Shown piece by piece: positions 1 to 64,000 of a stretch of DNA of 64,000 bases (position 1 is the stretch's first letter; the number at the start of each line of letters is the position of its first letter). Location: assembly GCA_042584005.1 (NCBI GenBank), contig JBHOTF010000008.1, positions 27-64,026 on the forward strand. The letters are read 5' to 3'. Source of the DNA: Bacteroidota bacterium. Its GTDB lineage: Bacteria; Bacteroidota; Bacteroidia; Bacteroidales; JBHOTF01. The notes beneath the pieces were generated by a model. The model saw nothing but the letters and a program-made list of their open reading frames with translations, did no database searches and was not told where the DNA came from. Both the position numbers and the translations under genes were made by a program.

Positions 1-141
1 CCTATATAGTAGTAAATTCAAGGATTATAGCTCTCAAGAAGAACATTGTAATTTGAAAAAGAATAGCTCCGAATTTGGCAACTAAAACATACCACAAACC
101 GTTAGCAAACATAGAAATACCACATTTTAAACTATATATTT

Positions 142-999
142 ATGAAAAAAAATTATCTTTTATTTATCTTCCTATTAAGCCTTTGTAATGTAAAAGGCCA
201 GAACTTTGAAAATAATGAAACCTACATTGGTCCAGCAAATGGGACTTTGGTTATTGTAGGAGGAGCAATGAAAAGTGATGTGATAATTAATCGTTTTATT
301 GAATTAGCTGGAGGCATTGATGCTCCGATTGTTGTTATTCCGACTGCCAGTGGTAATAAAAGTTATAATGAAAATTCTGGTTTTGCAGGAATATTAAGAA
401 AACGAGGGGCTAACAATGTAACTGTTCTACATACGGCCGATAAGAAAATCGCTAACTCCGATTCTTTTGTAAAGCCGTTAATTAAAGCCAATGGAGTCTG
501 GTTTGGTGGCGGAAGACAGTGGAGACTTGTTGATTCTTATAAAAACACCTTGACTGAAGTAATGATTGGGAAGGTTTTAGAACGAGGTGGGGTGATTGGA
601 GGTTCTTCCGCTGGTGCTACAATACAAGGAAGTTACCTGGCACGCGGAGACACTCAAAATAATCAGGTTATGATGGGAGACCATCAGGAAGGATTTAGCT
701 TCTTGAAGAATGTAGCGATTGATCAACATGTTTTGGCACGAAATCGACAATTTGATATGTTTGATATTTTAAAGAAACACCCTGAATTATTAGGTATTGG
801 TATTGATGAAAATACAGCCATCATTGTTCAAGGTAATCAATTTGAGGTAGTTGGTGAAAACTATGTACTTGTTTATGATGGTACATTTTGGTCTCGTGAA
901 GGAAGCGATTTAAAGAATCTACCTGAAAAAACTAACATATTTTATTTTCTGCGTAATGGAGATAAATATGATCTTTTCAATAGAAAGGTCAAACAATAA
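142..999 (+). CDS. Secreted cyanophycinase (peptidase S51)
   Basis: Signal peptide; LVIVGG, IPTAS, WFGGGRQ, nucleophile GGSSAGA and IDQH motifs typical of CphB/CphE-like S51 enzymes. Confidence 0.85.
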   Translation: MKKNYLLFIFLLSLCNVKGQNFENNETYIGPANGTLVIVGGAMKSDVIINRFIELAGGIDAPIVVIPTASGNKSYNENSGFAGILRKRGANNVTVLHTADKKIANSDSFVKPLIKANGVWFGGGRQWRLVDSYKNTLTEVMIGKVLERGGVIGGSSAGATIQGSYLARGDTQNNQVMMGDHQEGFSFLKNVAIDQHVLARNRQFDMFDILKKHPELLGIGIDENTAIIVQGNQFEVVGENYVLVYDGTFWSREGSDLKNLPEKTNIFYFLRNGDKYDLFNRKVKQ

Positions 1000-1131
1000 C
1001 ATTTATTGTTATACTATTTATTAAGCTGATCCTAAATCTTAAAATTGCTCATTGGTGGATTAAATATTTTTGGTGGATACCTTTACCATATGGAACAGAA
1101 AGTTTTACAATGATTTTTCGACAAAATAATT

Positions 1132-1139
1132 TATTTTTG
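1132..1139 (+). promoter_or_regulatory. Bacteroidota -7 promoter box (TAnnTTTG)
   Basis: TATTTTTG about 25 nt upstream of the ATG at 1164. Confidence 0.5.
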
Positions 1140-1163
1140 CTTTTTTAATAAACAAATATTATA

Positions 1164-3062
1164 ATGAAAAAGTCAATATTCAATAACATTAGAACCCTGT
1201 TTGTTTTTGCTGTCCTGGTTGTATTATCAATTATATTTATAAAATGCCAGGAATCCAATATTCAAGACAAGAAAACTTTTGAAGTTCAAAGTGTAAATTT
1301 TGGTGAGTTGGGATGGGGTAAGAATAGCCTTACAATTAAAGCCAGGAACCTCGTAATGGAAGCTCGCAAATTATATATTACAATAAATACATGTTATCTC
1401 AATGGTGATCGATTATCACCTCTTCAAACCACTATTTCATTTGATTTCGATCCAAAGGAAGAAAAAGAAATTTCCAGGTATTTTTATATTCGTCCTGATC
1501 ATGGCACATTAGAGATTAGCCTCGAAATTAAATCTGAGAGCAAAACCAAACTTCGTGAGACCATCCACTTTAAAAAATATATAGCTGAATTTGAGGCCCC
1601 TAACAGCAAAATCAATCAATTGGAATTTCCATATCCGGAAAAAATAGGATTTGAAAGGGCTGTATTTCCTGCTTTTAATTTTAGCACCAGCGAGCATTTT
1701 ATTTTTTATTATTTACCCTATTCAGAAGTAGAAAAGAATATGAATAATATCCTATCTGACTGGGAGAAGAATTTTAATGAATTACAAACCAAATTTAATA
1801 CCAATATAACAGAAAAAATTAAAGTGTTTATACTTCCTGACAGTATCAGTTCAATGATGACCCTATTGCATCCTGGAGGAAGGCTTATTTCAAAGAATAC
1901 TATTATATTAACCAATGGAATGAACTATGATTCAAAAAAAGAACTGAGTGCTCTTTTTAATATTTCTTCCTTAATTGCATACAGAAATTCAGATTTTTGG
2001 GCGATAACCGGCGGTTATGGGAGTGATGGGATGAACTATAGACCAGAGAGGCTCAAAGTAGTTCTTGGGCTGTATGAAGGATTAACAATTAATGAGATTA
2101 TTGACAGAATGGATATGTCAGAGAACCAGGTCCTTGAAGCAATTCATGAATTGGAAAATAATTCCATTATAAAAAAAGAGAATGGAAAGTACAAACCTGA
2201 TTTTTTAATTCTTACTAAAAAAGAACTTCAAAGCTTACTTCCTAAAATTGACATCGACGCTAAAGTCTTAGCAGGATTAATCGAAAAAAAATGGTCAAAG
2301 GTGAAGAGAACATATAAGCAATTGAGTTTTGCGGACATATTCCCAATTGAAAGAACAGGATTTAATCTTATAGGTTCTATATTCCTTGAAAGTGGTATGA
2401 TTGATATGTTTTTTAAAGACCGGACTCTTATGTCTCCTTATCCAAAACGCCCCATCAAGGATGATTCAACCACATTCAATAAAAGTCGATTTTATTGCTT
2501 TTTAATGGAGGGTCGGGAATTTCCCAAACAGTTGTATGGATTAAATGGTGTTGGTGGTATCGACAAACCCAAATTTATTACATATGGTAAATATGCTATA
2601 AATCTTCCCCGAAGTAATTTTGATAGAAATTTAAGAATACTATTAAGAATTTGTGGAAACAAGGATAAATTTGTGAATGATTTCCTTCCGGAATATCAAA
2701 ACAAAATAAGAAATAATAAGGACACTATCTCTGTGACTTTAATGGATTCTCTCATTAAGGATTTTCCTTACAGAATTCCCAAATATACAAATTCAGACAT
2801 GATAAAGGTTAACCAGTTTGTTTCAGACCTGGGTTCAGATGTCTTGGAATATTTTAAGAAAAATAAAAATGATCTTGAATCAATCTTTCGATCATTTAAA
2901 GGGAATGAATTTACAAGTTTCTCTGAATTCTTCTATTTTTACTATCACTTTGTTTTTGCCAGTGCAACGAATTATGCTGCAGATCGCGGACTATTCAAAA
3001 TACCCGAATACACATTTGATTATTGGATGCAAGATGATCCTATAAGAAATCTTGTTTTCTAA
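1164..3062 (+). CDS. Hypothetical protein, putative lipoprotein with an internal winged-helix-like segment
   Basis: 632-aa ORF; hydrophobic N-terminus ending in Cys; segment LTINEIIDRMDMSENQVLEAIHELENNSIIKKENGKY looks like a wHTH. Confidence 0.6.
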   Translation: MKKSIFNNIRTLFVFAVLVVLSIIFIKCQESNIQDKKTFEVQSVNFGELGWGKNSLTIKARNLVMEARKLYITINTCYLNGDRLSPLQTTISFDFDPKEEKEISRYFYIRPDHGTLEISLEIKSESKTKLRETIHFKKYIAEFEAPNSKINQLEFPYPEKIGFERAVFPAFNFSTSEHFIFYYLPYSEVEKNMNNILSDWEKNFNELQTKFNTNITEKIKVFILPDSISSMMTLLHPGGRLISKNTIILTNGMNYDSKKELSALFNISSLIAYRNSDFWAITGGYGSDGMNYRPERLKVVLGLYEGLTINEIIDRMDMSENQVLEAIHELENNSIIKKENGKYKPDFLILTKKELQSLLPKIDIDAKVLAGLIEKKWSKVKRTYKQLSFADIFPIERTGFNLIGSIFLESGMIDMFFKDRTLMSPYPKRPIKDDSTTFNKSRFYCFLMEGREFPKQLYGLNGVGGIDKPKFITYGKYAINLPRSNFDRNLRILLRICGNKDKFVNDFLPEYQNKIRNNKDTISVTLMDSLIKDFPYRIPKYTNSDMIKVNQFVSDLGSDVLEYFKKNKNDLESIFRSFKGNEFTSFSEFFYFYYHFVFASATNYAADRGLFKIPEYTFDYWMQDDPIRNLVF

Positions 3063-3212
3063 ACAGATTATTTTATATCGCTCAGAAAATGAGGTAATAA
3101 GAAATATAGAAATGTAAATAATAATGAACAGTTATTTACAGAAAAGCTGCCACCTGATCCTTCCCGGAAGTTAAAAGAGCTAATGAGCTGCCGAGCTATA
3201 TGAGACTAGTTT

Positions 3213-5552
3213 CTATTCATATTTTATAACTTCAGCCGGTGTTTTCTTCACTGTTCGATATACTCCGCTAAATGAGGTTATTATGGATATTAAGATTACA
3301 ATAATACCTGAAAATATAAATAATGACCAATCAATTTTTGCATGGTATGCAAAATTCTGCAACCATTTTGACATTAAGAAATAAGAAACTGGTATAGCAA
3401 TAATAATTGAAATGGACATTAACTTGATCATGTCTTTGTTAATCAGATAAATAATATTAGCAAAATTCGCCCCGGTAACTTTTCGAATTGCAAACTCTTT
3501 TGATCGTTGCTCTACAGAAAATGTTGCAAGGCCATAAATTCCCAGGCAGGAAATTAATAGGGCAAGGAGAGAGAAAAATCCTATTATGAGGCTTAAGTTT
3601 TTATCAGCTTTATAAAGTTTTTCTAATTCATCTTCAACAAAAGTATAGCTAAAAGGAAAATCAGAAACAGATTCATAATATATTTCTTTTATATAATCTA
3701 TTATTTCAGTTTTATTTTCCGAAGAGAACTTCACGTAAATAAATCTTAAATTTCTATAATTAGCAGGATTAATATTAAAAACATGTGGCAAAATTTCTCT
3801 GTGCATGGAAACATGGTGATAGTCTTTAACCACACCGATAATTTCACCGGTTTTACCCCACATAGTTAATTCTTTACCTATAGGATCATCAAACCTCATT
3901 AATTCAACCGCAGTTTCATTAATGATGAATTTATTCATATCCGCTTGAATGTCTTCTGAAAAACTCCTCCCATTAACTATCTCTATTTCAAAAGTTTCAA
4001 TGTAATTAGGAAGACATATTGAATATCTGAACAACCTGTCAGTATCTTCATCACGTTCTACCCAATCGAGATTTGTTTTAAAATCTTCGTTAAAAGGGCC
4101 TGCTTGTCCTACTGTAACTGCTGTAATATTTGAGTGCTTATTCAGTAATTGAATGAAAGTATTAAAATTTCGTGATATTCCGTCATTAATAGGAATCCTG
4201 ACAATATTGTTGACATTAAATCCCAAATCATAGTTATTTACATACTTGAGTTGTTTTAGTACTACCAGAGTTGAAGTAAGAAGTATGATTGAAATTGTAA
4301 ATTGAAAAATTACAGTAATAATAATAAATCTTGATCTTTTTGTTTTTTGTAATGCTGCCATTCTTAAAACTTTCGCAGGGTTTCCTCTGGTAAAAACCAT
4401 TGATGGATATATGCTTGCTAAAAAGCTTAATAAAAAAACAATTCCAAGAAGAATCGGTAAAACTATTACACTATCCAAATAGCCTATCTCAATTTTTCTG
4501 CCAAGTAAATCTTTAAGGAAAGGTAAAGTAAATTCAGCAAGTAATAATGCCAGAATAAGGGCAATAAAAGTTTGAAGTATGGTTTCAAGAAAAAGAAAAT
4601 TATTTAATTGATTTCTTTTCGCTCCAACAACTTTTCTTAAACCCATCTCTCTTATCCTTCTTGAAAAATTAGATGTAGAAAGATTCATATGGTTAACAGC
4701 CGCAATAAAAAGTATCAAAATGGCTACAAAGGAAAATATTAAAACATTAGTTTTATTCCCAAATGTTAAATGGACTTTTTTTATTGACAAGAATTTTATT
4801 GGTAAGGGATCCTTAACATGAAAGGGAGAACTATTTATAATAAAGTCAACAAGACCGGATTCCAGTTTATTTATATCAGAATCTGGATGAAGTAAAACAT
4901 AGGAAGGATCACGCCAATTCCAGTTTTCATCCAGTTTTGTGTTATTTAACAGAAAAAAATCGTATTGAAATTCAGTATTTGAGGGAATATTTACAACAGC
5001 TGTAATTGTTAACTCCCTGCTGTTATTCATAAGGATATTTTTTCCTGTCGGATCCTGTTCAGGGAAGTACTTTTTCGCTATTCTACTACTTATAACCACC
5101 GAATTTGGTTGCTCCAGAGCAATTATATTGTTGCCGGAAGAAAAATCAAATGAAAACATTTTGAAGAAACCTGAATCAACCATAACTACATCCGTTTCAT
5201 AGGCCATAGTATTAATAGGATCATCCAAATCAAAAATGAAGGAGGAACTTAACTGGGTTGATAATCGTATTACTCTGGAATAATTAAGAATTTCAGGTAA
5301 TATTTCATTGAGCATTGGGGCTACAGCATAAGGTGTATTTGGATCAAGTATTCCTGAGGAATGTTTAATTGTTAGCTGATAAAGGTTGTTTTTCTGAACA
5401 AAGGACTTGTTAAAGGATAATTCAGAAGATACCCAACTGAATACTAATATAAAGCTCCAAAAGCTTATTGTAAGTCCTGTTAAATTTATAAATGAAAATC
5501 GTTTATTCTTTAACAGAATCCGTAATGATTGTCTAATATAAGATTTGAACAT
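3213..5552 (-). CDS. ABC transporter permease, MacB/FtsX family
   Basis: Duplicated MacB periplasmic + FtsX architecture (REMGLRKVVGA, KEFAIRKVTGA); start moved from the TTG at 5585 to the ATG of MFKSY at 5552. Confidence 0.9.
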   Translation of the reverse strand: MFKSYIRQSLRILLKNKRFSFINLTGLTISFWSFILVFSWVSSELSFNKSFVQKNNLYQLTIKHSSGILDPNTPYAVAPMLNEILPEILNYSRVIRLSTQLSSSFIFDLDDPINTMAYETDVVMVDSGFFKMFSFDFSSGNNIIALEQPNSVVISSRIAKKYFPEQDPTGKNILMNNSRELTITAVVNIPSNTEFQYDFFLLNNTKLDENWNWRDPSYVLLHPDSDINKLESGLVDFIINSSPFHVKDPLPIKFLSIKKVHLTFGNKTNVLIFSFVAILILFIAAVNHMNLSTSNFSRRIREMGLRKVVGAKRNQLNNFLFLETILQTFIALILALLLAEFTLPFLKDLLGRKIEIGYLDSVIVLPILLGIVFLLSFLASIYPSMVFTRGNPAKVLRMAALQKTKRSRFIIITVIFQFTISIILLTSTLVVLKQLKYVNNYDLGFNVNNIVRIPINDGISRNFNTFIQLLNKHSNITAVTVGQAGPFNEDFKTNLDWVERDEDTDRLFRYSICLPNYIETFEIEIVNGRSFSEDIQADMNKFIINETAVELMRFDDPIGKELTMWGKTGEIIGVVKDYHHVSMHREILPHVFNINPANYRNLRFIYVKFSSENKTEIIDYIKEIYYESVSDFPFSYTFVEDELEKLYKADKNLSLIIGFFSLLALLISCLGIYGLATFSVEQRSKEFAIRKVTGANFANIIYLINKDMIKLMSISIIIAIPVSYFLMSKWLQNFAYHAKIDWSLFIFSGIIVILISIITSFSGVYRTVKKTPAEVIKYE

Positions 5553-5578
5553 AATAATTGAATTTTTTTTATTCTTAT

Positions 5579-5695
5579 TCAACAATTATGCCTTCTTGAC
5601 TAATTGCCATACTATCATATATTTACAAATATAAAGAAATAAAATACAAACTAAATTATGACCAATATTTGCACAGTATGTATAAATTTTGTACA
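5579..5695 (-). promoter_or_regulatory. Putative sigma54 -24/-12 element plus two enhancer-like boxes
   Basis: Minus-strand AGGCATAATTGTTGA (5593-5579) has GG-N10-G spacing; 17-bp boxes TGACCAATATTTGCACA (5659-5675) and TGTATAAATTTTGTACA (5679-5695). Confidence 0.4.
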
Positions 5696-5720
5696 TTTAT
5701 TTGATTTAAATTGAGTCCAA

Positions 5721-7088
5721 ATGAAAGAAGGAAGTATTTTGATTATTGATGACAATCAAAATGTATTAACTGCACTTAATCAATTCCTCGAAACGGAAAT
5801 TGAAAAAATATTTACTCTTCAGCAACCTGAAACTATTCCTGATATACTTAAATCTAACTCGGTTGATGTGATTTTGATGGATATGAATTTTACCCCTGGA
5901 AAAAGTGAAGGAGAAGAGGGAATTTTTTGGCTGGATAAGATATTATCTTTAGATTCTGAAGCTGTTGTAATATTATTTACTGCCTATGGAGAATTTGATC
6001 TGGCTGTAAAAGCAATTAAAAAAGGCGCAATTGATTTTATTGTAAAACCTTGGGATAATGCAAAGTTACTGGCCACCATTAAAAGTGGAATAAAATTGAG
6101 AAAATCCCGACAAGATATTCAACAATTAAAAAATAAGCAAAAACACTTAAACTGGTACATTGACGAACAACAAAATAATCTTATAGGTGATTCTCTGGCA
6201 ATGAAAAAGGTTTTCAAAACCATTAATAAAGTTGCCAAAACAGATTCAAATGTATTAATTCTTGGCGAAAATGGTACTGGAAAAGAATTAATAGCCCGCG
6301 AAATACATAAACAATCATTACGGGCAGATGAGGTTTTTATTCATGTTGACATGGGTGCTATGACCGAAAGCCTATTCGAAAGTGAATTATTTGGTCATGT
6401 TAAAGGTGCTTTCACCGATGCTATAACCGACAAACCCGGACGGTTTGAAATAGCCTCAGGTGGAACATTATTTCTTGATGAGATTGGAAATATTCCTCCT
6501 GCTTTACAAGCCAAATTGTTAAATGTTCTCCAAAACCGACAGGTATATAGAATAGGATCGAATAAACAGGTATTTATTAATATTCGTCTTATTTGTGCCA
6601 CTAATAAGGATCCTGAGAAATTAATTGAACAAAAACTCTTCAGAGAAGACTTATATTACAGGATAAACACTATTGAGATTGAGGCTCCTCCTTTGAGAGA
6701 ACGGGGAAGGGACATTGTTTTACTTGCTGATTTTTTTCTGGAAAAATTTACTAAAAAATATAATAAACCAGATCTCAGATTTACCGGTGAAGCTTATGTT
6801 TTTTTACAGAATCAATTATGGCAGGGAAATATCAGGCAATTACAAAATGTAATCGAAAAATCTGTAATATTATCAGATGATAATTTTATAAGACCGGAAG
6901 AAATATCTCCGGGCTCAAGAGCAGTTTTTATACCGGGTAAAAGTAAATCGCATAATTTTAACGACATAGAAAAATCTGTTATAATTAATGCTTTGAATGA
7001 GTATGGAGGAAATGTATCTAAAACTGCACGAGAATTAGGTGTTTCCCGTTCAACAATTTATAATAAAAAATCAAAATATAAATTTTAG
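5721..7088 (+). CDS. Sigma54-dependent response regulator (NtrC family: REC-AAA+-Fis HTH)
   Basis: REC (IIDD, LMDMNF), Walker A GENGTGKE, GAFTDA loop, LFLDEIG, C-terminal HTH. Confidence 0.95.
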   Translation: MKEGSILIIDDNQNVLTALNQFLETEIEKIFTLQQPETIPDILKSNSVDVILMDMNFTPGKSEGEEGIFWLDKILSLDSEAVVILFTAYGEFDLAVKAIKKGAIDFIVKPWDNAKLLATIKSGIKLRKSRQDIQQLKNKQKHLNWYIDEQQNNLIGDSLAMKKVFKTINKVAKTDSNVLILGENGTGKELIAREIHKQSLRADEVFIHVDMGAMTESLFESELFGHVKGAFTDAITDKPGRFEIASGGTLFLDEIGNIPPALQAKLLNVLQNRQVYRIGSNKQVFINIRLICATNKDPEKLIEQKLFREDLYYRINTIEIEAPPLRERGRDIVLLADFFLEKFTKKYNKPDLRFTGEAYVFLQNQLWQGNIRQLQNVIEKSVILSDDNFIRPEEISPGSRAVFIPGKSKSHNFNDIEKSVIINALNEYGGNVSKTARELGVSRSTIYNKKSKYKF

Positions 7089-7092
7089 TAAA

Positions 7093-8472
7093 ATGTCTGG
7101 AAGAATCTTTTATTTAAAAGTATTAATTCGCACACTATTAATTATCATAACTGGATTATTGATAGTTCTTTCATTTGGAGTATTAGGACGGGAAAAAATA
7201 TTCACTCTTATTGTTGGGATTTTTTTGATTCTGATCCAAACTTATATGTTAACAAGGTTTGTAAATAAGATTAATAAAATTCTGATACAATTTATTGAGT
7301 CAATTGATTTAAATAAATCCGCTGATTTTCAGTTGAGTAGCACTGACAAGATATTTTCTGAACTACGGAAAAGCCTTAATCTGATACATAGCAGGGTGAG
7401 AAAGGGAAGAATGGAGGTTGAAAAGCAGAGTATATTACTTGACACAGTAGTAAATTCAATTGATACAGGATTAATTTCCTTTAACAAGGATGGGGATATT
7501 ATTTTTATTAATCAATTAGCCAGAACTATATTAGAAAATAATAATATTCGGAAATTATCAGAAGTGCAAAAAACCAGGCCTGAATTATATAAAGCATTTG
7601 TTAATCTTAAACCAGATAAACCTGTATTGTTTAAAACCTATAATAAAGGCAATTCCTTTTCTAATATTGAAAAAAGACAAAGTTTTTCTTTAAGATTAAA
7701 AAGCATAATTATAGATTCCCAGCTTTATAATATTATTTCTCTGCAAAATATTTTTGAGGAAATTGAAAAAAATGAATTGGAATCATGGCAAAAGTTAATT
7801 CGTATCCTTACTCATGAAATTATGAATGCCGTAAGCCCGATACTTTCTTTGGTATCTACTTTGAAAAATTACTTTACACATTCTGAATCAGGATCACAAA
7901 AATCTAATACTGAACTGAATAATGAAATTATTAATAAAACAATTAATGGTCTTCAAACTATTGAAGTAACTGGCGGAGGTCTTATTCATTTTGTTAATGA
8001 ATATAAAAGATTATCCGGTTTGCCTAAACCACAAATGAAGATATTTAATTTAGGAGAATTACTAAACCATATAGTTACATTAATGGATTCCGATATCAGG
8101 CATTTTGATATTAATCTAAACCTGACAATCAGTCCTGAAAATATTAATCTACTTGCTGATAAAACCCAGATTGAGCAGGTTTTAATCAATCTGTTTAAAA
8201 ATTCAATTGAGGCCTTAAAACAAAAAACAAAAAAGAGTATAAATTTAACTGCAGAGATAATAAATGAAAGAGTTGTTATACAAGTAGAAGATAATGGTGA
8301 AGGTATGAGCCCTGAAACTATAGATAAAATTTTTATTCCCTTTTTTACCACCAGGGAAAAAGGATCAGGAATCGGCTTAAGCCTGACAAGACAAATAATG
8401 CGTAATCATGACGGATTTATCCAGGTAAATTCTGTTAAAAATGAAAAGACAGTATTCTCATTGCATTTTTAA
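7093..8472 (+). CDS. Membrane sensor histidine kinase (NtrY-like)
   Basis: Two TM helices, PAS-like region, H-box LTHEIMN, N-box, DNGEG, GSGIGL; start at ATG 7093 just after the regulator stop. Confidence 0.92.
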   Translation: MSGRIFYLKVLIRTLLIIITGLLIVLSFGVLGREKIFTLIVGIFLILIQTYMLTRFVNKINKILIQFIESIDLNKSADFQLSSTDKIFSELRKSLNLIHSRVRKGRMEVEKQSILLDTVVNSIDTGLISFNKDGDIIFINQLARTILENNNIRKLSEVQKTRPELYKAFVNLKPDKPVLFKTYNKGNSFSNIEKRQSFSLRLKSIIIDSQLYNIISLQNIFEEIEKNELESWQKLIRILTHEIMNAVSPILSLVSTLKNYFTHSESGSQKSNTELNNEIINKTINGLQTIEVTGGGLIHFVNEYKRLSGLPKPQMKIFNLGELLNHIVTLMDSDIRHFDINLNLTISPENINLLADKTQIEQVLINLFKNSIEALKQKTKKSINLTAEIINERVVIQVEDNGEGMSPETIDKIFIPFFTTREKGSGIGLSLTRQIMRNHDGFIQVNSVKNEKTVFSLHF

Positions 8473-8556
8473 CGATATATTAACGTTACATTAACCAAAG
8501 ATCTTTTATAAATGACTTAATTTTGTTCTATTCATTAAATACTGGAATTTAATAAT

Positions 8557-9228
8557 ATGAATAAACTAAATAATCTTTTCTTATTTGGATTAACAAATCT
8601 GTTTATCTGGTTTATTTCATCTTCTGTTTTTTGCCAAACAAATACTTCAAATAATTTCTATGATAAGGATGAGAGATGGGCTGAAAATCTTCGTAGAGAT
8701 ACTTTAGATAATCTTGTACACCTTAAGGTTATGGATCTGCTTGGTGTTACTCCTGAAATGAAAATTGGTGAAGCTGGTGCCGGTGATGGATATTTCACTT
8801 TTCACTTATCAAAACGGATAGGCAAGGGTGGTATTATTTACGCCAACGATATTCATGAGAACTCACTCAAAGCACTAAAATATTATGCAAAAGAATTTAA
8901 TGTTTTAAATAATATAACTACTATTATCGGCAAAGTTGATGATCCATGTTTTCCACAAAAGAATCTGGATTTGATTGTAATATATGGAAGTTTTCATGAT
9001 TTTGAAAAGCGATATGAATGGCTTATTAATGCCCGTAAATATTTAAAACCTGGTGGCAAACTTGCAATATTCGACGGCTATTATCCCGATCATGGTGGAT
9101 TGACAAAAAAAATAGTTAATAATCTGGGTAAAAAAGCCGGATTTAGATTATTATTATATAAGAATTGTTCTGTCACTGTAAAAAACAGATACCGGTCAAA
9201 TCATCTTCATATTTTTATAAAAGATTGA
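8557..9228 (+). CDS. Class I SAM-dependent methyltransferase with signal-peptide-like N-terminus
   Basis: EAGAGDG motif I, YANDI, LKPGG. Confidence 0.8.
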   Translation: MNKLNNLFLFGLTNLFIWFISSSVFCQTNTSNNFYDKDERWAENLRRDTLDNLVHLKVMDLLGVTPEMKIGEAGAGDGYFTFHLSKRIGKGGIIYANDIHENSLKALKYYAKEFNVLNNITTIIGKVDDPCFPQKNLDLIVIYGSFHDFEKRYEWLINARKYLKPGGKLAIFDGYYPDHGGLTKKIVNNLGKKAGFRLLLYKNCSVTVKNRYRSNHLHIFIKD

Positions 9229-9238
9229 TACCACACCC

Positions 9239-9342
9239 ACCACTTAACCAATACACCAATACACTACTTTACCAATAAACCTCTTAACCTCTCAACCAAT
9301 CCACCAATCCACCAATACACCAATACACCACTCCACCAATTC
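9239..9342. repeat. Degenerate 8-bp tandem repeat (ACCAATAC consensus), 13 units
   Basis: accactta accaatac accaatac actacttt accaataa acctctta acctctca accaatcc accaatcc accaatac accaatac accactcc accaattc between convergent genes. Confidence 0.9.
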
Positions 9343-9356
9343 GCATTTTCATTGTT

Positions 9357-10364
9357 TTATGGTTTCTTCCAGATTGTTTTTATATAAAACTGAGAGCTGT
9401 AACTTCCTCCTTCCAAATTTTCTTCACCTGCATAGTTGGTTACATTGTCAGCATTAACCGATGCTGCAACACGATAATTGCCAATTTTAAGTGTAAATTT
9501 TTGTTTTTGCTGTGGCAATAAGACTACCTTTTTACTTTCAATGCCACTGTATCGAACAGTAAGTGTATAACTTGTATTATTAAAAACTTCAATATCATTT
9601 ACAGTTGAACGGATGTATCTGTCAGAGGTTTTACTCATAGGTGGTAAGATGCCATGATCGCCTTCGAAAATTGCATCAACTTCTAAATCTATTATCTTCT
9701 TTTTCGCAATTAAAGTGTATGATGAATTTGGAAATTTATTGATAAATTGTGTGTATGCTTCAGGAGTATTTTCTTCAATTGCTTTATTCCATTCAGTTAT
9801 TACAGCTTCCAATTGTTTGATTTTATCTTTAGCTTTTAAATTATGTTTTCCATATGGAAAATTCGAAATATAAGCCTGGTAAGCTGATATAATACCCTGA
9901 TTTTCTGCCTCATTCCACGCTATATCTTCCTTTATTTCCTGGATTTTATTTTTAGCGTCAAAAACATATTTTGAATTGGGATAACTAGTAAGAAAGTTCT
10001 CGTATCCATGAATAGCATTTAAATTTATTGCTTTTGTCCAGGCTTGTTGTGCTTCAATTTCAGAAATATTCTTTTGTGCCTGTAAATTGTATTTGCTATC
10101 AGGATATTTCGTTGTAAAATCGTTATATATAGATATAGTATTGGAAGATTTTGCGTTTTCCCAATCTTTTTTTTCATATAAAATAAGAAGTTCCTGCTTA
10201 ACAATCTCTGAATATTTTTTTTTCGGAAATTTGACTAAGTAGTTTTCATATGCAGTTATTGAATTTATCGATTTTGCTTCTTTATAATTCTTTGATACTG
10301 CACAGCTTGTTAAAAGAAGTATGATCAAAAAAGTTAAGTAGTAAATGGTTTTCCCTGTCTTCAT
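9357..10364 (-). CDS. Lipoprotein with about 37-aa helical repeats and a C-terminal beta domain
   Basis: Lipobox LTSC; repeated W..A...N.I.AY..F...YP.S.Y...A units. Confidence 0.75.
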   Translation of the reverse strand: MKTGKTIYYLTFLIILLLTSCAVSKNYKEAKSINSITAYENYLVKFPKKKYSEIVKQELLILYEKKDWENAKSSNTISIYNDFTTKYPDSKYNLQAQKNISEIEAQQAWTKAINLNAIHGYENFLTSYPNSKYVFDAKNKIQEIKEDIAWNEAENQGIISAYQAYISNFPYGKHNLKAKDKIKQLEAVITEWNKAIEENTPEAYTQFINKFPNSSYTLIAKKKIIDLEVDAIFEGDHGILPPMSKTSDRYIRSTVNDIEVFNNTSYTLTVRYSGIESKKVVLLPQQKQKFTLKIGNYRVAASVNADNVTNYAGEENLEGGSYSSQFYIKTIWKKP

Positions 10365-10447
10365 TTTCTTTTCTTTTAATAAATAGAACTTCTATAAATT
10401 ATTTTAACCTAATGCAAAAGCCAAAAAGCAAATCTGACTTACATCTG

Positions 10448-10546
10448 CATTAACTCCTTACAGTCGTTGAGACCGCTTTGCTTAGTTCAAAATTCAACAT
10501 TAACTCCTTACAGTCGTTGAGATCTCTTCGCTAAGTTCACTATTCA
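10448..10546. repeat. Two 50-bp direct repeats, each carrying a GA/GA-GTA mini-hairpin
   Basis: CATTAACTCCTTACAGTCGTTGAGA identical at 10448 and 10498; minus strand reads aac-GA-ct-GTA-ag-GA-gtt. Confidence 0.85.
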
Positions 10547-10561
10547 GAATTTCTTCTCCAA

Positions 10562-10612
10562 GCTCCTTACTCCCTACTCCCTACTCCTTACTCCCTACTC
10601 CTTACTCCCTAC
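10562..10612. repeat. Heptamer tandem repeat ACTCCYT x7 overlapping the amidohydrolase stop
   Basis: gctcctt actccct actccct actcctt actccct actcctt actccct. Confidence 0.9.
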
Positions 10613-12095
10613 ATAGTTTCTCCAGAATACCATCCAGGGCATCACGATCCAGTAGATTGCCATTTTTTATAACTGCTCTGATTGTACGTGTATTATTGAT
10701 ATTTTCGAGTGGATTGGCATCTAACAGGACCAGATCGGCCAACATTCCCTTTTCTATTGTTCCCAGTTCATTATCAATGCCGAAAAACTGTGCAGGACGA
10801 ATAGTTGCTGCTTCTATAGCTTGCATTGTAGTTAATCCGCTACCTACTAATAAACGAAGCTCCTCATGTAAACTATAACCCGGAGTCAGATAAGCTATTG
10901 GGGAATCTGTTCCGGCCATTATATTAATTCCGGCATCAGAAATTGCTTTAACCATATCATAAGCCCAGGAAGCAAAAGCTACACTCGATTCACTTGCTGA
11001 ACCCTTTGAATTTCTGAGCCCGTTATTAGTCCATTGCGACCTTACAGGTTCAGGTAAATAACGATAATAATCTCTCCACGATTCTCTTGCATACACCCGA
11101 TTAGCTCCGGATGCTACAATTGTGAGGGTTGGTGTTTGCCAGGTATCATTTTTCGCAAGTGTTTTTAAAACATAATTGCGCCTTTCTGTATCCTGAGTTC
11201 TTATTGCATACTGCCTTTGAGCTGAATGCATACTGCTTCTTAACCTTGATCCGGAAAGCTTTTTTCCTACAAGGATCATTTGTTTTCTTGCACTAAGGAG
11301 TGAATCAAAATCAGAAGAACAAGACATTTCAAGATTACGCATATGTTCCATACCTCTGAGTCCCAAATCAGATGCCTCAACAACATCCATACTCAGCGGC
11401 ACATGCCCGGTAACAAGCAAACCTCTTTTTGTTGCTCTTATTACCAGTTCTCTATAAACTTCCGGAGAAAGCATTTCATATGCTTTTATTTGATTCACAC
11501 CTGCATCCGCAAGGGAATCAACAATATGTATAACATACTCTATTGTACCAGCACCAATCGCCAAATTAGGCATACCACCCGAGCCATCATAAACTATTGG
11601 TATTCCGTCGATAAGTGGACCTGCAACAAATACTCTTGGTGTTGTTCCTTCATTTTGTTGAGCTTTCTTAATAAGCGGCTTTAACAAATCTAAATGGCCA
11701 CCAGTATCACGAATACTGGTTATTCCGTTAGCAATAAAAAGTGGAAACATAACCGGCTCTATATCACGATTAAAGACAAGATGTACATGAGCATCCCATA
11801 ATCCCGGAATTAAATATTTACCTTTTGCATCAATAATTGTTGCATCAGAACTATCCTTTATTTTTGATATTTTTCCAACTTCAGCAATCTTATTACCACT
11901 AATAATAACAGTCTGATTAGTTCGGAGGCCATTAACAGCATCTATTACATTTACATTCTTAATAATAATTGACGGGGCAGATTTTTTTTCTGTATTGTTT
12001 GAGCAGGAATTACCCAACAACATAAATTGAAAAAGTAAAATTGCAATAAAAACTTTTTTGATAATAGACAATACTGGTTTAAACTTTCGTTTCAT
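10602..12095 (-). CDS. Amidohydrolase family lipoprotein (HutI/imidazolonepropionase-like)
   Basis: PGLWDAHVH, VTGHVP, MEHM, AGTDS, ADLVLLDANP; lipobox LGNSC. Confidence 0.88.
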   Translation of the reverse strand: MKRKFKPVLSIIKKVFIAILLFQFMLLGNSCSNNTEKKSAPSIIIKNVNVIDAVNGLRTNQTVIISGNKIAEVGKISKIKDSSDATIIDAKGKYLIPGLWDAHVHLVFNRDIEPVMFPLFIANGITSIRDTGGHLDLLKPLIKKAQQNEGTTPRVFVAGPLIDGIPIVYDGSGGMPNLAIGAGTIEYVIHIVDSLADAGVNQIKAYEMLSPEVYRELVIRATKRGLLVTGHVPLSMDVVEASDLGLRGMEHMRNLEMSCSSDFDSLLSARKQMILVGKKLSGSRLRSSMHSAQRQYAIRTQDTERRNYVLKTLAKNDTWQTPTLTIVASGANRVYARESWRDYYRYLPEPVRSQWTNNGLRNSKGSASESSVAFASWAYDMVKAISDAGINIMAGTDSPIAYLTPGYSLHEELRLLVGSGLTTMQAIEAATIRPAQFFGIDNELGTIEKGMLADLVLLDANPLENINNTRTIRAVIKNGNLLDRDALDGILEKLCRE

Positions 12096-12128
12096 AGCTA
12101 TAATTAATTATATTATATAAATTATGGC

Positions 12129-12190
12129 TAAAAGTAAAAAATCAAAAGGCAGAAGGCAAAAGAACCCTACTCCTTACTCCTTACTCCCTA
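12129..12190. repeat. Degenerate AAAAGGC heptamers followed by ACTCCYT heptamers at the M64 gene stop
   Basis: aaaagtaaaaaatcaaaaggcagaaggcaaaag then accct actcctt actcctt actccct. Confidence 0.75.
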
Positions 12191-13552
12191 ATCAAGTACT
12201 AATTTTCTTGTTATTAACGAACCATCACACTGAATGTTTACCAAATACAATCCCGGTGTCATGCCTGCTGAACTAACATTAATTGAATGTTTTGACATTT
12301 GACCTGGTATTACATTTATTGTTTTCTGATAAACCATTATGCCGTTTATACTAAGAATAGTAAGTTGAATTTTCTGCTCATTTTCCGACAATATTTCAAA
12401 ATTCAGATATTCATTTGCCGGATTAGGGTATAAACTGAAATTTGTTTTATTTCGTTTCGAAATAATATCAATTCCTGTATTGGTTTTATTTATATCCCAG
12501 CTAACTAAAAAAAGTTCATCTGAAAAATGACTGCTTTTTCTTATATAGTTTGTTGTATCAATTGCAGTAGCTCTTAAAGAATAGCTGCCCTGATCTAGAG
12601 TATCGGTAAGCAAAAGAAGAGAATCGATATTTTCTTTAATAAGTATACCTTCAAAATACCAGCTTGATTTTACCGTATTTGGCTCCGGCTTTAAAATATT
12701 TAGTTTAAATAGCTGATCATCTGCTAACTCCACGAATGTGTTTTCAGGCTCATAACTTTCAACCTGATTTACCAGTGAAAGAATATCGCTTGTAAGCTCC
12801 TCACGGCATACTGCACAAAACAACCTTCCCAGATACCTCATCTTACAATTCTGATGAGGCCGCTTCCAGCTCTGGCCCGGCGAATCGTGAGAATAGATAC
12901 CTATTCCATAATCACCCATCCAATCTTTCCATTTTACTAATTCCGGGTTTGTTTGCTGTGTCATATTAACCTTCTCATTGGCATATTGTAACCCTGCCCA
13001 ATATTCATCGGCCAGTCCTCCAAATGAATGTCCCAATTCATGTATTGCAACCTCAATAGATGCTGAATTTGTTGATGCTGTTGCAACCCAACCACCAGAG
13101 CCTCCATATTTATCGGAATTTACAATTACAAAAATCTGATCGTATAGTGGAAAATTACTCGACATTACAGCTTGTATCCTGCTTGAACGCATTGGCACAA
13201 GCAGGCGCTCAATTCCATAAGAATTAAATGTGGATCCAAAATAATTGTCTATCAGATTGTCCGGGTCTAATGATGCCCCGGACACATTTGAAGGAACCTT
13301 AATAGCAATTACATTAAAATAACTTTTATACTTATTCCATGGTGATTGATTAAAAAGCTCGTCAACTATAGTATCAACATCTTCCATGTATTTATCAAGC
13401 TCACTTTCTAGATATCCATCGCCCAGAAATACAAAATTTATTCTTTGTTTAATATCACCATTTAATATCAGAGTGTCTGTGTCAAAAACCTGCCCATAGG
13501 AGCTAAATAATAAGCCCGTGACAAGTAGGAATGCAAGAATTATTCTTTTCAT
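12188..13552 (-). CDS. M64 (IgA peptidase-like) metallopeptidase with T9SS C-terminal sorting domain
   Basis: FLGDGY, YGGSG, HELGHSFGGLADEY, C-x-M...FCAVC; YPNPA...GLYLV...TRKLV CTD. Confidence 0.9.
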   Translation of the reverse strand: MKRIILAFLLVTGLLFSSYGQVFDTDTLILNGDIKQRINFVFLGDGYLESELDKYMEDVDTIVDELFNQSPWNKYKSYFNVIAIKVPSNVSGASLDPDNLIDNYFGSTFNSYGIERLLVPMRSSRIQAVMSSNFPLYDQIFVIVNSDKYGGSGGWVATASTNSASIEVAIHELGHSFGGLADEYWAGLQYANEKVNMTQQTNPELVKWKDWMGDYGIGIYSHDSPGQSWKRPHQNCKMRYLGRLFCAVCREELTSDILSLVNQVESYEPENTFVELADDQLFKLNILKPEPNTVKSSWYFEGILIKENIDSLLLLTDTLDQGSYSLRATAIDTTNYIRKSSHFSDELFLVSWDINKTNTGIDIISKRNKTNFSLYPNPANEYLNFEILSENEQKIQLTILSINGIMVYQKTINVIPGQMSKHSINVSSAGMTPGLYLVNIQCDGSLITRKLVLD

Positions 13553-14061
13553 TTATTAACTTTTATTATACCAAGTTCCTGTGATTTATTTTCATTAAAT
13601 ATCTCAAAATTTAGCTTACTTAAGTTCTCTGGGTATTCAATTCTAAAGTTTAGCCATTCTTTTTCCAATTCAATAGTTTCTTTCCTAAGTTCCCCATTTT
13701 CCGAAACATATTCTACTATTTTAATAAATGGATCAGGAAATTTTTTCTGTTTAATTAATTTATTGTTTTTATCAAGAAATGAACAAAGTAAATAATTGTT
13801 TTCGAATTCCTGAATATTCACTTTGCCTTTTTTCATTGTTCCTTCCGTAATTGATATATTATTTTCAACAATATTTATTCTTCCATTAATATTCTTTTCG
13901 AACAAAACACTAACAAATAAAATTCCAGGATCAGAGTTCAAATTCTTGGTTTTATTTTGAGAAAGATTCTTTCCGCCTGTGCAAGCGCATAATATAAAGA
14001 ATGTTAATACGGTGAATAGTTGAACCTTATGTTTAATTACTGTTTTCACAATATTAATCAC
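13549..14061 (-). CDS. Hypothetical lipoprotein coupled to the M64 gene
   Basis: Lipobox LCAC; overlaps both neighbouring genes. Confidence 0.7.
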   Translation of the reverse strand: MINIVKTVIKHKVQLFTVLTFFILCACTGGKNLSQNKTKNLNSDPGILFVSVLFEKNINGRINIVENNISITEGTMKKGKVNIQEFENNYLLCSFLDKNNKLIKQKKFPDPFIKIVEYVSENGELRKETIELEKEWLNFRIEYPENLSKLNFEIFNENKSQELGIIKVNK

Positions 14062-16310
14062 TAAAATCTTTTACTGAACTGAATACTAAAACTTCTCATA
14101 GGTAAAATATCACCCGGGCGTCCCATATATTCAACATTGAATAAATTCTTTACGGCAACTGAAAAACTTGTTTTAGGTGTAAAATTGTAGGCAAGATGTA
14201 AATCTGTAATTAAATATCCGTCATTATTATTAGTCCAGTATGAATAAAATCCTGGTAATATTGTCTCACGGGTATAAGGATTCACAAATACATCATCAAT
14301 ATCCAGCATTTTAGAATTATATAAAATATTTATACCTATTTCATATTTTCTATAACTAGTTGATGTCATAATTTTCACAGAGTGCTGATTTCTGTATTTC
14401 AAAAATACTCCTGTACTTTTCCCTGTAAATTCATTAAATTCTTCAGGATAAATAAAAGTGTAGCCTCCACTGATACTTGTAGATATTTCACCGAAATTTC
14501 TTTGGGCCATTATTTCCAATTCTACACCAGGGACTCTTGAATTTTCAATATTCATTGGCTTAAAAGCAGCATCGATTGAATCAGTCACAGGGCTTTGATA
14601 AAAGCCAAAAACATATTCAATAAGATTTTTGTTTTGTGAATAAAACAAAGATAGGTCCACCTGCCCTTTCCATCCTTTAAAATTCACACCTTGTTTAATT
14701 CCCAGCTCAGTACTCCACCCTTCTTCAGGCATTATTTCAGGATTTGGAAATACTTTCACACTACCAACTGTTGTAAATGCATGTTTTTCGGCAACAGAAG
14801 GAAATCTGTATCCCTGTCCGAATGCGGCCCTTATAAAAGTATATTCTGCCGCTTTATAATTAACACCGGTTCTGAAAATTGGTTTAATATCATCAGCAAG
14901 GCCGTCCAGGAAATTTTGTTCAAAACGCACTCCTGCAATAATTTTCAGTCTATTAACCGGACGATAGTTCATTTGTGAATATCCTCCAATATTATATCCA
15001 TTATGATCCTTATAGAATTCTGACTTAACAACCTTGTATTGTTGTGAAAGTCCTAATGTTATATTCAGATTATCATATATTCTATACCAGAATTTATATT
15101 CAGCAAGATATAAAAAGGCATTAGAGTTATTATGTTCATCATCAGGATGTCGGTTTTGAGTGGTATAAAATCGCATTTTTAAATCATGCTTTGCCCGGTT
15201 ATTTTTATTTATACTGATGAAAGGGTCTGCAGAAAAAATAGTCTGATTGAGCTCCATTGCACTGGCATCAGTTTGTATCAGAGCCGAAGAATCCGCATCT
15301 TTCCAAATTAAAAAATCTGTTTTGTTGGCAAACATAGAATTCAGATTCAAACCATAACTTAACGATTTATATCGCTTGCTATTATGTTTTAGGTTAAAGT
15401 TCAGACGACCTGATTTTTTATCGTTTTGTTTTCTGTATCCCTGATCATATATTACACTACTTCCCAATCCTATGCTAGTATTTCCATGCTTCTTAGAGTG
15501 AAAAAATGTAGCATTTGAAAATAGCCTTGGCGAGTCTGACCATATCCAGTTTTTTTGTCTTGGATTATCATAAACACCAGCATTCAGTGATATTTTTGTA
15601 AGGGGATCATTTTTAGCTTCAGCGGTAATAAAATTAATTATCCCGTTTAAGGCAGATGAACCATATAAAACAGAAGAAGCACCTTTAATAATTTCTATTT
15701 GTGAAAGATTCTCAACAGGTAAAAAATCCCATTTCGCATCTCCGGCATCGGCCGATAACATGGTTAATCCATCTATTAATAACAAAACCCGGCTCCCGGC
15801 ACCATAACTCCATCCACTTCCTCCCCGAATGGAGGCCTGTCCATCAAGAATTTCAATTCCCGGAGTTTGTCTTATTATTTCTCCGGCATTGGCAATATGA
15901 TTCTTTGAAATTGTTTTAGGCTTAATAATCTCCATCGATACTGTTGATTCAGAAATTTTGTGCTCAGTTTTATTTGCGCTAAAAACAATTTCCTCTAATT
16001 CGTTTATTGAAGTTTGTAAACCGATACTTAATTCAAGAGTATCGTTTATTTGCACCAAAACAGACTTTCTTTGGGTTTGATAACCAACATACTGAAAGCT
16101 AAGGTCAAACTCGCCAGCTTCAGTTTTAATAGTAAAAAATCCATCTTTATTGGTAATAGTTCCCTGACGGTTTTTATAAATAACATTGACACTTTGCAGG
16201 GCTAAATTTGACTTAGCATCATATATATATCCTTTAATAACAGCTGAATTATCTTGCGCATGCAAAACAAGACCGGTAAGAAGGCAAAAAAGAATAAAAT
16301 ATTTACGCAT
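14061..16310 (-). CDS. TonB-dependent receptor
   Basis: CarboxypepD_reg-like N-domain, plug (IEIIKGASSVLYGSSALNGIIN), KNLFN, terminal Phe. Confidence 0.92.
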   Translation of the reverse strand: MRKYFILFCLLTGLVLHAQDNSAVIKGYIYDAKSNLALQSVNVIYKNRQGTITNKDGFFTIKTEAGEFDLSFQYVGYQTQRKSVLVQINDTLELSIGLQTSINELEEIVFSANKTEHKISESTVSMEIIKPKTISKNHIANAGEIIRQTPGIEILDGQASIRGGSGWSYGAGSRVLLLIDGLTMLSADAGDAKWDFLPVENLSQIEIIKGASSVLYGSSALNGIINFITAEAKNDPLTKISLNAGVYDNPRQKNWIWSDSPRLFSNATFFHSKKHGNTSIGLGSSVIYDQGYRKQNDKKSGRLNFNLKHNSKRYKSLSYGLNLNSMFANKTDFLIWKDADSSALIQTDASAMELNQTIFSADPFISINKNNRAKHDLKMRFYTTQNRHPDDEHNNSNAFLYLAEYKFWYRIYDNLNITLGLSQQYKVVKSEFYKDHNGYNIGGYSQMNYRPVNRLKIIAGVRFEQNFLDGLADDIKPIFRTGVNYKAAEYTFIRAAFGQGYRFPSVAEKHAFTTVGSVKVFPNPEIMPEEGWSTELGIKQGVNFKGWKGQVDLSLFYSQNKNLIEYVFGFYQSPVTDSIDAAFKPMNIENSRVPGVELEIMAQRNFGEISTSISGGYTFIYPEEFNEFTGKSTGVFLKYRNQHSVKIMTSTSYRKYEIGINILYNSKMLDIDDVFVNPYTRETILPGFYSYWTNNNDGYLITDLHLAYNFTPKTSFSVAVKNLFNVEYMGRPGDILPMRSFSIQFSKRF

Positions 16311-16349
16311 ATCCGGGTTATAGAGGAATATTCCTTACTATAGATTAAC

Positions 16350-16778
16350 TCACTCTTTTGCAATAAAAGTCATTCTGACAGATATATATGAAATAGGTAC
16401 TGTTGTTGAAATAATCCCGGTATTTATTTTAAGAGATGTTTCTGAAAGTTCATCAATAATACAAGTTACCGGGCCGGGTAAAGAATCTGCATAAATAATG
16501 AGCTGTTCATCATTATTCTTCAAAATCCATGTCCCTTCATATATTCCTAAAGAGCCAGTCCCATCTTCATTAAAACTTGTTTCTCCATTAAAAGCAAATA
16601 ATATCTGACCTTCTTCACTTGCATCAACTCCATTTGCCAGGAGGCTATCGCTCTCCCATACCTGATTTGTTAATAGTAAAAACCTTTCTGAAGGACTTAC
16701 CTCTTCTTCTTTTTTACATGAAAGAAAAATACAGAAAACTGCCAGAAAAAGGATAGAGAATGTGGATTTTTTCATCAT
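16350..16778 (-). CDS. Hypothetical lipoprotein (lipocalin-like)
   Basis: Lipobox FLSC-KKEEE; GTW motif; ATG start preferred over the upstream TTG. Confidence 0.7.
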   Translation of the reverse strand: MMKKSTFSILFLAVFCIFLSCKKEEEVSPSERFLLLTNQVWESDSLLANGVDASEEGQILFAFNGETSFNEDGTGSLGIYEGTWILKNNDEQLIIYADSLPGPVTCIIDELSETSLKINTGIISTTVPISYISVRMTFIAKE

Positions 16779-16811
16779 AATTGTTTTTTGTTTATCCAAA
16801 AGTAATAAACA

Positions 16812-17561
16812 TTATTTGTTTTTAACACAACGAACAGGCATTCCATTACTTTTAGAAGGAAAACCTCTGTATGTACCATCTGAAATATCCAATAAATACC
16901 TATACCATGCACTCCCTGGATAAATTTGTGAGGCAGTCCAGAAATACCCATAACTTCCCATTTTTATAAATTCACCTGTTCTATATCTGAACCCACTAGC
17001 TAAAGCACAAAATCCACTTTTATTATTGCCATTACCATCGTTATTCCATCCTGAAGTGGATTTTAGCTTCTTTCCCACGTCTCCGGTATATCGTCTCTCA
17101 TCATCTTTGTTAAAAGATGGATTTGTTTCAAGGTACAATTCTAATTCCTTCCATTCTTCATCTGAGGGCAGGTGCCATCCATCAGGACAGATTCCCTGAT
17201 GTTCAATATTAGAAACATTCCATAATTCATTTCTGTACCTTTTTTCTATATTCATTGCGGCGGGCCAATTATAAAGACAGCCATATATCTGATAATTAGG
17301 TGTTTTTTTTGCTTCTTCCACATTATCTCCCTGGTATGCATAAACCCAAATCCCTTCTTCGGCTTTCACATCGTTTACATATGGAATATAGGCAAGATTT
17401 TCGGCCATCCAGATTTGTTCCCCAATTTGAACTGTTTTATATGTTTTCCCATCACGTGAATCAGTTAACATTCCGGTGGAAATATTATTACAAGCAATTA
17501 AAAAGATAAAAATCACCGTAACACAAATGAAAATTATTGAATAAATCTTTTTCTTATACAT
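16812..17561 (-). CDS. FISUMP (Fibrobacter succinogenes major paralogous) domain lipoprotein
   Basis: DSRDGKTYKTVQIGEQIWMAENL, YGCLYNW, GICPDGWHLPS, VRCVK. Confidence 0.92.
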   Translation of the reverse strand: MYKKKIYSIIFICVTVIFIFLIACNNISTGMLTDSRDGKTYKTVQIGEQIWMAENLAYIPYVNDVKAEEGIWVYAYQGDNVEEAKKTPNYQIYGCLYNWPAAMNIEKRYRNELWNVSNIEHQGICPDGWHLPSDEEWKELELYLETNPSFNKDDERRYTGDVGKKLKSTSGWNNDGNGNNKSGFCALASGFRYRTGEFIKMGSYGYFWTASQIYPGSAWYRYLLDISDGTYRGFPSKSNGMPVRCVKNK

Positions 17562-17568
17562 CTTCTTT

Positions 17569-19149
17569 TTAATTATTAAGATTATTTGAAGTTTTTAAAA
17601 TAAAAATACTGTTTCCCTGCAATGTGATTTGATTTCCATTTGCTTTAAAAACCGAATGTGTAGAAAAAACCGTCTGAAATTGTGATATATTTTGAGGCGA
17701 ATCAATTACCTGGTAATCATCTAACAAGTTGATAATTACAAATATATATTCATCTTCTATCATTCTATAAAAAGCAATTACATGTTTATTATCTGTATTA
17801 TAGGAATATAAGTCTCCCTGACGAAGAGCTTTTGATTGATTTCTAACATGAATTAGTTTTTTATAATGCTCATACAATGAATTATCATAATCTTTTTGGT
17901 AATAAAGAGGTTTGACAGTTTCCGGTGAAGAGAATATAGGAGTTTCCCAGTGAGTTTGTCCTTTATTTCTTTTGTCAACATTCCATAAAAAGGGTTCTCT
18001 AATATGAGGGTCAGGTTTTTCACCAAACATTCCAATTTCTTCTCCGTAGTAAATAAAAGGATTACCCGGAAGTGTTAATAATAGTGCGGCAGCAATCTTT
18101 GCTTTATTGATATCCCCTTTTAATTCAGACATTATCCTGTTCATATCATGATTTGATAGAAATATTGCATCTTCAAAATCAGGATTATTATCACGGTAGA
18201 GGTTTGAAATTTTATTACATTCATCGATAACATTCAGGTTCTTTCCTTCTAATACACTCTTTCTGATAACTTCAGCCAATTTAAAATTAAAAGCAGCTGA
18301 TATTCCATTGTCAAGAAAAGGGGCAATAATACTATCTTCTCCCCAAGCCTCACCAACAATAAATACATCCTTTTTGGTCTTTCTCATTGCTTTCCCAAAT
18401 TTTTTCCACCATTGCAGGGTCTTATCTAACTGTTCATCAGAATATATATGTTGCATAGCATCAAGCCTGAATCCGTCAATGCCTATTTCTTTGAGCCAGT
18501 AATTTCCAATTTTAATAATTTCTTCTCTTACTTTATTATTATCAAAATTCAGATCCGGCATTTCATTCCCGAAAAACCCATAATATCGTTCACCTTCAAG
18601 TTTATTTCCATTCTTATCGCGAACTTGATGCCAATGAGATTTTTCTTGTGCCCAAACTATTGAATCGCTTTCCCAAATATAATAATCGCGATACTCGTTT
18701 TCCGAGCCTGAACCAGATTCTTTAAACCAAGGATGCAAAAAGGATGTATGATTTACAACTAAATCAAGAAGCACTTTTATATCTCTTTTATGAGCCTCGT
18801 TTACAAGAGTTCTATAATCATCAAGTGTACCATAATCAGGATGTACCCCGTAATAATCTGAAACATCATATTTATGGTAAGATGGGGAGGGATGGAAAGG
18901 CAATAACCAGAGGCCGCCAATTCCCAGATCTTTCAAATAATCAAGCTTTTGTATTAAGCCTGGAATATCACCAATTCCATCTTCATTGGAATCATAAAAA
19001 GATTGGACAAAAACCGAGTAATAAACCCGTGTATCACGATTTTTATTACTTCCGCTATTTATATCGCCGGGATGTTCAAAATTCTGAGAGAAACTAACTG
19101 AAAAACAACAAAACACTAATAAAAAAAACAGGAGGTTAACTCTTCGCAT
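17569..19149 (-). CDS. Secreted GH13 alpha-amylase family glycosidase
   Basis: DLVVNH, GFRLDA, VGEAW, FLSNHD catalytic regions; YYGEEIG. Confidence 0.92.
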   Translation of the reverse strand: MRRVNLLFFLLVFCCFSVSFSQNFEHPGDINSGSNKNRDTRVYYSVFVQSFYDSNEDGIGDIPGLIQKLDYLKDLGIGGLWLLPFHPSPSYHKYDVSDYYGVHPDYGTLDDYRTLVNEAHKRDIKVLLDLVVNHTSFLHPWFKESGSGSENEYRDYYIWESDSIVWAQEKSHWHQVRDKNGNKLEGERYYGFFGNEMPDLNFDNNKVREEIIKIGNYWLKEIGIDGFRLDAMQHIYSDEQLDKTLQWWKKFGKAMRKTKKDVFIVGEAWGEDSIIAPFLDNGISAAFNFKLAEVIRKSVLEGKNLNVIDECNKISNLYRDNNPDFEDAIFLSNHDMNRIMSELKGDINKAKIAAALLLTLPGNPFIYYGEEIGMFGEKPDPHIREPFLWNVDKRNKGQTHWETPIFSSPETVKPLYYQKDYDNSLYEHYKKLIHVRNQSKALRQGDLYSYNTDNKHVIAFYRMIEDEYIFVIINLLDDYQVIDSPQNISQFQTVFSTHSVFKANGNQITLQGNSIFILKTSNNLNN

Positions 19150-19233
19150 AATCTAATAATTAAAATAAAATTAAAGATGTGAAGGTAAAAAATAATTATT
19201 TACCTTAAAACAATGATCGCAGCCACACCAATT

Positions 19234-19380
19234 AATTACGTTTTTACCGTCAGGCAAAAACAAATTACGCGAGTGTTAACGAGCGAATGAATTACAATTG
19301 AATAGCAATTGAATAACATGAGCGCAGCGAATGAATTACAATTGAATAACAATTGAATAACACGAGCAAAGCGAGTGAAT
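19234..19380 (+). repeat. Mini-hairpin / GAATWAC repeat array (copy 1)
   Basis: 11-mers AATTGAATAAC interspersed with gcGAgt-gtta-acGAgc, atGAgc-GCA-gcGAat and acGAgc-AAA-gcGAgt; abuts the permease stop at 19380. Confidence 0.85.
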
Positions 19381-20693
19381 CACCCCTTAATAATAAATTT
19401 AAGTAACAATCCCAGCTTAGGCCTTTTTCCCTGTAACAATATTGCAGACCTGAAGATTCTTCCTCCTGCCCATACAGAGAATATTGCAAATATTAATACT
19501 CCAATCATACCAACTATTGGTTGCCATAGTGGAATAGCAACAGGAGATGCCATTCTGGCTACCATAAGCATTGGTGTAAAAGGTGGAAATAATGACAAGC
19601 CGGTTGCCAAACTACCCATAGGATTCTGAATAATGACTAATATTAACATCATCGGAATAAAAAGAGGCACCATAGCAGGAAATTGCATTGATTGTGCATC
19701 CTTGGCATCATTACAGGCAGATCCCAGAGCGGCCATAATTGATCCAACCATAATAATAGCAAGTACCATATATACAAAGAACCATGGAATAACCTCCAAA
19801 GGTATTTTGTCAAGAAAATTCAATTGACCAGCAGTAAAAACTATGCCAATAATATATATTGACGATGTAGTTAAGGATACTCCCACTCCGCCCATTATTT
19901 TCCCCATCATAAATTGAAAAGGAGTTACTGATCCAAGTAATACCTCCGCAATTCGTTCTCCTTTTTCTTCCATAACCGCACTAAGTAACGGAATTGCAGC
20001 CATCATTAACATCATAAACATAAGCAACATCATAAAATATGGTAAAAGAACAGATTCCAGCTCATTACTACTTTTTGCTTCATTAATATCACCTGTTTTT
20101 TCATCCATACTTATTAATCCCATCCCTTCAACACTATTATAATAAAACAGATCTTGTAAAATATTTTGATCCAGCTTAAGCTCTTCAACTCTTAATTGTT
20201 TAAGATGGTTATTGATCAATCTACTCACCCAACCTAAAAAACTATCCATAGAAGAGTTCTCTGAATAATAAAAAATTCTCGATTGTTTCCCTTCCCCCAC
20301 TGGATGAACAACATCAGGAGATATATGCACAAAACCATGCAATTCTCTTTCTCTAACCCGGTTTGATAATTCCAGTTTTTGCTTATCCAGATCATTTTCA
20401 GCCTGAACAATTTCTATAAGATAAGCAGGTTTGTTTTTTTCTTTGGTTTTCTCGTCAAATATTTCATTCTTATTACGATAATCAGCTGCTTCCTGAACTT
20501 TTTTTGCTACTACTCCGGATTCATCAATTAAAACAACTTTTTTATCCTTTGTGTCTACTTTATCTTTTAATAAAGCATATGCCAAAAATCCACCTCCCAT
20601 AAATATTGGAAGAACAATTAAAGCTATTAAAAAGCCTTTGGTTCGAACAGATGCGATATATTCCCTTTTTGCGAGTATCAGTATTTTTTTCAT
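19380..20693 (-). CDS. ABC-2 type permease (NatB/YhaP-like)
   Basis: MKKILILAKREY start, EEKGERIAEVLL, GKIMG, PPFTPMLM. Confidence 0.88.
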   Translation of the reverse strand: MKKILILAKREYIASVRTKGFLIALIVLPIFMGGGFLAYALLKDKVDTKDKKVVLIDESGVVAKKVQEAADYRNKNEIFDEKTKEKNKPAYLIEIVQAENDLDKQKLELSNRVRERELHGFVHISPDVVHPVGEGKQSRIFYYSENSSMDSFLGWVSRLINNHLKQLRVEELKLDQNILQDLFYYNSVEGMGLISMDEKTGDINEAKSSNELESVLLPYFMMLLMFMMLMMAAIPLLSAVMEEKGERIAEVLLGSVTPFQFMMGKIMGGVGVSLTTSSIYIIGIVFTAGQLNFLDKIPLEVIPWFFVYMVLAIIMVGSIMAALGSACNDAKDAQSMQFPAMVPLFIPMMLILVIIQNPMGSLATGLSLFPPFTPMLMVARMASPVAIPLWQPIVGMIGVLIFAIFSVWAGGRIFRSAILLQGKRPKLGLLLKFIIKG

Positions 20694-20694
20694 A

Positions 20695-21603
20695 TTAATC
20701 TTCTTTTTGTGGTGAAGCAATTCTAATAAAAATATCATTCAGAGAGGGAGCAGAGAGCTCAAATTTCAACACTTTTGTCTTTTCCATTATTTCAGATAAA
20801 ATTTCCTGAGAATCTACACCTTTTTTAATTCTTATTTCCTGAACCTGGCCAAAATCATTTATTTTATCAATACCCGAAATTGATTGTAATGCACTATTAC
20901 CTTGCTCAGTATGAACCTGAATTGTATCCATTCCGTATTTTTCCTGAATGGATGTAAGAGTGCCATCCAGTACTTTTTTCCCCTTATATATCATAAAAAT
21001 AAAATCGCACATTTTTTCAGCAACTGACATATCATGCGTACTGAATATTATTGTGGAACCTTGAGATTGTAATTCCAAAACAATTGATTTTATAATTTCA
21101 GCATTAACAGGATCAAGTCCGGAAAAAGGCTCGTCCAAAATAATTAATTTGGGCCTGTTAATTACAGTAATTATAAACTGTACCTTCTGACTCATCCCCT
21201 TACTGAGAGTCTGAACTTTTTTGTTTGCCCATGCTGTCAGGTCAAATTTCTCAAGCCAGTAATCAGCCTCCGCACCGGTATTTACAACTCCTTTTAATTC
21301 AGCATAAAATTTGATAAGTTCTTTAACCTTCATCTTTTTATACAGTCCCCTTTCTTCAGGGAGGTATCCTACCCCATCAAGTCGGCTACCAAGAAATTTT
21401 TTTCCAAACAATTGAATATCTCCACTGTCAGGATACAGGATATTCATTATCATTCTGATGGTCGTTGTTTTTCCAGATCCGTTAGGACCAATAAAACCAT
21501 AAATACTGCCCTTTGGAACCTCAAGTGAAAGCTTGTCAACTGCAACATGCTTACCAAAAGTTTTGGTGATGTTTTCCAGCTCTATTATATTCATATTTTC
21601 CAA
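20695..21603 (-). CDS. ABC transporter ATP-binding protein (NatA/YhaQ-like)
   Basis: GPNGSGKTT, LSKGM, ILDEPFSGLD, STH, PSLNDIF. Confidence 0.93.
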   Translation of the reverse strand: MENMNIIELENITKTFGKHVAVDKLSLEVPKGSIYGFIGPNGSGKTTTIRMIMNILYPDSGDIQLFGKKFLGSRLDGVGYLPEERGLYKKMKVKELIKFYAELKGVVNTGAEADYWLEKFDLTAWANKKVQTLSKGMSQKVQFIITVINRPKLIILDEPFSGLDPVNAEIIKSIVLELQSQGSTIIFSTHDMSVAEKMCDFIFMIYKGKKVLDGTLTSIQEKYGMDTIQVHTEQGNSALQSISGIDKINDFGQVQEIRIKKGVDSQEILSEIMEKTKVLKFELSAPSLNDIFIRIASPQKED

Positions 21604-21633
21604 TTATATTGGTAAAAAATAATTTTTATCCAG

Positions 21634-21641
21634 CAAAGATA
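21634..21641 (-). promoter_or_regulatory. Bacteroidota -7 promoter box
   Basis: Minus strand TATCTTTG about 30 nt upstream of the ABC ATPase start. Confidence 0.55.
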
Positions 21642-21788
21642 ATCTTTCTGTTCACTTCAATTTACAATTAAGCTCTAATATTACTATTAGTCTTTAATAT
21701 TTATAAATTATTACATTTTTCGAAAAATATTTTTGGTTTTTTTCTCCAACAGGTAAATATTATTGATCTTATGTGCCCAAATTACAAT

Positions 21789-22102
21789 GAATTACGGTTG
21801 AGCCGTAGGCGAAACCAAATTACACGAGTTTAGCAATTGAATAACGTGAGCGCAGCGAACAAATAACACGAGCGTAGCGAGTGAATTACACGAACGCAGT
21901 GAGTGAATAACACGAGCATAGCGAGTGAATAACACGAACGCAGTGAGTGAATAACACGAGCATAGCGAGTGAATAACACGAACGCAGTGAGTGAATAACA
22001 CGAGCATAGCGAGTGAATAACACGAACGCAGTGAGTGAATAACACGAGCATAGCGAGTGAATAACACGAACGCAGTGAGTGAATTACGTGAACATAGCGA
22101 TT
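21789..22102 (+). repeat. Mini-hairpin array (copy 2): leader hairpin plus 13 x 22-bp units, including four perfect 44-bp A/B dimers
   Basis: GAATAAC-ACGAGCATAGCGAGT alternating with GAATAAC-ACGAACGCAGTGAGT (21905-22080); leader GGTTGAGCCGTAGGCGAAACC. Confidence 0.95.
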
Positions 22103-22154
22103 TTTTATCAGGAATGTATTAAATTAGAAGCTTCTCATTTTAATATTAAGTGAT

Positions 22155-23939
22155 ATGAAGATAACCCGGACATTCGATCTTCTGGAAAAATATAAGGCTG
22201 AATTCAATAAAGAAGATGCTTTTGCTGTAAAACAAGATGGTTCCTGGATAAAATATAGTACTGATGAATATATTAATTATTCATATTGGTTTTGCTACGG
22301 GATACAAAAACTTGGTTTAAAAAAAGGTGATAAAATAGTTACTATTACTAATAACAGACCGGAATGGAACTTTGTTGATATGGGAATGGCTATGGCCGGA
22401 ATTGTTCATGTTCCGGTTTTCTCTACTCTTAACCATAAAGAATATCATTATATTTTACAACATTCGGACACCAAACTGGTATTAGTTTCCGATAAAAAAC
22501 TTTACGATTTAGTTAATCCTCTTTGTAATTCTATTAAATCGATTCAAAACATTTATTCTTTTAATGAGATAGATGGTGCTAAAAACTGGATGGAAATTAT
22601 TGAAAGTGGCAGATCATCAGAAAAAGATTATAAAGAAGAAACAGAAATCATAAAGGAGAATATTTCCCCTGATGATCTGGCTACAATAATCTACACTTCA
22701 GGAACAACAGGACAGCCAAAAGGAGTAATGTTATCGCATAAAAATCTGGTTAGCAATTTTATATCTGCTGCCGGAGTATTCCAGCTTAAAACTACAGACC
22801 GGTATTTAAGTATTCTTCCTTTATGCCATGTAGGGGGACGATTAGGAAATTATCAAACTCAATATAGCGGATCAAGTATATATTATGCTGAAAATATGGG
22901 GACAATAGCAATCAATATGAAGGAGATTCAGCCACAAGGCTTTGATGCTGTTCCCAGAATTCTTGAAAAGATATACGATACCGTTATTGCAAAAGGAAAA
23001 AAACTAAAAGGATTTAAAAAATTTATGTTTTTCTGGGCAGTTAAAGTTGGCTCAAAATATAAAACTCCTGATGAAAGCAGCTGGCTTTATAGAAAAAAGT
23101 TAGCAATTGCCGACAAACTAATTTTTACTAAATGGAGGGAAGCACTTGGCGGGAATATTAAGCTTGTAGGATGTGGTGCAGCTTGTTTACTACCTCATCT
23201 TGAAAGAATCTTCTGGGCATGCAATATCAAAATAATAAACATGTACGGACTTTCTGAAACATCTCCTATAATTACAATTAACCGAACAAAAAAACCTGAT
23301 CTCAAACTTGGTTCGGTTGGAGCATTGATTAAAGATGTAAAAGTAAAGATAGCCGATGATGGGGAAATTATGTGTAAAGGTCCGAATGTAATGTCTGGTT
23401 ACTACAAAGACCCTGAACTTACTAAATCAGTATTTGATAAGGACGGATGGTTTCATACTGGTGACATAGGATTTCTCGAAGATAATAAGTTTCTTAATGT
23501 GACAGATAGAAAAAAGGAAATCTTTAAACTGTCAACAGGGAAGTTTATTGCACCACAATTAATTGAAAATACTTTTAAACAATCAATATTCATCGACCAG
23601 ATCATGATTATAGGAGAGCATCAAAAATTTGCCAGTGCTCTGATTTCTCCAAATTTCTCCTACTTTAAAGACTGGTGCAAAAATGAAAATCTTCAATATT
23701 CCAGCAATGAGGAATTAATTAATCTCCCCCAGGTAATAAATCTTTTTAATGATGTGATAAAAAAAACAAATAAAACACTTAATAATCATGAAATAATTAA
23801 ACGTTTTAAGCTTGTTGCCAGCGAATGGTCACCAGGAGGCGGGGAACTATCGCCTACCTTAAAACTCAAACGTAGAAATATTGAAAATAAATATAAAATT
23901 TTGCTGGATCAGATATATCCTCCAAAAACAGACTATTGA
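22155..23939 (+). CDS. Long-chain fatty acid--CoA ligase (FadD/FAA1 family)
   Basis: IYTSGTTGQPKG, YGLSET, GWFHTGDIG, DRKK, PTLKLKR. Confidence 0.93.
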   Translation: MKITRTFDLLEKYKAEFNKEDAFAVKQDGSWIKYSTDEYINYSYWFCYGIQKLGLKKGDKIVTITNNRPEWNFVDMGMAMAGIVHVPVFSTLNHKEYHYILQHSDTKLVLVSDKKLYDLVNPLCNSIKSIQNIYSFNEIDGAKNWMEIIESGRSSEKDYKEETEIIKENISPDDLATIIYTSGTTGQPKGVMLSHKNLVSNFISAAGVFQLKTTDRYLSILPLCHVGGRLGNYQTQYSGSSIYYAENMGTIAINMKEIQPQGFDAVPRILEKIYDTVIAKGKKLKGFKKFMFFWAVKVGSKYKTPDESSWLYRKKLAIADKLIFTKWREALGGNIKLVGCGAACLLPHLERIFWACNIKIINMYGLSETSPIITINRTKKPDLKLGSVGALIKDVKVKIADDGEIMCKGPNVMSGYYKDPELTKSVFDKDGWFHTGDIGFLEDNKFLNVTDRKKEIFKLSTGKFIAPQLIENTFKQSIFIDQIMIIGEHQKFASALISPNFSYFKDWCKNENLQYSSNEELINLPQVINLFNDVIKKTNKTLNNHEIIKRFKLVASEWSPGGGELSPTLKLKRRNIENKYKILLDQIYPPKTDY

Positions 23940-23963
23940 TAATCCAGATAATCCTTTAACTTA

Positions 23964-25133
23964 ATGCAAATAACCAGAGTATCTGATAAAAAACTAAGAC
24001 AAGAATTCACTGATGTAGCCAAAATAATTTACAAAAATGATTCTGTATGGGTATGTCCTCTCGACATGCAGATAAATGAAATTTTCGATCCGGCACAAAA
24101 TACATATTACACACACGGTATTGCAGAACGATGGGTACTGAAAAATGATAAAAATGATTTAATTGGCAGAATAGCGGCATTTATCGACTTCAATGTTGCA
24201 AAATCACATGACCAGGCTACCGGAGGAATTGGATTTTTCGAATGTATTGACAATCAAGATGCTGCATGTCTGCTTTTCAATAGAGCAAAAGAATGGCTGA
24301 TAAATAATGGAATGGAAGCAATGGATGGCCCCATAAATTTCGGTGAAACGGATAAGTTCTGGGGACTTCTGGTTGATGGTTTTACTCATCCTTCCTATGA
24401 AATTGCATATAATCACAAATATTACCAGAATTTATTTGAATCTTACGGATTTAAGACCTATTACAAACAAGAAGGTTTTCATTTTGATCTTAAAAAAGAT
24501 ATTCCTGCCCGTATTTTGAAAATTGCCGAATGGGTTGTAAACAAACCAGAATATGAATTCAAACATTTTACATGGAAAAGACAGGATAAATTCATTTTGG
24601 ATTTTGTTGAGGTTTATAATATTGCCTGGAAATCTTTCAAGGAAAATTTCGAGCCTATAAAACTTGAATACATAAAAAAAACACTTAAAAAAGCTAAACC
24701 AATTATTGATGAAGAATTTATCTGGATTGCATATAAAGATGGAGACCCTATTGCAATTTTTTTAATGTATCCTGATGTTAATCTTATACTTAAACATTTG
24801 AATGGCAAGCTTCATTTGTTTAATAAACTTAAATTTCTTTATCTAAAAAGAAAAAAGACCATAACCAGAGTTAGAGGAGTTTTGATGGGGGTAATACCTA
24901 AGTATCAGAATCTTGGTATTGAATCAGCTATAATATGGCATTTACATCAGGTATTTAAAAGAAAAACACAATACGAAGAAATAGAATTCTCCTGGGTTGG
25001 TGATTTTAATCCCAAAATGAGAAGAATCTTTACATCTGTCGGAAGTAAATCAGTTAAACACTATATAACCTACAGATATTTGTTCGACCGGAATAAAGAA
25101 TACAAACGCCTTCCAATACCCGACATAAAATAA
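23964..25133 (+). CDS. GNAT-family N-acyltransferase (YghO-like)
   Basis: GRIAAF, GFFEC, GLLVDGF, GVIPKYQNLG. Confidence 0.75.
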   Translation: MQITRVSDKKLRQEFTDVAKIIYKNDSVWVCPLDMQINEIFDPAQNTYYTHGIAERWVLKNDKNDLIGRIAAFIDFNVAKSHDQATGGIGFFECIDNQDAACLLFNRAKEWLINNGMEAMDGPINFGETDKFWGLLVDGFTHPSYEIAYNHKYYQNLFESYGFKTYYKQEGFHFDLKKDIPARILKIAEWVVNKPEYEFKHFTWKRQDKFILDFVEVYNIAWKSFKENFEPIKLEYIKKTLKKAKPIIDEEFIWIAYKDGDPIAIFLMYPDVNLILKHLNGKLHLFNKLKFLYLKRKKTITRVRGVLMGVIPKYQNLGIESAIIWHLHQVFKRKTQYEEIEFSWVGDFNPKMRRIFTSVGSKSVKHYITYRYLFDRNKEYKRLPIPDIK

Positions 25134-25225
25134 TAATTTGTAAAATAATATGCCCCAGTGCATATTTTTCCATAAATCATTTTTTCATGCATATTAAAAC
25201 AATAGACAATATTGTTGCCTGAGAA

Positions 25226-26167
25226 ATGAACAAATTACCTAAATATAATCGTAGATCAATTCGCATAAAAAATTACAATTATGCAAATCCGGGATATTAT
25301 TTCATAACCATTTGTACATATAATAGAGAAAATTTATTTGGTAAAATTGTAAATGGAAAAATGATATTAAATTCAAATGGAAATATTGTAAAAAACGAAT
25401 GGTACAAAACGTTTAAAATCCGAAATAATATTATTTTGGATGCATTTGTTATAATGCCCAACCATTTCCATACCATAATCAATTGTTGTGGCAACAATGG
25501 CCATTATTATTATAATGGTGATATTTATAAAAATCCGAAACATCCCTATAGGGTCACGGCGCATTGTAAAAATATCGTTACGGGAAATCATAAATATAGG
25601 GACACGGCGCATTGTAAAAATATCGTTACGGGAAATCATAAATATAGGGACACGGCGCATTGTAAAAATATCGTTACGGGAAATCATAAATATAGGGACA
25701 CGGCGCATTGTAAAAATATCGTTACGGGAAATCATAAATATAGGGACACGGCGCATTGTAAAAATATCGTTACGGGAAATCATAAATATAGGGACACGGC
25801 GCATTGTAAAAATATCGTTACGGGAAATCATAAATATAGGGACACGGCGCGCCGTGTCCCTATATTAAATGCGCGCCGTGTCCCTATATTAAATGCGCGC
25901 CGTGACCCAATATTAAAACACGCACAAAAACAATATACGGCGGACCGTGACCCCACAACGGAACAATTTGGAAAACCAACATCGGGATCAATCCCAACAA
26001 TTATCAGGTCATTTAAATCTGCGGTAACAAAACGAATTAATGTTGATAATAAAACACCTGGGGGAAAAATATGGCAAAATGGTTATTATGTGCATATTTT
26101 TCGATCAAAAAATAAATTGGATATTATTCGAAAATATATTATTAATAATCCAAAAAATATGAAATAA
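25226..26167 (+). mobile_element. REP-associated tyrosine transposase (RAYT, IS200/Y1 HUH family) with in-frame repeat expansion
   Basis: RRSIR..YNY...GYYFITIC, HUH motif MPNHFH, IIRSFKSAVTK, WQ.GYY.HI.R, YIINNP carrying the presumed catalytic Tyr. Confidence 0.9.
25547..25918 (+). repeat. 6 x 48-bp left-arm repeats, a perfect 34-bp palindrome and 3 x 24-bp right-arm repeats inside the RAYT
   Basis: Unit TATAGGGACACGGCGCATTGTAAAAATATCGTTACGGGAAATCATAAA; palindrome AATATAGGGACACGGCGCGCCGTGTCCCTATATT at 25833-25866. Confidence 0.95.
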
Positions 26168-26284
26168 GGTCACGGCGCGCCGTGTGACTATATTAAAACA
26201 TACAATAAATCAACATAATACGTGCCGTGACCCTGTATCAAAACATACAATAAATCAATATCATACAGGCCGTGACCCTATATA
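26165..26284 (+). repeat. Degenerate REP copies downstream of the RAYT
   Basis: TAAGGTCACGGCGCGCCGTGTGACTA, GCCGTGACCCTGTA and GCCGTGACCCTATA separated by AAAACATACAATAAATCAA. Confidence 0.8.
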
Positions 26285-26285
26285 A

Positions 26286-26368
26286 GCAACACAAATGAAA
26301 CATAAAATTCAACAGTCACTGGTCACTGTTTCAAATATGCAACACAAATGAAACATAAAATTCAACAG
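26286..26368. repeat. 30-bp exact direct repeat duplicating the 3' end of the YgeY-like gene
   Basis: GCAACACAAATGAAACATAAAATTCAACAG at 26286-26315 and 26339-26368. Confidence 0.9.
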
Positions 26369-27521
26369 CAGTAAGCAGATCCTTTATTCTCACCTGATCG
26401 GTAGGAGTATGAGCATGTATTTCTTCGCCGGGGCCAAAACCTATTGATGGAATATCATATAATCCTTTTGTTGCTACACCATTGGTAGAAAATACCCATA
26501 CACCTGTTCCTGTTTCTTTACCAAACTGATCAGTATATGCTACTTTTGCTTTTTGCACCAGCTTGTGATTTTCATCCATTAACCACATCGGGTAATATGC
26601 CTTAACAGGATATTCCAATCCTGTATAACATTCAGCTTTATAATCAGGTATAATTACTTTTGCAGCTGTGGCTTTTACAGAAGGTAAATTTTCTATTTCG
26701 GCAATTGATGTTTCAATTGTTTCTCCTTCGCTTAATCGCCTGTCGAGATGAATAGTACAACTATCAGAAACTGCACAAAGAGAAGGTGTATCGGAGCAAA
26801 TATCTGTAACAGTAACAGTTCCTTTTCCGAGAATAGATTGGCTCTTCAAATCATTATTTAGTTTTTCAACATCCTGTAAAATGGAAGCCATTTTATAAAT
26901 AGCATTCTCCCCTCTCTCAGGTGCTGAACCGTGACATGATACTCCATCAGTTTTTATCTTCATTTCCATACGGCCTCTTTGCCCTATATTTATTGCCAGA
27001 TTTGTAGGTTCGGTTAAAAGAACTGCTTCAGGACGAATTTTTTCCTCATTTATCAGATATTGCCAGGAGGCCCCTTCAAGAGTTTCTTCAAGTACCGAAG
27101 CAACTACTACAACCGCTATATCAGCTGGCAACACCATGTCTTTCAATATTTTTCCTGCATATACTGCTGCAGCCAATCCGCCTTTCTGATCGGAGGCTCC
27201 TCTTCCATAAATAACACCATTCTTCAAATCACCTTTGAAGGGATCTACCTTCCATGTATCCAGGTTGCCAACATTCACAACATCACAATGGCCATCAATT
27301 GCTATGATACGGTTCCCAACTCCAATCCTGCCAATCAGGTTACCCATAGGATCGATCCATACTTTATCGTATCCAAGTTTTTCCATTTCCTGCTTTATCC
27401 TTTCAACAACCTCTTTTTCTTTACCGCTGGTTGAAGGAATAGCAATAATTTCCCTTAAAAAATTTACCATGTCCAGCTGTAAAAATTCAGCACGATTTTT
27501 AATCTTTTCTCTAATCGTCAT
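26331..27521 (-). CDS. YgeY-family M20 metallo-hydrolase
   Basis: DGHCDVV, GRGASDQKGG, VLEE, TEPT, GQRGRME, GVSCHGSAPERG, FSTNGV, GFGPGEE..AH. Confidence 0.85.
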   Translation of the reverse strand: MTIREKIKNRAEFLQLDMVNFLREIIAIPSTSGKEKEVVERIKQEMEKLGYDKVWIDPMGNLIGRIGVGNRIIAIDGHCDVVNVGNLDTWKVDPFKGDLKNGVIYGRGASDQKGGLAAAVYAGKILKDMVLPADIAVVVVASVLEETLEGASWQYLINEEKIRPEAVLLTEPTNLAINIGQRGRMEMKIKTDGVSCHGSAPERGENAIYKMASILQDVEKLNNDLKSQSILGKGTVTVTDICSDTPSLCAVSDSCTIHLDRRLSEGETIETSIAEIENLPSVKATAAKVIIPDYKAECYTGLEYPVKAYYPMWLMDENHKLVQKAKVAYTDQFGKETGTGVWVFSTNGVATKGLYDIPSIGFGPGEEIHAHTPTDQVRIKDLLTAVEFYVSFVLHI

Positions 27522-27644
27522 TTTAATTATTTATTTGTTCATCTATTTATTCATTCTATAAAATCAACTTTTAAATGTCTAACAAATCTTAAATCAAATA
27601 TCTAAAATCTCTATTCCTAAATCCATAATAATTGATTACAATTA

Positions 27645-29414
27645 TTATGGCAGGTATCTCCAACTTGTGAGATCCGATCCTTCAGGTGCTGATGTGAGAA
27701 TACGTTTAAGAATTTTAGGCGCAAACATTTGATGATATCTAAGCCGTGATAAGGCATTTGGCCTGGTTTGATCTCCATTCCAACAATGTTCTGCTCTGTC
27801 GCCGTAATCAACCTCTCCATTATAATAAGGATATTTTGTGCTTTCCAGAAATTCTTCAACCAGATAAACTGCATTATTAAGATAATAATTATCCATATCC
27901 CCACAGTAAATATGTAATTTTCCTTCCAGCTTAGGCCCTATTATTTCCCAATCGCGTTTTAATATATATCCGATATCATAATTCTCCTTCCAATATTGAG
28001 CTACTTCATGATCAATTTTTCCGGTTATTTTATCCCATATTCTTTTTGGATATCCATTCTCTCCTACAGGGCTATAAACAGCCTCCCAAATATCCCACTG
28101 ATCGCCAGAACGACTGTTAGTTCCAAGAACTAGCTCCCGGTAATTTGCTGATTTTAAACTTGTACTGATATGTCCCAGATAGTTTCTTTGTCCCGGCCTT
28201 AATGTTTTTTTAAAGTGCCCCTGAGAATAATATGCATTTTCATCTTTATAAATATCAACTACAGTATATGCTCTGAAGTCGATGGGATCGGGACAGGCAG
28301 CATAACAACCATTATATTCATCAGGATATAAAACCTGCACAGCAAGGGCTTCCCAACCACCTGTTGAGCCACCATACAGAAACCTTGACCAGCCTTTCCC
28401 GATACCTCGGAATTTCTTTTCAATATATGGTATCAGTTCATATGTTATTGCATCTCCATAGGGGCCGAGGTTCTCAGAATTCACTGCATATGAATCATCA
28501 TAATATGGATTTGCATGCTGAATTTCAATTATCAGCATTCTAGGAAAATCCGGACCTGTCCATTCCTTATAAAACAAATGAGCATATTCCTGTTGTAAGC
28601 GGTTATATCCTTTCATATCGAACCTACTGCTATAATCCGGTTCAAGATCAGGATCAGGAGGAGTTTCTCTAAAACCACTAAAATCATGTGGAAAATGGCC
28701 ATGATTGATCACAAGTGGATAATGTGCTTGAGGATGTTCATCAAAACCTTCAGGTAATAATATATGTGCACCAAGATACATGGGTCTGCCCCAAAATTCG
28801 CTAAGCAGTTTACTTTGGATTTTCACATGTTTAATATATTTTGTTTCCGGAGGATCTTCGATTGGCGGTATTTCATTATCCATTACTATTTGAAGCTTTT
28901 TTCTTTTATCCGGATAAATACTAAATTTTACAGGAGTACTATAAAAATTACCCGGCGAGCGATTCCATTTTTGTCCTTCTCCCTGATCCATAGGCAGTTT
29001 CACAATATAGCCATCAGACCTTGTAAATGTTTCATATTTATGCAAAAGAGCCTGAACATAATATTCTCCCGGAGGAATTTCTGAAAGATCTTCAACCGGA
29101 AATCCCAATACACCACCTCCAATAATTATTTTCTCACCGGCTTTAAATCCTTCAACATTAACACCGAAAATTTGCTGAGTATTTTGCCCGTCACTAATCT
29201 GAAAACGAGGTTCATTATCATTATTATTCGATATCATTAAAAGCAGACGCCCATCAAAAGCCTCCTCAGAAAGATCATTGTTAAAAGAAATTTCAAATTT
29301 CAATTTTGATTTTTTTACCGAATTTTGATTCATACAGGATACTACCATCATTATTATCACAACTGGCAGAAAATAGAATAAATACTTAATTTTTTTCATC
29401 AGGTTTTCCTCCAT
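27645..29414 (-). CDS. Lipoprotein with alpha/beta-hydrolase (putative esterase) domain, paralog 1
   Basis: Lipobox VVSC; PYYDDSYAVNS.N.GPYGDA; GGSTGG nucleophile elbow; GDMD and HCW as candidate acid and His. Confidence 0.75.
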   Translation of the reverse strand: MEENLMKKIKYLFYFLPVVIIMMVVSCMNQNSVKKSKLKFEISFNNDLSEEAFDGRLLLMISNNNDNEPRFQISDGQNTQQIFGVNVEGFKAGEKIIIGGGVLGFPVEDLSEIPPGEYYVQALLHKYETFTRSDGYIVKLPMDQGEGQKWNRSPGNFYSTPVKFSIYPDKRKKLQIVMDNEIPPIEDPPETKYIKHVKIQSKLLSEFWGRPMYLGAHILLPEGFDEHPQAHYPLVINHGHFPHDFSGFRETPPDPDLEPDYSSRFDMKGYNRLQQEYAHLFYKEWTGPDFPRMLIIEIQHANPYYDDSYAVNSENLGPYGDAITYELIPYIEKKFRGIGKGWSRFLYGGSTGGWEALAVQVLYPDEYNGCYAACPDPIDFRAYTVVDIYKDENAYYSQGHFKKTLRPGQRNYLGHISTSLKSANYRELVLGTNSRSGDQWDIWEAVYSPVGENGYPKRIWDKITGKIDHEVAQYWKENYDIGYILKRDWEIIGPKLEGKLHIYCGDMDNYYLNNAVYLVEEFLESTKYPYYNGEVDYGDRAEHCWNGDQTRPNALSRLRYHQMFAPKILKRILTSAPEGSDLTSWRYLP

Positions 29415-29591
29415 ATTATATGTAAATGATTATTAATCTTTAATCCACCATGGACTTCACCCACGCCCATAAATTTACCTACTTTCGTTGCTTTTCAACA
29501 ACTCACAATTCACCATTTGTATATTGTCTCTTCGCTAACATCAACCACGCATAACAATGTATGGTTACTCATTACCGCATAACACATTAAC

Positions 29592-30269
29592 TCATACCGC
29601 ATATCTCCTCGCCTTACTTGTTGACACTCCATATTTTACAAGGCCGTAAGCAATTATCAATGCACAAATTACGCCATCAAGCACAGGAACTCCAAGTTTA
29701 TTCTGAATCTTTTTATCTAATCCTGCCATGCCTGCACATCCCAGAACTATCACTTCAGCCATATCATCTTTGATGCTTTCTTCTGCAAGCTGAATATATA
29801 AATCATCCTTATTGCCACTAAATCTTTCATCGGCAGGAGCTTTTACAGAGGCACATAAATCCTGAAGATGATATTTCCTTATTAAAGCTTCCTTATTAGG
29901 AACAGAATGTTTTGAGGCTGAAATAACAGAAAAACTATGTCCAAGCATTGCTGCCATTCTCATTGATGCCTCTCCGATTCCAACAACAGGCTTGTTTGTA
30001 ATTTCCTTAATCACATCCATATTTGGATCACAATGACAGGCAATAATAAATGCATCAAACTTCTCTTCATTCTCTTTTACTAATTTGATCATTCCCGGAG
30101 CAGTTATTGTCTTATCCATGTAATTATCAATAAATTCCGGAGCATCTCTAACAGGTTTGCATATTACTTCAAAATCTCCATTTGCATATTCTGTTGCAGC
30201 CTTATGTATGCTTTCAGTCATTTTAAGGCTGCTGTTAGGATTAATTATTAATATCCTCATACCATACAA
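29592..30269 (-). CDS. Hydantoin racemase (Asp/Glu/hydantoin racemase family)
   Basis: INPNSS, IACHCDP and LGCAGM (two catalytic Cys), PVVGIGEA, PVLDGV. Confidence 0.9.
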   Translation of the reverse strand: MYGMRILIINPNSSLKMTESIHKAATEYANGDFEVICKPVRDAPEFIDNYMDKTITAPGMIKLVKENEEKFDAFIIACHCDPNMDVIKEITNKPVVGIGEASMRMAAMLGHSFSVISASKHSVPNKEALIRKYHLQDLCASVKAPADERFSGNKDDLYIQLAEESIKDDMAEVIVLGCAGMAGLDKKIQNKLGVPVLDGVICALIIAYGLVKYGVSTSKARRYAV

Positions 30270-30286
30270 TTTTCAATTTATAATTT

Positions 30287-30751
30287 TCAATTTTCAATTA
30301 AATAGGGTGATTCCGGCTTAATTCTGTTCAAGATATTGTTTATTTTCTCTTCCGGATAACTTAATAATCTCATAAAATTAGCTGATAATTCTTGTCTTTC
30401 TTTTTTATCATATTTCCCGGAATCGATCAATAATTTTTGTTTCTTTTTTAATTCAAAATAATTTTCCAGTACTTCATGATCATCATAATATATTATTGAC
30501 CACTTTCCTCGGGTAAAATCTTCAGATTGAAGATCAGTGATTATTAATGATTCCTCAAGATAAGAATTAATCCCAAAACCATTAACTATTTTCTCGGACA
30601 GAACGGAAATAACTTCATAATCTTCAGGTGATACCGGAGGACTCAACGCCAGCTTTTTAACTCCACAAGCTACCATTTCAACAAAACAATTTATCATTCC
30701 TATCTTATAGGAGATCCTGTCGATTTTATAATCTTCTGAATTAGTATTCAT
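30287..30751 (-). CDS. Hypothetical protein in the hydantoinase operon
   Basis: 154-aa ORF co-oriented within the operon; motif F.EMV..GVK.LALSPP. Confidence 0.65.
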   Translation of the reverse strand: MNTNSEDYKIDRISYKIGMINCFVEMVACGVKKLALSPPVSPEDYEVISVLSEKIVNGFGINSYLEESLIITDLQSEDFTRGKWSIIYYDDHEVLENYFELKKKQKLLIDSGKYDKKERQELSANFMRLLSYPEEKINNILNRIKPESPYLIEN

Positions 30752-30802
30752 TATTCATTTTATTAAAAAATTTTCAAAATAAAGAAAATAAGCTTTTGTT
30801 AA

Positions 30803-32215
30803 TCATTTCTTTTTAGGTATAATAACATAATCTCCTGTCTCATCAGTTTTTTTTGTAGAATACTTAAAAGCCCCTGATAAATAATCATTCATTAATTTAA
30901 AAAATCCTTTTCTAAGAGCCAATACACCAATTAAGTTAGGTACAGCACAGGCAACCACGGCTATATTTGCGAATGTCCATAATTTATCAACATCAGCAAC
31001 ACCAGCAAAAACTATTGCAGGTATAAAATAAAACCATTTAAGATATCTCATAGAACCTTTTCCGAATACATTTATTACTGAAGTTTCATAATAAATGAAA
31101 AATCCTATTTGTGTTGACAAACAAAATGTAAGTATAGAAAATGATATTATTATTTCAGCAATATTTTTTGGAAATACAGACGAGAAGGCCTGTAATACCA
31201 GTTCAACACCCGATTCTCCACCCGATAATACACCGGTTGAAAGTACTGCAAATGATGTTATAGTACATATTACAAATGTCACAAAAAACACTTCAAAGGC
31301 TCCCCACATACCCTGCTGATAAGGATGTTTAGCATTTGAGGTAGCATGAACCATTGGTGCAGTACCTATACCAGCTTCATTCCCAAGCATACCTTTATTC
31401 ATACCTATCTGAATAGATTTTAATACTGCAGTTCCTGCAACACCACCAATAGCAGGCATGGGAGAAAATGCATATTTAAATATCTGTCCAAAAACTTCAG
31501 GAATATTTGAGAAATTAACAATAAATACTATCAGGCCAGCTAACACATAAACAAGCGACATTAATGGAACAAGTTTCTCACAAACTTTCCCAATTCTTTT
31601 AATACCACCAATAACTACAATGGCCGTAATTATTGCCATTACAGCGGTAACAACATAAGGACTAATGCCATAACTCTCTAAAAATGACCTTCCTACAGTA
31701 TGTGATTGTAAGAGGGAAGCACAAAAAACAGCATTAATAAAAATTCCGGCACTGAATACTTTCGCCAGAGTTTTCCATCCAAGGCCTTTTTTAATATAAT
31801 ACATTGGGCCACCATGTATATTTCCGTCTTTATCAATATCACGATAGTGAACCGCAAGTGTAATTTCTGCTGCCTTGGTCATCATTCCAAAAAGTGCCAG
31901 CATCCACATCCAGAATATTGCACCAGGCCCGCCAACTGATAATGCTACGGCAACACCTGCAATACTTCCCATTCCAACTGTACTGGCAAGTGCTGTTGAT
32001 GTAGCCTGAAATGGAGTCATTCCTGCATTATTCTTATCACCCTTCTCAAACATTTTCCCAATGGTGTTTTTCATTATCATACCAAAACTTCTCACCTGGA
32101 AAAATCCTGAACGGATGGTAAAATATAAATATACCCCGGCTATAAACACTAATGTCCATATACCCCAGAGTATTTTAGTATCTATGTCGTTTAAGAAATC
32201 AAGAATCTTATCCAT
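30803..32215 (-). CDS. Alanine/glycine:cation symporter (AGCS)
   Basis: TPFQA..TALASTVG, GGPGAIFWMW, GGPMYYI, NEAG.G. Confidence 0.92.
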   Translation of the reverse strand: MDKILDFLNDIDTKILWGIWTLVFIAGVYLYFTIRSGFFQVRSFGMIMKNTIGKMFEKGDKNNAGMTPFQATSTALASTVGMGSIAGVAVALSVGGPGAIFWMWMLALFGMMTKAAEITLAVHYRDIDKDGNIHGGPMYYIKKGLGWKTLAKVFSAGIFINAVFCASLLQSHTVGRSFLESYGISPYVVTAVMAIITAIVVIGGIKRIGKVCEKLVPLMSLVYVLAGLIVFIVNFSNIPEVFGQIFKYAFSPMPAIGGVAGTAVLKSIQIGMNKGMLGNEAGIGTAPMVHATSNAKHPYQQGMWGAFEVFFVTFVICTITSFAVLSTGVLSGGESGVELVLQAFSSVFPKNIAEIIISFSILTFCLSTQIGFFIYYETSVINVFGKGSMRYLKWFYFIPAIVFAGVADVDKLWTFANIAVVACAVPNLIGVLALRKGFFKLMNDYLSGAFKYSTKKTDETGDYVIIPKKK

Positions 32216-33591
32216 TATACATTGAATTTTTTTGCCAATAAAAATAAATCACTAAATGTATTCTTTATAGCATCAAAAGTTACAGATGGAGATATTGCTA
32301 CTATCCTCAGTACCATATTGTTATCAATTTCAGAAATTGCGATTGATCTTTCACCTCGTTTCATAATCTCATCAAAAAGGAATTTCTGTAATTTATCCAG
32401 ATCATTTTTGTGTATAAAATCAGGAATTATTCTAAAACACAAAATTCCGGTATCAGGCTGATGAATCAATTCCATTTCATCCTCGTTTTTAATAAATTCC
32501 GCCGCTGATTTAATTGCCTCCAGAGGAACTCTAAGCCTTTCAATTACTTTTTTCATTCCCTGAAACCTTAAAGAGCAGACCAATGGTAAAGCTGAAAACG
32601 GACGTGTAGATGGGGGAGATTTAACACCTGGATTTGGCTCTGTATCAGTTTCACGGTTAAAATATGCAGAATGCAGGGCAACTCTTAGAAAATCATCACT
32701 ATTTTTAACAAATAACACTGAATTAGGAATTGGTATACCAAGCTGTTTATGAGGATCCCATGATATTGAATCGGCAATATCAATACCTTTAAACAAAGGT
32801 TTCCATTCTGGTACGAGACTATATGCCAATCCATAAGCACCATCAACATGAAGCCATATATTTTTCCCGGAGCAAATATTTGCAATTTCAAAAACCGGAT
32901 CAACCGAACCTGTTGATGTAGTTCCTGTTGTGGCCATAACACAGAATATATCAAACTGATTAGCTGTGTTGCTTACAACTTTCTGCAGGCTGTTTATGTT
33001 CATTCTTCTGTTTCTATCAACATCAATAAATAACAAGCTTTCTTCACCAAGTCCAAGAATTCTTACGGCATGTTTAATAGAAAAATGAGCTTCTTTTGTA
33101 CATATTACTTTAAGTTTTTCAGGATTCTTAAAACCTTTAATTCCCTTTTTTGTAAAATCAAAGCCTTCCTGTTCAGCTTTTTTATGTAAGGCAAGATATA
33201 ATGCCTGCTGGTTTGCATAGGTCCCGCAATACATAAAAGTGGCATCAGCTTTTTTATTCAGGCCGAATAATTTACAAAGAGATTTAACACATAATTCTTC
33301 GAGCATAGCACCGCCAGGTGAAACCTGCCAGTTTGTTACACCCTGATTATATTTAAGTGCTACTTCAGCACCTAATCTGGCTCCTTCTTCCGGAAATGCA
33401 TTAAACATCGATTGAAAACCGGATAAGTCATAATGCATTAAATGAGGTATCAGTTTTTCCCGGATTAATTCCTCTAATTTTTTCCGGCCAATGCTTAGTT
33501 CCTGAAAATCAACAAAACTCTTCAAATCTTTTGCTACCTCAGAAGGGGATGCACCGGAATAAACTGAATTATCAGATCTTTTATATTTCAT
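32215..33591 (-). CDS. Group II PLP-dependent decarboxylase
   Basis: AHFS, TTGTTSTGSVDP, WLHVDGAYG, WDPHK (PLP Lys). Confidence 0.88.
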   Translation of the reverse strand: MKYKRSDNSVYSGASPSEVAKDLKSFVDFQELSIGRKKLEELIREKLIPHLMHYDLSGFQSMFNAFPEEGARLGAEVALKYNQGVTNWQVSPGGAMLEELCVKSLCKLFGLNKKADATFMYCGTYANQQALYLALHKKAEQEGFDFTKKGIKGFKNPEKLKVICTKEAHFSIKHAVRILGLGEESLLFIDVDRNRRMNINSLQKVVSNTANQFDIFCVMATTGTTSTGSVDPVFEIANICSGKNIWLHVDGAYGLAYSLVPEWKPLFKGIDIADSISWDPHKQLGIPIPNSVLFVKNSDDFLRVALHSAYFNRETDTEPNPGVKSPPSTRPFSALPLVCSLRFQGMKKVIERLRVPLEAIKSAAEFIKNEDEMELIHQPDTGILCFRIIPDFIHKNDLDKLQKFLFDEIMKRGERSIAISEIDNNMVLRIVAISPSVTFDAIKNTFSDLFLLAKKFNV

Positions 33592-33594
33592 TCC

Positions 33595-34992
33595 CTATAA
33601 TTTTAATTTTCGATGTAAATATTTCCCCCTCCCCTTTTTAGCCAAACAAATTTCTCCATCAATAATTAATTCACCTCTGGAAAATACTTTTTTAATTTTT
33701 CCTGTTATCGCAATATTTTCATATGCTGACCAATCGGTATTCATATGCAGGCTCTTTTTATCCATAATCCACTTCTCATTGGGATTGAATAAAACAATAT
33801 CTGCATCGGCACCCGGAAGCAAACTGCCTTTTTGTGGTGCCATACCAAAAATTCTTGCCGGTTCACTTGAAACCAACTCAACAAATCGTGATAATGAAAT
33901 TCTATTTTTAACAACACCTTCGGAATATAAAATACTAAATCTGGTTTCAACCCCCGGTATTCCGTTAGGACATTTATCAAATCTGTCTTTCCCAAAAAGT
34001 TTAGCTTCCCACGAAAAAGCAGCATCATCGGAGCTAACCATTTTAATGTTGGAATTATTAATTTTCTCCCATAAAAGGGCCTGGTTTGAGGAATTTCTTA
34101 AAGGTGGTGAACATATCCATTTGATACCATCTTCCCTTTCAAGATATTTTTCATCGAATACCAAATAATGAGTACAAGTCTCTGCCAATATGTTAATATT
34201 TTTTTCTACAGCTTTATGAATCATTTCTGCACCTTCAGCGACCGACATGTGTACTATAAAAACTTTTGAACCACTTTCTTCAGCTATACGAATTGCCTGC
34301 TCTATTGCTATAAGTTCAGCTTGAACAGGCCTGCTTTTTGCGTGATAAACCGATTTAAATAATCCGGCATTTAAAGTTTTTTTAATTTCATCTTCAAGAA
34401 TTCTATTATCTTCAGCATGAAGCATAAGCATACCTCCTGCTTTTTTAAGCTGTTTAGCTATTCTTCTCAGATCTCTATTATTAATCAATAGTCCCTCATC
34501 ACGGTATGTCATATAACACTTTATTGTTGGTGCACCCTCACTAACAACTAATGCTATTTCATCCAGAGTTTGTTGGTCGGGCCGTGTTATTACCGGATGT
34601 ACACCCCAGTCGATCAATGCTTTGCCTTTGGCTTCTTCTTTTTTCTGCTTAATTGTACTTACAAGAGATTTGCCCTTTACCTGATTGGAAAAATCAATAA
34701 TACTTGTCACACCTCCATAGGCTGCAGCCAGAGTTCCGGTATAATAATCATGTACACTGATGGTATTCATGAACACATCATTAAAATGCACATGTGTATC
34801 AACAGCACCTGGCATAACAAATAAACCTTCAGCATCAATATACTTATCAGCCTTAACATCCGACAAATCACCAATCAAACAAATCAATCCATTTCTTATG
34901 AGGATGTCTTGTATTTTTACATCCTCAGGAGTAACAACAGTTCCTCCCTTTATAATTGTTGATTCAGAGTTTTGTTGATTTATGTATTCCAT
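33595..34992 (-). CDS. hydA: Dihydropyrimidinase / D-hydantoinase
   Basis: PGAVDTHVH, GGVTSIIDF, TIKCYMTY, LHAE, VHMS, ETCTHYL, CSPPLR, PNGIPGVE. Confidence 0.88.
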   Translation of the reverse strand: MEYINQQNSESTIIKGGTVVTPEDVKIQDILIRNGLICLIGDLSDVKADKYIDAEGLFVMPGAVDTHVHFNDVFMNTISVHDYYTGTLAAAYGGVTSIIDFSNQVKGKSLVSTIKQKKEEAKGKALIDWGVHPVITRPDQQTLDEIALVVSEGAPTIKCYMTYRDEGLLINNRDLRRIAKQLKKAGGMLMLHAEDNRILEDEIKKTLNAGLFKSVYHAKSRPVQAELIAIEQAIRIAEESGSKVFIVHMSVAEGAEMIHKAVEKNINILAETCTHYLVFDEKYLEREDGIKWICSPPLRNSSNQALLWEKINNSNIKMVSSDDAAFSWEAKLFGKDRFDKCPNGIPGVETRFSILYSEGVVKNRISLSRFVELVSSEPARIFGMAPQKGSLLPGADADIVLFNPNEKWIMDKKSLHMNTDWSAYENIAITGKIKKVFSRGELIIDGEICLAKKGRGKYLHRKLKL

Positions 34993-35056
34993 AATTATGA
35001 ATTCATTATATATATAAGCCTGAAAACTTATTATATAATTATCATTATTTCAATAA

Positions 35057-36250
35057 TTATCTGTTAGCAATTTTAATTGAGCGTTTAATATCCTCTATCA
35101 GGTCATTTGCATCCTCAATTCCTGTTGAATATCTCACAAGACCCTCATCAATACCGAGTTGCTTTCTTTCTTCTACTGTACATTCAACATGACTTGAAGT
35201 CATAGGAAGGGAAACAAGGCTTTCCACATGCCCCAGACTGGCAGCATTATGAGCAAATTGAAGGTTCTCGCAAAACTTCTTAGCAGCATTAAAATCTTTA
35301 AGGTTGAAAGAAACCATTCCTCCATATCCCCTCATTTGTTTTTTCGCTACTTCATGATTAAAATGAGAAGCCAGGCCCGGATAAAAAACCTTTTCAACTA
35401 ATGGATCTGTTAAAATATATTCCGCTATCTTTTGCCCGTTTTCATTATGCTTTTTCATTCTCATATCCAGCGTTTTGATACCACGCATAATTAAATAGGC
35501 TGTCATAGGATCCATAGTGGTACCATGAATCTCCCGGTATTCATAAACCTTTTTCACCAGGTCTTTCGGCCCCAGAACAACTCCGCCGGTAACATCACTA
35601 TGTCCGTTCAAATATTTTGTACAACTGTGAAGAACCAGGTCAGCACCAAGTTCGAATGGAGACATATTAACAGGACTGTTAAAAGTATTATCAACAATTA
35701 CAATGGCTCCCACATCATGGCCGGCTTTTGCTAACTTCCTGATATCATTAATTTTAAGAGTGGGATTGGTTGGCGATTCCAGGTATAACACTTTACAGCC
35801 CCTGGATATCTCTTCTAATATTTCTTCCTCATTTGAAGTATCACACAATTTACATTCGATTCCAAGTTTGGGCAGATGGTTAAGATACATAACAGCAGTA
35901 CCTCCATATGTATCGGTAATAGAAACCAACCTGTCACCCGGTTTTAACAATGCAAGAAGTGTATTGGAAATAGCCCCCATACCAGTTGGAAATGCATTAC
36001 ATGCTTCAGCTCCATTTTCAAGTATTATCATTTTCTCTTCAAGTACCGAAACTGTAGGATTTGAATTACGGCCATATATATGTCCCGGTTTTTTTTTGTT
36101 AACGACATCCATTAATTCATCAACAGTGTCATAACGATACGAAACACTGAATGCTACAGGTACCTGCGCAGATCTCTCCCAGAATTGTTTTCCTTCGCCG
36201 GCCCATACAGCTTTAGTTGCTATAGAGGCATTTTTAAGTTTTTCTTTCAT
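35057..36250 (-). CDS. Cys/Met-metabolism PLP enzyme (cystathionine gamma-synthase / gamma-lyase family)
   Basis: YGRNSNPT, TGMGAI, YGGT, ESPTNP, VDNTF, HSCTKYLNGH, ASLG.VESL. Confidence 0.9.
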   Translation of the reverse strand: MKEKLKNASIATKAVWAGEGKQFWERSAQVPVAFSVSYRYDTVDELMDVVNKKKPGHIYGRNSNPTVSVLEEKMIILENGAEACNAFPTGMGAISNTLLALLKPGDRLVSITDTYGGTAVMYLNHLPKLGIECKLCDTSNEEEILEEISRGCKVLYLESPTNPTLKINDIRKLAKAGHDVGAIVIVDNTFNSPVNMSPFELGADLVLHSCTKYLNGHSDVTGGVVLGPKDLVKKVYEYREIHGTTMDPMTAYLIMRGIKTLDMRMKKHNENGQKIAEYILTDPLVEKVFYPGLASHFNHEVAKKQMRGYGGMVSFNLKDFNAAKKFCENLQFAHNAASLGHVESLVSLPMTSSHVECTVEERKQLGIDEGLVRYSTGIEDANDLIEDIKRSIKIANR

Positions 36251-36364
36251 TTTAATATTGAATTTACATAATTATTGGTCTTATCAATAGTAGTTAGTGA
36301 AATACATTATAACTATTGTTTTCTAAAGTAATAATAAATTCTTTAAGCGGAAAACAGAACTGCC

Positions 36365-36556
36365 TATGCAACCTCTACAGAATTGATTGTTCCGCAGACA
36401 TTTATTTTTCTGCAAATATTAATCCTCTATGAGGAAATCGCTTGTTTGTATTGTTTCAATTATCCTATAATTAACTTTATTTTTTTCCACGTAGTGGATA
36501 AATTTATATAGCACTAAATTGAATAAAAAGAGTTTCAACCCTGTAGGGGTTGCATA
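36365..36556. repeat. Nested inverted REP-like hairpins (A-B...B'-A') in the divergent intergenic region
   Basis: 36365-36386 matches the reverse complement of 36535-36556 at 19/22; 36421-36436 pairs with 36485-36500. Confidence 0.6.
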
Positions 36557-36731
36557 TTTTTGTTCCGTGTTCCGCAAAGATTGATTTGATGTCTATTTCT
36601 CTTACGCAAAGCATTTCGTGGCTATATCTTTTTAACAATAATTTATTGTAGAAATGCATGTTAAAAAACAGAATAATATCTATATTTAAAACTTCTTTTA
36701 AAACTTAAAACTTATATACGGAGGATAATAA

Positions 36732-38195
36732 ATGAGCAATAAAGGATTAAAATATTATACTGATGCTGCGGCCAGATCTGCGAAATGGCATAAGGAAAAT
36801 ATAGCAAAAATGAGAAAATGCCGTTTCGACACTATTGCTGTTCACGGTATATATTCCATGCAGGAGGCTTTGGATTTTAACCAGGGGTCAATTATTGAAC
36901 CTATTTACATGTCAAGTTCACAGGCATATCGTGATTCTGATGAAATGGAAGCTGCTCTGGGTTACGAAGTTCCTACATGGTGTTATTCAAGAATAGCTAA
37001 CCCAAGTATGTACTATTATGAAGGAGTATTGGCACTGCTTGATGGTTATGGTTCAGATGTTGAAACATCGTGTATTGGTACAGCATCAGGTATGGCTGCC
37101 ATTCAAAGTGCTGTTGATCAGTTTTTGTTACCAGATCCTGACAAACCCGAAAAACCAATAAACTTTGTTGCAACATGCCAGGTTTATGGTGGCACATTTC
37201 AACAATTTTCGATCAGAAAAAGCGAGGAAAGAAAAATTGAATGGAGAAAAGTGATCAACTCAAATGATTTGGATGAATGGGAGAAGTTGATAGATGAAAA
37301 CACAAGATTTTTATATGGAGAATTGCCAAGTAATCCATCCCAATCATTTTTCGATCTTAAGAAAGTATGTGACCTGGCTCATAGTCATAATATCCCCGTA
37401 ATAATTGATGCAACAGTTGCTACTCCGGCATTAATGCGCCCAATAGAACATGGTGCAGATATTGTAATTCAATCTGTGACCAAATCTCTGACTACTAGTG
37501 GCTTTGGCATTGCAGGTGCTATTATTGCAAGAAAAAACTTAATATCCAATGTGAAAAATGATGCCATGAAGGCTGACTTTTGTGGATATTTGAAACAATT
37601 GCCTAACAGGGATAATGGTCCTAATATTTCTCCAATGAATTGTATTATGTCGCTGAATGATATCCGTACTCTACGGTCGAAAATGGATTTGCTAAGTAGA
37701 AATACCATGAAAGTTGCAGAATTTCTTAATGATCACAAAAATATTGAACAGGTCGATTATCTGGGATTAAAATCTCATCCTCTTCACGAACTTGCTTCAA
37801 AATATATGTTCCTTGTTGATTCAGAACATGATGAATTATATAATAAGAAAGTCAACCGATATGGACACCTTATGTCTCTCAGAGTTAAAGGTGGAGCGCA
37901 GTCTACAAGAGATGTATTCGATGCATTTGAAAGAATCTGGAGAGCTACTGATCTTGGCAGAATAAAATCTGTCGCAACTATACCTGCTATTTCTACACAT
38001 TCACAACAGGGTGAAGAAGCCAGAGCATTAGCTGATGTTCCTCAGAACCTTATCAGGCTTTGTGTTGGTGCTGAACATCCCGATGATGTAATTGCTGATC
38101 TTGATCAGGCACTTTCTGTACTCGATGGAAAAAAAGTACATTTTACATCACCTGAATATTCTGCCGGAGGTGCTTCTTCTGCAACGCTAAAATAG
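36732..38195 (+). CDS. O-acylhomoserine sulfhydrylase-like PLP transferase (MetY/MetZ family)
   Basis: YSRIANP, SGMAAI, YGGT, ELPSNP, IDATVATP, QSVTKSL, THSQ, IRLCVGAE. Confidence 0.8.
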   Translation: MSNKGLKYYTDAAARSAKWHKENIAKMRKCRFDTIAVHGIYSMQEALDFNQGSIIEPIYMSSSQAYRDSDEMEAALGYEVPTWCYSRIANPSMYYYEGVLALLDGYGSDVETSCIGTASGMAAIQSAVDQFLLPDPDKPEKPINFVATCQVYGGTFQQFSIRKSEERKIEWRKVINSNDLDEWEKLIDENTRFLYGELPSNPSQSFFDLKKVCDLAHSHNIPVIIDATVATPALMRPIEHGADIVIQSVTKSLTTSGFGIAGAIIARKNLISNVKNDAMKADFCGYLKQLPNRDNGPNISPMNCIMSLNDIRTLRSKMDLLSRNTMKVAEFLNDHKNIEQVDYLGLKSHPLHELASKYMFLVDSEHDELYNKKVNRYGHLMSLRVKGGAQSTRDVFDAFERIWRATDLGRIKSVATIPAISTHSQQGEEARALADVPQNLIRLCVGAEHPDDVIADLDQALSVLDGKKVHFTSPEYSAGGASSATLK

Positions 38196-38230
38196 ATACA
38201 TATTTAACCTTTTGAATACAGGCTTTTGTT

Positions 38231-39595
38231 ATGGGCTCACCATTATTTTATTCAACAAATCTTAAATCTGAAAAATTAACATTCAGCAAAGCTTTGCTTA
38301 AGGGTATAGCTCCCGATAAAGGCTTGTTTATGCCTGTTGAAATACCGGTATTGTCAAAGTCAACAATTGATAGTTTTTCAAATAAGAAATATTATGAAAT
38401 TGCTTTTGAAATTGCAAGAACATATATGACCGGCGAAATTTCTGATGATGACCTTTTTGCTATTGTTAAGGATGCATACAATTATGAGGTGCCACTTGAA
38501 AATGTTTATGAGAATAAATATGTAATGAGACTGGATCAGGGGCCAACTGCATCTTTTAAAGATTTTGCTGCAAGAATGATGGCAAGGTTAATTCAGTATT
38601 TTTTAAAACTGGAAAACAGAAGTTTACGCATTTTAACCGCTACTTCAGGAGATACAGGAAGTGCAATTGCAAATGCTTTTTACGAATTGGATAATATTGA
38701 AGTTGTTGTTCTCTTCCCCGAAACTGAGGTAACTGCCCGACAAAGAAAACAGATGACCACCCTGGGAAAAAATGTTGAAATTATTTCAATAAATGCTAAA
38801 TTTGATGACTGTCAGGCATTGGTTAAACAAGCATTTGCCGATAGCGATCTGGATAAATTAAATCTTTCTTCTGCCAACTCAATAAATATTGGCCGCCTTG
38901 TTCCTCAAATAGTATATTATTTTTATTCTTTTGCTAAGCTGCGTAAGGGAAATTCTGACGATTCAGTATATTTTTCTGTCCCATCAGGAAATTTTGGTAA
39001 TATGATGGGTGGAATGCTTGCAAAAAGAATGGGTTTACCTGTTTCAAAATTTATTATTTCAACCAATCGAAATGATGAATTCCCTCTTTATGTTGAATCC
39101 GGTGATTACAATAAAATTGAACCTTCAATTAATTGTATCTCCAGTGCAATGAATGTTGGCCATCCGAGTAATCTTTCCAGGCTGGTAGCATTATTTACCG
39201 GGATAATGGACGAACAGGGCAATATCAGCAAACAGGCAAATCTGGAAGATTTACGCAACAATATTTTTGCTATAAGTATTAACGACCAAAAGACCAGAGA
39301 AACAATTTCTGAAGCTTATCAAAAATACAGATTACTTCTAGAGCCCCATGGCGCTGTTGGATGGGCAGGATTAGAACATTTTCTGAATTTAAACAAAGAA
39401 ATAGATAAGCCTGAACAGCTTTTTATAAGTCTTGAAACAGCTCATCCCGCAAAATTCCCTGAAGAAATAAATAAAATTCTTGGAATTGATCCTGAATTAC
39501 CTCCGAGCCTTCAGAATATTGAGGAAAAAGAAGAATCATATTTAAATATGGATAATAATTATATTGATTTTAAAAATTATCTTTTATCAAAATAA
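38231..39595 (+). CDS. thrC: Threonine synthase
   Basis: GPTASFKDF, TATSGDTGSA, SANSINIGRL, VPSGNFGN, TAHPAKF. Confidence 0.95.
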   Translation: MGSPLFYSTNLKSEKLTFSKALLKGIAPDKGLFMPVEIPVLSKSTIDSFSNKKYYEIAFEIARTYMTGEISDDDLFAIVKDAYNYEVPLENVYENKYVMRLDQGPTASFKDFAARMMARLIQYFLKLENRSLRILTATSGDTGSAIANAFYELDNIEVVVLFPETEVTARQRKQMTTLGKNVEIISINAKFDDCQALVKQAFADSDLDKLNLSSANSINIGRLVPQIVYYFYSFAKLRKGNSDDSVYFSVPSGNFGNMMGGMLAKRMGLPVSKFIISTNRNDEFPLYVESGDYNKIEPSINCISSAMNVGHPSNLSRLVALFTGIMDEQGNISKQANLEDLRNNIFAISINDQKTRETISEAYQKYRLLLEPHGAVGWAGLEHFLNLNKEIDKPEQLFISLETAHPAKFPEEINKILGIDPELPPSLQNIEEKEESYLNMDNNYIDFKNYLLSK

Positions 39596-39637
39596 TTCAA
39601 TAACACTGAATAACTGCCAATTACTAATAACAATAAA

Positions 39638-40852
39638 ATGAAGCACATCATAATTCTTGGAGATGGAATGGCTGATTATCCAATAAAAAAGCTTGGAAAT
39701 AAAACAGCTTTAATGGCAGCAAATACACCAAATATCGATGCCCTATGCTCTAAATCAAGATGTGGCAGATTGGTGACTGTACCAGAAGGTATGCCTCCCG
39801 GAAGTGAGATTGCTAATATGGGTGTACTTGGTTATGATGTTAAAAAAGTATATCAGGGACGTGGAGTTCTTGAGGCTGCCAGCATGGGTGTTGAACTGGA
39901 AAAAACTGATCTTGCAATGAGATGCAATCTGATTTGTATTGATAACTCAGGAAAAATAAAAAATCATTCTGCCGGACATATCAGCACAGAAGAATCGCAT
40001 ATATTAATTGATTGTCTGAATGAAAAATTAGGCAGTAAGAATTTTAAATTTCATCCAGGAGTAAGTTACAGGCATCTTTTTGTATTAAAAAACGGAAAAA
40101 ACAATATTAGTTGTACTCCTCCTCATGATGTTCCGGGAACAGCATTTAAGAATGTTCTTATAAAAACAGTTCATGAAGATGAAACTGAAACTGCTGAGCT
40201 ATTAAATAGTCTTATTATAAAATCTCAGGAGATATTGTCAAATCATCCTGTAAATATCGAAAGAATTAAGAATGGTAAAGACCCTGCAAATTCTGTTTGG
40301 TTCTGGTCGCCCGGCAACAAGCCTGAAATGAAATCTTTTCAGGAACAATATGGAATAACCGGAGCTGTAATCTCAGCTGTTGACCTTATTTATGGGATTG
40401 GATATTATGCTGGTTTTAAAGGTATAAAGGTTGAAGGATCAACCGGCTTATATGATACAAATTATGAAGGCAAAGCTAAAGCTGCAGTTGATGCATTAAA
40501 ATATACTGATCTTGTATTTTTACATATTGAAGCCAGTGATGAGGCCGGCCATGAAGGTAATGTTGACTTGAAAATCAAAACAATAGAATATCTCGATCAA
40601 AGAGTAGTAAAATATATTGTTGAAGAAACATCAAAAATGCAGGAAAATGTAGCAATAGCAATATTGCCCGATCATTTTACACCCTGCGATTTACGTACCC
40701 ATACTTCAGAACCTGTCCCCTTCCTTATATATCGTCCTGATAAGGAGCCTGATAAAGTAAGAGAATATAATGAAGAAAGTGTTAAACACGGGCATTTCGG
40801 ACTATTAAAAGGAGATCAGTTCATCAAAGCACTTCTGGATTATAATAATTAG
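39638..40852 (+). CDS. Cofactor-independent phosphoglycerate mutase family protein (ApgM; proposed homoserine-kinase-like)
   Basis: ILGDGMAD, PGSEIAN, GRGVLEA, HIEASDEAGH, LPDHFTP, THT; adjacent to thrC. Confidence 0.85.
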   Translation: MKHIIILGDGMADYPIKKLGNKTALMAANTPNIDALCSKSRCGRLVTVPEGMPPGSEIANMGVLGYDVKKVYQGRGVLEAASMGVELEKTDLAMRCNLICIDNSGKIKNHSAGHISTEESHILIDCLNEKLGSKNFKFHPGVSYRHLFVLKNGKNNISCTPPHDVPGTAFKNVLIKTVHEDETETAELLNSLIIKSQEILSNHPVNIERIKNGKDPANSVWFWSPGNKPEMKSFQEQYGITGAVISAVDLIYGIGYYAGFKGIKVEGSTGLYDTNYEGKAKAAVDALKYTDLVFLHIEASDEAGHEGNVDLKIKTIEYLDQRVVKYIVEETSKMQENVAIAILPDHFTPCDLRTHTSEPVPFLIYRPDKEPDKVREYNEESVKHGHFGLLKGDQFIKALLDYNN

Positions 40853-40961
40853 AAATTTCTTTACGGAAAATAATTTCTATTGTTTATTATTTTCTATTTC
40901 AAATATTTAATAGGATATATATTATCAATATATTTAAATTATTCAAAACTTGTATTATTTC

Positions 40962-40989
40962 AATTAAGTACTTATTTTTGTACTTAATT
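40962..40989 (+). promoter_or_regulatory. Operator-like inverted repeat overlapping the -7 box of the TA operon
   Basis: AATTAAGTAC-ttattttt-GTACTTAATT; TATTTTTG at 40973-40980. Confidence 0.6.
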
Positions 40990-41011
40990 AATAACCTTTA
41001 ATAAATTTATA

Positions 41012-41266
41012 ATGATTGCAGCCAATTTTACAGAATTTAGGACTGAATTAAAAAAGTATCTTGATAATGTGGAGAATAATAATGAAACCTTAATAATTAA
41101 AAGGAAATCTGGTAAGGGTACAGTTATGATCTCTTTGGATGAATATAATTCAATAATGGAAACTGTTCACTTATTGAGTTCAAAAGTTAATGCTGACAGA
41201 CTTTACGAGTCAATTCAACAAATGAGAGATGGAAAAGTGATACAATCTGAATTAATAGAAGAATAA
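41012..41266 (+). CDS. yefM: Phd/YefM family antitoxin
   Basis: NFTEFR..LK.YLD.V, VMISLDEYNSIMET.HLL. Confidence 0.92.
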   Translation: MIAANFTEFRTELKKYLDNVENNNETLIIKRKSGKGTVMISLDEYNSIMETVHLLSSKVNADRLYESIQQMRDGKVIQSELIEE

Positions 41267-41526
41267 TGCGAATTACTTTTTCAAAAAACTCATGGGATGA
41301 TTATGTTTCCTGGCAAAAGAATGACAAAAAAGTATTAAAAAAGATTAATCAATTAATAAAGGATATTCAAAGATCACCCTTCGAAGGAATGGGAAATCCG
41401 GAGCCATTAAAATATGATTTATCAGGTTTTTGGTCGAGAAAGATATATTTAGAACACAGGATTGTTTACCAGGCATTTAACAAGGAAATATTAATATACA
41501 GCTGTAAATACCATTATGACAGATAA
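41266..41526 (+). CDS. yoeB: Txe/YoeB family toxin
   Basis: WDDY..W, GNPEPLKYDLSGFWSR.I..EHRIVY, HY at the C-terminus; coupled to the antitoxin. Confidence 0.92.
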   Translation: MRITFSKNSWDDYVSWQKNDKKVLKKINQLIKDIQRSPFEGMGNPEPLKYDLSGFWSRKIYLEHRIVYQAFNKEILIYSCKYHYDR

Positions 41527-41789
41527 AGAAAAAACATAAATCTATTCAAAGTACTAATAAATATATTGGAGAGCTTTTGCAAATTCAGGCTTGATTTATA
41601 AGTGATTATAAAATATAGTTGTGAGCAGTCAGCTGTCAGCCCTGAGCTGTCTTTATTATTATAGCTATCTATTAATGCGACCCCATTTTTATGTCTTGTA
41701 ACATCTTTATTTTTTTCAGTATTTTCAATAATATTGTAATATTGATCAATCCCTGAATTTTTTTAATTAATTTTCAGGAATCAGTCTAT

Positions 41790-44528
41790 ATGAAATTTAT
41801 TAACCCACTAATAAAACCGGAGGATATTATGACCTTTTTTAAACCTTTTAAGACAGTTATTTTCCTTGCAACAATTTTATTTATTTTTTCAGGAAGGCCA
41901 TGCAGCAGTCAGGTTACAGCACCTGAAGATTATCTGGGATTTAAGCCGGGAGCTGATTTTCATCTTGCTAACTATGAACAGGCAATCGGATATTTTGAAA
42001 AAATTGCGGGCCAGTCAGACCGAATGGTAATGCGTGATATGGGGCCTACTTCTGAAGGAAGAAGAATGAAATATGCAATTATTTCTTCAGAAGAAAATAT
42101 TTCAAAGCTTGATCATTATAAAGAAATAAATAAAAAACTCACTTTATTCAGAGGTGTTTCAAAGGAGGATGCTGAAAAACTAGCCGAAGAAGGAAAAGTT
42201 GTTGTCTGGATCGATTGTGGCTTGCATGCATCAGAAGCCTCACCAGCACAGCACGCAATACAACTGGCATACGATATTGTTACAGATAATGACAGAAGAA
42301 CCAAACTGATAAGAGAGAATGTAATTTTTCTTCTTGTTTTCGCTAACCCTGATGGATTGACAATGGTTTCCGACTGGTATAAAAAAAATGTTGGAACAAA
42401 ATTTGAAACCAGCAGGATGCCGGTACTATATCAGAAATATGCCGGCCATGATAATAACAGAGACTCATTTATTGCCAATCTTCAGGAAATACAAAATATG
42501 AACCGTGTTACATGCCGTGAATGGTTTCCGGAGGTGCTTTACAACCTTCATGAAACAGCACCATTCCCAAGCAGAATATGGTTACCGCCTGAATCAGAAC
42601 CAATGAACCCAAACCTGCATCCTATAATTGTAAGGTGGAAAAACCTTATTGGATCAGCAATGGGAAAAGCTTTTGAAGAGGCAAACCAGCCCGGGGCAAT
42701 TTCCAGAATTAGTTTTGACAGTTGGTATCCGGGCTATGTAACACAATTTGTTGATGGACATAATATACCTTCTATTTTGACTGAAACTGCCAATTTTGGC
42801 TATGCTACTCCACATTATTATACAATTAACGATTTTCCGGAACGATACAGAGATTTAACAAAAGGTGTTTTTTACCCAAATCCCTGGGAAGGTGGCTGGT
42901 GGCGTCTTGGAGATGCTGTTGCATATAATCTTACTGCTTCAAAATCAGTACTTGAAGTAGCTGCTAAATTCAAATATGAATTTTTATATAATAAATGGGA
43001 AATTGCCGGAGATATTATTGAAAAATATAATAATGAACCTCCATATGGTTGGATTATCCCTGTTGAACAAAAGGATGAACACACTACGAATCTTATGATT
43101 GACAGGTGTATATTAAATGGGATTGAGGTATACACTGCAGATAAAGATTTCGAACATAACGGGATAAATTATTCCGAAGGATCATTTATTATTCCAACCT
43201 CTCAGCCTTTTGGACTGTATACAAGAAATATGATGGAAATACAAAAATATCCTGATCTTAAAAAATATTCTCACCTATGGCAGGGTATTGTAGGTACTGC
43301 ACAACTTGGGAAACAACCAATTAGAGCATATGATGGTGCAGGTTGGACATTACCAATTCAAATGGGGGTGAAATATTATGAAATGAGCAAACCACTGGAT
43401 GTTGGAAAAACATTAATAGAAAAAGTCGAACCTGCAGTTGGTAAGCTTATTGGAAATGGATCGGTATATGTTTTCTCACATTCAGATAATGGAAATTTTA
43501 TTGCATTAAATCACATTCTTAAAAATAAAGGAAAAGTAAGCTGTGCATTAGAGGAATTTACTATGTCAGGAAAAAAATATCCTGCAGGAAGCTTTTTAGT
43601 CGACTCTAAAAGTATAAATAAGGATAAACTTAATGAAATTGTTTCTGCAACAGGTGTTAAAATGGTTGGTGGAAAAACAAATGTTAAAACAAAAGCAGTA
43701 AAGAAAAACAGAATTGCATTATACAGATCATGGACAGCCAGCATGGACGCCGGATGGATTTCATACGTTCTCGACTCATATGAATTCCCATATCATCCAC
43801 TTACTGATGCTGAGATCAGAGCAGGAAGTCTGCATAAAAGATTTGATGTGATAATTTTACCCGATCAGGGTGCATCATCTATTATTAATGGTAACTCCAA
43901 AGGCAGTATTCACCCCGACTATGTAGGTGGTATTACAGAAAAAGGAGTCGAAAACCTTATAGAATTTGTTAATAATGGAGGACGACTGGTTTGTAATAGA
44001 AGTTCATGCGACCTGGCTATAAAAGAATTTAGACTTCCATTTAGAAATATTCTTGAGAAGGTGAAATCAGATACTTTTAATTGTCCGGGTTCATTGCTTA
44101 AATTAGAATATAAAACAGATCTACCTCTTGCATTTGGCTTACCAAAAGACGGAATGGTATATTTTTCCAGTTCTAAAGTATTTGAATACGGCAGAGATAC
44201 AGTAACACAAAAACCAAGAGTTGCAAGGGGAAGACCCGAAATAGTTCAGGAAAATCCAAAAACAACCCAGGCGAAAAAAGCAGTTGTTCCGGAAAAGAAA
44301 TATGTACAAGAACTTGCTAAAGTAGAATATAAAGTAGTAGCTGCTTTTCCTGACGAATCACTTTTGATAAGTGGTTTTATTACAGGCGATCAGTTGATAA
44401 GAAAAAAAGCTGCTGTTCTGGATATTGATTATGGAAAAGGAAATGTTGTACTGTTTGGATTTAATGTCCACAACAGAGCCCAATCCTATTTATCGTTTAA
44501 ATTATTGTTCAACTCAATGATAAACTAA
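41790..44528 (+). CDS. Secreted M14 zinc carboxypeptidase with C-terminal GATase-like domain, paralog 1
   Basis: GLHASE, NPDG, HDNNRD, NLHET; FDVIILPD region. Confidence 0.88.
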   Translation: MKFINPLIKPEDIMTFFKPFKTVIFLATILFIFSGRPCSSQVTAPEDYLGFKPGADFHLANYEQAIGYFEKIAGQSDRMVMRDMGPTSEGRRMKYAIISSEENISKLDHYKEINKKLTLFRGVSKEDAEKLAEEGKVVVWIDCGLHASEASPAQHAIQLAYDIVTDNDRRTKLIRENVIFLLVFANPDGLTMVSDWYKKNVGTKFETSRMPVLYQKYAGHDNNRDSFIANLQEIQNMNRVTCREWFPEVLYNLHETAPFPSRIWLPPESEPMNPNLHPIIVRWKNLIGSAMGKAFEEANQPGAISRISFDSWYPGYVTQFVDGHNIPSILTETANFGYATPHYYTINDFPERYRDLTKGVFYPNPWEGGWWRLGDAVAYNLTASKSVLEVAAKFKYEFLYNKWEIAGDIIEKYNNEPPYGWIIPVEQKDEHTTNLMIDRCILNGIEVYTADKDFEHNGINYSEGSFIIPTSQPFGLYTRNMMEIQKYPDLKKYSHLWQGIVGTAQLGKQPIRAYDGAGWTLPIQMGVKYYEMSKPLDVGKTLIEKVEPAVGKLIGNGSVYVFSHSDNGNFIALNHILKNKGKVSCALEEFTMSGKKYPAGSFLVDSKSINKDKLNEIVSATGVKMVGGKTNVKTKAVKKNRIALYRSWTASMDAGWISYVLDSYEFPYHPLTDAEIRAGSLHKRFDVIILPDQGASSIINGNSKGSIHPDYVGGITEKGVENLIEFVNNGGRLVCNRSSCDLAIKEFRLPFRNILEKVKSDTFNCPGSLLKLEYKTDLPLAFGLPKDGMVYFSSSKVFEYGRDTVTQKPRVARGRPEIVQENPKTTQAKKAVVPEKKYVQELAKVEYKVVAAFPDESLLISGFITGDQLIRKKAAVLDIDYGKGNVVLFGFNVHNRAQSYLSFKLLFNSMIN

Positions 44529-44534
44529 AAAACC

Positions 44535-47195
44535 ATGAAGCCATTTAAAACATATATCTTAACAATAATACTTGCTGCTGGTTTTCTTTTTGTATCAAAT
44601 CCATGCATCAGCCAGGTAACTCATCCAACTGATTTTCTCGGATACAAACCCGGAGCAGATTTTCATCTTTCAACATTTGAGGAGCTAATAGCTTACTTTG
44701 AACTTATTGAAACTGAGAGCAATAAAATTAAAGTTTTCGATATGGGGCCTACCAGTGAGGGAAGAAGGATGAAATATGCAATTATTTCATCTTCTGAAAA
44801 TATGGCCAGACTTGATGAGTATAAAGAAATTACAAGAAAATTAAGTTTATCAAAAGGTATTTCTGAAGAAGAAGCAGTAAAACTTGCACAAAAAGGAAAG
44901 GCTATAGTATGGATAGATTCGGGAATACATGCATCAGAAACTTCAGGGCCTATGCATCAATTTCAACTGGTTTATGATCTGATTACAAAGGATGATGATA
45001 AAACAAATTTTATTCTCGATAATGTAATACTATTGCTTGTTTGTGCAAATCCTGATGGTATGACATTGGTTGCTGACTGGTACCTCAATAATGTAGGAAC
45101 AAAATATGAAACAAGCCGCTTACCTGTATTATATCAAAAATATGCCGGACATGATAATAACAGAGATTCATTTATGGCTAATCTTCTTGAAACACAAAAT
45201 ATGAATCGTGTAATTGGTTGTGAATGGTATCCTGAGATTGTTTATTGTCAGCATGAATCAGCTCCATTTCCTGCAAGAATATGGATGCCTCCTAATCCTG
45301 AACCTGTAAATCCTAATCTCCACCCGATTATTACACGATGGAAAAATCTTATCGGTGCGGCTATGGGACAGGGATTTGATGCAGCCGACCAGCCTGGTGC
45401 CCTTTCTCGCACAGCTTTTGATTTATGGTATCCCGGTTATTGTGATGGTCCGAGTGTAGAAGGGCATAATATCCCTTCAATTCTTACTGAAACTGCAAAT
45501 TACAGATATGCCACACCAAATTATTATACAATAAGAGATTTCCCTGAAGCATACAGAGATCTCACTAAGGGAACATTTTATCCCAGTCCGTGGGAAGGTG
45601 GATGGTGGCGAATAGGTGATGCTATTGATTATAATATTACTGCATCAATTTCTGTACTTGACGTTGCAGCAAAATATCGTTATGAATTTTTGTATTGTAA
45701 ATATAAAATGGCCAAAGATGTTATTACTCAATACAAAAATGAAGCTCCCTATGGTTGGATAATTTCACCTGATCAAAAGGACAAACATTCTTTAGCTGTA
45801 ATGATAAACAGATTAACCGGATTTGGTGTTGAGGTTAATAAATCGGAGGAAGCATTCGAACATAATGGAATAAAATATCCTGAAGGTTCGTATATATTCC
45901 CTGTTAGTCAGCCTTTTGGATTATACCTAAAAAATCTGTTTGAAAAACAAAATTATCCTGATCTGAGAAAATACGGACATTTATGGCAGGGCATTTCCGG
46001 AGTAAAAAAATTTGATGGCCCCCCTCTGGCACCTTACGATGGTTGTGGATGGACATTACCAACCCAAATGGGACTCGACTTTCAGGAAATGAGCGAACCA
46101 TTATCGGTTAATCAAAGCCTGGTGAAAGAAATCAAATTAGCTGATGGTTCAATTACAGGCAATGGAAAATATTATATTTTCCCATATTCAGATAATGGTA
46201 GTTTTATTGCCGCAAATCAGATTTTAAAAGAGGGTGGTAAAATAGGACGTGCTTTGAAGGATTTCACCGTAAACGATAAAAAATACTCTAAAGGCACATT
46301 TATTCTCGAATCAAACAGTATTAATAAAAATACTCTGCAGAATATTGCCAAAGAAACTAATATATCATTTGCAGGAGTAAACACAAACATAGAAACTAAG
46401 AAGCTGAAAAAAAACAGGATAGCATTATATAAATCATGGACAGCCAGCATGGATGCCGGTTGGATATCGCTGATACTCGACAGGTACGATTTTCCATATC
46501 ATTTTCTTACTGATGCTGAAGTAAGAACCGGAAATCTTAGCGAACATTATGATATTATTATTCTTCCTGATCAGGGAGCCTCATCTATTATTAATGGCAA
46601 TTCCAAAGGCAGTATTCACCCCGATTATGTTGGCGGAATAACAACAAAGGGAGTTGAAAATATAAAAGAATTTGTGAAACATGGCGGATTATTGATTTGT
46701 AACGAAAACTCATGTGATTTTGCTATAACAGAATTTAAACTTCCTGTAAAAAATGTTCTTGCGAAAGTAAAATCAGATAAATTCAATTGTCCGGGTTCTA
46801 TTGTCAAAATAAATTATGATGATAACAATCCTTTTGCATTCGGTTTAAGCAATAATGGATCAGGTTATTTTTCCAGAAGTATGGCTTTTGAAATTATTCA
46901 GGATAGTGTAAAAACTAAAAAGAAAACTAAAGAAAGCAAATCGGAAAAACCAGTTGAGAAGGAAAAAGTTGAGAAAATCAAAAAAACTGAGAAAGCAAAT
47001 ATAATAGCTTTTTATCCTGATGAATCATTATTAATTAGTGGATGGATGATTGGCGATGAACTTATTCGCAGAAAAAGTGCTATTCTTGATGTTCCTGTTG
47101 AAAAGGGAAATATTCTCCTTTATGGTTTTAACTTTCACAATAGAGTTCAGTCATATTCAACCTTTAAATTATTATTTAATGCACTCTTATATTAA
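44535..47195 (+). CDS. Secreted M14 zinc carboxypeptidase, paralog 2
   Basis: GIHASE, NPDG, HDNNRD, CQHES; colinear with the upstream paralog. Confidence 0.88.
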   Translation: MKPFKTYILTIILAAGFLFVSNPCISQVTHPTDFLGYKPGADFHLSTFEELIAYFELIETESNKIKVFDMGPTSEGRRMKYAIISSSENMARLDEYKEITRKLSLSKGISEEEAVKLAQKGKAIVWIDSGIHASETSGPMHQFQLVYDLITKDDDKTNFILDNVILLLVCANPDGMTLVADWYLNNVGTKYETSRLPVLYQKYAGHDNNRDSFMANLLETQNMNRVIGCEWYPEIVYCQHESAPFPARIWMPPNPEPVNPNLHPIITRWKNLIGAAMGQGFDAADQPGALSRTAFDLWYPGYCDGPSVEGHNIPSILTETANYRYATPNYYTIRDFPEAYRDLTKGTFYPSPWEGGWWRIGDAIDYNITASISVLDVAAKYRYEFLYCKYKMAKDVITQYKNEAPYGWIISPDQKDKHSLAVMINRLTGFGVEVNKSEEAFEHNGIKYPEGSYIFPVSQPFGLYLKNLFEKQNYPDLRKYGHLWQGISGVKKFDGPPLAPYDGCGWTLPTQMGLDFQEMSEPLSVNQSLVKEIKLADGSITGNGKYYIFPYSDNGSFIAANQILKEGGKIGRALKDFTVNDKKYSKGTFILESNSINKNTLQNIAKETNISFAGVNTNIETKKLKKNRIALYKSWTASMDAGWISLILDRYDFPYHFLTDAEVRTGNLSEHYDIIILPDQGASSIINGNSKGSIHPDYVGGITTKGVENIKEFVKHGGLLICNENSCDFAITEFKLPVKNVLAKVKSDKFNCPGSIVKINYDDNNPFAFGLSNNGSGYFSRSMAFEIIQDSVKTKKKTKESKSEKPVEKEKVEKIKKTEKANIIAFYPDESLLISGWMIGDELIRRKSAILDVPVEKGNILLYGFNFHNRVQSYSTFKLLFNALLY

Positions 47196-48828
47196 AAGTC
47201 AGATATATTTATTATTAGTCGCGACCTTGTTTTTAGCTGCTTGTGGCAGTGAGGAAAATAAAGAAAGAAAAGGACTGAAATTTAAAATATCCTTTTCTGA
47301 AGATGCTCATCCTGAGAAAATTACAGGAAGAATATATGCTATCATTACAAAAAGTGATGATAAGGAACCAAGGTTCCAGACCGGCTTTACCGGAGTCCCA
47401 ATTTGGGGAAAAAATATTATTGAACTGGAGCCTGGTAATAAAGCTGTTATTGATAATGAGGTATTCGGATATCCTCTGGAAAGTATTATGGATATTCCGC
47501 CCGGAGATTATTTTGTACAGGCTTTTGTAAATATTTATACAGAGTTTAAACGGTCTGACGGCCATACCATTTGGCTGCATAATGATCAGTGGGAAGGCCA
47601 GCGCTGGAATGTTTCTCCTGGAAACTTATACAGTGAAGTAAAAAAGGTGCATATTGATCCTTCAAAATCAAAAACAATAAAAATTGTATGCGACCAGGTA
47701 ATTCCTCCTGTTGAAATTCCGCCTGACACAAAATATGTTAAACGTATCAAATTCCCCAGTAAAATACTCACAGAATTCTGGGGACAGCCAATTTATCTGG
47801 GAGCAACAATATTATTACCAAAGGGATACGACAAAAATCCTAATAAATATTATCCGGTAAATTATGCTCAGGGGCATTTCTCATTAAGGGCTCCTCATGG
47901 CTTCCGTGAGGGAGATCCAAATTCGGAAAATGAAAGATCAAGAAAAAATTCATCTTTTTATGATTATTGGATGTCTGATGAAGCTCCTGGAATGTTTGCC
48001 ATAACATTTCAGCATCCATGTCCTTATTATGACGATTCGTATGCTGTAAATACTCCAAATGTGGGACCATATGGCGATGCAATTATGCAGGAGCTGATAC
48101 CCTATCTTGAAGAAAATTTCAGAATAATCAATAAACCATACGCCAGATTATTATCAGGTGGTTCAACCGGTGGATGGGAATCGCTGGCCCTGCAGGTTTT
48201 TCATCCTGATTTTTTTGGAGGCACCTGGGTGGGATGCCCCGATCCCGTTGATTTTCGCAGGTTTCAGTTGCAGAATGTTTATGAAGATGAAAACATGTAT
48301 TACACTGAATATGAATGGATGAAAGTGGATATTCCGGAAACAAGATCCACAACCGGGGATATAAAATTTACAATGAAAAACAGATTACATTATGAACTTG
48401 TTATAGGCGATAAAAACCGTTCAGGTATGCAATGGGCCATATGGGAAGCTCTTTATACATCTGTTGGAGATGATGGATATCCAGAGCATACATGGGATTG
48501 GAAAACCGGCAAGCTGGATCATGAGGTAGCCGAACACTGGAAAAAATATGACCTGAGTTATATATTAAGAAATAACTGGGCATCACTGGGTCCCAAACTG
48601 GCCGGAAAAATCCATCTATATGCAGGCGATATGGATAATGCATACCTTAATGTGGCTGTTGAACTGCTTGAAGAATTTCTCCAGAGTACAAAATTTCCTT
48701 ATTATGGAGGAGAAATAAAATATGGCAGAAAAGAAGGCCACTGCTGGATGCCCAGAGGAAAAGAATTGTTCGGGCTCTTTAAAAAACATATCGACAAGTA
48801 TGCGCCGGCAGGTGAAAAACCTTGGTAA
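47179..48828 (+). CDS. Lipoprotein alpha/beta-hydrolase (putative esterase), paralog 2
   Basis: Start MHSYIK at 47179 gives lipobox LAAC; YYDDSYAVN, GGSTGG, GDMD, HCW. Confidence 0.75.
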   Translation: MHSYIKSQIYLLLVATLFLAACGSEENKERKGLKFKISFSEDAHPEKITGRIYAIITKSDDKEPRFQTGFTGVPIWGKNIIELEPGNKAVIDNEVFGYPLESIMDIPPGDYFVQAFVNIYTEFKRSDGHTIWLHNDQWEGQRWNVSPGNLYSEVKKVHIDPSKSKTIKIVCDQVIPPVEIPPDTKYVKRIKFPSKILTEFWGQPIYLGATILLPKGYDKNPNKYYPVNYAQGHFSLRAPHGFREGDPNSENERSRKNSSFYDYWMSDEAPGMFAITFQHPCPYYDDSYAVNTPNVGPYGDAIMQELIPYLEENFRIINKPYARLLSGGSTGGWESLALQVFHPDFFGGTWVGCPDPVDFRRFQLQNVYEDENMYYTEYEWMKVDIPETRSTTGDIKFTMKNRLHYELVIGDKNRSGMQWAIWEALYTSVGDDGYPEHTWDWKTGKLDHEVAEHWKKYDLSYILRNNWASLGPKLAGKIHLYAGDMDNAYLNVAVELLEEFLQSTKFPYYGGEIKYGRKEGHCWMPRGKELFGLFKKHIDKYAPAGEKPW

Positions 48829-48877
48829 TAATGTGGCACTGCAAGTAGATGTATAACAACTAAACTAATACCAAATT

Positions 48878-50524
48878 ATGAAAACACTCATCCAGACCAG
48901 CAGATATTTAGCTATCACAGTTTTAATAGCCTGCTTTTTTAGCACAAGTCTTTTCAGCCAGGGAGAAAAAAAATCCGACTTGAAATTTAAGGTTTCATTT
49001 ACAAATGAAGCCCATCAAGATAATATCACCGGAAGAATTTATGTTATGATCTCTAAAAACAATAATAGAGAACCCAGATCACAGATTGGACTAACAGGTG
49101 TGCCTTTTTGGGGGAAAAATATATTCTCATTAAAACCTGGTGAAAGTGGAGTAATTGATGATGAGGTTTTTGGATATCCTCTGGAAAGCATAGCAGACAT
49201 ACCGGCCGGTGAATATTATGTACAGGCTTTTATTAATCTCTATACCGAGTTTAAACGTTCAGACGGGCACACCCTATGGATGCACAACGACCAGGGTGAA
49301 GGCCAAAGCTGGAGAAGATCGCCCGGAAATATGTATAGTGATGTTAAAAAGGTAAATATAGATCCTTCAAAAGCTCAAACAATTGAATTAAGCTGTTCAA
49401 CTGTTATTCCACCCATACCTCCAAAAGCTGATACAAAATGGGTTAAAAGAATAAAAATAAAAAGTAAATTATTATCTGATTTTTGGGGACAACCAATTTA
49501 TATTGGAGCAACAATTCTTCTACCTAAGAATTATGATAGAAATACTAATAAACACTATCCGGTAAATTATATTCAGGGACATTTTTCTTCAGGGGCACCA
49601 TACGGTTTCAGAGATAATAATGATCAGGGAAACAGCAGAGGAAGGAGCAATATTTCCGAATACTGGAAATCTGATGAATGCCCTGAAATGTTAGCAATTA
49701 CTTTATTACATCCATGTCCGTATTATGATGACTCATACGTTGTTAATTCACCAAATGTAGGGCCATATGATGATGCAATAATGAAAGAACTTATTCCACA
49801 TTTAGAAGAACAATTCCGCATTATAAAAGAACCTTATGCACGTATATTATCAGGAGGCTCAACCGGCGGATGGATATCACTGGCTATGCAGGTATTCCAC
49901 CCTGATTTTTTCGGTGGAACATTTTCTTTATGTCCCGATCCTGTTGATTTTCATTATCACCAGATAGTAAACATTTATGAAGATAAAAATGCATATTTCA
50001 AAGAATATGAGTGGATGAAAGTTGAAAGGCCAAATACCAGGGGAACTGATGGAAATATCAGGACTACTATGGAAAATGAGAACCTATATGAACTTGTTGT
50101 TGGTGATAAAAGTCGTTCAGGAGGACAATGGGATATATGGGAAGCGGCATACAGCCCAATAGGAGAAGATGGTTATCCTAAACGAATCTGGAATAAACGA
50201 ACCGGAGAAATTGACAATGAGGTGGCCAAAGAATGGGAAAAATTTGATATTCATCATTATTTAAAGGAAAACTGGAGCACTATTGGCCCCAAATTAGAAG
50301 GAAAACTATTTATCTATACAGGAAGTATGGATTCTTACTATTTAAATAATGCTGTGGTATTATTGGAAGATTATCTGAATAAAACAAAATACCCCTATTA
50401 CGACGGCAAGATTGAATACGGTTTAAGAAAACCACATTGCTGGGGACCAAGAGGAAAAGACCTGATCAAATTAATGGGCGATCAGGTTGCAAAGAATGCA
50501 CCATCAGGCACAGGTATAAATTGA
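48878..50524 (+). CDS. Secreted alpha/beta-hydrolase (putative esterase), paralog 3
   Basis: Signal peptide ending LFS-Q; YYDDSYVVN, GGSTGG, GSMD, HCW. Confidence 0.75.
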   Translation: MKTLIQTSRYLAITVLIACFFSTSLFSQGEKKSDLKFKVSFTNEAHQDNITGRIYVMISKNNNREPRSQIGLTGVPFWGKNIFSLKPGESGVIDDEVFGYPLESIADIPAGEYYVQAFINLYTEFKRSDGHTLWMHNDQGEGQSWRRSPGNMYSDVKKVNIDPSKAQTIELSCSTVIPPIPPKADTKWVKRIKIKSKLLSDFWGQPIYIGATILLPKNYDRNTNKHYPVNYIQGHFSSGAPYGFRDNNDQGNSRGRSNISEYWKSDECPEMLAITLLHPCPYYDDSYVVNSPNVGPYDDAIMKELIPHLEEQFRIIKEPYARILSGGSTGGWISLAMQVFHPDFFGGTFSLCPDPVDFHYHQIVNIYEDKNAYFKEYEWMKVERPNTRGTDGNIRTTMENENLYELVVGDKSRSGGQWDIWEAAYSPIGEDGYPKRIWNKRTGEIDNEVAKEWEKFDIHHYLKENWSTIGPKLEGKLFIYTGSMDSYYLNNAVVLLEDYLNKTKYPYYDGKIEYGLRKPHCWGPRGKDLIKLMGDQVAKNAPSGTGIN

Positions 50525-50571
50525 AAATTGAAAATTGAAAATTGAAAATTGAAAATTGAAAATTGAAAATT
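50521..50571. repeat. Perfect heptamer tandem repeat (TTGAAAA)x7 starting at the stop codon
   Basis: ttgaaaa repeated seven times; the first TGA is the stop of 48878..50524. Confidence 0.95.
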
Positions 50572-50618
50572 CTAAAATCTTAATTTGAATCGTATACATG
50601 GATAAATATTTTTTTTCT

Positions 50619-52151
50619 CTAAATATTATAATACAAGCCGGCACCGGGGCCTAGTGGCAAACCAATTAAAATCCATAAGATCAACAATACAGTCCAGAAT
50701 AAGAGGAATACAATTGAGTACGGGATCATAGTTGAAATCACCGTTCCTATTCCGGCTTTGGAATCGTACTTCTGGAAGAATGCAATTATCAATGCAAAGA
50801 AACTCATCATCGGACTAATAACATTGGTAACACTATCACCTATCCGGAAAACTACTTGTGAAAGCTCGGGAGAATAACCCATTAGCATAAACATTGGTAT
50901 CAGCACCGGCCCCATAATAGCCCATTTTGCTGATGCTGAGCCCATTAACATATTCATGCTTGCGGCAAAACCAATAAATAAAAGCATTAATGGGATTACA
51001 CCGAGATTTGCAGCCATCAGAGTATTTGCACCTTTAATGGCGAATATTATTCCAAGATTACTCCATTTAAAATAGGCTACAAACTGAGCTGCAAAAAATA
51101 CCAGTACAATATATAAAGCCATGGTTTTCATGCTTTCGCCCATGCCTTTTACAATATCACCATCATTTTTGAATTTTCCGGTTGTTAGTCCATATGCAAT
51201 CCCCATTCCACCAAACCCGAGAAATAGGAGGGAAACAACACCCTTTATTAACGGAGAGCTTAATAAACCACCATCAGTGCCTCTGAATATTCCATTCTCA
51301 GGAAGAAGACCAGCCAATGTTATTACAATCAATCCTAATAAAACCAAGCCTGCATTTCTTAAACCTTTTTTTTCTCTCTTTGAAAGACGCTCTATTTTTT
51401 CCGCCTTTACATTACCCTTATATTCAGGGAATCGGGGAGCTATTATCTTTTCAGTAACCCATGTGCCTGCAAATGCAATTATAAATGTTGAAACAACCAT
51501 AAAATAATAATTTGCAGTTGGATTAACAGTATATTCAGGATCGATTATACGGGCAGCTTCTTCTGAAAGTCCGGCTAACAAAGGATCAATGGTTCCAAGC
51601 ACAAGATTAGCACTAAAGCCTCCTGAAACGCCTGCAAAAGCAGCCGCCATACCAATTATTGGATGCCTGCCAACAGCAGAGAAAATTACTCCGCCAAGCG
51701 GTATTAATAGCACATAACCAACATCACTGGCCAGATTTGAAAGTATACCGGCTAAAACCAGAACAAAAGTAAGAAGTCGTTTGGGAGCGGAAAGAACCAA
51801 TGATCTTATTCCTGCTGCAATCAATCCACTACTTTCTCCTATTCCTATCCCAAGCATGGCAACCAAAACAATTCCCAGAGGAGCAAAGCTTGTGAAATTG
51901 GTTACCATTTCGAGTAAAATCTGATGCAGACCATCTTTCGATAATAGATTTACAGGTTCTATAACTTCTTTGGTGCCGGGATGAACAGCTTCCCAGTTAA
52001 GAGTAGCACCAATCCACGACAATAATAATGCTGCAAGTGCAAACAAAAGAAATAACGTTGCAGGATGAGGAAGAGCATTACCTGCCCTTTCTGTTATATT
52101 CAAAAATCTGGTAACAAAAGATTTTTTTTCGGCAGATTTATTTTTGGCCAT
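50619..52151 (-). CDS. AbgT family transporter
   Basis: [51 protein letters not shown]. Confidence 0.93.
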
Positions 52152-52167
52152 ATTTCATTAAATAATT

Positions 52168-52809
52168 TTATTGTAAAACACTTATTTTCAGTTGTGTTTC
52201 AAGATCTAATATTTCACCTTGATAGGCACCGTTTTGGTTATATAATTTACAATTAATAATCATCTTGACTCTGAAATCCCGATATTCAGAACCGGGTTCT
52301 GTAATTTCTTCTCTTTCCAGTACTTGTAATGTTGATCCTGATTGATCTCCATAAATAGTAAAATAATGGGTCAGAGCAGGAATATTTGTCATAACAGAGG
52401 TTATCATTGTATATTCAAAGTCAAATTTCTTGTTTGACAATGTTGAGGGGTCAGTAAAAAACTTTATGCCAGGTTCAAATATTTCCCACAAATATGTAAA
52501 ATTTGTTTTATAAACTTCAGGAGTGACAAATGATATCCACCTGTCAAATCTTAATACTGGCTCAGTATCCAAACCAAACCGGTATGTCCCTCTATCCGGG
52601 TCTCCAACTGCATTAGGATAAAACCCACAGTTTATTCCAACACCGTCGTGTCCATCATTCAAACATATTTCTTCACTAAATACAAGGCCTGTAAAATAAT
52701 AATCAGACTTTATCTCACAAGGCCCGTCTTCCCGCCCTTCACAAGAAAAGAATAAACAAATTATACTTATTAATACAATTATTACAGAGAAATTAATTTT
52801 CCTATTCAT
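52168..52809 (-). CDS. Hypothetical lipoprotein
   Basis: Lipobox FFSC; co-oriented in the gene run. Confidence 0.65.
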   Translation of the reverse strand: MNRKINFSVIIVLISIICLFFSCEGREDGPCEIKSDYYFTGLVFSEEICLNDGHDGVGINCGFYPNAVGDPDRGTYRFGLDTEPVLRFDRWISFVTPEVYKTNFTYLWEIFEPGIKFFTDPSTLSNKKFDFEYTMITSVMTNIPALTHYFTIYGDQSGSTLQVLEREEITEPGSEYRDFRVKMIINCKLYNQNGAYQGEILDLETQLKISVLQ

Positions 52810-52821
52810 AACATATTTTAT

Positions 52822-54288
52822 CTAATTATTATTGTTTTTTTCTATTCTTGAAATCCATAACCTGTCATATAAGAACAGTCCTGTAACAGAAATCATACCT
52901 ATACCAAGCATAACATACCACATTCTTGAAGGATTATAATTTTCCCATAAAAAGCTTGTCAATGTAGATTGGTCCATTCCCAGCAGTTCTTCCGCTCTCT
53001 TAAAATAATCGTTCTGAGTAAAACTATCTGAAATTTCCTGAATACTTAATCCCCGTGATGCAATTTCTTGTTGAAGCAAATATAATTTATCTGATAACCT
53101 CTCATAAACACTGCCAGAAATTAATCCTCCAAAAAGGTGCCCGCCTGCCAGAGGAAGAAAAGAACATCCAATATATAATGCCACTTTATCTTTTGGGGCA
53201 ATTCTGGCCATATATTCAGTTATTTTAGGCGAACTTGCCATTTCACCAAGTGCAAATATAAAAATTGCTAGTATGAGAAACCACCCATTTTGTGTAAGAA
53301 AAAACAATGTAGCTCCAATTGTAACAATAAAAATACCTGTCATCATTGCCCTTAATGGCTTCATCTTCATAACAAGTGCTGAAACAAATATCTGGAAAAT
53401 CACAATAAACATCGCTCCCATATTAATAAGCATTTCAGGAGCAACTGTTGCATTATTCTGAGTATCTACGGCATTAGCCAATCCTTGTGAAAAAGAGGCA
53501 AATGAATTATATAAACCGTTAATATCTACCCACTGCTCAATAAAAACTGGTAAAGAATAAAACAATTGATTATAAACTGTCCAAAAACCAATAATAATAA
53601 TCAGAAATACTGCCAGTTTAATATCACTTACGGAAGTCCAGATATTTCTTAAAACTGTAAGAATTGATTTACCCAGCGATTCTGTATTTTTCTTCCTCTC
53701 CGGCTCTTTGAAAATAAAAATTACAATAAATATGTTAACAATAATCCATGCGGAAGACATTAAAAAAGCATATGACCAGTCAAGAGCCCGTAAAGAAGAA
53801 GCTATATATGGACCAACAAATCCTCCAATATTAACTACCTGATAAAATATCCCAAATCCAATAGAGGAAGTTTTATTATTTGTTGTTTTTCCAATTGTTG
53901 CCGATATCACCGGTTTAAACAATCCTGCCCCTATTGCAATCCACATAAAAACAGCGAAAATTGCTGCATATGATGTTACCTGGCCCATTAAAAAATAACC
54001 TGAGGCCATTATTATATATGCAATAATAAGTACTTTTTTATAGCCGAATTTATCGGCAATGGCACCGGTAATTACCGGCAGAAAATATAATATCGAGACA
54101 ACTGTTGCAACCAGTGCGCCTTTTTCTGCCTGTGAAAAACCAAGCGCTCCGGTATCGGTAGACCCTGTAAGATACAATGCTAATGGGGTAAAAATACCAT
54201 ACCATGCAAGACGCTCAAATAATTCCATACTATTGGCCGACCAAAAAGTGCCGGGGAATTGCTTAATAGTTTTAATAATTGTACTCAT
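52822..54288 (-). CDS. MFS transporter, POT/peptide-transporter-like
   Basis: ELFERLAWYG (ExxERxxY), GAGLFKP, FY..VNIG, GEMASSP. Confidence 0.85.
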   Translation of the reverse strand: MSTIIKTIKQFPGTFWSANSMELFERLAWYGIFTPLALYLTGSTDTGALGFSQAEKGALVATVVSILYFLPVITGAIADKFGYKKVLIIAYIIMASGYFLMGQVTSYAAIFAVFMWIAIGAGLFKPVISATIGKTTNNKTSSIGFGIFYQVVNIGGFVGPYIASSLRALDWSYAFLMSSAWIIVNIFIVIFIFKEPERKKNTESLGKSILTVLRNIWTSVSDIKLAVFLIIIIGFWTVYNQLFYSLPVFIEQWVDINGLYNSFASFSQGLANAVDTQNNATVAPEMLINMGAMFIVIFQIFVSALVMKMKPLRAMMTGIFIVTIGATLFFLTQNGWFLILAIFIFALGEMASSPKITEYMARIAPKDKVALYIGCSFLPLAGGHLFGGLISGSVYERLSDKLYLLQQEIASRGLSIQEISDSFTQNDYFKRAEELLGMDQSTLTSFLWENYNPSRMWYVMLGIGMISVTGLFLYDRLWISRIEKNNNN

Positions 54289-54330
54289 TTTTAGATAAAA
54301 TTTTTAGGATTCTTATTTGTTTATTCTTAT

Positions 54331-55737
54331 TTATTTCTTTTCAAGTAATACAACATTTTCAACATGATCAGTATGTGGAAACATATCAACAGGCTGAACT
54401 TCTGTCACTTTGTACACATTACCAAGCAACTCAATATCTCTTGCCTGAGTTGCCGGATTACAACTGACATAAACTATTCTTTGAGGCTCTGCAAAAAGAA
54501 TTGCATTAACAACATTAATATGCATACCTGCCCGTGGCGGATCCAGAATAATTACTTCGGGGCGATCCCATTGAGTAATAAAATCTTCATTTAAAACATT
54601 CTTAATATCTCCGGCAAAAAATTCAGTATTATTTATACCATTCAATCTGGAATTTAATTTTGCATCTTCTATTGCCTCAGGTACTGATTCTATTCCTATA
54701 ACTAGCTTGCATTTTTTGGCAATAAAATTGGCAATAGTTCCTGTTCCAGTATAAAGATCATATACAACCTCATCGCCTTTTAATGCTGCATAGTTTTTTA
54801 CAATATTATATAGATTACAGGCCTGAACCGTATTTGTTTGAAAGAATGATTTAGGGCCAATGCGAAAATTCAGGTCTTCCATTTTTTCAATTATATGATC
54901 TTCCCCATTAAATACCTTAACATCCAGATCGTATATTGTACTGTTTCCTTTTGGATTAATTATATATAATAATGAAGTAATATCCGGAAACATTTCCCTG
55001 ATATGCTCTAATAATCCTATTCTTTTTTCTTCATCCTCATGATAAAAAATAACAATAAGCATTGTATCTCCCGATTGAGAAGTACGGATTATTATATTCC
55101 TTAGAAACCCGTTTTGGTGCCTGAGATCAAAGAAACTAATGCCATTCTTTATGCCATAATCTCTTATTGCCAGTCGAATAGCATTTGAAGGATCTGCCTG
55201 AAGATAACAATGTTCTATATTTACTATTTTATCAAATCTTTGCGATACATGAAATCCCAATGCTTTTAACTGCTTTTTTTCATCAACCTGATCAAGTTCT
55301 TCTTTCTCCAGCCATCTGGCATTGCTAAATGTATACTCAAGCTTATTTCTGTAATATTCTGTTTCCTCTGACGGAAGTATAGGTTTTATTTCGGGGATTT
55401 CCACTTTCCCTATTCTCTGAAGATTTTCAACAACTTGTTTTTGTTTATAAAACAATTGATCCTTATACGACATATTTTGCCATTTACATCCTCCACAACT
55501 CCCAAAATGCTTACATAAAGGTTCTATGCGTTTATCTGAATATTTATGGAATTTTTCAGGATATCCTTCCCAGAACTTCTTTTTTTTTCCGATTATCTGA
55601 ACATCAACAATATCGCCCGGAACAGTTTTTTGTACAAATATCACTCTGTCTTCATATCTTGCAACAGATTTTCCTCCAGTCCCTGCATCAACAATTTCCA
55701 GACTTTCCAGCAAAGGGTAGCTTCCTCTCTTTGACAA
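54331..55737 (-). CDS. rlmD: 23S rRNA (uracil-1939-C5)-methyltransferase
   Basis: TRAM domain, CKHFGSCGGC, SFFQTN, DLYTGTG, DPPRAG, YVSCNP, DMFPHT; TTG start. Confidence 0.93.
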   Translation of the reverse strand: MSKRGSYPLLESLEIVDAGTGGKSVARYEDRVIFVQKTVPGDIVDVQIIGKKKKFWEGYPEKFHKYSDKRIEPLCKHFGSCGGCKWQNMSYKDQLFYKQKQVVENLQRIGKVEIPEIKPILPSEETEYYRNKLEYTFSNARWLEKEELDQVDEKKQLKALGFHVSQRFDKIVNIEHCYLQADPSNAIRLAIRDYGIKNGISFFDLRHQNGFLRNIIIRTSQSGDTMLIVIFYHEDEEKRIGLLEHIREMFPDITSLLYIINPKGNSTIYDLDVKVFNGEDHIIEKMEDLNFRIGPKSFFQTNTVQACNLYNIVKNYAALKGDEVVYDLYTGTGTIANFIAKKCKLVIGIESVPEAIEDAKLNSRLNGINNTEFFAGDIKNVLNEDFITQWDRPEVIILDPPRAGMHINVVNAILFAEPQRIVYVSCNPATQARDIELLGNVYKVTEVQPVDMFPHTDHVENVVLLEKK

Positions 55738-55762
55738 ACCAATTATATTAATTAATAAGCTT

Positions 55763-55770
55763 CAAATATA
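55763..55770 (-). promoter_or_regulatory. Bacteroidota -7 promoter box for rlmD
   Basis: Minus strand TATATTTG 26 nt upstream of the start. Confidence 0.55.
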
Positions 55771-55865
55771 TAAAGTATGTGTAAAATATCATGAGAGATT
55801 ATGAATAAACCTGAACTTCATTTAATAAATAATAATTAATAATATTCAATGTTCAAAAATAATTA

Positions 55866-56489
55866 ATGATATTTGCGTTCGAAAAATATTGGTTTATGGC
55901 AAGAATCGGCAGACAAGTTCTACATTTTGAACATGTTAATACAGATAGTATAAAAGCGAGATTTTCAGATACTAAATCTCATAGATATACTCTTGAAATT
56001 ACTTTTTTTGAAGATTTTTATTCAAAAAAAAGAGAGAAAAGTATTGTTGTCATTTTAAAAAACCCCAGTTCAGCAGATGAAAAAATGGCTGATTCTACTA
56101 TCAGAAAAGTTGAAACCTATGTTTATCTTAAATTCCCCGATGTGAAATATTTAAGAATACTGAATATTTTTGCCATTCGTGGAACAGATCCTGAAGATGT
56201 TAATTCGCTACTGAATGAAAAAGGATTTGATTATATAGTCGGACCTGAGAATAATGATCATTTTGAAGAAATAATTGGAAAGAGCGATTATGTAATATGC
56301 GCATGGGGAGGAAATAGTGGTATAAACAAGGAAAATTATAATCGCAGAATATCAGAAGTCAAACAGATAATAAATAAGGTAAATAAAAATACCGCATATC
56401 AGGTTTGTGGAAAACAAAATACTTTACAACCCCTGCATGGTTTAATGTGGGGTTATGATTATATTTTAAAGAAAATTAATATTCTGTAA
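55866..56489 (+). CDS. DUF1643 domain protein
   Basis: HRY.L, NPSSAD...D.T, LNIFA.R.TDP, CAWG, PLH; the true start may be ATG 55896. Confidence 0.75.
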   Translation: MIFAFEKYWFMARIGRQVLHFEHVNTDSIKARFSDTKSHRYTLEITFFEDFYSKKREKSIVVILKNPSSADEKMADSTIRKVETYVYLKFPDVKYLRILNIFAIRGTDPEDVNSLLNEKGFDYIVGPENNDHFEEIIGKSDYVICAWGGNSGINKENYNRRISEVKQIINKVNKNTAYQVCGKQNTLQPLHGLMWGYDYILKKINIL

Positions 56490-56505
56490 ATCCGGATTTA
56501 ATAAT

Positions 56506-58467
56506 ATGATTTCAATTGATAATTTAAGTTTATCCTTTAGCGGAGAATATTTATTAAAAGATATATCTCTGGTTATCAATCCAAAGGATAAAATCGGACT
56601 TGCAGGGAAAAACGGAGCAGGAAAAACTACTTTGTTGAAAATTATTGTTGGGTTTCAACAAACTGACAAAGGGAAAGTTGTAATACCACCGGAAATAACA
56701 ATCGGTTATCTTCCACAACAGATGACTCATAAAGACACAAGATCTGTAATTGATGAGACAAGTACAGCTTTTAGTGAGGTAATGGCCATTCAGAAAAGTA
56801 TAGATGATATAAATACTGAGCTTGAGTGCATAACCGACTTTGAGTCTGACAATTATGAAAAACTACTGAATAAGCTTACTGAATATTCTGAAAGATATAA
56901 TTTACTGGGTGGTAATTCAATGATGGCTGATTTGGAACAAACCTTGATGGGTTTGGGATTTACCAGATCAGATTTCAACAGGCAAACTTCAGAGTTTAGT
57001 GGTGGCTGGAGAATGAGAATAGAATTAGCAAAAATATTATTACAAAAGCCCAAAGTGCTTCTTCTTGATGAGCCTACTAATCATTTGGATATTGAGTCTA
57101 TTCAATGGTTTGAAGAATATTTGAAGAATTTCCCGGGGGCTGTTATGCTGGTTTCTCACGACAGGGATTTTCTCGATAATATTACAAAAAGAACTATTGA
57201 AATATCACTTTGTAAAATTTATGATTACAAAGTGTCTTACACACAATACCTTACCTTAAGAAAAGAAAGGAGGGAGCAGCAAATTGCCTCCTATCTGAAT
57301 CAAAAGAAAATGATTGATGATACGGAGAGATTTATTGAAAGATTCAGATATAAAGCCACAAAAGCTGTTCAGGTACAATCGAGAATAAAACAACTTGCAA
57401 AAGTTGAACGAATTGAGGTTGATGAAGAGGATACTTCTTCAATAAAGATTAAGTTTCCTCCAGCTCCACATTCCGGGAAAATTGTTGTTGAATGTCAGAA
57501 TATTAAAAAAAATTATGGGAACAATCTGGTACTTGACGATATTGACCTTACAATAGAGAAGGGAGAAACTATTGCTTTTGTTGGCAAGAATGGTGAGGGG
57601 AAATCTACTCTTTCAAAAATAATTATGCAGGAAATTGACTATAATGGTATATGTAAAATCGGACATAAAGTTAATATAGGATATTTCGCACAGAACCAGG
57701 CACAGCTTCTTGATAACAACAAAACTGTTTATCAAACTCTTGATGATGTTGCTGTTGGCGATATTCGTACAAAAATCAGAGATATATTGGGTGCTTTTCT
57801 TTTTAGCGGAGATCAAATTGATAAAAAGGTTAAAGTTCTTTCAGGTGGTGAACGATCGCGCCTGGCAATCGCAGAATTGTTACTTCAGCCCTATAATCTT
57901 CTTGTTCTTGATGAGCCTACCAACCATCTTGATATAAGGTCAAAAGGTATACTCAAACAGGCACTTCTTCAATATGATGGGACATTAATTCTCACCTCTC
58001 ACGACAGGCATTTTCTTGATGGCCTGGTTGATAAAGTATACGAATTTGGTAATAAAAAAATTAAAGAGCATTTAGGTGGCATTTATGATTATCTGGAGAA
58101 AAAACGCATTATTGATCTCGAAGAAATTGAAAAGTCCTCAAAACAAAATACAAAATCAAAATCATCTGATTCTTCAGACAACAAAATTAAATTTGAAGAA
58201 AAAAAGGAATACGAGAAAAAAATAAGAAAAATCAATACCCAGATCTCCGCTTCTGAGAAAAAAATCTCCATTCTTGAGGAAGAAATCAATAAAGTTGAAC
58301 TTCTGTTATCTAAGCCTGAAACTATAAGCAGCTCTTCTGATAAAAATGCCCCATATATAAAATATCAAAAGCTTAAAGATGAACTGGCCAGGGAAATGAA
58401 GAAATGGGAAAATTTTATTAATACCCTTTCAGCTTCCACTTCGGATACGTATATTTACGATAAATAG
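56506..58467 (+). CDS. ABC-F family ATPase (YheS/Uup-like)
   Basis: Two ABC cassettes (GKNGAGKT, FSGGW; GKNGEGKS, LSGGE), DEPTNHLD twice, no TM segments, C-terminal coiled coil. Confidence 0.93.
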   Translation: MISIDNLSLSFSGEYLLKDISLVINPKDKIGLAGKNGAGKTTLLKIIVGFQQTDKGKVVIPPEITIGYLPQQMTHKDTRSVIDETSTAFSEVMAIQKSIDDINTELECITDFESDNYEKLLNKLTEYSERYNLLGGNSMMADLEQTLMGLGFTRSDFNRQTSEFSGGWRMRIELAKILLQKPKVLLLDEPTNHLDIESIQWFEEYLKNFPGAVMLVSHDRDFLDNITKRTIEISLCKIYDYKVSYTQYLTLRKERREQQIASYLNQKKMIDDTERFIERFRYKATKAVQVQSRIKQLAKVERIEVDEEDTSSIKIKFPPAPHSGKIVVECQNIKKNYGNNLVLDDIDLTIEKGETIAFVGKNGEGKSTLSKIIMQEIDYNGICKIGHKVNIGYFAQNQAQLLDNNKTVYQTLDDVAVGDIRTKIRDILGAFLFSGDQIDKKVKVLSGGERSRLAIAELLLQPYNLLVLDEPTNHLDIRSKGILKQALLQYDGTLILTSHDRHFLDGLVDKVYEFGNKKIKEHLGGIYDYLEKKRIIDLEEIEKSSKQNTKSKSSDSSDNKIKFEEKKEYEKKIRKINTQISASEKKISILEEEINKVELLLSKPETISSSSDKNAPYIKYQKLKDELAREMKKWENFINTLSASTSDTYIYDK

Positions 58468-58474
58468 CCATTTC

Positions 58475-59701
58475 ATGAAAACAAGCTACTCTCCTATTGA
58501 TGCAAAAGAAAGAATTGTTTCACTGGATGTATTACGGGGTTTTGCAGTTCTGGGAATTCTGATTATGAATATTCAATCATTTTCAATGATTTTTGCTGCA
58601 TACCAGAACCCTTTGGCATATGGCGATTTATCAGGTATTAATCTGTTAATATGGAAACTAAGTCATGTTTTTGCTGATCAAAAATTCATGACTATCTTTT
58701 CCATCCTGTTTGGTGCAGGAATATTGTTAATGACTCAGAAAATTGAGAAACAGGGATTAAGTTCTAAAGGCTTGCATTTTAGACGAATGATGTGGTTAAT
58801 AATAATCGGGCTTTTACATGCTTATTTTCTCTGGCATGGAGATATACTGGTGAATTATGGCACTATAGCCCTGCTGGTTTATTTTTTTCGTAAAAAAAAC
58901 TCCCGAACCTTAACTGTAGTTGGCATTGCTTTTATTATTATACCGTCGATGTTATATTGGATGTCAGGGTGGTCTATGCAATATTGGTCTACTGAACAAA
59001 TAACTGAATTAGCGAATCAATGGTTGCCGGGACAGGAAATTATTGATAAAGAAATAGCTGCATTTCAGGGTTCCTGGTGGTCAGGTGTTAGTCACCGGTC
59101 TTCTATTGTCCTTATGTTGGAAACTTCCTTAGTATTTTTATTCGGATGGAGAATTCTTGGACAAATGTTAATTGGTATGGCACTTTACAAATCGGGGTTT
59201 CTATCGGCAAAATTATCTTATAAAAAATATCTTCTTACACTAATTATTTGTTTTTCAATTGGATTTACACTAATAATAACCGGAATGAACAAGAATTTCA
59301 ACTCAGGCTGGGATGGTGAATATTCACGGTTTAATGGTATTCAGTATAATTACTGGGGTAGTATTTTGGTAAGTATAGGATATATTTCAATAATAATGAT
59401 TATTGTAAAAACAAAAATTCTCTCCGGCCTGAAAAATATACTTGCTCCGGTTGGAAGAATGGCATTCACAAATTACCTTTTGCAAACAATTATATGTACT
59501 ATCATTTTTTATGGTTTTGGTTTTGGGTATTTTGGAAAACTTACCAGAGCTGAGCAAATAATAATTGTTTTATGTATATGGACATTTGAAATAATACTTT
59601 CCCGAATATGGTTAAGATATTTTAAATACGGGCCATTTGAATGGTTGTGGCGATCGCTGAGTTATAGAAAATTGTTTAAATTAAGAAGAGAAATATCCTA
59701 A
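58475..59701 (+). CDS. DUF418 (YeiB-like) membrane protein
   Basis: RI.SLDVLRGFA, FSILFGAG, WHGDIL, GRMAFTNYLLQT, GPFEWLWR. Confidence 0.9.
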   Translation: MKTSYSPIDAKERIVSLDVLRGFAVLGILIMNIQSFSMIFAAYQNPLAYGDLSGINLLIWKLSHVFADQKFMTIFSILFGAGILLMTQKIEKQGLSSKGLHFRRMMWLIIIGLLHAYFLWHGDILVNYGTIALLVYFFRKKNSRTLTVVGIAFIIIPSMLYWMSGWSMQYWSTEQITELANQWLPGQEIIDKEIAAFQGSWWSGVSHRSSIVLMLETSLVFLFGWRILGQMLIGMALYKSGFLSAKLSYKKYLLTLIICFSIGFTLIITGMNKNFNSGWDGEYSRFNGIQYNYWGSILVSIGYISIIMIIVKTKILSGLKNILAPVGRMAFTNYLLQTIICTIIFYGFGFGYFGKLTRAEQIIIVLCIWTFEIILSRIWLRYFKYGPFEWLWRSLSYRKLFKLRREIS

Positions 59702-59707
59702 ATAAAT

Positions 59708-61012
59708 ATGGTATATCGCATTTTTAACAGACTTATAATATTTATATTAATATCCACGATGATTTCTTGTGGAGTTAATAAACAAATAACCAGTAATCCT
59801 GTTGCACAAAATCCTCAATTCCGGTCAAATTCATCATTATTATCTAATACTGGTAGTTCAGTTTTACATCCTGATTTTTCCATCTACCATAACTCCTCGG
59901 AAACAAGCCAATTGAATTTTCGTATTTATTTCCGTGAACTAAGATTTAATACTGCGAATAAGCAAAATGTTAATCAGTCCAGAATAAAATTGCATTACCA
60001 ATTATATCCATCCTATGAAGACCTGAATATCATTGATAGCGCAAGTCATATAATTGATGTTATACCTCAGGAAGGTGCAAAATTTTTTATAGGCACCTTA
60101 AATATTCCAACCGAAAAGGGCCAGGATTATCTTCTGAAAGTTGCTGTTCAGGATATTCTAAGTGGAAGTTCCGGACTTGCATACATTTATGTAGACAAAA
60201 GGTCAGATCTTAATTCTCAGAATTTTAAAATATATTCTTCAGATGAAATGACACAGTTATTTAACTCTGATTTACATAGGTATCAAAATCTCAATATTCA
60301 ATATAACAAAATGCCAGAAAACAAAATCACTGTAGATCAATATATTACTCCCATTCCTATCCCAAAACCACCATATTATACTGATACAATTCCCAACTTT
60401 CAATTTACACCTGATTATTCTTATTCAATTTCCTTTAGAGAACTCCAGAATTTTAAGTGCGAGGAGGGTGAATTATATTTTTTCAGGATTGATAGTACTG
60501 GTAGTGATGGAATACTAACAGGCTTCTTTGGACAAAAATATCCCGAAATCAATACCCTAAAACAAATGATTGGCCCGATTAAATATATAGGCACTGAAGA
60601 GGATTATTTGAAAATATTAAATGCAACAAATAAGAAACTTGCAATTGATAACTTCTGGTTAAAGATTTCCGGCAGTACAGATATGGCCAGAGAACTTATC
60701 AGAATTTATTATAACCGCTGTCTTTTTGCAAATTATTATTTTACTGATATTTCTGAAGGATGGAAATCAGACCGTGGTATGATATATATGATATTCGGCA
60801 ATCCTGAGAAAATAACAAGAATGAATTCAGAAGAAATCTGGAGTTATAAAAAGACACCGGAATCAGAAAATCCAGTTTTTCATTTTAATAAAACTGAGAA
60901 CTATTATAGCAATAATGTTTTTTTACTTATTAGAGATGAAAAATACAGAAATGTATGGGAGAAAGCAATTGAGAGCTGGCGCAGAGGCAAGGCCTTCTCA
61001 TTTTCAAAATAA
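59708..61012 (+). CDS. GWxTD domain lipoprotein
   Basis: Lipobox MISC; FW...YYNR..AN..F...EGWKSDRGMIY.IFG.P. Confidence 0.85.
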   Translation: MVYRIFNRLIIFILISTMISCGVNKQITSNPVAQNPQFRSNSSLLSNTGSSVLHPDFSIYHNSSETSQLNFRIYFRELRFNTANKQNVNQSRIKLHYQLYPSYEDLNIIDSASHIIDVIPQEGAKFFIGTLNIPTEKGQDYLLKVAVQDILSGSSGLAYIYVDKRSDLNSQNFKIYSSDEMTQLFNSDLHRYQNLNIQYNKMPENKITVDQYITPIPIPKPPYYTDTIPNFQFTPDYSYSISFRELQNFKCEEGELYFFRIDSTGSDGILTGFFGQKYPEINTLKQMIGPIKYIGTEEDYLKILNATNKKLAIDNFWLKISGSTDMARELIRIYYNRCLFANYYFTDISEGWKSDRGMIYMIFGNPEKITRMNSEEIWSYKKTPESENPVFHFNKTENYYSNNVFLLIRDEKYRNVWEKAIESWRRGKAFSFSK

Positions 61013-61024
61013 TTAAAGTCTTAA

Positions 61025-61888
61025 TTAATATCCATCTTTGCTTATCTCTTCATAAATGCTTGTAACCAATGCATTTTCTTCTTTGGAATAAACTCTCAGT
61101 ATATCTTCAATACTTATACCATCTTTAATCATTGTCTTTATTTTCATTTGCTGCTTTTTTATCTGGCAGATATGATCCATAATTACAAAACGATCGGTGA
61201 TTTTCGAATGTCCGCTACAGAATTTTTCTGCATCAAGAGTATTCAGCATTTTATAAAGAGTTTTGACATGTTCAAATGAATTTCCATTTTTATGTTTATG
61301 TATCAACTGTATTCGGTCTAAAAATATCTGATCGCCAATAAAAGCTGTTTTTTCTTCAGGAAAATATATAACCGCATCTCCGGTAGTATGACCAACACCA
61401 AAATACCATAATTCTACTTTTTTACTTCCAAGAGACAGTTCCAGTTTATCTTTGAAAGTAATTGAAGGAACAAAGGATTTTAATTCTTCATTTTCCCATT
61501 TTGATGGAGAACCATTTCTTTGAGGTATTAAAAAATCATTCCTGCAATTTTCATGAGAAACAAAAATTATTTCTTCAGGGAAAAATTGATTTCCATTGAT
61601 GTGATCCCCATCACTATGCGTATTTACAAGATATTTAATAGGATAATCTGTTATTTTTCTTAATTCTTCAATAGTCTGATCAACTGATTTTTTATCCATT
61701 TTACTGTCAATAATCAAGACTTCAGAATCACCAATATAAGCACCGCCTCTCGCACCACTCCCATCAAGAATCTCATACAGATTATCAGATATTTTTTCAA
61801 ATTTAATATTCCTGGTCTCTCCTCTTTGAGCAAATGAGAAACAAACAAAAAATATTAATATTGTTAAAAAAGTAATTTTTCTTTTCAT
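61025..61888 (-). CDS. Secreted MBL-fold metallo-hydrolase (cyclase-like)
   Basis: NTHSDGDHINGN, GHTTGD, GD, SGH. Confidence 0.85.
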   Translation of the reverse strand: MKRKITFLTILIFFVCFSFAQRGETRNIKFEKISDNLYEILDGSGARGGAYIGDSEVLIIDSKMDKKSVDQTIEELRKITDYPIKYLVNTHSDGDHINGNQFFPEEIIFVSHENCRNDFLIPQRNGSPSKWENEELKSFVPSITFKDKLELSLGSKKVELWYFGVGHTTGDAVIYFPEEKTAFIGDQIFLDRIQLIHKHKNGNSFEHVKTLYKMLNTLDAEKFCSGHSKITDRFVIMDHICQIKKQQMKIKTMIKDGISIEDILRVYSKEENALVTSIYEEISKDGY

Positions 61889-61993
61889 AATAGACCTCCT
61901 ATTTTACAACACAATATAATCATTTATTATATTCTTCACCAATACATTTCCCCGGTTAATATGAACATGGTTTTTTTAACTAAAATAATCCCA

Positions 61994-62001
61994 TACTTTT
62001 G
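61994..62001 (+). promoter_or_regulatory. Bacteroidota -7 promoter box for rlmB
   Basis: TACTTTTG about 22 nt upstream of the ATG. Confidence 0.55.
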
Positions 62002-62022
62002 TAGCTCATTAATTAAAACAAT

Positions 62023-62760
62023 ATGGCAGGAATAGACTATATTTTTGGCATCAGAACTTGTACAGAAGCCATTATTTCAGGAAAAGAAATAGATAAAGTA
62101 TTAATTAAGAAGGGACTTAGCGGGCCACTTTTCCAGGAGCTTTTTAAATTGATAAATAAGGAAAGCATACCATTTCAGTTTGTGCCGGCAGAAAAATTAA
62201 ATCGTATTTCCAAAAAAAATCACCAGGGAGTTATCACATTTATATCACCAATTACATATTATAAAATAGAGCAGCTGATACCTTCAATTTTTGAAAATGG
62301 AGAAAACCCTTTATTTTTAATCCTCGATGGAATTACAGACATAAGAAATTTTGGTGCAGTTGCACGAACTGCCTTATGTGCAAATGTTCATGGAATAATT
62401 ATCCCGGATAGAGGAAGTGCCCAAATAAATGCGGATGCCATAAAAACTTCAGCAGGCGCCTTGCTTGAAATACCAGTATGTCGTTCCGCAAACCTCGGAA
62501 ATACAATTAAATACCTTCAGCAATCGGGTATTAAGATAATTGCTGCTACAGAAAAAGCCAATGAGATTTATTATAATGTTGAAATGTGTGGACCAACAGC
62601 GATAATATTTGGTTCAGAGGAAAAAGGAATATTCGAGGGAAATTTAAAACTTTGCGATAAACAAGTTCGTATTCCTGTTTCAGAAAAAATAGGTTCTTTA
62701 AATATATCTGTTGCTGCGGGAATAATGGTATTTGAAGCAATCAGACAACGGACTAGTTAA
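62023..62760 (+). CDS. rlmB: 23S rRNA (guanosine-2251-2'-O)-methyltransferase
   Basis: NHQGV, LDGITD.RNFGA, KTSAGA, GSEEKG, SLNISVA SPOUT motifs. Confidence 0.92.
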   Translation: MAGIDYIFGIRTCTEAIISGKEIDKVLIKKGLSGPLFQELFKLINKESIPFQFVPAEKLNRISKKNHQGVITFISPITYYKIEQLIPSIFENGENPLFLILDGITDIRNFGAVARTALCANVHGIIIPDRGSAQINADAIKTSAGALLEIPVCRSANLGNTIKYLQQSGIKIIAATEKANEIYYNVEMCGPTAIIFGSEEKGIFEGNLKLCDKQVRIPVSEKIGSLNISVAAGIMVFEAIRQRTS

Positions 62761-63997
62761 TAAGCTTCTGAAAATCATCTCCTGTCGGATTCTGGAATAT
62801 TCTAAGTCCGAATTCCGGAATTATTGCAAGAAGGTGATCAAAAATATCTGATTGGATACTTTCATAATTTTCCCAGGCCTGATCATTACTAAAAACATAG
62901 ATTTCTATAGGAAGTCCCTTTTCTGTCGGTTGAAGCTGCCTTACCAGAAAAGTCATATCGTCATGTATTTTATCATTATCATGTAAATATGCTTCAATAT
63001 ATTTCCTGAAAGTTCCGATATTGGTTAATCTTTTGCCATTAACATTAATGCTGACATCAATATTATGATCTTTATTATACTTATCTACCCTTTCAAGGGC
63101 TTCTTCCATATATGAACTAATCAAGCTGATATTTTTATACTTTTCAATCATATCAGGTGTGCAAAATTTAACACTTTTCATGTCTATATTGATTGACCGT
63201 TTAATACGACGACCACCCGATTCTTGCATTCCACGCCAGTTACTAAACGACTCAGAAACCATTGCATATGTAGGAATTGTACTGATGGTTTTATTCCAGT
63301 TTCGTACTTTAACCGTATAAACACTTATATCCTCAATAGTACCATCAGCATTATGGCTTGGCATAGATATCCAATCGCCTATCTTTATCATATTACTGGA
63401 AGATAACTGAATACTGGCAACAAAACCAAGAATAGTATCTTTAAAAACAAGTATTAGAACGGCAACAAAGGCACCCAGACCAGTAAAAAAACTACCCAGC
63501 TCAAAACCAATTATTATTGAAAATATCCATACTATGCCAATCAGATAGAAAATAATCTTGATTACCTGAACATAACCCTTAATATAAATATTCTTAGCTA
63601 TGGGTAATCGCCTGTATATAATAACCAGAGCATTAAAAACTGAATCAACAACAAGTAAGCCAATCAAGATCATGTATATACTTGAGGCACTTCGAATAAT
63701 TTTAATAATTTCATCAGCATCATACCCATCAAGAGCTATTTTTATGGTATAATAAATAAGCACTGCAGGTGCAAGATGAGATAACCTGTCAAAAACCTTA
63801 TTCTCCAGAAAAATATCATCCAGGGTAGTTTTGGTTCTTTTTACAACAATTTTAATAAATGTGATTAATACCTTTCTGGTTATTATATCAGAAATGAAGG
63901 CAAGAAGTAGAATTGCTACAATAAAAACTCCCAACTGCAAGTATTTTGATAATGATTCAGACAATCCTGAATTAATCAACAAATCCTGAAATTGCAC
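62753..63997 (-). CDS. Mechanosensitive channel, MscS family (YbdG-like); 5' end probably outside the window
   Basis: LVFKDTILGFVASIQ, GDWI, VRNWNKT, NWRGM..SGGRRIKR, LVRQL.P, IQSDIFDH. Confidence 0.9.
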   Translation of the reverse strand: MQFQDLLINSGLSESLSKYLQLGVFIVAILLLAFISDIITRKVLITFIKIVVKRTKTTLDDIFLENKVFDRLSHLAPAVLIYYTIKIALDGYDADEIIKIIRSASSIYMILIGLLVVDSVFNALVIIYRRLPIAKNIYIKGYVQVIKIIFYLIGIVWIFSIIIGFELGSFFTGLGAFVAVLILVFKDTILGFVASIQLSSSNMIKIGDWISMPSHNADGTIEDISVYTVKVRNWNKTISTIPTYAMVSESFSNWRGMQESGGRRIKRSINIDMKSVKFCTPDMIEKYKNISLISSYMEEALERVDKYNKDHNIDVSINVNGKRLTNIGTFRKYIEAYLHDNDKIHDDMTFLVRQLQPTEKGLPIEIYVFSNDQAWENYESIQSDIFDHLLAIIPEFGLRIFQNPTGDDFQKLIN

Positions 63998-64000
63998 AGC

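Follow-up and report, generated by a model that had tools for sequence, protein, structure and literature searches.

A dispersed family of tandem-GA hairpin arrays in intergenic DNA of an uncultured Bacteroidota bacterium

The array in the window and the genes around it

The DNA analysed here (the window) is a stretch of 64,000 nucleotides from contig C8 of a 2.66-Mb Bacteroidota MAG, which consists of 156 contigs, has a GC content of 33% and is 64% complete. An ABC transporter ATPase gene and a gene for an AMP-binding enzyme flank an array at 21780-22102, in which 22-bp tandem units (44 bp for an A/B pair) each consist of the tag RAATWAC and a 15-nt hairpin built from 2 bp, tandem G.A pairs, 2 bp and a GNA loop. 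A second, smaller array of the same family is found in the same window. The features are listed below.

19234-19384, plus strand: second array, with an L-like hairpin, GCGAGTGTTAACGAGC and short-filler modules
20695-21603, minus strand: ABC transporter ATPase gene, 5' flank, divergent from the array
21780-21795, plus strand: two opening tags, AATTAC at 21780 and AATTAC at 21790, separated by the filler AATG (read from the sequence)
21796-21816, plus strand: long "L" hairpin, GGTTGAGCC-GTA-GGCGAAACC, with 4 bp, tandem G.A, 3 bp and a triloop
21818-21845, plus strand: tag, degenerate second module ACGAGTTTAGCAATT (21824-21838) and the next tag
21846-21882, plus strand: GTGAGC-GCA-GCGAAC (21846-21860), tag, ACGAGC-GTA-GCGAGT (21868-21882)
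21884-22081, plus strand: homogenised core of nine 22-bp units, hairpins from 21890 to 22080
22082-22102, plus strand: final tag and degenerate hairpin GTGAACATAGCGATT (22088-22102), then a T run
22155-23939, plus strand: gene for an AMP-binding enzyme (acyl-CoA ligase type), 3' flank, co-oriented with the array, start 52 nt past it

In the core, the hairpins ACGAAC-GCA-GTGAGT and ACGAGC-ATA-GCGAGT alternate strictly, which gives a 44-bp superperiod with the inner pair switched between A-T and G-C, and the two hairpins ahead of the core differ by a switch of the outer stem. Tandem Repeats Finder reports a period of 44 (6.4 copies, 92% matches, score 440) and a period of 22 (11.2 copies); the copy number of this array is as assembled from short reads. 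A third outer pair, between the final C of the tag and the linker G, is present in many units. An earlier note on this DNA had described the units, their alternation and the degenerate edges as we find them, and had placed the start of the array at 21789 instead of 21780. The (C/T/A)ATG-AATTAC lead also stands before the long hairpin at other loci, and a comparison of these loci upstream of the hairpin found no conserved head beyond ATG-AATTAC; likewise, the degenerate ACGAGTTTAGCAATT module is the counterpart of the GCGAGTGWTAACGAGC module that follows the long hairpin elsewhere. The smaller array also holds ATGAGC-GCA-GCGAAT and ACGAGC-AAA-GCGAGT, and its last tag-like sequence, GAATCAC, contains the stop codon (19380-19382) of an opposite-strand ABC-2 permease gene.

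A protein-coding repeat was rejected for the array in the window, as the minus-strand frames that cross it (91 and 73 aa) have no Pfam match at E ≤ 0.1 and the 22-bp period is not a multiple of 3. A CRISPR array, with constant repeats between unique spacers of similar length, was rejected as well: here 7 nt are constant, and what varies is the hairpin, which belongs to one of a few types. A search of positions 18500-27000 with Rfam 15 gave no match to the array at E ≤ 1, and a chance miRNA match lay elsewhere.

Pairing, covariation and strand asymmetry of the modules

The earlier note had claimed that the letters of the hairpins vary while compensatory changes keep the pairing, and this claim is borne out in the 31 distinct modules that we compared from seven genomes (31 of 33 candidate modules with a 3-nt loop, two double short fillers being left out). 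As many as 122 of the 124 stem-pair cells are paired (98.4%), compared to 76.3% in shuffles, and the covariation score is 0.819 compared to 0.360; none of 500 shuffles was as high on either measure. Changes on both sides occur in all four pairs, pairing falls to 38% or less in slid registers, and RNAalifold independently predicts the same structure. The larger set of 85 distinct 15/16-nt hairpins, with 58 from the source genome and 31 from other MAGs (4 shared), gives a similar picture: 295 of 340 stem cells are Watson-Crick pairs, where permutation gives a mean of 181 (sd 7.5, maximum 204, 2000 permutations), and each of the four stem pairs is made by two to four pair types. Since pairing is kept by compensatory changes, these results point to selection on a single-stranded fold rather than on letters.

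The tandem G.A pairs are retained in 74 of the 85 hairpins, 52 of which have the Y-GA-R context on both sides. Six of the 11 hairpins without GA/GA are perfect or near-perfect Watson-Crick hairpins (in five of them the 5' GA has become TC with the 3' GA retained), and the rest are degenerate or off-register. Triloops make up 60 of the 85 loops; GNA (33), GNNA (22) and ANA (17) are the types counted, and 21 of about 24 four-base loops are GNYA, not GNRA. Across the source genome, the strict pattern NNGANN-loop(3-4)-N'N'GAN'N' has 329 matches compared to 196, 190 and 205 in three block shuffles, which is more than chance would give. A tighter pattern (YGAR context, R..A loop) has 88 matches, and 78 of these lie on the array strand inside the approximately 4.9 kb that arrays occupy.

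GA stands on only one strand of the arrays. With RNA parameters, the GA strand is predicted to be more stable than its complement in 81 of 125 modules and less stable in 9; with DNA parameters, the numbers are 68 and 9. Arrays contain 39 mini-hairpin motifs of the GCGNAGC or GCGNNAGC type, every one of them on the GA strand, and the modules outside this exact motif carry AC/GT or CC/GG variants. Among one-sided changes, G.T is more frequent than A.C. The strand-specific fold proposed in the earlier note agrees with these counts. The modules thereby display the marks of mini-hairpin DNA, which are a GC stem and a sheared G.A pair closing a 3- or 4-base loop, on one strand.

A 2026 review (PMC13037366) gives a melting temperature of 76.5 °C for the DNA mini-hairpin and of 39 °C for the RNA form r(GCGAAAGC), and places mini-hairpin DNA at the primase sites of G4, St-1 and alpha3, at ssiA of RSF1010 and at N4 promoters; a fragment with two mini-hairpins is reported there to bind SSB poorly. 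By this analogy, a fold that acts in DNA rather than in RNA is favoured, short of proof, because the GCGNAGC/GCGNNAGC tops are more stable as DNA, the four-base loops are GNYA and not GNRA, and triloops dominate.

Members, layout and turnover of the family

The array in the window is one locus of a dispersed, modular, non-coding repeat family. A tag-chain search found about 29 arrays in the source genome: 51 tag chains were listed, chains without hairpin or short-filler modules were removed, and 28 were kept together with the one on C17. Each module consists of RAATWAC and one of three parts, namely a 15-16-nt tandem-GA hairpin (at least 12 stem variants), the long hairpin, or a filler of 4-5 nt, which yields 11-nt arrays. 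The long hairpin has 13 exact-pattern copies, usually at or near the 5' end of an array and often followed by GCGAGTGWTAACGAGC. There are almost no singleton modules outside arrays. An 86-nt flank common to C62 and C134 (93% identity) occurs in these two copies only.

All 29 arrays of the source genome are intergenic, with 15 between convergent, 10-11 between tandem and 3 between divergent genes. At 22 of the 29, the gene on the 3' side of the array is on the opposite strand, and the distance from the last perfect tag to its stop codon is -4 to 43 nt in 21 cases and 504 nt in one. A stop codon lies in or touches the last tag-like sequence of about a dozen arrays; only 5 of the 22 abutting stop codons are exactly at tag positions 3-5. 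Arrays also come in pairs, of which we count 11 loci (12 with the gene-separated pair on C90), 5 (6 with C90) in the source genome and the rest in other array-bearing genomes. The two arms always diverge from a common centre, often the palindrome GTAATTAC, and in no pair do they converge. The ORF between the two arrays on C90 is an ordinary acetyltransferase-like one.

Relative to transcription there is no single rule, since contexts are mixed across genomes. In the source genome, 7 arrays are antisense to both neighbouring genes and 3-4 are in the sense orientation. In the other MAGs, the orientations of the two neighbours are (same, opposite) for 7 arrays, (same, same) for 6, (opposite, same) for 6 and (opposite, opposite) for none. 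There is also no bias relative to the replication strand: 11 loci show a positive GC skew on the array strand and 18 a negative one, and with respect to dnaA in one complete genome, about 8 loci point one way and 5-6 the other.

Beyond the source genome, the family is patchy. The long-hairpin pattern has no match in 60 relatives of the same order, which represent one family each and among which the source genome is alone in its own. When 185,579 species genomes were searched with a two-module AATTAC pattern, six MAGs besides the source genome had matches, at 8 loci in total. Five of the six bear the label Bacteroidales, Bacteroidota or Rikenellaceae, and the sixth Peribacteria; their arrays add more stem variants, stems of greater length, perfect hairpins and plain GCGAAGC. 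In about twenty of 401 genomes of the order, a loose tag pattern greatly exceeds its control; five of the richest have no GA hairpin and hold tag-only arrays with a period of 7, 10 or 11. Such tag-only arrays occur in other families of the order. When the tag was left free, a double-hairpin pattern matched 14 of 301 Bacteroidota genomes, with 15 matches in the source genome. True arrays with other linkers are present in G544, a genome of the same class (tag GCCCTAAAA, 24-nt period, 2 loci), and in G529, a complete genome of another class (tag CAACCCCC), both in the same divergent, stop-abutting layout; one array of G544 ends about 10 nt before the start codon of ilvD. The number of loci per carrier genome ranges from 2 to about 30, and most relatives have none. 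At 80 metagenome loci that carry the flanking ligase gene (58-66% identity, 542 kb), no array was present. A literature search, with supplements and subscription papers outside its scope, returned no account of AATTAC-tagged or tandem-GA hairpin arrays, and this family of intergenic repeat arrays in uncultured Bacteroidota is apparently undescribed.

Arrays turn over fast between genomes whose flanks are 83-90% identical (G061, G063 and G064). One site holds 13 modules in G061 and none in G063 and G064. At another, with flanks 88-90% identical, G061 and G063 share two plus-arm modules and G064 has none, and the minus arms differ in module type, with 10 modules in G061 and 3 in G063. G061 and G064 have no module in common at one orthologous site. 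No pair of empty and filled sites with clean junctions was found in these comparisons. The presence of arrays in seven independent MAGs and in two further Bacteroidota genomes, also at orthologous sites, argues against an assembly artefact.

In viral contigs, the AATTAC-tagged two-module pattern has no match. The tag-agnostic pattern with 11 N finds 91 stretches compared to 21 in the reversed control (5 are shared loci), and at least 118 with 13 N. The 169 viral loci include 52 clusters with at least two fully complementary hairpins and many stem variants; less weight was given to GCGAGC...GCGAGC units and to one 9-nt tandem repeat, in which repetition imitates pairing. Among the genes at these loci, for which 46 of 68 long ORFs were scanned, one contig encodes a Gemini_AL1-type Rep with a helicase and geminivirus-like coat proteins, with six hairpins between rep and cap, and in another an S3 helicase is accompanied by an S-domain coat. 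A large terminase gene is present at ten loci, four of which have the hairpin pair about 160-290 nt upstream of it. In ColE1 (NC_001371), GAGCGTAGCGAGT at 1332-1344, downstream of the origin, is the 13-mer with one mismatch, and the earlier note was roughly right in naming ColE1 as carrying a similar sequence.

Explanations and comparison with known systems

The hairpin forms on one strand only, most probably in single-stranded DNA. As the best explanation of the arrays, which we hold tentatively, we propose a REP/BIME-like structured minisatellite, folded in single-stranded DNA, in which tandem amplification is driven by the hairpins themselves. Replication or repair would leave the GA strand single-stranded for a short time, during which the very stable mini-hairpins may extrude, and slipped pairing of the identical tags would then duplicate or delete whole modules. 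Modules without pairing would be amplified less, which we propose as the reason why the surviving modules carry compensatory changes. New loci could arise through copying primed on a tag-like sequence or through some nuclease, and selection would restrict arrays to non-coding DNA, which they may fill up to the gene ends. This proposal is consistent with the homogenised interiors and degenerate edges, with 10 and 3 modules at the same site and a 13-module array absent from two genomes, and with the tag-only arrays of the order; the fold, its covariation, the strand asymmetry and the DNA-type loops also agree with it, as does an intergenic, head-to-head layout in which no dedicated enzyme is seen. 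The earlier note had set selection on a fold against a slippage minisatellite, which is a false contrast, as the arrays are both constrained in structure and expanded and contracted by tandem duplication.

Several observations fit the structured minisatellite less well. Slippage alone fails to explain one design of tag and hairpin at about 30 loci and in several genera. The survival of the GA mismatches is left unexplained, and "correction" by template switching should erase GA. Orientation-dependent instability predicts a replication-strand bias, yet none is found. Some arrays must be transcribed in the GA sense, such as the one before ilvD in G544 and the one in the window, which precedes a co-oriented gene. 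Finally, the conserved hairpin pairs in phage and ssDNA-virus contigs hint at function and not at pure drive.

A structured RNA is a rather unlikely alternative, in which hairpin arrays transcribed in untranslated regions would make mRNA ends more stable, prevent read-through into the adjacent gene, or serve as binding sites or as a sponge for an RNA-binding protein. Covarying hairpins are characteristic of RNA elements, tandem G.A is frequent in RNA, and the greater stability predicted for the GA strand under RNA parameters suits this idea. So does the position of arrays at gene ends, where in convergent pairs each arm is sense for read-through from the far gene; the 6 arrays that lie between tandem genes in the other MAGs all share the orientation of those genes, the G544 array stands just before ilvD, and a Bacteroidetes -7-like motif lies 52 nt upstream of the array in the window. 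However, a -7-type motif of that consensus precedes only 4 of the 29 arrays of the source genome, which equals the background (about 0.22 per 150 nt), and the Rfam search described above found no match. Arrays antisense to both neighbours outnumber sense ones in the source genome, and 22 of 29 are antisense to the nearest gene on the 3' side. The tag-only heptamer arrays have no fold, the loops are GNA or GNYA instead of GNRA, and as RNA the mini-hairpin is far less stable than as DNA, according to PMC13037366.

That the hairpins are substrates of an HUH nuclease (RAYT, IS200/IS605 TnpA, or an IS91- or Rep-type enzyme) is doubtful. The tag would be the cleavage or guide sequence at the foot of the hairpin, and insertion beside an existing tag would regenerate the tag and build same-orientation arrays. 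The anatomy is REP-like, with a conserved 5' tag beside a hairpin on one strand. The target of IS608 is TTAC, and insertion 3' of TTAC would explain mixed arrays in one orientation, arms that diverge from GTAATTAC, and stop codons in the last tag. Inverted paired arms resemble REPINs (PMC3116915). Y1_Tnp is present in all 5 AATTAC-array genomes tested; this is uninformative because 46 of 60 relatives have it as well. G544, which is 100% complete and bears arrays, has no Y1_Tnp match, and a Y1 gene may have been missed in G000, which is only 64% complete. No modules flank the Y1_Tnp loci at 12 loci in 5 genomes and at 5 loci in G529; where the flanks of Y1 genes were read, as for the RAYT-like gene of the window, they carry different, private hairpin families. 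A microvirus-type Rep is found in none of 8 array genomes, and an IS91-type Y2_Tnp in 4 of 8, with no flanking modules. The near absence of singleton modules and the small share of stops at tag positions 3-5 (5 of 22) also speak against a nuclease of this kind. The RAYT link that the earlier note had raised is thus not supported.

It is similarly questionable whether the arrays are a host signal in single-stranded DNA, a reading based on analogy. Arrays would keep SSB off and flag the template of the lagging strand for primase or for the loading or restart of a PriA-type primosome, a chromosomal equivalent of what ssi/PAS signals are in ssDNA phages and plasmids. The mini-hairpins at phage primase sites and at ssiA of RSF1010, and the poor SSB binding of a fragment with two of them (PMC13037366), agree with such a role, and so does the near-identical 13-mer of ColE1, which lies downstream of the origin, as does the n'-pas/ssiA of ColE1-type plasmids (PMC3167613). 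With divergent arms, the GA strand of one arm would be on the lagging-strand template whichever fork arrives. The enrichment in viral contigs over the reversed control, with its 52 clusters and a CRESS-type rep-cap intergenic region, points the same way. All of this evidence is analogy, however; the arrays have no replication-strand bias, a range of 2 to about 30 loci per genome with none in most relatives is odd for a core replication function, and arrays are gained and lost rapidly between close genomes.

A broader proposal, to which we give a still smaller chance, would treat the tandem-GA mini-hairpin as a widespread ssDNA signal that is read by a conserved replication or repair protein, such as primase, a PriA-type loader or a hairpin-binding nuclease. 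The Bacteroidota arrays at gene ends would then carry the same signal as the pairs that lie near origins and genome ends in CRESS-type ssDNA viruses and in tailed phages, and the arrays might be priming or restart sites, or decoys for viral enzymes, and not junk.

An ordinary slippage minisatellite or an assembly artefact of unconstrained structure, with hairpins as a by-product of a quasi-palindromic unit, is very improbable and largely refuted: the array in the window was assembled from short reads, direct GCGAGC...GCGAGC repetition can mimic pairing and one viral "hairpin" set is a 9-nt tandem repeat, but at least 12 stem variants keep their pairing through double changes in seven genomes, and three unrelated linkers accompany the same design, which is also found in independent assemblies and at orthologous sites.

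Should the fold act in DNA, the arrays would offer a natural setting in which to study how extremely stable mini-hairpins influence repeat expansion, replication and genome layout at gene ends; a protein that reads them, if there is one, is yet to be discovered. A practical consequence of the arrays is that short-read assemblies break at them and that they give rise to false ORFs.

Among known systems, a weak comparison is with the small dispersed repeats of cyanobacteria and the hairpin elements of sponge mitochondria, which are likewise very small, intergenic and without a known enzyme; they differ in sequence and host, and no fixed linker with tandem-GA hairpins is described for them. The cyanobacterial repeats, tiny and hairpin-forming, are said (Elhai, 2008) to have spread through intergenic DNA without a known enzyme. 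The ends of IS200/IS605 elements and PATEs also have subterminal imperfect hairpins on one strand beside a short sequence that serves as target or cleavage site, and the array layout would fit insertion 3' of a tetranucleotide. Here, in contrast, left and right ends cannot be defined, there is no element body or nearby transposase, and the units are ten times smaller and in tandem; TTAC-adjacent insertion is compatible with the layout, but only 5 of 22 stops are at the predicted place.

Heptamer repeats of Cyanobacteria, Beggiatoaceae and Bacteroidetes (TAACTGA) form 7-nt intergenic arrays of patchy distribution that abut start and stop codons, with stop codons in one orientation, and the tag-only (GAATTAC)n arrays found here look alike. 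They differ in the heptamer itself and have no hairpin between units and no reported covariation. The TAACTGA arrays were reportedly the subject of work by MacGregor in 2015, and STRRs are repeats of the same kind. With slippage minisatellites and STRRs in general, our arrays share the tandem layout and the change in copy number, and differ from them in being structurally constrained.

The mini-hairpin DNA d(GCGNAGC)/d(GCGNNAGC) has the same apical C:G-closed GNA or GNNA loop on a GC stem and the same strand specificity. Its known cases are single sites in phage and plasmid origins, whereas here up to 22 modules stand in one array at many chromosomal loci, with added tandem G.A and a fixed linker.

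REP/BIME elements and REPINs are short imperfect palindromes with a conserved tag at one foot that are extragenic near gene 3' ends, clustered, divided into subfamilies with complementary stems and arranged in inverted pairs, and all of this is found in the present arrays. REP families are reported to include subfamilies in which other complementary residues form the stem, one family with GA mismatches, and copies reiterated in tandem (PMC3733652), and REPINs to have paired inverted arms (PMC3116915). In REP/BIME the tag is GTAG or CGTC and here it is RAATWAC/AATTAC, GCCCTAAAA or CAACCCCC; no RAYT examined is flanked by modules, and no Y1 gene is detected in one carrier genome. The present hairpins are far smaller (15-21 nt) with tandem G.A obligatory, and the modules stand head-to-tail in long arrays with a fixed spacing of 7-9 nt. 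The arrays are thus extragenic, clustered, covarying palindromes of the REP kind without the GTAG/CGTC tag and the flanking RAYT. The logic of REP, in which enzyme and tag are both known, recurs here with no visible enzyme, in a much smaller unit with another tag and tandem G.A pairs.

Arrays in the source genome and its order

Two AATTAC arrays (tandem-GA mini-hairpin arrays tagged by RAATWAC) of the source genome share an 86-nt upstream flank with 93% identity, which reaches the contig end in C134. Their hairpin modules are wholly different, and their downstream flanks differ too:

C62, 656-950, array
C134, 2670-2979, array

Dozens of tag-only arrays, tandem copies of tag-like units without hairpin modules, were found in five genomes from other families of the same order (G132, G037, G076, G089 and G024; loci L161-L180); the units include (GAATTAC)n and (CAATTAC/CAGTTAC)n as well as 10- and 11-mers. 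Contig ends hold many of these arrays, which suggests that the assemblies were broken by them.

Further repeats and GA-type hairpins

The window contains 58 Tandem Repeats Finder rows within 64 kb, so short-period repeats are unusually abundant in this genome. These features, with an ordinary toxin-antitoxin pair, are located as follows:

9238-9340, short intergenic tandem repeat (ACCAATAC)n, 24-nt superperiod
10448-10612, second repeat family, 50-bp unit x 2, hairpins on the minus strand
41012-41526, plus strand, YefM/YoeB-type pair
50518-50571, short intergenic tandem repeat (AAATTGA)x7.7

The 50-bp unit, which adjoins (CTCCCTA)x7, contains a stretch resembling GCGAAGC and a hairpin of the GA type, ACGACTGTAAGGAGT; copies are present on contigs C9, C22, C37, C52 and C136. 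Contigs C9 and C35 also carry a third family of GA hairpins, GATCACA-CCGAYY..RRGAGG-GGTAATC.

Transposase genes and their hairpins

25226-26167, plus strand, RAYT-like ORF, Y1_Tnp match confined to residues 252-308
25547-25850, 25847-25917 and 26168-26283, stretches given alongside the ORF, its tandem repeat and palindromes

A 48-bp x 6.3 tandem repeat breaks into this ORF with the frame kept. Palindromes particular to this ORF, of type GGGACACGGCG/CGCCGTGTCCC, lie after and around it; they bear no relation to the AATTAC arrays. The source genome's other Y1 transposase gene (L021, contig C3, ~8200-8544) has TCCGC-GTA-GCGGA / TCCTC-GTA-GAGGA hairpins repeated along its flanks, and their AT-rich tail is conserved. 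These hairpins are a REP-like family of their own, separate from the AATTAC arrays; both have GTA triloops and compensatory changes.

Tandem-GA hairpins in viral contigs and a match in ColE1

In viral contigs (loci including L296, L290, L318/L332/L343/L353/L381 and L323/L329/L357), the mini-hairpin of the AATTAC-array type occurs in pairs or short arrays with covarying stems; for example, it lies between rep and cap in a CRESS-type ssDNA virus contig and upstream of the large terminase gene in tailed-phage contigs. In ColE1 (L219, NC_001371), the non-coding stretch before rop carries a further match:

1332-1344, GAGCGTAGCGAGT

This ColE1 sequence equals 13/15 letters of one module of the window array (21780-22102).
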